Notes under the pieces: generated by a model
What the model saw: the letters and a program-made list of their open reading frames with translations, nothing else
Database searches by the model: none
Told to the model about the DNA's origin: nothing
Program-made: the position numbers and the translations under genes
DNA from: an archaeon
GTDB lineage: Archaea > Iainarchaeota > Iainarchaeia > Iainarchaeales > JAAZKV01
NCBI GenBank assembly: GCA_036170245.1
Contig: JAVHOV010000017.1
Coordinates: forward strand, 1-14,559
Length of the DNA: 14,559 bases
Reading direction: 5' to 3'
Shown here: in pieces, positions 1 to 14,559 of the stretch
Layout of the letters: every line of letters starts with the position of its first letter
Numbering within the stretch: the stretch's first letter is position 1

Positions 1-1
1 T

Positions 2-42
2 CGCTTTCATCCGCATCTTAAAAGATGCAGATTTCCCGCTCG
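2..42. mobile_element. Possible subterminal hairpin (end) of an IS200/IS605-superfamily element lying mostly left of the window
   Basis: CGCTTTCATCC-GCATCT-TAAA-AGATGC-AGATTTCCCGCTCG: stem 13-18/23-28 with a TAAA loop, in a short GC-richer patch next to very AT-rich DNA. The TTCATCC..TAAA..TTTCCCGC layout resembles ends of TnpB/IscB-carrying elements (recognised from memory). No transposase in the window. Confidence 0.4.
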
Positions 43-184
43 ACTAATTAAAAATCCTTCATCAATTTAGTCAAAACTATTTCAAATTTAATACTAAATG
101 TGTATTTATTACTTATTAGAAGGAAATTTTATTTGCAATTTGCACCAAAAGCATCTATAAAGAGTAATTTGCATTAAAATTAAT

Positions 185-607
185 ATGAAAATTGTCATTG
201 CAAGTGGATACTATGACCCAATACATGATGGGCACATTGAAGCATTATTTTTATCTAAAGAACTTGGGGATAAATTAGTTGTAATCCTGAACAATGATGA
301 CCAAGCTGTTTTGAAAAAAGGGAAACCTTTTATGAATCAAAAAGTGAGAAAAAAAATTGTTTCTGCAATTAAACCGGTTGATGAAGTTTTCCTAAGTATT
401 GATAAGGATGCAAGTGTGTGCAAAAGCATTGAAGCAATTTTTGAAAAATACCATCAAGGAAATGAAATAATTTTTGCAAAAGGCGGAGACAGATTTTCTG
501 GAGAAATTCCAGAAAAAAAAGTTTGTGATAGACTTGGGATTAAGATAGTTGACGGACTTGGCTCAAAAATTAATTCTTCAAAAAACTACTATGAAACTAA
601 ACAGTAA
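185..607 (+). CDS. Adenylyl-/cytidylyltransferase family protein (HxGH nucleotidyltransferase; TagD/RfaE-II/RibL-like)
   Basis: N-terminal SGYYDPIHDGH (HxGH) motif, LVVILNND, KGKPFM, FAKGGDR and C-terminal SS motif; 140 aa. Substrate cannot be determined. Confidence 0.9.
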   Translation: MKIVIASGYYDPIHDGHIEALFLSKELGDKLVVILNNDDQAVLKKGKPFMNQKVRKKIVSAIKPVDEVFLSIDKDASVCKSIEAIFEKYHQGNEIIFAKGGDRFSGEIPEKKVCDRLGIKIVDGLGSKINSSKNYYETKQ

Positions 608-793
608 ACAACAAATTCTTAATTGGATTATTTAATCAAAAAATAAAATCAAAATAAACTTATTCTAAATTAAGAAGTAGAAAATAATGAAATAATTTAA
701 AAAAATTAAGTAATTATCGCTTTTGTTCAATAAAAGCTTTTTTAGAGCAAAAAATTTTTAACAAAGAATAAATACTTCCAGCAATGCAGTATA

Positions 794-1720
794 ATGATTG
801 AAATGGACAAATTACCTTATCTAATTGAGTCCCAACAGTTTAGTAAAGAGCTTCTTTTTTCTCTTTTTAAGAGAGCCGACGAACTAAGGGAAAATAAAAC
901 ACATGATTCGCTGAAAGGAAAAGTGCTTGCAACCCTTTTTTATGAGCCAAGTACCAGAACAAGATTAAGTTTTGAAAGTGCAATGCTCAAAATGGGTGGA
1001 GGAGTTGTTAGTACTGAAAACGCCAAAGAATTTTCAAGTGCCATCAAAGGAGAATCTTTGGAAGATACCATTAGAGTTGTTTCATCATATGCGGATTGCA
1101 TTGTAATGAGACATTATGAGGAAGGTTCTGCAAAAAAAGCCGCACTGGTTGCTCAAGTCCCATTCATTAATGCGGGCGATGGAAAAGGACAGCACCCAAC
1201 CCAAGCACTATTGGACTTGTACACAATTTATAGAGAACTGGGTAAAGTTGACGGAATTACTATTGCAATGGTTGGTGATTTGGCTAATGGAAGAACAGTG
1301 CACTCCTTATCATACTTGCTTGGAAAGTTCTCAAACATAAAAATAATTTTTGTTTCTCCACCCAATCTTAAAATAAAGGAAGGAATCAAAGAGTACTTGA
1401 CAAGACACAATGTGTTGTATGAGGATAAATCAAATTTAAGTGAAGTACTTCCAATTGCGGATATAATTTATATGACTAGAATTCAAAAAGAAAGAATGAC
1501 TCAGGAGGATTATGAGCTGGCAAAAGGCAAATATACCATTAACTCACTTAATTTAGGACAAGTTAAATCAACTTCTCGAATAATGCACCCTCTGCCCCAT
1601 GTGGAAGAAATTGATATTCCAATTGAAGTTGAAAATAGTGATAAGAGAGTTGCATACTTTAGGCAAGCTGAAAATGGAGTGTTTGCTAGAATGGCACTTT
1701 TGGAGCATTTGATAAAATAG
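794..1720 (+). CDS. pyrB: Aspartate carbamoyltransferase catalytic subunit
   Basis: FYEPSTRTRLSFE carbamoyl-phosphate motif, KGESLEDT, INAGDG-QHPTQALLD, YMTRIQKER, MHPLP. Alternative start ATG at 803. Confidence 0.97.
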   Translation: MIEMDKLPYLIESQQFSKELLFSLFKRADELRENKTHDSLKGKVLATLFYEPSTRTRLSFESAMLKMGGGVVSTENAKEFSSAIKGESLEDTIRVVSSYADCIVMRHYEEGSAKKAALVAQVPFINAGDGKGQHPTQALLDLYTIYRELGKVDGITIAMVGDLANGRTVHSLSYLLGKFSNIKIIFVSPPNLKIKEGIKEYLTRHNVLYEDKSNLSEVLPIADIIYMTRIQKERMTQEDYELAKGKYTINSLNLGQVKSTSRIMHPLPHVEEIDIPIEVENSDKRVAYFRQAENGVFARMALLEHLIK

Positions 1721-1729
1721 ACTAAATAA

Positions 1730-2698
1730 TCATGCAAGCAAAAAATTAAACAAATATCCTAGAAGAGTAAATGAAATAAATAAAGTAAGAGCAAATATTG
1801 CAAGTAGCTTTGGCTTGAGTACTTTTCTTAGAATTATCATTTCAGGTAGAGATAATCCAATTACTGCCATCATAAATGCAAGTGCTGTTCCTATTGGTAA
1901 TCCTTTAGCTATCAATACACCCAAAATTGGCACCATTCCCGCAGCATTAGAATACAAAGGTATTCCAATTAACACTGCAATTGGAACAGCAAATAAATTA
2001 TCTTTCCCAGCTATTTGAATTAATAAATCACTAGGAGCATAACCATGGATTACTCCCCCAATCGCAATTCCAAATAATAAATAGGGAAGGACTTTAAGAG
2101 TAATATTTTTTGATTCCTTTAACCCAAAATCAATTCTTTTTTTCCAATTCATTTTTTCTTCTCTAGATTTCACTACGTGCATTTCATAAACGAAGGGTTC
2201 TATTTCTTTCTCTAGATTCAATCTGCCAATTATTATTCCAGCAACTATTGCTACAAAGAGTCCTGATCCTATGTAAAGTAAAGCTATTTCCCAACCAAAC
2301 ATTGCTAGTAGCATTGTTGCAGCAACTTCATTAATTAAAGGTGAAGCAATTAGAAAAGAAAAAGTTATTCCTAAAGGAATTCCGCTTTCAACAAAACCAA
2401 TGAATAAAGGAACTGCAGAACAAGAGCAAAAAGGAGTTGGTACCCCTAAAAGTGCTGCCAAGATATTTCCAAAGCCTTCCTTCTTTTTTCCGACAAGCTT
2501 TTTTACTTTATCAGGAGTAATAAAAGTTCTTATTACCCCAACAACAAAAACAATAATCAAAAGCAATAAAGTTACTTTGATTGAATCATAAATAAAAAAG
2601 TTAAGTGCACTTGCTAAACTTGAGTCTTTTGCTAAATTCAGGAAAGAGTAAGTTACCCAATCACTAAACCACTGAGCAGGAATAAATGGATCTATCAT
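1730..2698 (-). CDS. ArsP/DUF318-family permease
   Basis: Polytopic membrane protein of 322 aa with TPFCSCSAVPLFIG, SFLIASPLIN, GIPLYSN and GTALAFMMAVIGLSLPE motifs. GTGA SD upstream of the start. Confidence 0.9.
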   Translation of the reverse strand: MIDPFIPAQWFSDWVTYSFLNLAKDSSLASALNFFIYDSIKVTLLLLIIVFVVGVIRTFITPDKVKKLVGKKKEGFGNILAALLGVPTPFCSCSAVPLFIGFVESGIPLGITFSFLIASPLINEVAATMLLAMFGWEIALLYIGSGLFVAIVAGIIIGRLNLEKEIEPFVYEMHVVKSREEKMNWKKRIDFGLKESKNITLKVLPYLLFGIAIGGVIHGYAPSDLLIQIAGKDNLFAVPIAVLIGIPLYSNAAGMVPILGVLIAKGLPIGTALAFMMAVIGLSLPEMIILRKVLKPKLLAIFALTLFISFTLLGYLFNFLLA

Positions 2699-2742
2699 AC
2701 ATTAATCACTTTTGCACTTAACTTCAACTTACAATTTTTTAA

Positions 2743-2958
2743 CTAATTTTTTGCTTTTAGCCCCAAAGCCGCAACTATTGCAACTATCAAGTACATTACA
2801 AGTCCATACACACAAGCAGGAAGGGTAAATACTTTTGCGGAGCAGGAACCTATTGCACAAGTCGCCTGAAATATTTCAGTATAACTTAAGTATCCTGAAA
2901 ATAAAACTCCTAAAACGGCAAGTCCTAAAATTATTTTCAATGCTTTTTGTTTATTCAT
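2743..2958 (-). CDS. Small two-helix membrane protein with Cys-containing loop (VKOR N-terminal-like)
   Basis: 71 aa; TM1 ends FSGYLSY, loop CAIGSCS, TM2 begins LPACVYGL. Perfect GGAGGTGA SD (rc of 2963-2970). Confidence 0.75.
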   Translation of the reverse strand: MNKQKALKIILGLAVLGVLFSGYLSYTEIFQATCAIGSCSAKVFTLPACVYGLVMYLIVAIVAALGLKAKN

Positions 2959-2996
2959 TCTTTCACCTCCATTAAAATAAAAAAATGAAGTATAAG

Positions 2997-3851
2997 TTAT
3001 TCCTTAAGTTTAATTGTTCTTCTGTCTTCAACCACTGTTTTTACTTTATTATCCCAAACTTTGATTCTAACAGGTTTTGCTTTCCTAAAAGTCATTCTGT
3101 ATTGAGATTGATTCTTTTCAGTAGGAATAGCCCCGCGATATTCAAATTTAGGCCCAAGAGTATGCTGCAACCTTTCAACAAGAACTTCCCCAAATGGCTT
3201 TCCCATTTTTATTTCAAATGCATTTTGTTCTTCTTTCTTTCCGACAGCACCTTGAATGTTTGCAATTGTAATTACTGTATTTTTTCCTTCAGTGTGGAAA
3301 TTAAAACCAACTCTACCAACATAACCTTTTGGCGACCAAAGCTGCAATTGCCACATTGCTTCAGGACATCCAGAAACCCCAAATCTGTTATGTTCTTTTT
3401 GAATTGAATCAGTTTGTGCAAATTTTAATTCATAATTAGATCCAATTCTTTGAGAAAATCTATGAGAAACATTTTCAGTTCCAAGTTCAAAATTTCTTAG
3501 AGATCTTGCTAATTGAAGAATATGTATTTGCCCAACAAAACTTGCACCATAAGCTTTATTTTGCCCTTGAGTTCTTGAAGAATAAACTGATCTTAAACCA
3601 TTTTCAAGATCAAAAGTAGAAAAACCCAATTCTTTTTTAAGTTCAGCATATTTTTTAGCCAAACTCCATCGAACATCGCTTGGTTCAATTACATGTTTAA
3701 ACAAGAAAATACTAGCATCATGAAGTTCAGATAGATTCAATTTGGATTCAATTCTAGCTTTTTTAGTAAATCCCCTATTCAATCCTTCTCTCTCAAAAAG
3801 TCTCGCAAAGTGAACAGGAGTATGAATTGGCCTAAATTTCTTAATAACCAT
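2997..3851 (-). CDS. Hypothetical protein (~284 aa)
   Basis: Long ORF. Start moved from 4097 to ATG 3851 (MVIKKFRP) because the extension overlaps the divergent gene and its promoter and reads like non-coding DNA. Confidence 0.75.
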   Translation of the reverse strand: MVIKKFRPIHTPVHFARLFEREGLNRGFTKKARIESKLNLSELHDASIFLFKHVIEPSDVRWSLAKKYAELKKELGFSTFDLENGLRSVYSSRTQGQNKAYGASFVGQIHILQLARSLRNFELGTENVSHRFSQRIGSNYELKFAQTDSIQKEHNRFGVSGCPEAMWQLQLWSPKGYVGRVGFNFHTEGKNTVITIANIQGAVGKKEEQNAFEIKMGKPFGEVLVERLQHTLGPKFEYRGAIPTEKNQSQYRMTFRKAKPVRIKVWDNKVKTVVEDRRTIKLKE

Positions 3852-3953
3852 ATTAATGAAATATACATTATTTGAGTTAATATTATTATTGCAAAGGGCA
3901 AAATTCACCAATTTTCTGCCAAATGACCCAAATTTTTTAACCCACATAGAAGG

Positions 3954-3988
3954 TTTATAAATATAATAGTTATATAACATAACTATTA
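3954..3988 (+). promoter_or_regulatory. TATA box followed by palindromic operator (candidate MarR site)
   Basis: TTTATAAA at 3954-3961, then a perfect inverted repeat TAATAGTTAT(3964-3973)-N5-ATAACTATTA(3979-3988), upstream of the operon containing marR. Confidence 0.65.
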
Positions 3989-4027
3989 AGTGCTGTTTTA
4001 AGAAAGCATTTTTTAATGGTGAGAAAT

Positions 4028-5281
4028 ATGAAATCAAGTAAATATCTTTTAGGTGTAATATTAGGGTTGTTATTATGCTCGACATTTGTAATGGCAAATT
4101 TGAGTGTAAGTTCAGTTAATTATACCCCATCTCCAGCATACCCTGGAACTTACATAGACTTCACAGCGCATATCTATAATGATTCATATTCAGTAGCAAA
4201 CAATGTTGAATTAAAGTTTGATTTAAGCAAAAACAATTCATATTCAATTTACCCATTCAGTTTTGACTCAAACGAAGCTGCAATTAAAAAAATAGGCAAT
4301 TTGCCAGCTTATCAATCTGCAATTGTTAATTATAGAATATTAGTTGACCCTAGTGCATTTGACGGAACTTACACAGTTAACTTAAGCGTTCATGACGAAG
4401 ATTCTCCATACAAAACAACTCCATTCACAATAACAGTACTTAATAGAAAACCAGTTCTTTCTGTAGTTTCAATCACACCTGATGAAATGAGTATAGGAAA
4501 GAAAACAGAACTAACTTTATTAATTAAAAACAACGGATCAAGTACTGCAAGCGATATTTCAATTGGTGTTGGAGAAGATAGAACAGTTACTGCAGGAGGA
4601 ACAGTTGTTGAAAGAACAATTATTCCAATAGGCGCAGCTTTTTCACATATTGAAAAAATTAACCCTAACGAAACAATTGAAGTTAAAATTCCTTTAATGA
4701 TTAATCCAGGAACTACTCCAAAAGCTTACTTTGTTCCAATCAAAATGGAATTCTATGATGAAAATAAAACAAAATATTCTGATGTTGATTATGTTGGAAT
4801 AAAGGTATTCAATGAATCAGGGATGAATGCAACTATAGCATCAGTCACTCCTCTTATTACACCAGGGACTAAATCAAAAATAACTCTCGATATATCAAAT
4901 ACCGGACTAGGAATAGCAAATGCTGTCTTAGTAAAATTAACTTCAACAACTGGAACCTTGGAACCAGCTGAATATTATATCGGTTCATTAAATCCAGATA
5001 ATTTATATTCAATACAAACAGATTTAATTGTTCCAAAAAATACTGCCCCAGGAATATACCAGCTTAATGCCCAAATAACATACAAAGATGCATTTGGTGA
5101 AGAAAAAAATGAAAAGAAAATAATTTCATTTACAGTTCATTCAAATGAAGAACTCGGTATAACCCAAGAATTAGATTATGGATTCATATACATAATTTTA
5201 GGGATTGTATTTGTTTTAGGTTTAGGATTTTTGTTCAAAGACAATATTAAAGGTTTTGCAAAAAGAGGGAATAAACAATGA
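4028..5281 (+). CDS. COG1361-type S-layer/CARDB-repeat surface protein
   Basis: Signal peptide, PSPAYPG start, three Ig-like repeats (IYND..AxNV, IKNNGSSTA, ISNTGLGIA), YYIGSLNP, C-terminal TM plus basic tail. GGTGA SD at 4018-4022 favours ATG 4028 over 4016. Confidence 0.85.
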   Translation: MKSSKYLLGVILGLLLCSTFVMANLSVSSVNYTPSPAYPGTYIDFTAHIYNDSYSVANNVELKFDLSKNNSYSIYPFSFDSNEAAIKKIGNLPAYQSAIVNYRILVDPSAFDGTYTVNLSVHDEDSPYKTTPFTITVLNRKPVLSVVSITPDEMSIGKKTELTLLIKNNGSSTASDISIGVGEDRTVTAGGTVVERTIIPIGAAFSHIEKINPNETIEVKIPLMINPGTTPKAYFVPIKMEFYDENKTKYSDVDYVGIKVFNESGMNATIASVTPLITPGTKSKITLDISNTGLGIANAVLVKLTSTTGTLEPAEYYIGSLNPDNLYSIQTDLIVPKNTAPGIYQLNAQITYKDAFGEEKNEKKIISFTVHSNEELGITQELDYGFIYIILGIVFVLGLGFLFKDNIKGFAKRGNKQ

Positions 5282-5748
5282 ACACAAAACTTGACAGCAC
5301 AACAGAATCAATAATGATGCTGTTTCCTTTCATTTTCAAAACTCTTTTGAAATCAAAAGACAAAAATGAACCAGTGCACATAATGAGCCCAAAAAACAGA
5401 TCTTTAATGGTACTAAAGAAAAATGGAGTTATGCCAGTATCAGAACTGGGAAAGAAACTTTGTATTTCAAAACCAAACATGACTTCATTGACTGATTCGC
5501 TCATTAAAGAAGGGTTCATAGAAAGAAGTGATAATAAAAATGACAGAAGAATAATTCTTTTAACAATTACAAAGAAAGGAGAAACTGAAGCAAAGAAAAT
5601 ATTTGACAATGCTAAAGAAACTGTAAAAGAAAACCTTTCGAAATTGGATGAAAAAGATTTGGAAGAACTATGCGAATCAATTGCTAAAATAAAAAATATT
5701 TTTTCAAAAATAAAGGGGAATGATGAAAATGGCTCAAAAAAATGCTGA
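5278..5748 (+). CDS. MarR-family transcriptional regulator
   Basis: wHTH VSELGKKLCISKPNMTSLTDSLIKEGFIER plus wing NDRRIILLTITKKG; ATGA overlap with the upstream stop. Confidence 0.93.
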   Translation: MNTKLDSTTESIMMLFPFIFKTLLKSKDKNEPVHIMSPKNRSLMVLKKNGVMPVSELGKKLCISKPNMTSLTDSLIKEGFIERSDNKNDRRIILLTITKKGETEAKKIFDNAKETVKENLSKLDEKDLEELCESIAKIKNIFSKIKGNDENGSKKC

Positions 5749-6175
5749 AAAACCAACTGCTCAAAAAGAAACTACTCTTGAGGAAAATAAACAAAACCCC
5801 TTGTTTAAACTAATTGCAAATCCTAAATTTAAATTAGCAATTATATTTGTAATAATAATGGTTGCGGTATTTGGAATTATCTATTTTGGACAATCACAGA
5901 ACCAAATCTATATTGAGGATGCAACAATTAGTGCCCCGATTATTTCATTAACTCCCCAAATAGCAGGAACAATTGACAAAATATTTGTTAAAGAAGGGGA
6001 TTATGTTACAAGAAATCAGGTTCTTGCAAAAGTTGCAGGAAAAAACATTGTTGCAAAAACTGATGGAATAATTACTATGGTAAAGAATACTCCAGGCCAA
6101 AATATTTCACTAACTGACCCAATAGTTCAAATGTTTGACCCAAGCGAATTAAGATTAATTAAAAAAAAGAAATAG
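5720..6175 (+). CDS. HlyD/EmrA-like efflux adaptor (biotinyl-lipoyl-like domain), probably 3'-truncated
   Basis: N-terminal TM, then LTPQIAGTIDKIFVKEGDYVTRNQVLA and IVAKTDGII half-lipoyl motifs. Ends abruptly DPSELRLIKKKK in an A-tract. True start may be 5723 or 5729. Confidence 0.75.
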   Translation: MMKMAQKNAEKPTAQKETTLEENKQNPLFKLIANPKFKLAIIFVIIMVAVFGIIYFGQSQNQIYIEDATISAPIISLTPQIAGTIDKIFVKEGDYVTRNQVLAKVAGKNIVAKTDGIITMVKNTPGQNISLTDPIVQMFDPSELRLIKKKK

Positions 6176-6199
6176 TTCAAAGGAATTAATCCTTTGAAC
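6161..6199 (-). terminator. Hairpin plus T-tract terminator between convergent genes
   Basis: GTTCAAAGGA(6175-6184)-ATTAA-TCCTTTGAAC(6190-6199), a perfect 10-bp stem. On the minus strand it is followed by TATTTCTTTTTTTT, just downstream of the SPFH stop. Confidence 0.7.
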
Positions 6200-6216
6200 A
6201 CTAATTAATATTTGTT

Positions 6217-7008
6217 TTACTTTTTCTTGAACTTGTTATTTAGAGTTTTAGCTAATTCCAATATATCTACTGGCACTGCTAAAATTACAGTATTGCTTGG
6301 ACTTGGACCCAAACTGTCAATTGATTGCAATGTTCTTAATTGCATTGCCCCTTGAGTCTTAGCCATAATGTTTGCAGCTTTTGCAAGGTTAGTAGCAGCA
6401 ATTGCATCTCCTTCAGATTTAATGATTGTTGCTCTCTTTTCTCTTTCTGAACTAGCTTGTCGAGACATAATTCTCTTCAAGTCTTCAGGCATATCAATAT
6501 CTTGTAACTTTATTTCAGTTATTTCAAGACCCCAATTTTCACAAGCTTTCTCAACTATTTTCTCTATATCCTGACCAATACTTTCTCTTTCTGATAGTAC
6601 TTGATCCAGTGTCATGCTTCCTGCTACATCTCTTAATGCAGTCTGCGCATACTGCGAAACAGCATATTCAAAATCCTGTATCTTTATTACAGCAGTTTGT
6701 GCATCAACAACTTTGAAGTAAACTACTCCGTTAATTGCTACAGGCACGTTATCCTTTGTTATTACTTGCTGTCTTGGAATATCAATTGTCACAATTCTCA
6801 TATCTATTTTTCTAACAACATCAAGAATTGGGATTATTATCCTTAACCCAGGCTGTAAAGTATCCTTGTACTTTCCTAGTCTAAATCTCACTGCGGTTTC
6901 CCACTGGTTAACTATTCTAATTCCTGCAATCATCAAAAAAATTATTATTATCACGATGAATGGAATGAATCCTAAAAATACTGCTAATAATACATCAGCC
7001 AAACCCAT
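6217..7008 (-). CDS. SPFH/band 7 (stomatin/slipin-like) membrane protein
   Basis: N-terminal TM; IRIVNQWETAVRFRLG, PGLRIIIP, IDMR, QQVITKDNV, AQTALR, RQASSEREKRA, AMQLRTLQ. Confidence 0.95.
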   Translation of the reverse strand: MGLADVLLAVFLGFIPFIVIIIIFLMIAGIRIVNQWETAVRFRLGKYKDTLQPGLRIIIPILDVVRKIDMRIVTIDIPRQQVITKDNVPVAINGVVYFKVVDAQTAVIKIQDFEYAVSQYAQTALRDVAGSMTLDQVLSERESIGQDIEKIVEKACENWGLEITEIKLQDIDMPEDLKRIMSRQASSEREKRATIIKSEGDAIAATNLAKAANIMAKTQGAMQLRTLQSIDSLGPSPSNTVILAVPVDILELAKTLNNKFKKK

Positions 7009-7072
7009 AATTTTCCCCCGTTTATGTTAATAATTTTAGAATTATATTTGCTTTTAAAAGAATTGGATGAAA

Positions 7073-7438
7073 CTAGTTAATCGCTTTTTCAATATAATCC
7101 ACATCAAGTTCCTGATTTGATTGAATTGCTACAATTCGGCACCCGTACTTCTTTGCTTTCTCTTTAATATTACTTAACTTTTCAGTTTCTAATATCTCTA
7201 TTGCAACTGATTTTTCGGGCAAGTAAATATCTGCCCTGCTTTCCACATTAATTCTAGCTTCTGTCCAAAAGGGTTCATTAAGCATTTTTAGAAAATAACA
7301 CACTTCGGACTTTTTCAAGTAATGCGTTTTGCTCTCGCTCTTTGTACTAAAATTAATTACATTTAGTTTATTGTTCTGCTTTAATCTCCAATCAACCTGC
7401 ATAAAAATACCTTTCCAATAAAATGATGATTTGGACAT
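7073..7438 (-). CDS. Small CoiA-like PD-(D/E)XK nuclease-fold protein
   Basis: ESKTHYLKK...WTEA...RADIY...VAIEILETE pattern; 121 aa. Alternative start at 7402 (MQVDW). Confidence 0.7.
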   Translation of the reverse strand: MSKSSFYWKGIFMQVDWRLKQNNKLNVINFSTKSESKTHYLKKSEVCYFLKMLNEPFWTEARINVESRADIYLPEKSVAIEILETEKLSNIKEKAKKYGCRIVAIQSNQELDVDYIEKAIN

Positions 7439-7484
7439 TTAAGAATCAAGTACTAAGTAAGATGCCGGCGTGATGAAACTAAAA

Positions 7485-7724
7485 TTAGTTTTCTTTTTTA
7501 ACCAATTTTTTAAAAAACACATTATATAGTTCTACAATAACCGAAGCAGTAAGGTAAGACAAGACAAAAGCAGTGTAGAAATTAAAAATTGAAAATCCGC
7601 AAAAACAAACTATTTCCCCCACACAGCAACTTAAAGTATAATAACTTGGAATCAGAATAACTAGAAAAATTGCTAACAGAACAACCTTGGGTTTAGTCAG
7701 CCAGAACAAATCTCTAATAAGCAT
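7485..7724 (-). CDS. Hypothetical small membrane protein with Cys-rich loop
   Basis: 79 aa, two hydrophobic helices flanking CCVGEIVCFCG, basic C-terminal tail. Confidence 0.55.
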   Translation of the reverse strand: MLIRDLFWLTKPKVVLLAIFLVILIPSYYTLSCCVGEIVCFCGFSIFNFYTAFVLSYLTASVIVELYNVFFKKLVKKEN

Positions 7725-7849
7725 CTAAATAAAACCTTAACAAAACGGATTATAATAGTTACTTTAAGAAAAAACGAATTAGACTTAATTCTTAGAGTGA
7801 ATGCGGAAAGCCCGCCAAAACTTATTAAAAATAATATAAGTTTTAGGTA

Positions 7850-7935
7850 TTTAGGTAGATGAGTTCTTGTATATTCATCTACCTAATTAGACTCACGTTT
7901 AGGTAGATGAGTTTATATATATTTATCTACCTAAA
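7850..7935. repeat. Two tandem 36-bp palindromic units (48-bp period) upstream of the Fic gene
   Basis: Unit 1: TTAGGTAGATGA(7851-7862)-N12-TCATCTACCTAA(7875-7886). Unit 2: TTAGGTAGATGA(7899-7910)-N12-TTATCTACCTAA(7923-7934). Segments 7850-7886 and 7898-7934 match at 33/37. The unit 2 spacer holds TTTATATA (7912-7919). Confidence 0.92.
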
Positions 7936-7942
7936 TTAGTAT

Positions 7943-8878
7943 ATGACACTGACTATTAAGAAAGTAAGTGGTAAGGACTATTACTATTCAGTTCTAAGTT
8001 TTTATGTAATTGACAAATCAAGAAATTTTAGCAAATATATTGGTTTAGAAAAACCATCCATGGAAGTATTAGAAAAGACTGAAGATGAATTTAGGGATGA
8101 AATAATTACAAGACTTTCAAAAAAACCATACACTCAAGAATTTGTTTCAAAAGACGATGTTATTAAATCGCTTCTATTTAGAGACTCTTTTCTAAAAAAA
8201 TATAATTCTTTAACGAGTGTAAAAAAGAAAAAATATGATACAGAGAGTATAGATTCTTTTACGTTGACAACTCTTACAACCGAAGAAGTGGATGTTGATA
8301 TTAATGATGTTATAAATGCTAGAAAAAAGACTACTCCTTTGACTGAAAGAGAACAAATTAGTAAAAACATGCTTAATGCTATTACTTCAATTAATGAACC
8401 TCACCCACTTGACAGAAAATATTTTCTTGAATTGCACAAAACTATTATGGCAACTTTCAAACATAAAAGACCTGGACTTATAAGAAACAAGAATGTGCAT
8501 TTGTACGCAAGTGATGGAAAATCAATTAGTCGTGAATTAACTTACACCCCCCCGCATTACAATGAAGTAAGCGGCTTGCTTAATGAATTTCTTAGTTGGT
8601 ATACTACATGCAATCTTAATCCAATAGAAAAATCTGCTATGGCTCATTATAAACTTTATAGACTTCACCCATTTTTAGATGGGAATAAAAGAATGTGTAG
8701 ACTTTTAGTTAACAAAACTTTATTTGATGAAAAGTTTCCTCTTCTCAATATTTCATTTGAAAAGGAAAAGTACTTTACTGCAATAATTAGTGCAGTAGAA
8801 AACAAGAAACCACAATTATTAGTTGAGTTTGCATTACAAACATATTACAAACAAGTCAAGCAATTTATTAGCAATTAA
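7943..8878 (+). CDS. Fic/Doc family protein with N-terminal beta-hairpin module
   Basis: Fic signature HPFLDGNKRMCR, LELHKTIM, PGLIR, YTPP. No SD; TATA box ends ~24 nt upstream, so probably leaderless. Confidence 0.93.
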   Translation: MTLTIKKVSGKDYYYSVLSFYVIDKSRNFSKYIGLEKPSMEVLEKTEDEFRDEIITRLSKKPYTQEFVSKDDVIKSLLFRDSFLKKYNSLTSVKKKKYDTESIDSFTLTTLTTEEVDVDINDVINARKKTTPLTEREQISKNMLNAITSINEPHPLDRKYFLELHKTIMATFKHKRPGLIRNKNVHLYASDGKSISRELTYTPPHYNEVSGLLNEFLSWYTTCNLNPIEKSAMAHYKLYRLHPFLDGNKRMCRLLVNKTLFDEKFPLLNISFEKEKYFTAIISAVENKKPQLLVEFALQTYYKQVKQFISN

Positions 8879-8882
8879 ATAA

Positions 8883-9155
8883 TTAGGTATTCAATCTAAT
8901 TCCTTTTTGGTCGTCTAAGTCAATTACTATTAACTGATGACCATTTTTTTGGTTTTGTCCGAAGCTTATTGAATATTTTTTATCCGGACAGTATTTTTCT
9001 CCTACATATAGGCGAGGCACATTTATCAGGTAGTGATAGTCTCTTGTTCCTCTGCCTTTCAAACGTAACTTATTGTAGGATTTGAGTCCTTCTTGAAAGG
9101 AGTAGATTATTTGTTGTGCTTTTAGAGCAATGTTGATGTAGGCAGTTTCTTCCAT
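8883..9155 (-). CDS. Hypothetical protein, possible AbrB/SpoVT-like DNA-binding protein
   Basis: 90 aa; GGAGGTC SD (rc 9161-9167); KLRLKGRG..YHYLINVPR resembles the swapped-hairpin K..G.sy.itiP motif. Confidence 0.65.
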   Translation of the reverse strand: MEETAYINIALKAQQIIYSFQEGLKSYNKLRLKGRGTRDYHYLINVPRLYVGEKYCPDKKYSISFGQNQKNGHQLIVIDLDDQKGIRLNT

Positions 9156-9283
9156 TCTTTGACCTCCTTTGGTTGAAGCATTGCTTGGTGGACTTCTTCT
9201 AAAACTATTTCTTCTTCTGGTAGTAGTACTCCACCTAATCTTTTTATTTCTTCTAGTACTTCTGCGTATATTTTTGAAATCAT
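9122..9283 (-). CDS. Small hypothetical protein, 53 aa (not in ORF track)
   Basis: Manual translation: MISKIYAEVLEEIKRLGGVLLPEEEIVLEEVHQAMLQPKEVKEWKKLPTSTLL*. GTGA SD (rc 9290-9293), TTTATAAG box upstream, overlaps the start of the next gene. Confidence 0.6.
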   Translation of the reverse strand: MISKIYAEVLEEIKRLGGVLLPEEEIVLEEVHQAMLQPKEVKEWKKLPTSTLL

Positions 9284-9309
9284 GTTAAATCACTAAATTG
9301 ACTTGCTGT

Positions 9310-9408
9310 TTGAGTTACTTATAAACTTTAAGTTTTTTTATTTTAAAATAATTGAACTAATTCCGATTTTTTTGAATTTTTTGTACAGATTCTTTATATA
9401 TCACTCAA
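9310..9408. promoter_or_regulatory. Divergent TATA-box promoters sharing TTTATA-N4-ACTCAA
   Basis: Minus strand 9325-9310 TTTATAAGTAACTCAA; plus strand 9393-9408 TTTATATATCACTCAA (13/16 identical). Each points to one divergent unit. Confidence 0.55.
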
Positions 9409-9464
9409 CGAGAAGATGATTTTTAGAGAGAAAAAGAAATTTTTTTCTTTAAGGAGGAAGTGAG

Positions 9465-9764
9465 ATGATGAAAAGAAGTTTGTTAATAGTCATGGCAGTA
9501 ATGCTAGTAACTCAATTAGTTTTTGCTGCTTCAGTAAGTGACATTACAGAACCTATAACAAAAATCTATGATTTGATTAAAGGAGTTGTTTCAGTTGTTG
9601 GAGTAATTTCAATTACCGTTGCTGGAGCAATGTACATGTTCTCTGGATCAAATATTCAAGCTAGAGAAAATTCTAAGTCAATGGTAACGTACGCAGTAGT
9701 TGGATTAGTGTTAGTTTGGGTTGCGCCATTAATAGTAACCTATTTGACAGCATCAGCGTTATGA
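9465..9764 (+). CDS. TrbC/VirB2-like (T4SS) pilin
   Basis: Signal peptide ending VFA, then two hydrophobic helices joined by AGAMYMFSGSNIQARENSKSMV, ending YAVVGLVLVWVAPLIV; AGGAGG SD at 9452-9457. Confidence 0.85.
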   Translation: MMKRSLLIVMAVMLVTQLVFAASVSDITEPITKIYDLIKGVVSVVGVISITVAGAMYMFSGSNIQARENSKSMVTYAVVGLVLVWVAPLIVTYLTASAL

Positions 9765-9781
9765 AAGGAGATTGTGGGAAA

Positions 9782-10810
9782 ATGTTTAAATGGTTTGAAT
9801 GGTTTCTACCAGCAATACTAATAATAAGTTTGCTGGCACCCTACTCCTACGCAATTACTGTTAGAATAGATGTTTCGGGAATAATTAATGCAGTAAATGG
9901 AAATACACAAAGTACACAACAAGCACAAGAAGACACCAGAGATACACTCAATACTTCTTTACTTGGTTTGCCCCTAGGAATGTTCGGACTATTCACTAAC
10001 TCAATGAAAGAGTCAATCAAAAATTTTAACACAAGCCTACTAGACTTAACTAAAGAATTGCTTTCAGCTAATCCAGATCCTCAATTAATGTTTGGTTGGT
10101 GGCAATCAATCACAATAATAATTTCATCATTTTATTTACTAATCTTTTTGTTAATAGGATTTAATTTTTTGATTAATGGACACAGTATTGTGAAAAGAGA
10201 ACAATCTAAGGAATGGTTGAAGAATGCAGTGATAATGATTATTGGAGTAAGCACCTCATTTTACTTATATGAATTAATTCTTGGTTTGGGTAGTGGGATA
10301 ACTAAGTTTATGTGGATGACTGGATTTGAACAATTCTTTTCAACCACAATGTTTGACGGCTCAGGAATGCTAATGCTATTATCTTTTTTAGTTTCAATTA
10401 CACTCGCACTAGTAACACTATTTTTCAGATACTTGTTTTTGTTAGTTGGAGTAGTTTTGTTTCCAATTGGAATTTTTCTTTATCTTACTCCTAAGTTTGA
10501 GAATTGGGGCAAAGTAATTTTTAATTTTATTGGAATAATGCTTGCAATTCAATTTGTTGATGTCATCGTTCTAATCGCAACTCAACAAGCAATTACTCAA
10601 CTTGTAGGAAATGCAGGAGCAGGATTCATTTTACCTTTAGGTTTCTTGATTGTTGCAATCATCAACTCTGCCATGATGATATACTCTATTCTAAAATCAG
10701 CCCTCGCAATTGCCAACAACGCACCCATAATCAACATGGCAGTAAGTGCACTATCAGGAAATATAGTGGGTGCAGTTGGCAGTGCAAAACAAAGCGGAAC
10801 AGTGAACTAA
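9782..10810 (+). CDS. Polytopic membrane protein, VirB6/TrbL (CedA/TedA)-like
   Basis: Signal/TM segment, polar helical region, then ~6-7 hydrophobic segments including FFRYLFLLVGVVLFPIG and a Gly/Ala-rich tail; follows the pilin directly. Start at ATG 9782 (AAGGAG upstream) or ATG 9761 (ATGA overlap) rather than 9716. Confidence 0.75.
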   Translation: MFKWFEWFLPAILIISLLAPYSYAITVRIDVSGIINAVNGNTQSTQQAQEDTRDTLNTSLLGLPLGMFGLFTNSMKESIKNFNTSLLDLTKELLSANPDPQLMFGWWQSITIIISSFYLLIFLLIGFNFLINGHSIVKREQSKEWLKNAVIMIIGVSTSFYLYELILGLGSGITKFMWMTGFEQFFSTTMFDGSGMLMLLSFLVSITLALVTLFFRYLFLLVGVVLFPIGIFLYLTPKFENWGKVIFNFIGIMLAIQFVDVIVLIATQQAITQLVGNAGAGFILPLGFLIVAIINSAMMIYSILKSALAIANNAPIINMAVSALSGNIVGAVGSAKQSGTVN

Positions 10811-10811
10811 A

Positions 10812-11657
10812 ATGTCTTATGAAATACCAAAAAATTTGAAATACGAAGAAAAGTTCTTCTTCAACTTATCTTTGAGTCAAGCTGGTTGGCTCGGATTATT
10901 TGGAACCTTAGGGGCAATAGTTTTTCTAAAAACCCCTTTGCCTTTCGAATTCAAACTAGTACTAGGAGTATTGCTCTTAGCTATTGGTGGAGGATTTGCT
11001 TTTCTAAATCTTCGAGAACATTTGACTACTTTTGCTAATTATTTTTTGCGACCTAAGGAACTTGGTTATTTGGATAAAGAAATGGAGAGTTTTATTGAAG
11101 TAAAAAGAATTGCGGACAATACTTTATTTTTAACTAATAATTCTGCTAAAGCAATTATACAAATTCAACCAATTAACTTTCATATCCTTGATGTTAGAAA
11201 CCAACAAGCAATAATTTCAGCTTACAAAGACTTTCTAAATTCTCTAGATTTTCCAATTCAAATAGTAATGAGAACAGTAAACCTTTCCCTAGAAGAATAC
11301 CTCAAAACACTCGGACAGAAAGTAAAAAAGTCTAAGAATGAAAAGATGCATAAGCAATTTGCTGACTTTAAAGATTTTATTTTAAATTACATTGAAAACC
11401 ACGCAGTAAAAAATCGTTTGTTCTATATTGTGATTCCTTCGGATGAAAAAAACCCAAAGTATATTTTAAACCAACTTGATATTCGTGTTACTCTTTGTCA
11501 AGAGAAGCTAAAATCATGTAACCTAACAACTAAGCGATTGAATACTAATGAACTCGTTTCGATGCTTTCGAGTTACTTTGAAGGATTTATTGAAAATGGT
11601 AATGAGTACCTTTCAGTTTTGTCATTCTTAGAAAAACAAAAGGAGGTGACTCAATGA
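10812..11657 (+). CDS. PrgI-like membrane domain fused to TraC/VirB4-N-terminal-like domain
   Basis: YEIPKNLKYEEKFFFNLSLSQ plus two TM helices and ..YFLRPK (PrgI-like), then IQPINFHIL..QQAIISAYKDFLNSLDFPIQIV..RLFYIVIP..KRLNTNEL. Confidence 0.8.
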   Translation: MSYEIPKNLKYEEKFFFNLSLSQAGWLGLFGTLGAIVFLKTPLPFEFKLVLGVLLLAIGGGFAFLNLREHLTTFANYFLRPKELGYLDKEMESFIEVKRIADNTLFLTNNSAKAIIQIQPINFHILDVRNQQAIISAYKDFLNSLDFPIQIVMRTVNLSLEEYLKTLGQKVKKSKNEKMHKQFADFKDFILNYIENHAVKNRLFYIVIPSDEKNPKYILNQLDIRVTLCQEKLKSCNLTTKRLNTNELVSMLSSYFEGFIENGNEYLSVLSFLEKQKEVTQ

Positions 11658-11776
11658 CAGACCAAACGCCAAGAGAACTCTCTGTGATTTTGTACAATGG
11701 AAAAAGATACTTTGTAGACCACAGACTGCACCAAATGAGAAACGTGACAAACCCTAACGATTGCATCCAATTCTAA
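11654..11776 (+). CDS. Micro-protein, 40 aa (not in ORF track)
   Basis: MTDQTPRELSVILYNGKRYFVDHRLHQMRNVTNPNDCIQF*; perfect GGAGGTGA SD at 11642-11649 and ATGA overlap with the upstream stop. Confidence 0.75.
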   Translation: MTDQTPRELSVILYNGKRYFVDHRLHQMRNVTNPNDCIQF

Positions 11777-11797
11777 ACTAAATGGAGGTGAAGGTGG

Positions 11798-11965
11798 ATG
11801 ATAACAAAATACAGAAGAAGAATGAACAGCATCTTAGAAAAAATATTAGGAAAAAAACAAGCAACGATTCAAGAAAGTGTAGTGCCTAAAAGTGAGGAAC
11901 ATGAGCTTTGTGAGAACGAAAACAATCAAGGGCAATCAGTACAGCTACCTAGTGGAGAACAATAG
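11798..11965 (+). CDS. Micro-protein, 55 aa (not in ORF track)
   Basis: [55 protein letters not shown]; perfect GGAGGTGA SD at 11784-11791. Confidence 0.55.
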
Positions 11966-12065
11966 AGTGAACGGAAAAGTGAAACAAAAATGCATACAAT
12001 ACTTAGGAAGGATTTACAATGAAGGAATTAGAGAAACTACTCAAACCATCGTACGTCAAAAATGA
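11901..12065 (+). CDS. Micro-protein, 54 aa, predicted beta-sheet DNA-binding module (not in ORF track)
   Basis: [54 protein letters not shown]. The K.IKG..Y.YLVE..RV.GKVKQK...YLG motif is recognisable from IS1634-type transposase N-termini. Confidence 0.7.
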
Positions 12066-14292
12066 ATTCGACTGCCTAAAAGTAAACGAACAAATGACAC
12101 GAACAATAATGGCAGTAGGATACCCAAGAACTATTAGAGAAGGTTGGCTAGACTCAATCATTTCCAGTGAAGGAAATTTTGATATGTCAATGCACATCAA
12201 GCCTAGCCACATTGCTTCAATCATAACCCAACTCAATCAAGAATTAGTAAAACAAGAATCCGACCTAATGTCAGCCCAAATGAAAGGCATAGTAAACCCC
12301 TCTCTAAAACTCCAACACCAAGACACCCTAAACGTTTTAGAAAAACTCCAAAAAGGTGAAGAGAAACTATTCAACATTTCTCTTTACCTCGGAGCAAGAG
12401 CATACGACAAAGAAAAACTCGATTTACTAACAAAAAAGATTCTAGCAGAATTAAATTCAATAATGATAATACCAAAAATACCTTTTTTGAAAATGAATGA
12501 AGGTGCAAAAGCACTCTACCCCATACAAGAAGATAAGTTGAACATTAATAGAAATATTCCTAGTGATGCTTTAGCCGCTTGCTTTCCATTCACCACAGCT
12601 TATTTGAATATTGACCAAGAAGGAATCCTATTCGGCTTAAACAAAATCAACAACATCCCAATTATTTTAGACCCATTTCACTTTGCAAATTACAACGGAC
12701 TAATACTAGGAACATCAGGAGGAGGAAAAAGTGTTACTGCAAAACTCTTTATTCTTAGAAATATTTTGCGCGGAGTAAAAACAATTATGATTGATCCTCA
12801 AGGAGAATACGTTGACCTAACCAAAGCATACAATGGACAATTAGTTGAAATTCACAGAGAAAGTAAATCAATAATTAACCCATTTGATTTAATGAATTCC
12901 GACTTGGGAGAAAAAACAATTACCTTAATGGATTTATTCAAAATACTTTGTGGAGAACTAACTGAAGTTCAAAAAAATATTTTAGATAAAGCAATTCACA
13001 TTAGTTATCAGCAAAAAGGAATCCTACCAGAAGACTCAAATACTTGGACTAAAGAACCTCCAATAATGGAAGACCTGTATAATGAAATAATTAAAGAAAA
13101 AAAGACAGCATCTCGCTTAGAAAAAATGACATACGAAGCTTTAGAGAATAGATTGAGGATTTATGTAAAAGGCTCTTTTTCATTTATCAACAAGCAAACT
13201 AGTCTTGATTTGACTAATGATTTAATTTGTTTTAACATCGCAAACATGCCTTCACAAATTAAACCTGTAATGATGTATTTGATTCTTGATTTTGTTCATA
13301 AGAAAATGCAAAAAGATAAAGAAAGAAAAACTTTGATTATTGATGAGGCTTGGTCTTTGTTACAATTTGCAGAAAACTCAAAATCAATCTTCGAACTAAT
13401 AAAAACTGCAAGAAAATTTGGTTTAGGAATAGTAATTATTACTCAAGAAGTAGAAGATTTACTTTCTTCTCCTGCTGGGAAAACTATTCTAGCAAACACC
13501 GCATGGAAATATCTCTCGCGACAAGAACCTGCTTGTATTCAAGAGTTAGCAGAGAAGTTTCACTTAAATCAAGAAGAACAAAATTACTTATTAACTTCAA
13601 TGCCCGGAGAAGGACTCTTATTTGCAATGAACGACCATATTCCACTTAGAGTTATTCCTAGTCCAAGCGAAATGGAGTTAATTACAACTAATCCTGATGA
13701 GATTCGAAAGAGGGAAGAGAAACTCAAAGAGTTAAGCACTACAAAAAAAGAAGATTTAGAACCATACAAAATAGAAAAAACATATTACTTAACTAGTGAG
13801 TTGAATGAACAGCAAACAGATTTTTTGAAGAGTAATGGTTTTGTTGAATCTCGTTTGTGTGGTTTGGATAATTCTTCAAAACAATATTTAGTAAAAAAGC
13901 CAAGTGGAAGCGAAAGTGTCGAGCATTTTTTTATGGTTCAGATTGTTGCTGAAGAAGTTAGGCACTACACAAACAAAATTACTTTAGACTCAACAGTGAA
14001 TCCAGATATTTCATTTGAAATAGAAAAAAATGGTTTTATTGAGAAATATGCGATTGAGATTGAAACGGGAAGCCAATCAAGAAACACTGGAGAGATGAAT
14101 GCAAAAGTAGAGAAAAACAATTCGTTTGGTTACAAGAAGTGGTGGTTTTTGGTAACAGACTTTTTAGCAAAAAGAGAATATGAAAAACTGCATTCAACTT
14201 TAAAGAGAACTGAAGTCAAATCGCTTTTAGAAAAAATGTTTAAGGAGGGATTAAATGGAAGACAACAAAAAATTATTGATGCTAGCCAATAG
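12019..14292 (+). CDS. VirB4/TraC-family ATPase with C-terminal PD-(D/E)XK-like extension
   Basis: [30 protein letters not shown] (Walker A), [20 protein letters not shown] (Walker B), ARKFG, ITQEVED, GEGL, ITTNP. The last ~190 aa contain [18 protein letters not shown]. Confidence 0.92.
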
Positions 14293-14559
14293 AGCAAGCG
14301 CAATAAGAGAATCACTAATCAATTTAATCAAAGACGGCAGAGCCTACTCAGCAGAAGTAAGCAATATTTTAGAAGACTACTATAAAATATTAGATTCTGC
14401 AAAAGAATTGGATTCAGACATTGAAGCTCCTGAAGTAGATAAGTATAATCCAGTTTATTTATCAGGAGCCCTTGAAGCCTTAACATCCGCAATAAGATTA
14501 GCCTCAGGAGAGAATGAAATTGATACAGAAAAACTAAAAGTAGAATCAGTTGAGTTAAG
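14255..14559 (+). CDS. Hypothetical protein, partial (runs off the window)
   Basis: AAGGAGG SD at 14242-14248 and ATG 14255; open to the end: [35 protein letters not shown]... (101 codons, no stop); overlaps the ATPase 3' end. Confidence 0.75.
   Translation, partial: MEDNKKLLMLANRASAIRESLINLIKDGRAYSAEVSNILEDYYKILDSAKELDSDIEAPEVDKYNPVYLSGALEALTSAIRLASGENEIDTEKLKVESVEL

Follow-up and report, generated by a model that had tools for sequence, protein, structure and literature searches.

A minimal type IV secretion-like operon with a predicted nuclease domain on VirB4 in a mobile element family of DPANN archaea

Small secretion systems of type IV (T4SSs) have been described from monoderm bacteria (the MPF-FATA class), from Patescibacteria, from archaeal conjugative plasmids and thaumarchaeal integrative elements, and from the archaeal Ced and Ted DNA importers. 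Among relaxases, those of the MOBM class derive from tyrosine recombinases, and the MOBC/Replic_Relax motif has a Tyr four residues past its conserved Lys. For archaeal conjugative plasmids no relaxase is known, according to the available text of a 2025 review (PMC12857230) and of PMC9905601. How archaeal conjugation proceeds without this enzyme is treated as an open question in those texts, in the available part of PMC6563490, and in PMC4390865.

The window analyzed here is the whole of contig C17, 14,559 nucleotides from the Iainarchaeota genome of a tiny archaeon that lives in groundwater. A preliminary description had placed a minimal, co-directional T4SS-like operon in it, and four such genes indeed lie on the + strand (4/4) at the positions noted then. 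They encode a VirB2 pilin, a VirB6-like channel, a fusion of PrgI (VirB3) with TrsD, and a VirB4 of the MPF-FATA type. The suggested DPANN setting also holds, as same-genus and same-order genomes carry loci recorded as Ca. Iainarchaeum. The features are as follows.

7850..7934, no strand: pair of imperfect 37-nt palindromes in tandem, upstream of the Fic gene and close to the likely left element edge
7943..8878, + strand: Fic-domain protein (Pfam), likely element cargo
8883..9155, − strand: conserved 90-aa small protein of no family; in close relatives its gene is divergent from that of the pilin
9122..9283, − strand: ORF of 53 aa lying upstream of the gene for the 90-aa protein; some relatives have homologues at the equal place
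9465..9764, + strand: VirB2/TrbC-type pilin, 99 aa, with a signal segment, two hydrophobic helices and the Shine-Dalgarno (SD) motif GGAGG
9782..10810, + strand: VirB6/TrbL-like polytopic channel protein, 342 aa (pilin-like region, topology, structure comparison)
10812..11657, + strand: PrgI (VirB3) fused to TrsD (VirB4 N-terminal part), 281 aa (Pfam, NCBIfam)
11654..12065, + strand: three small overlapping ORFs (11654–11776, 11798–11965 and 11892–12065), kept in close relatives
12019..13728, + strand: VirB4 ATPase part, residues 1–570, MPF-FATA/CD1110-like, with Walker A GTSGGGKS and Walker B IIDEAW
13744..14292, + strand: C-terminal PD-(D/E)xK-fold domain on VirB4, residues 576–757, predicted nuclease (H636, D663, E680, E682, K696)
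14255..14559, + strand: DUF4145-domain protein, accessory, first 101 codons (241–246 aa in relatives) of a gene cut by the contig end

The pilin assignment was confirmed by matches above the cut-offs of both T4SS_pilin (PF18895, E 1e-12) and TrbC (PF04956, E 2.9e-12). The protein encoded at 9782–10810 matched no Pfam family. It has seven hydrophobic segments, and its AlphaFold model (pLDDT 87.6) found R388 TrwI/VirB6 as its top natural Foldseek match (ranks 2–6, E 0.09–0.2, none below 0.001), while the VIA comparison with R388 VirB6 gave Z 7.8 over 204 residues, level with unrelated helical chains. T4SS_pilin was matched by 40 of its 71 homologues and TrbL by one, and position and topology suit a VirB6 role. 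What had been called a PrgI/TraC fusion is really PrgI (PF12666, residues 5–78, E 3e-7, above cut-off) followed by TrsD (the VirB4 N-terminal region, here split off), which matches NF041427 weakly (E 5e-4). Of 80 related loci, 36 encode PrgI-TrsD and VirB4 as a single protein, whereas no VirB3-VirB4 fusions were found in Patescibacteria according to the available text of PMC12102498. The tight gene spacing reported earlier stands for PrgI, which starts 1 nt past the VirB6 stop, but PrgI-TrsD and VirB4 are separated by 361 nt that contain three small ORFs. Likewise, the reported SD motifs are present as GGAGG ahead of the pilin gene, of two small ORFs and of the final ORF, but are weaker before VirB6 and VirB4 and absent before PrgI. 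The DUF4145-domain gene is present at 4 of 81 loci. Assembled contigs from three source-candidate runs span host genes and element across position ~7800, and thus the join between them is not an assembly chimera.

The VirB4 encoded at 12019–14292 scored best against the CD1110 family (NF045971, 314 bits, E 2e-93, cut-off 325), with 264 bits against the Mbov_0397 model and 50 bits against the CedB model (cut-off 700). In a FastTree tree built from 60 of 102 rows, for which the three large groups were thinned to every second row and which contained no HerA-like rows, CedB or TedB, it grouped with VirB4s, as the preliminary description had supposed, and not with VirD4s. The DPANN VirB4s form their own clade, apart from those of Patescibacteria (local support 100 versus 98) and of archaeal plasmids. 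By score, the nearest non-DPANN sequences are Patescibacteria VirB4s (up to 38% identity, 410 bits), and plasmid VirB4s reach at most 31% identity to the window protein. The branching order among the DPANN, Patescibacteria, FATA and archaeal plasmid groups supports no donor assignment, and we claim none. Note that one locus labeled Peregrinibacteria (L060) has the gene order of an archaeal locus (L061) and was handled as a mis-binned contig.

Overlooked in the earlier reading was the C-terminus of VirB4, a PD-(D/E)xK-fold domain of ~170 residues that is fused in 70 of 80 loci. It is a predicted nuclease of the ExE variant and bears on the missing relaxase, in whose place it may act. The top Foldseek rows for the domain model (pLDDT 90.9) were restriction-like folds (best E about 1e-3, none under 0.001), and VIA gave Z 8.7 with Cdn1 (rmsd 4.8, 133 aligned), 8.5 with VC1899 (rmsd 3.0, 112 aligned) and 7.4 with a response regulator. 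Across 169 sequences, H636, D663 and an acid at 680 are kept in all, E682 in 167, K696 in 166 and Tyr 721 in 159; dN/dS was 0.03–0.04 in the two closest pairs. The domain is not obligatory, because it exists in stand-alone forms (56 of 150 representatives have no ATPase part, and hydrophobic segments are found at the N-terminus of many of these) and because four members of the same VirB4 clade are without it. By sequence, the domain matched no solved structure, and it found no match in the plasmid collection. Membership in MOBC/Replic_Relax was considered but not supported. Against a single subfamily of Chloroflexi type, hhalign gave a probability of 0.6% (E 0.099), no better than a DUF4143 control; PF13814 was absent among the best 25 of 35 families listed for 28 domain sequences; and only 6 of 169 have a Tyr at the fourth position past the conserved Lys.

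That no VirD4 or relaxase was in view was borne out. The contig end alone does not explain this absence, because complete related elements yielded none either, whether among 86 non-core ORFs of five of them (NCBIfam, E ≤ 1e-8) or among 20 ORFs of a sixth (G101). VirD4 and Replic_Relax profiles built here gave no match in complete elements, and no relaxase of a known MOB class was found by Pfam, NCBIfam or the Replic_Relax profile. Within the phylum, one genome of 215 had a Replic_Relax match over the cut-off, and six of seven TraG-D_C matches were the element VirB4 itself. A search of 80 loci with the VirB4 profile for a separate coupling protein yielded no second HerA/FtsK-type ATPase. The sole VirD4-like match, in genome G205, has no pilin, PrgI or VirB4 within the 20 kb examined. 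As for a coupling protein, the window's own genome holds only a housekeeping HerA-like gene (contig C32). A divergent relaxase or coupling protein may reside among unnamed ORFs or act in trans.

The family is mobile, a property missed in the earlier reading. VirB4 matches occur in 46 of 215 Iainarchaeota-phylum and 39 of 251 Woesearchaeota-phylum genomes, at differing sites and with up to three copies per contig; within the genus, 6 of the 21 further genomes have such matches (two partial). The module was not found in 169 of the 215 phylum genomes, including 42 of 58 with at least 90% completeness. Modules 85–98% identical adjoin carAB, tRNA-Leu, tRNA-Glu and other sites. In genome G015 the module lies within an island of ~49 kb that splits two genes adjacent on contig C24 of the window's own genome; no att repeat was found for this island. 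Six relatives hold complete elements of 14–28 kb with an integrase and tRNA 3′-end repeats, in which direct repeats of 13–16 bp bracket integrase and operon (G101, G216, G218, G394, G370 and G336). A comparable repeat arose by chance in 0.05–7.6% of random-window draws for the five of six elements tested. Such clear operon-enclosing repeats were seen in only 6 of 22 regions examined, only 23 of 80 loci have an integrase at most 10 kb away, and the operon is outside the att-bounded integrase element in G036 and G309. Cargo includes restriction-modification and other defense genes, 30 of 80 loci encode an extra membrane-anchored surface protein, and decayed copies are frequent (for example, in G018 and on contig C30 of the window's own genome). 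No other DNA-processing gene but the integrase is conserved; these enzymes share 31–65% identity with that of contig C11, while the operon is constant. A viral origin was considered, and no relative was found in viral contigs. Three functions had been offered for the operon, of which conjugation of a mobile element is now favored by the patchy, multi-copy and att-bounded distribution at differing sites, and DNA uptake and host contact less so. Because the family is mobile, a fixed host-contact role like that in Patescibacteria is disfavored. We found no description of this element family in the searchable literature.

The window copy has an intact, conserved module. No integrase was found on its contig, and the likely partner is one encoded next to tRNA-Ser where contig C11 ends. 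The window holds no tRNA or tRNA fragment as an att site, and the region near the left edge contains no 14-mer from the 3′ end of tRNA-Ser. Because neither an integrase on the contig nor a copy of this 3′ end was found, this copy may be immobile. A GC-rich 12-mer at ~7800–7811 was rejected as a weak att candidate (10 of 12 positions like the G018 att). Assembled contigs contained no joint of excision or att joining within the window, and read depth was similar over element and host genes. No RNA data set was listed as containing the sequence, a result without bearing on its expression. Near the left edge, the tandem palindromes are a possible operator and the 90-aa protein is likely a regulator; the element L168, which is 95% identical, has a different Fic gene between integrase and regulator.

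Starting from the observed gene identities, the mobility of the family, the att repeats and integrases in six relatives, the conservation of nuclease-type residues and the lack of a detectable VirD4 or relaxase in complete elements, we lean, with somewhat more confidence than doubt, toward the operon being the self-transfer module of DPANN integrative elements that in relatives insert at tRNA genes. In this proposal, the predicted nuclease on VirB4 would cut element DNA at the channel and so replace both relaxase and coupling protein. The tyrosine integrase would excise the element as a circle, the VirB2 pilus would touch another DPANN cell, and PrgI-TrsD would hold VirB4 beneath the VirB6 pore. 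As the one ATPase, VirB4 would serve both pilus building and DNA pumping, and its tethered domain would nick or open the circle at a putative transfer origin. Since the domain would stay on the motor, DNA would travel without a pilot protein, and the integrase would then put the element back into a tRNA gene.

The element could be conjugative and yet be nicked by something other than the fused domain. The integrase might double as relaxase, being the sole other conserved DNA-processing gene, and TcpM is listed as a tyrosine-recombinase relaxase in the available text of PMC12857230; or a dsDNA circle might be pumped, as the proposal of dsDNA transfer in archaea is repeated in the available part of PMC6563490. 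The domain would then only bind or trim DNA, in keeping with its lack of a significant Replic_Relax match and with loci that are without it. We regard this as unlikely, since the full nuclease-type residue set is near-invariant in 169 sequences, which makes catalysis likelier than mere binding, and the integrases vary against a constant operon.

Other functions fit parts of the data. Import in the style of Ced and Ted, with a pilus drawing DNA from host or neighbors and a membrane-held nuclease breaking down a single strand or the whole of it, to serve recombination or to supply nucleotides as food, would agree with a minimal parts list equal to that of Ced/Ted, again with no coupling protein (PMC9905601, available text), with membrane-tethered stand-alone forms of the domain and with a nuclease-less sister group that has no integrase in view. 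Nevertheless, we consider import improbable given the low CedB score (50 bits, cut-off 700) and the patchy, multi-copy, att-bounded and often decayed copies, which suit a selfish element, and such an element would gain little from import. Slightly less probable still, in our estimate, is that mobile elements merely carry around a symbiont's machine for host contact or effector secretion, comparable to the T4SS that is essential in Patescibacteria. The top-scoring non-DPANN VirB4s are those of Patescibacteria, the PrgI, TrsD, VirB6-like and pilin set is common to both (PMC12102498, available text), and the additional surface protein would fit such a role; yet VirB4 is present in 59 of 61 genomes of a Patescibacteria-labeled phylum and lacking in most Iainarchaeota-phylum genomes as counted above, the DPANN VirB4 clade is separate, and 0 of 30 Patescibacteria VirB4s carry the nuclease domain.

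Self-transfer with a motor-borne nuclease has a possible parallel in archaeal plasmids. All eight VirD4 homologues examined from archaeal conjugative plasmids (pNOB8, pT33-3 and others) end in a wHTH and PD..A[VI]EIES. One comparison of this terminal domain with the DPANN domain profile gave E 0.0024 and beat 100 of 100 column shuffles (five other profiles, E 0.25–0.69), at just 12% probability over 32 columns. Tentatively, and with more doubt than confidence, we suggest that archaeal conjugation without a free relaxase might use a PD..ExE nuclease fused to an ATPase, namely VirD4 in Sulfolobales plasmids and pT33-3 and VirB4 in DPANN, and that DPANN also lost the coupling protein to leave a single-motor cut-and-pump machine of three to four genes. 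If true, this would be the smallest conjugation system proposed.

Compared with known systems, the DPANN module resembles the MPF-FATA T4SS of monoderm bacteria (CD1110-type VirB4, PrgI, TrsD; Mycoplasma ICEs) in its best-scoring VirB4 models, its PrgI/VirB3, TrsD and VirB6-like protein, and its integrative lifestyle. Unlike those systems, it has a VirB2 pilin and a nuclease-fold end on VirB4, and its elements are without detected VirD4, relaxase, VirB8 or cell-wall hydrolase. It shares VirB4, TrsD, PrgI, a VirB6-like protein, a VirB2 pilin and the usual lack of a relaxase with the Patescibacteria T4SS (Quinonero-Coronel et al. 2025, PMC12102498, available text), which is near-universal and chromosomal, whereas the DPANN module is patchy and element-borne. 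Like the plasmids of the pNOB8 family and pT33-3 and the thaumarchaeal ICEs (PMC6563490, available part), it is archaeal and VirB4-based, with a tyrosine integrase and no recognized relaxase, and the PD..ExE domain ending plasmid VirD4 weakly resembles its VirB4 domain. In contrast, those elements encode both VirB4 and VirD4 as ATPases and bear the domain on VirD4 behind the wHTH, where DPANN elements have a single ATPase with the domain on VirB4; the VirB4s fall in different clades. The Ced/Ted importers (Beltran et al. 2023, PMC9905601) likewise combine a pilin, a VirB6-like pore with a pilin-like region and one VirB4 without a coupling protein, but they are domesticated and chromosomal, with no PrgI/TrsD or fused nuclease reported in the available text, whereas the DPANN family is mobile. 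MOBC relaxases/Replic_Relax (PF13814; TraX of pAD1, MobC of CloDF13) have a restriction-enzyme fold (PMC12857230, available text) and a D..ExE..K motif in register with that of the DPANN domain (Atlas lead 0.76), but they are free proteins beside a T4CP and are not fused to VirB4, and the DPANN domain mostly lacks the Tyr after the Lys and gave no significant profile match. No conjugative elements of these DPANN lineages were found in the literature searched. Counting partial matches, about one in five or six of the genomes sampled from two DPANN phyla carries the module, frequently as part of integrative elements that move defense genes, and the VirB4 domain of the module offers a concrete candidate enzyme for relaxase-less archaeal conjugation. 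A weakly similar domain sits on VirD4 of plasmids that transfer in culture, which makes the question testable in harmless laboratory strains of archaea.

The window's contig belongs to an 867-kb genome (completeness 86%) of an Iainarchaeota (DPANN) archaeon. Its four best-matching sequencing runs are groundwater metagenomes from a single study; three may be the source, and their contigs span host genes and the operon with alike depth on either side. The first 7.7 kb carry ordinary genes (cytidylyltransferase, pyrB, permease, MarR, SPFH), and the operon follows:

from 9465, + strand, VirB2 pilin (T4SS_pilin E 1e-12, TrbC E 2.9e-12)
second operon gene, + strand, VirB6-like protein, 342 aa, 7 hydrophobic segments
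same + strand run, PrgI-TrsD fusion with three small ORFs after it
+ strand, VirB4, 757 aa
last in the run, + strand, start only of a DUF4145 protein (family recognised in full-length homologues)

We conclude that the operon is a real MPF-FATA-like system and a new variant. The two family matches bear out the pilin proposed in the preliminary description, and VirB4 is confirmed by 314 bits on the CD1110 model of MPF-FATA VirB4 proteins (264 on a Mycoplasma ICE model) versus 50 on CedB, the archaeal DNA-import ATPase. Its best-matching plasmid proteins are monoderm MPF-FATA members with identities of at most 31%. The proposed PrgI/TraC fusion holds for PrgI, but the partner is TrsD, and VirB4 lies beyond the three small ORFs. 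The VirB6-like assignment agrees with the hydrophobic segments and with R388 VirB6 as the best natural structural match to the model (pLDDT 87.6), although this match is below significance and the protein has no Pfam family. The T4SS_pilin family is matched by 40 of 71 homologues of this protein, a trait given for CedA and more weakly for VirB6 in PMC9905601. For the ATPase part of VirB4, dN/dS is 0.03–0.06 in 7 pairs; the window's module is under purifying selection.

A FastTree phylogeny built from 60 ATPase domains (CedB and TedB left out) places the DPANN VirB4s in one clade (support 100), apart from clades of Patescibacteria (98) and archaeal-plasmid (100) VirB4s; it does not resolve how the deeper branches are ordered. 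The DPANN clade comprises the Iainarchaeota (100), the Woese/Pacearchaeota (96) and four VirB4s that lack the nuclease domain (100). This last sister clade (loci L295, L296, L297 and L298) has separate TrsD, PrgI, VirB6 and pilin genes with no integrase in view, and is possibly a domesticated form.

At a threshold of E<=1e-20, 46 of the 215 genomes from the phylum have a VirB4 match (16/58 among those at least 90% complete), as do six of 21 further members of the genus, where two of the matches are partial. The phylum of a genome labelled Woesearchaeota was also sampled, and 39 of its 251 genomes have a match, including the unpublished G522. A single contig can hold up to three copies. Close homologues occupy unrelated sites, and the family is mobile. 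Gene order is conserved over 80 loci (pilin, an optional surface protein in 30, VirB6-like, PrgI-TrsD, VirB4); PrgI through VirB4 form a single protein in 36, mostly from Woese/Pacearchaeota, and an integrase lies within 10 kb of the operon in 23. Two archaeal-type elements, L060 and L118, occur in bins labelled Peregrinibacteria and Bdellovibrionales that each also contain a Patescibacteria-type VirB4; these bins are probably mis-binned or mislabelled.

Among 22 longer regions (8 + 14) inspected for att repeats, six carry 13–16-bp tRNA 3'-end repeats around integrase and operon, delimiting complete elements in genomes G101 (23 kb), G216 (28 kb), G218 (24 kb), G394 (23 kb), G370 (21 kb) and G336 (14 kb). 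Such repeats arose in 0.05–7.6% of draws of random windows for the five of six elements tested. G036 and G309 have an att-bounded integrase element with the operon outside it. The 9-kb copy in G018 is decayed: its VirB6 is truncated, and its repeat measures 12 bp. The cargo is made up mainly of restriction-modification, Dnd, Fic and a PolB module. Three related elements and four integrases lie within 70 kb of one contig (G218:C6:83000-152000). The G015 element (L019:9156-13597) encodes SRAP, a VRR-NUC nuclease and a PolB/small protein/RadA-like module, which we take to resemble a damage-inducible mutagenesis cassette.

No integrase, tRNA or att copy was found on the window's contig. At the end of another contig of its genome (G000:C11:17074-20287) are an intron-containing tRNA-Ser(GGA), a tyrosine integrase and an AAA_14/DUF4143 gene. 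In G019, the flanking genes of that tRNA-Ser are followed by one ORF and then an orthologue of window 7073-7438; in G216 and G370 the elements run tRNA, integrase, cargo, operon pointing inward, att. Because of this gene order and layout, we infer that the two contigs are likely two ends of one element. The product of 7073-7438 is a small stand-alone protein with a PD-(D/E)xK-type H..D..EI motif, kept beside tRNA-Ser(GGA) in several genus members. Upstream of the Fic gene, 7850-7934 holds two 37-nt palindromes in tandem; by eye, the pattern K.I.G..Y.Y..........K...Y.G can be made out in both the Fic N-terminus (7943-8050) and a 57-aa ORF before VirB4 (11892-12065), and may mark a small DNA-binding module. 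Positions 1-55 recur at contig ends, on five other contigs of this genome and in relatives, and are a short assembly-breaking repeat. A second, decayed element copy (G000:C30:4195-8617) retains an integrase piece, a 93-aa regulator, a promoter region, a TrmB remnant and Fic without T4SS genes; beside it, reverse transcriptase-, Avd- and lectin-target-like ORFs, recognised by eye from translations (G000:C30:931-3991), likely constitute a diversity-generating retroelement.

VirB4 residues 576-757 have no Pfam match and no PDB match by sequence. The model of this domain (pLDDT 90.9) resembles restriction-like nucleases, with VIA Z scores of 8.7 and 8.5 (7.4 for a response regulator) and a best Foldseek E of 1e-3, followed by Cdn1, FokI, YaeQ and BamHI. 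Across 169 sequences, H636 and D663 never vary, position 680 is acidic throughout, and E682 and K696 are kept in 167 and 166. The domain is joined to VirB4 in 70 of 80 loci; of the other ten, several run off a contig end, two encode it as a separate ORF and in a few it is missing. The two closest pairs give the domain dN/dS values of 0.04 and 0.03, and a third pair gives 0.16; four pairs are saturated. Among 150 representatives, 42 include the ATPase part, 52 are short, and the remaining 56 are longer but lack it; the domain seems to act at the membrane, because many of the longer ATPase-less forms listed begin with hydrophobic segments. In P0041, P0048, P0052 and others, and at L098:12028-13083, the domain is a protein of its own that has hydrophobic segments at the N-terminus and a charged linker; this form accounts for up to 56 of the 150, and one directly follows VirB4. 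Kinship with Replic_Relax, a MOBC relaxase family, was considered and is not supported: motifs align with a Chloroflexi-type set, but at a score that does not exceed that of controls. The Atlas search hint of Replic_Relax (12% of a cluster, 0.76) counts as no more than a lead.

Neither VirD4 nor a relaxase was detected in 86 non-core ORFs of five complete elements (100 ORFs of at least 95 aa minus 14 core operon ORFs; NCBIfam, E<=1e-8), among 20 ORFs of the G101 element, or over 14 longer regions with custom archaeal-plasmid VirD4 and Replic_Relax profiles, although divergent proteins could escape such detection. Replic_Relax exceeds its cut-off in one of 215 genomes of the phylum, and six of seven TraG-D_C matches there fall within these VirB4s.

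We lean toward a mechanism in which the element would excise as a circle, the lone ATPase would both assemble the pilus and drive DNA through the pore formed by VirB6, and the predicted nuclease fused to it would cut the circle at the channel. A distinctly less probable account is conjugation in which the integrase does the nicking or the DNA is transferred in double-stranded form. DNA import is improbable, the CedB score of 50 bits speaking against it, and a role in host contact slightly more so: the same VirB4 search matched 59 of 61 genomes in the phylum of a Peregrinibacteria-labelled genome versus 46/215 here, and the DPANN VirB4s form their own clade. Under the favored excision and channel-cutting mechanism, a tethered nuclease could not escort DNA into the recipient in the manner of bacterial relaxases, and the transfer step would therefore differ from bacterial conjugation even if the nuclease nicks.

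In the literature searched, neither conjugative elements of DPANN archaea nor the fusion of a nuclease to VirB4 or to archaeal VirD4 is described, though Greve 2004, Erauso 2006 and Makarova 2016 may mention such domains. Giant nanohaloarchaeal proteins also carry VirB4-like domains, but their architecture differs (PMC10266531). For archaeal conjugative plasmids, we compared eight VirD4 homologues, taken from 17 records whose matches span at least 80% of the query (pNOB8, pAH1, pARN3, pTC, pSOG1, pBEU9E1, pHGQ25 and pT33-3; for example, VirD4/TraG of pNOB8 at L267:6801-9878 and of pT33-3 at L268:19908-24020). All eight have a C-terminal PD..A[VI]EIES, preceded in six by wHTH matches (best E between 2e-5 and 0.002 for five of them and 0.16 for the sixth). 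The DPANN domain profile matches this VirD4 end with E 0.0024 and probability 12%, better than every one of 100 column shuffles, versus E 0.25–0.69 for five other profiles, all shallower than the DPANN one; this hints weakly at kinship. What the comparison does show directly is that a conjugation ATPase bears a nuclease-type motif in each of the two archaeal systems for which no relaxase is known. The C-terminal domain of VirD4 is a candidate substitute for a relaxase in these plasmids, which transfer in culture; the motif resides on VirD4 in the plasmids but on VirB4 in the DPANN elements.
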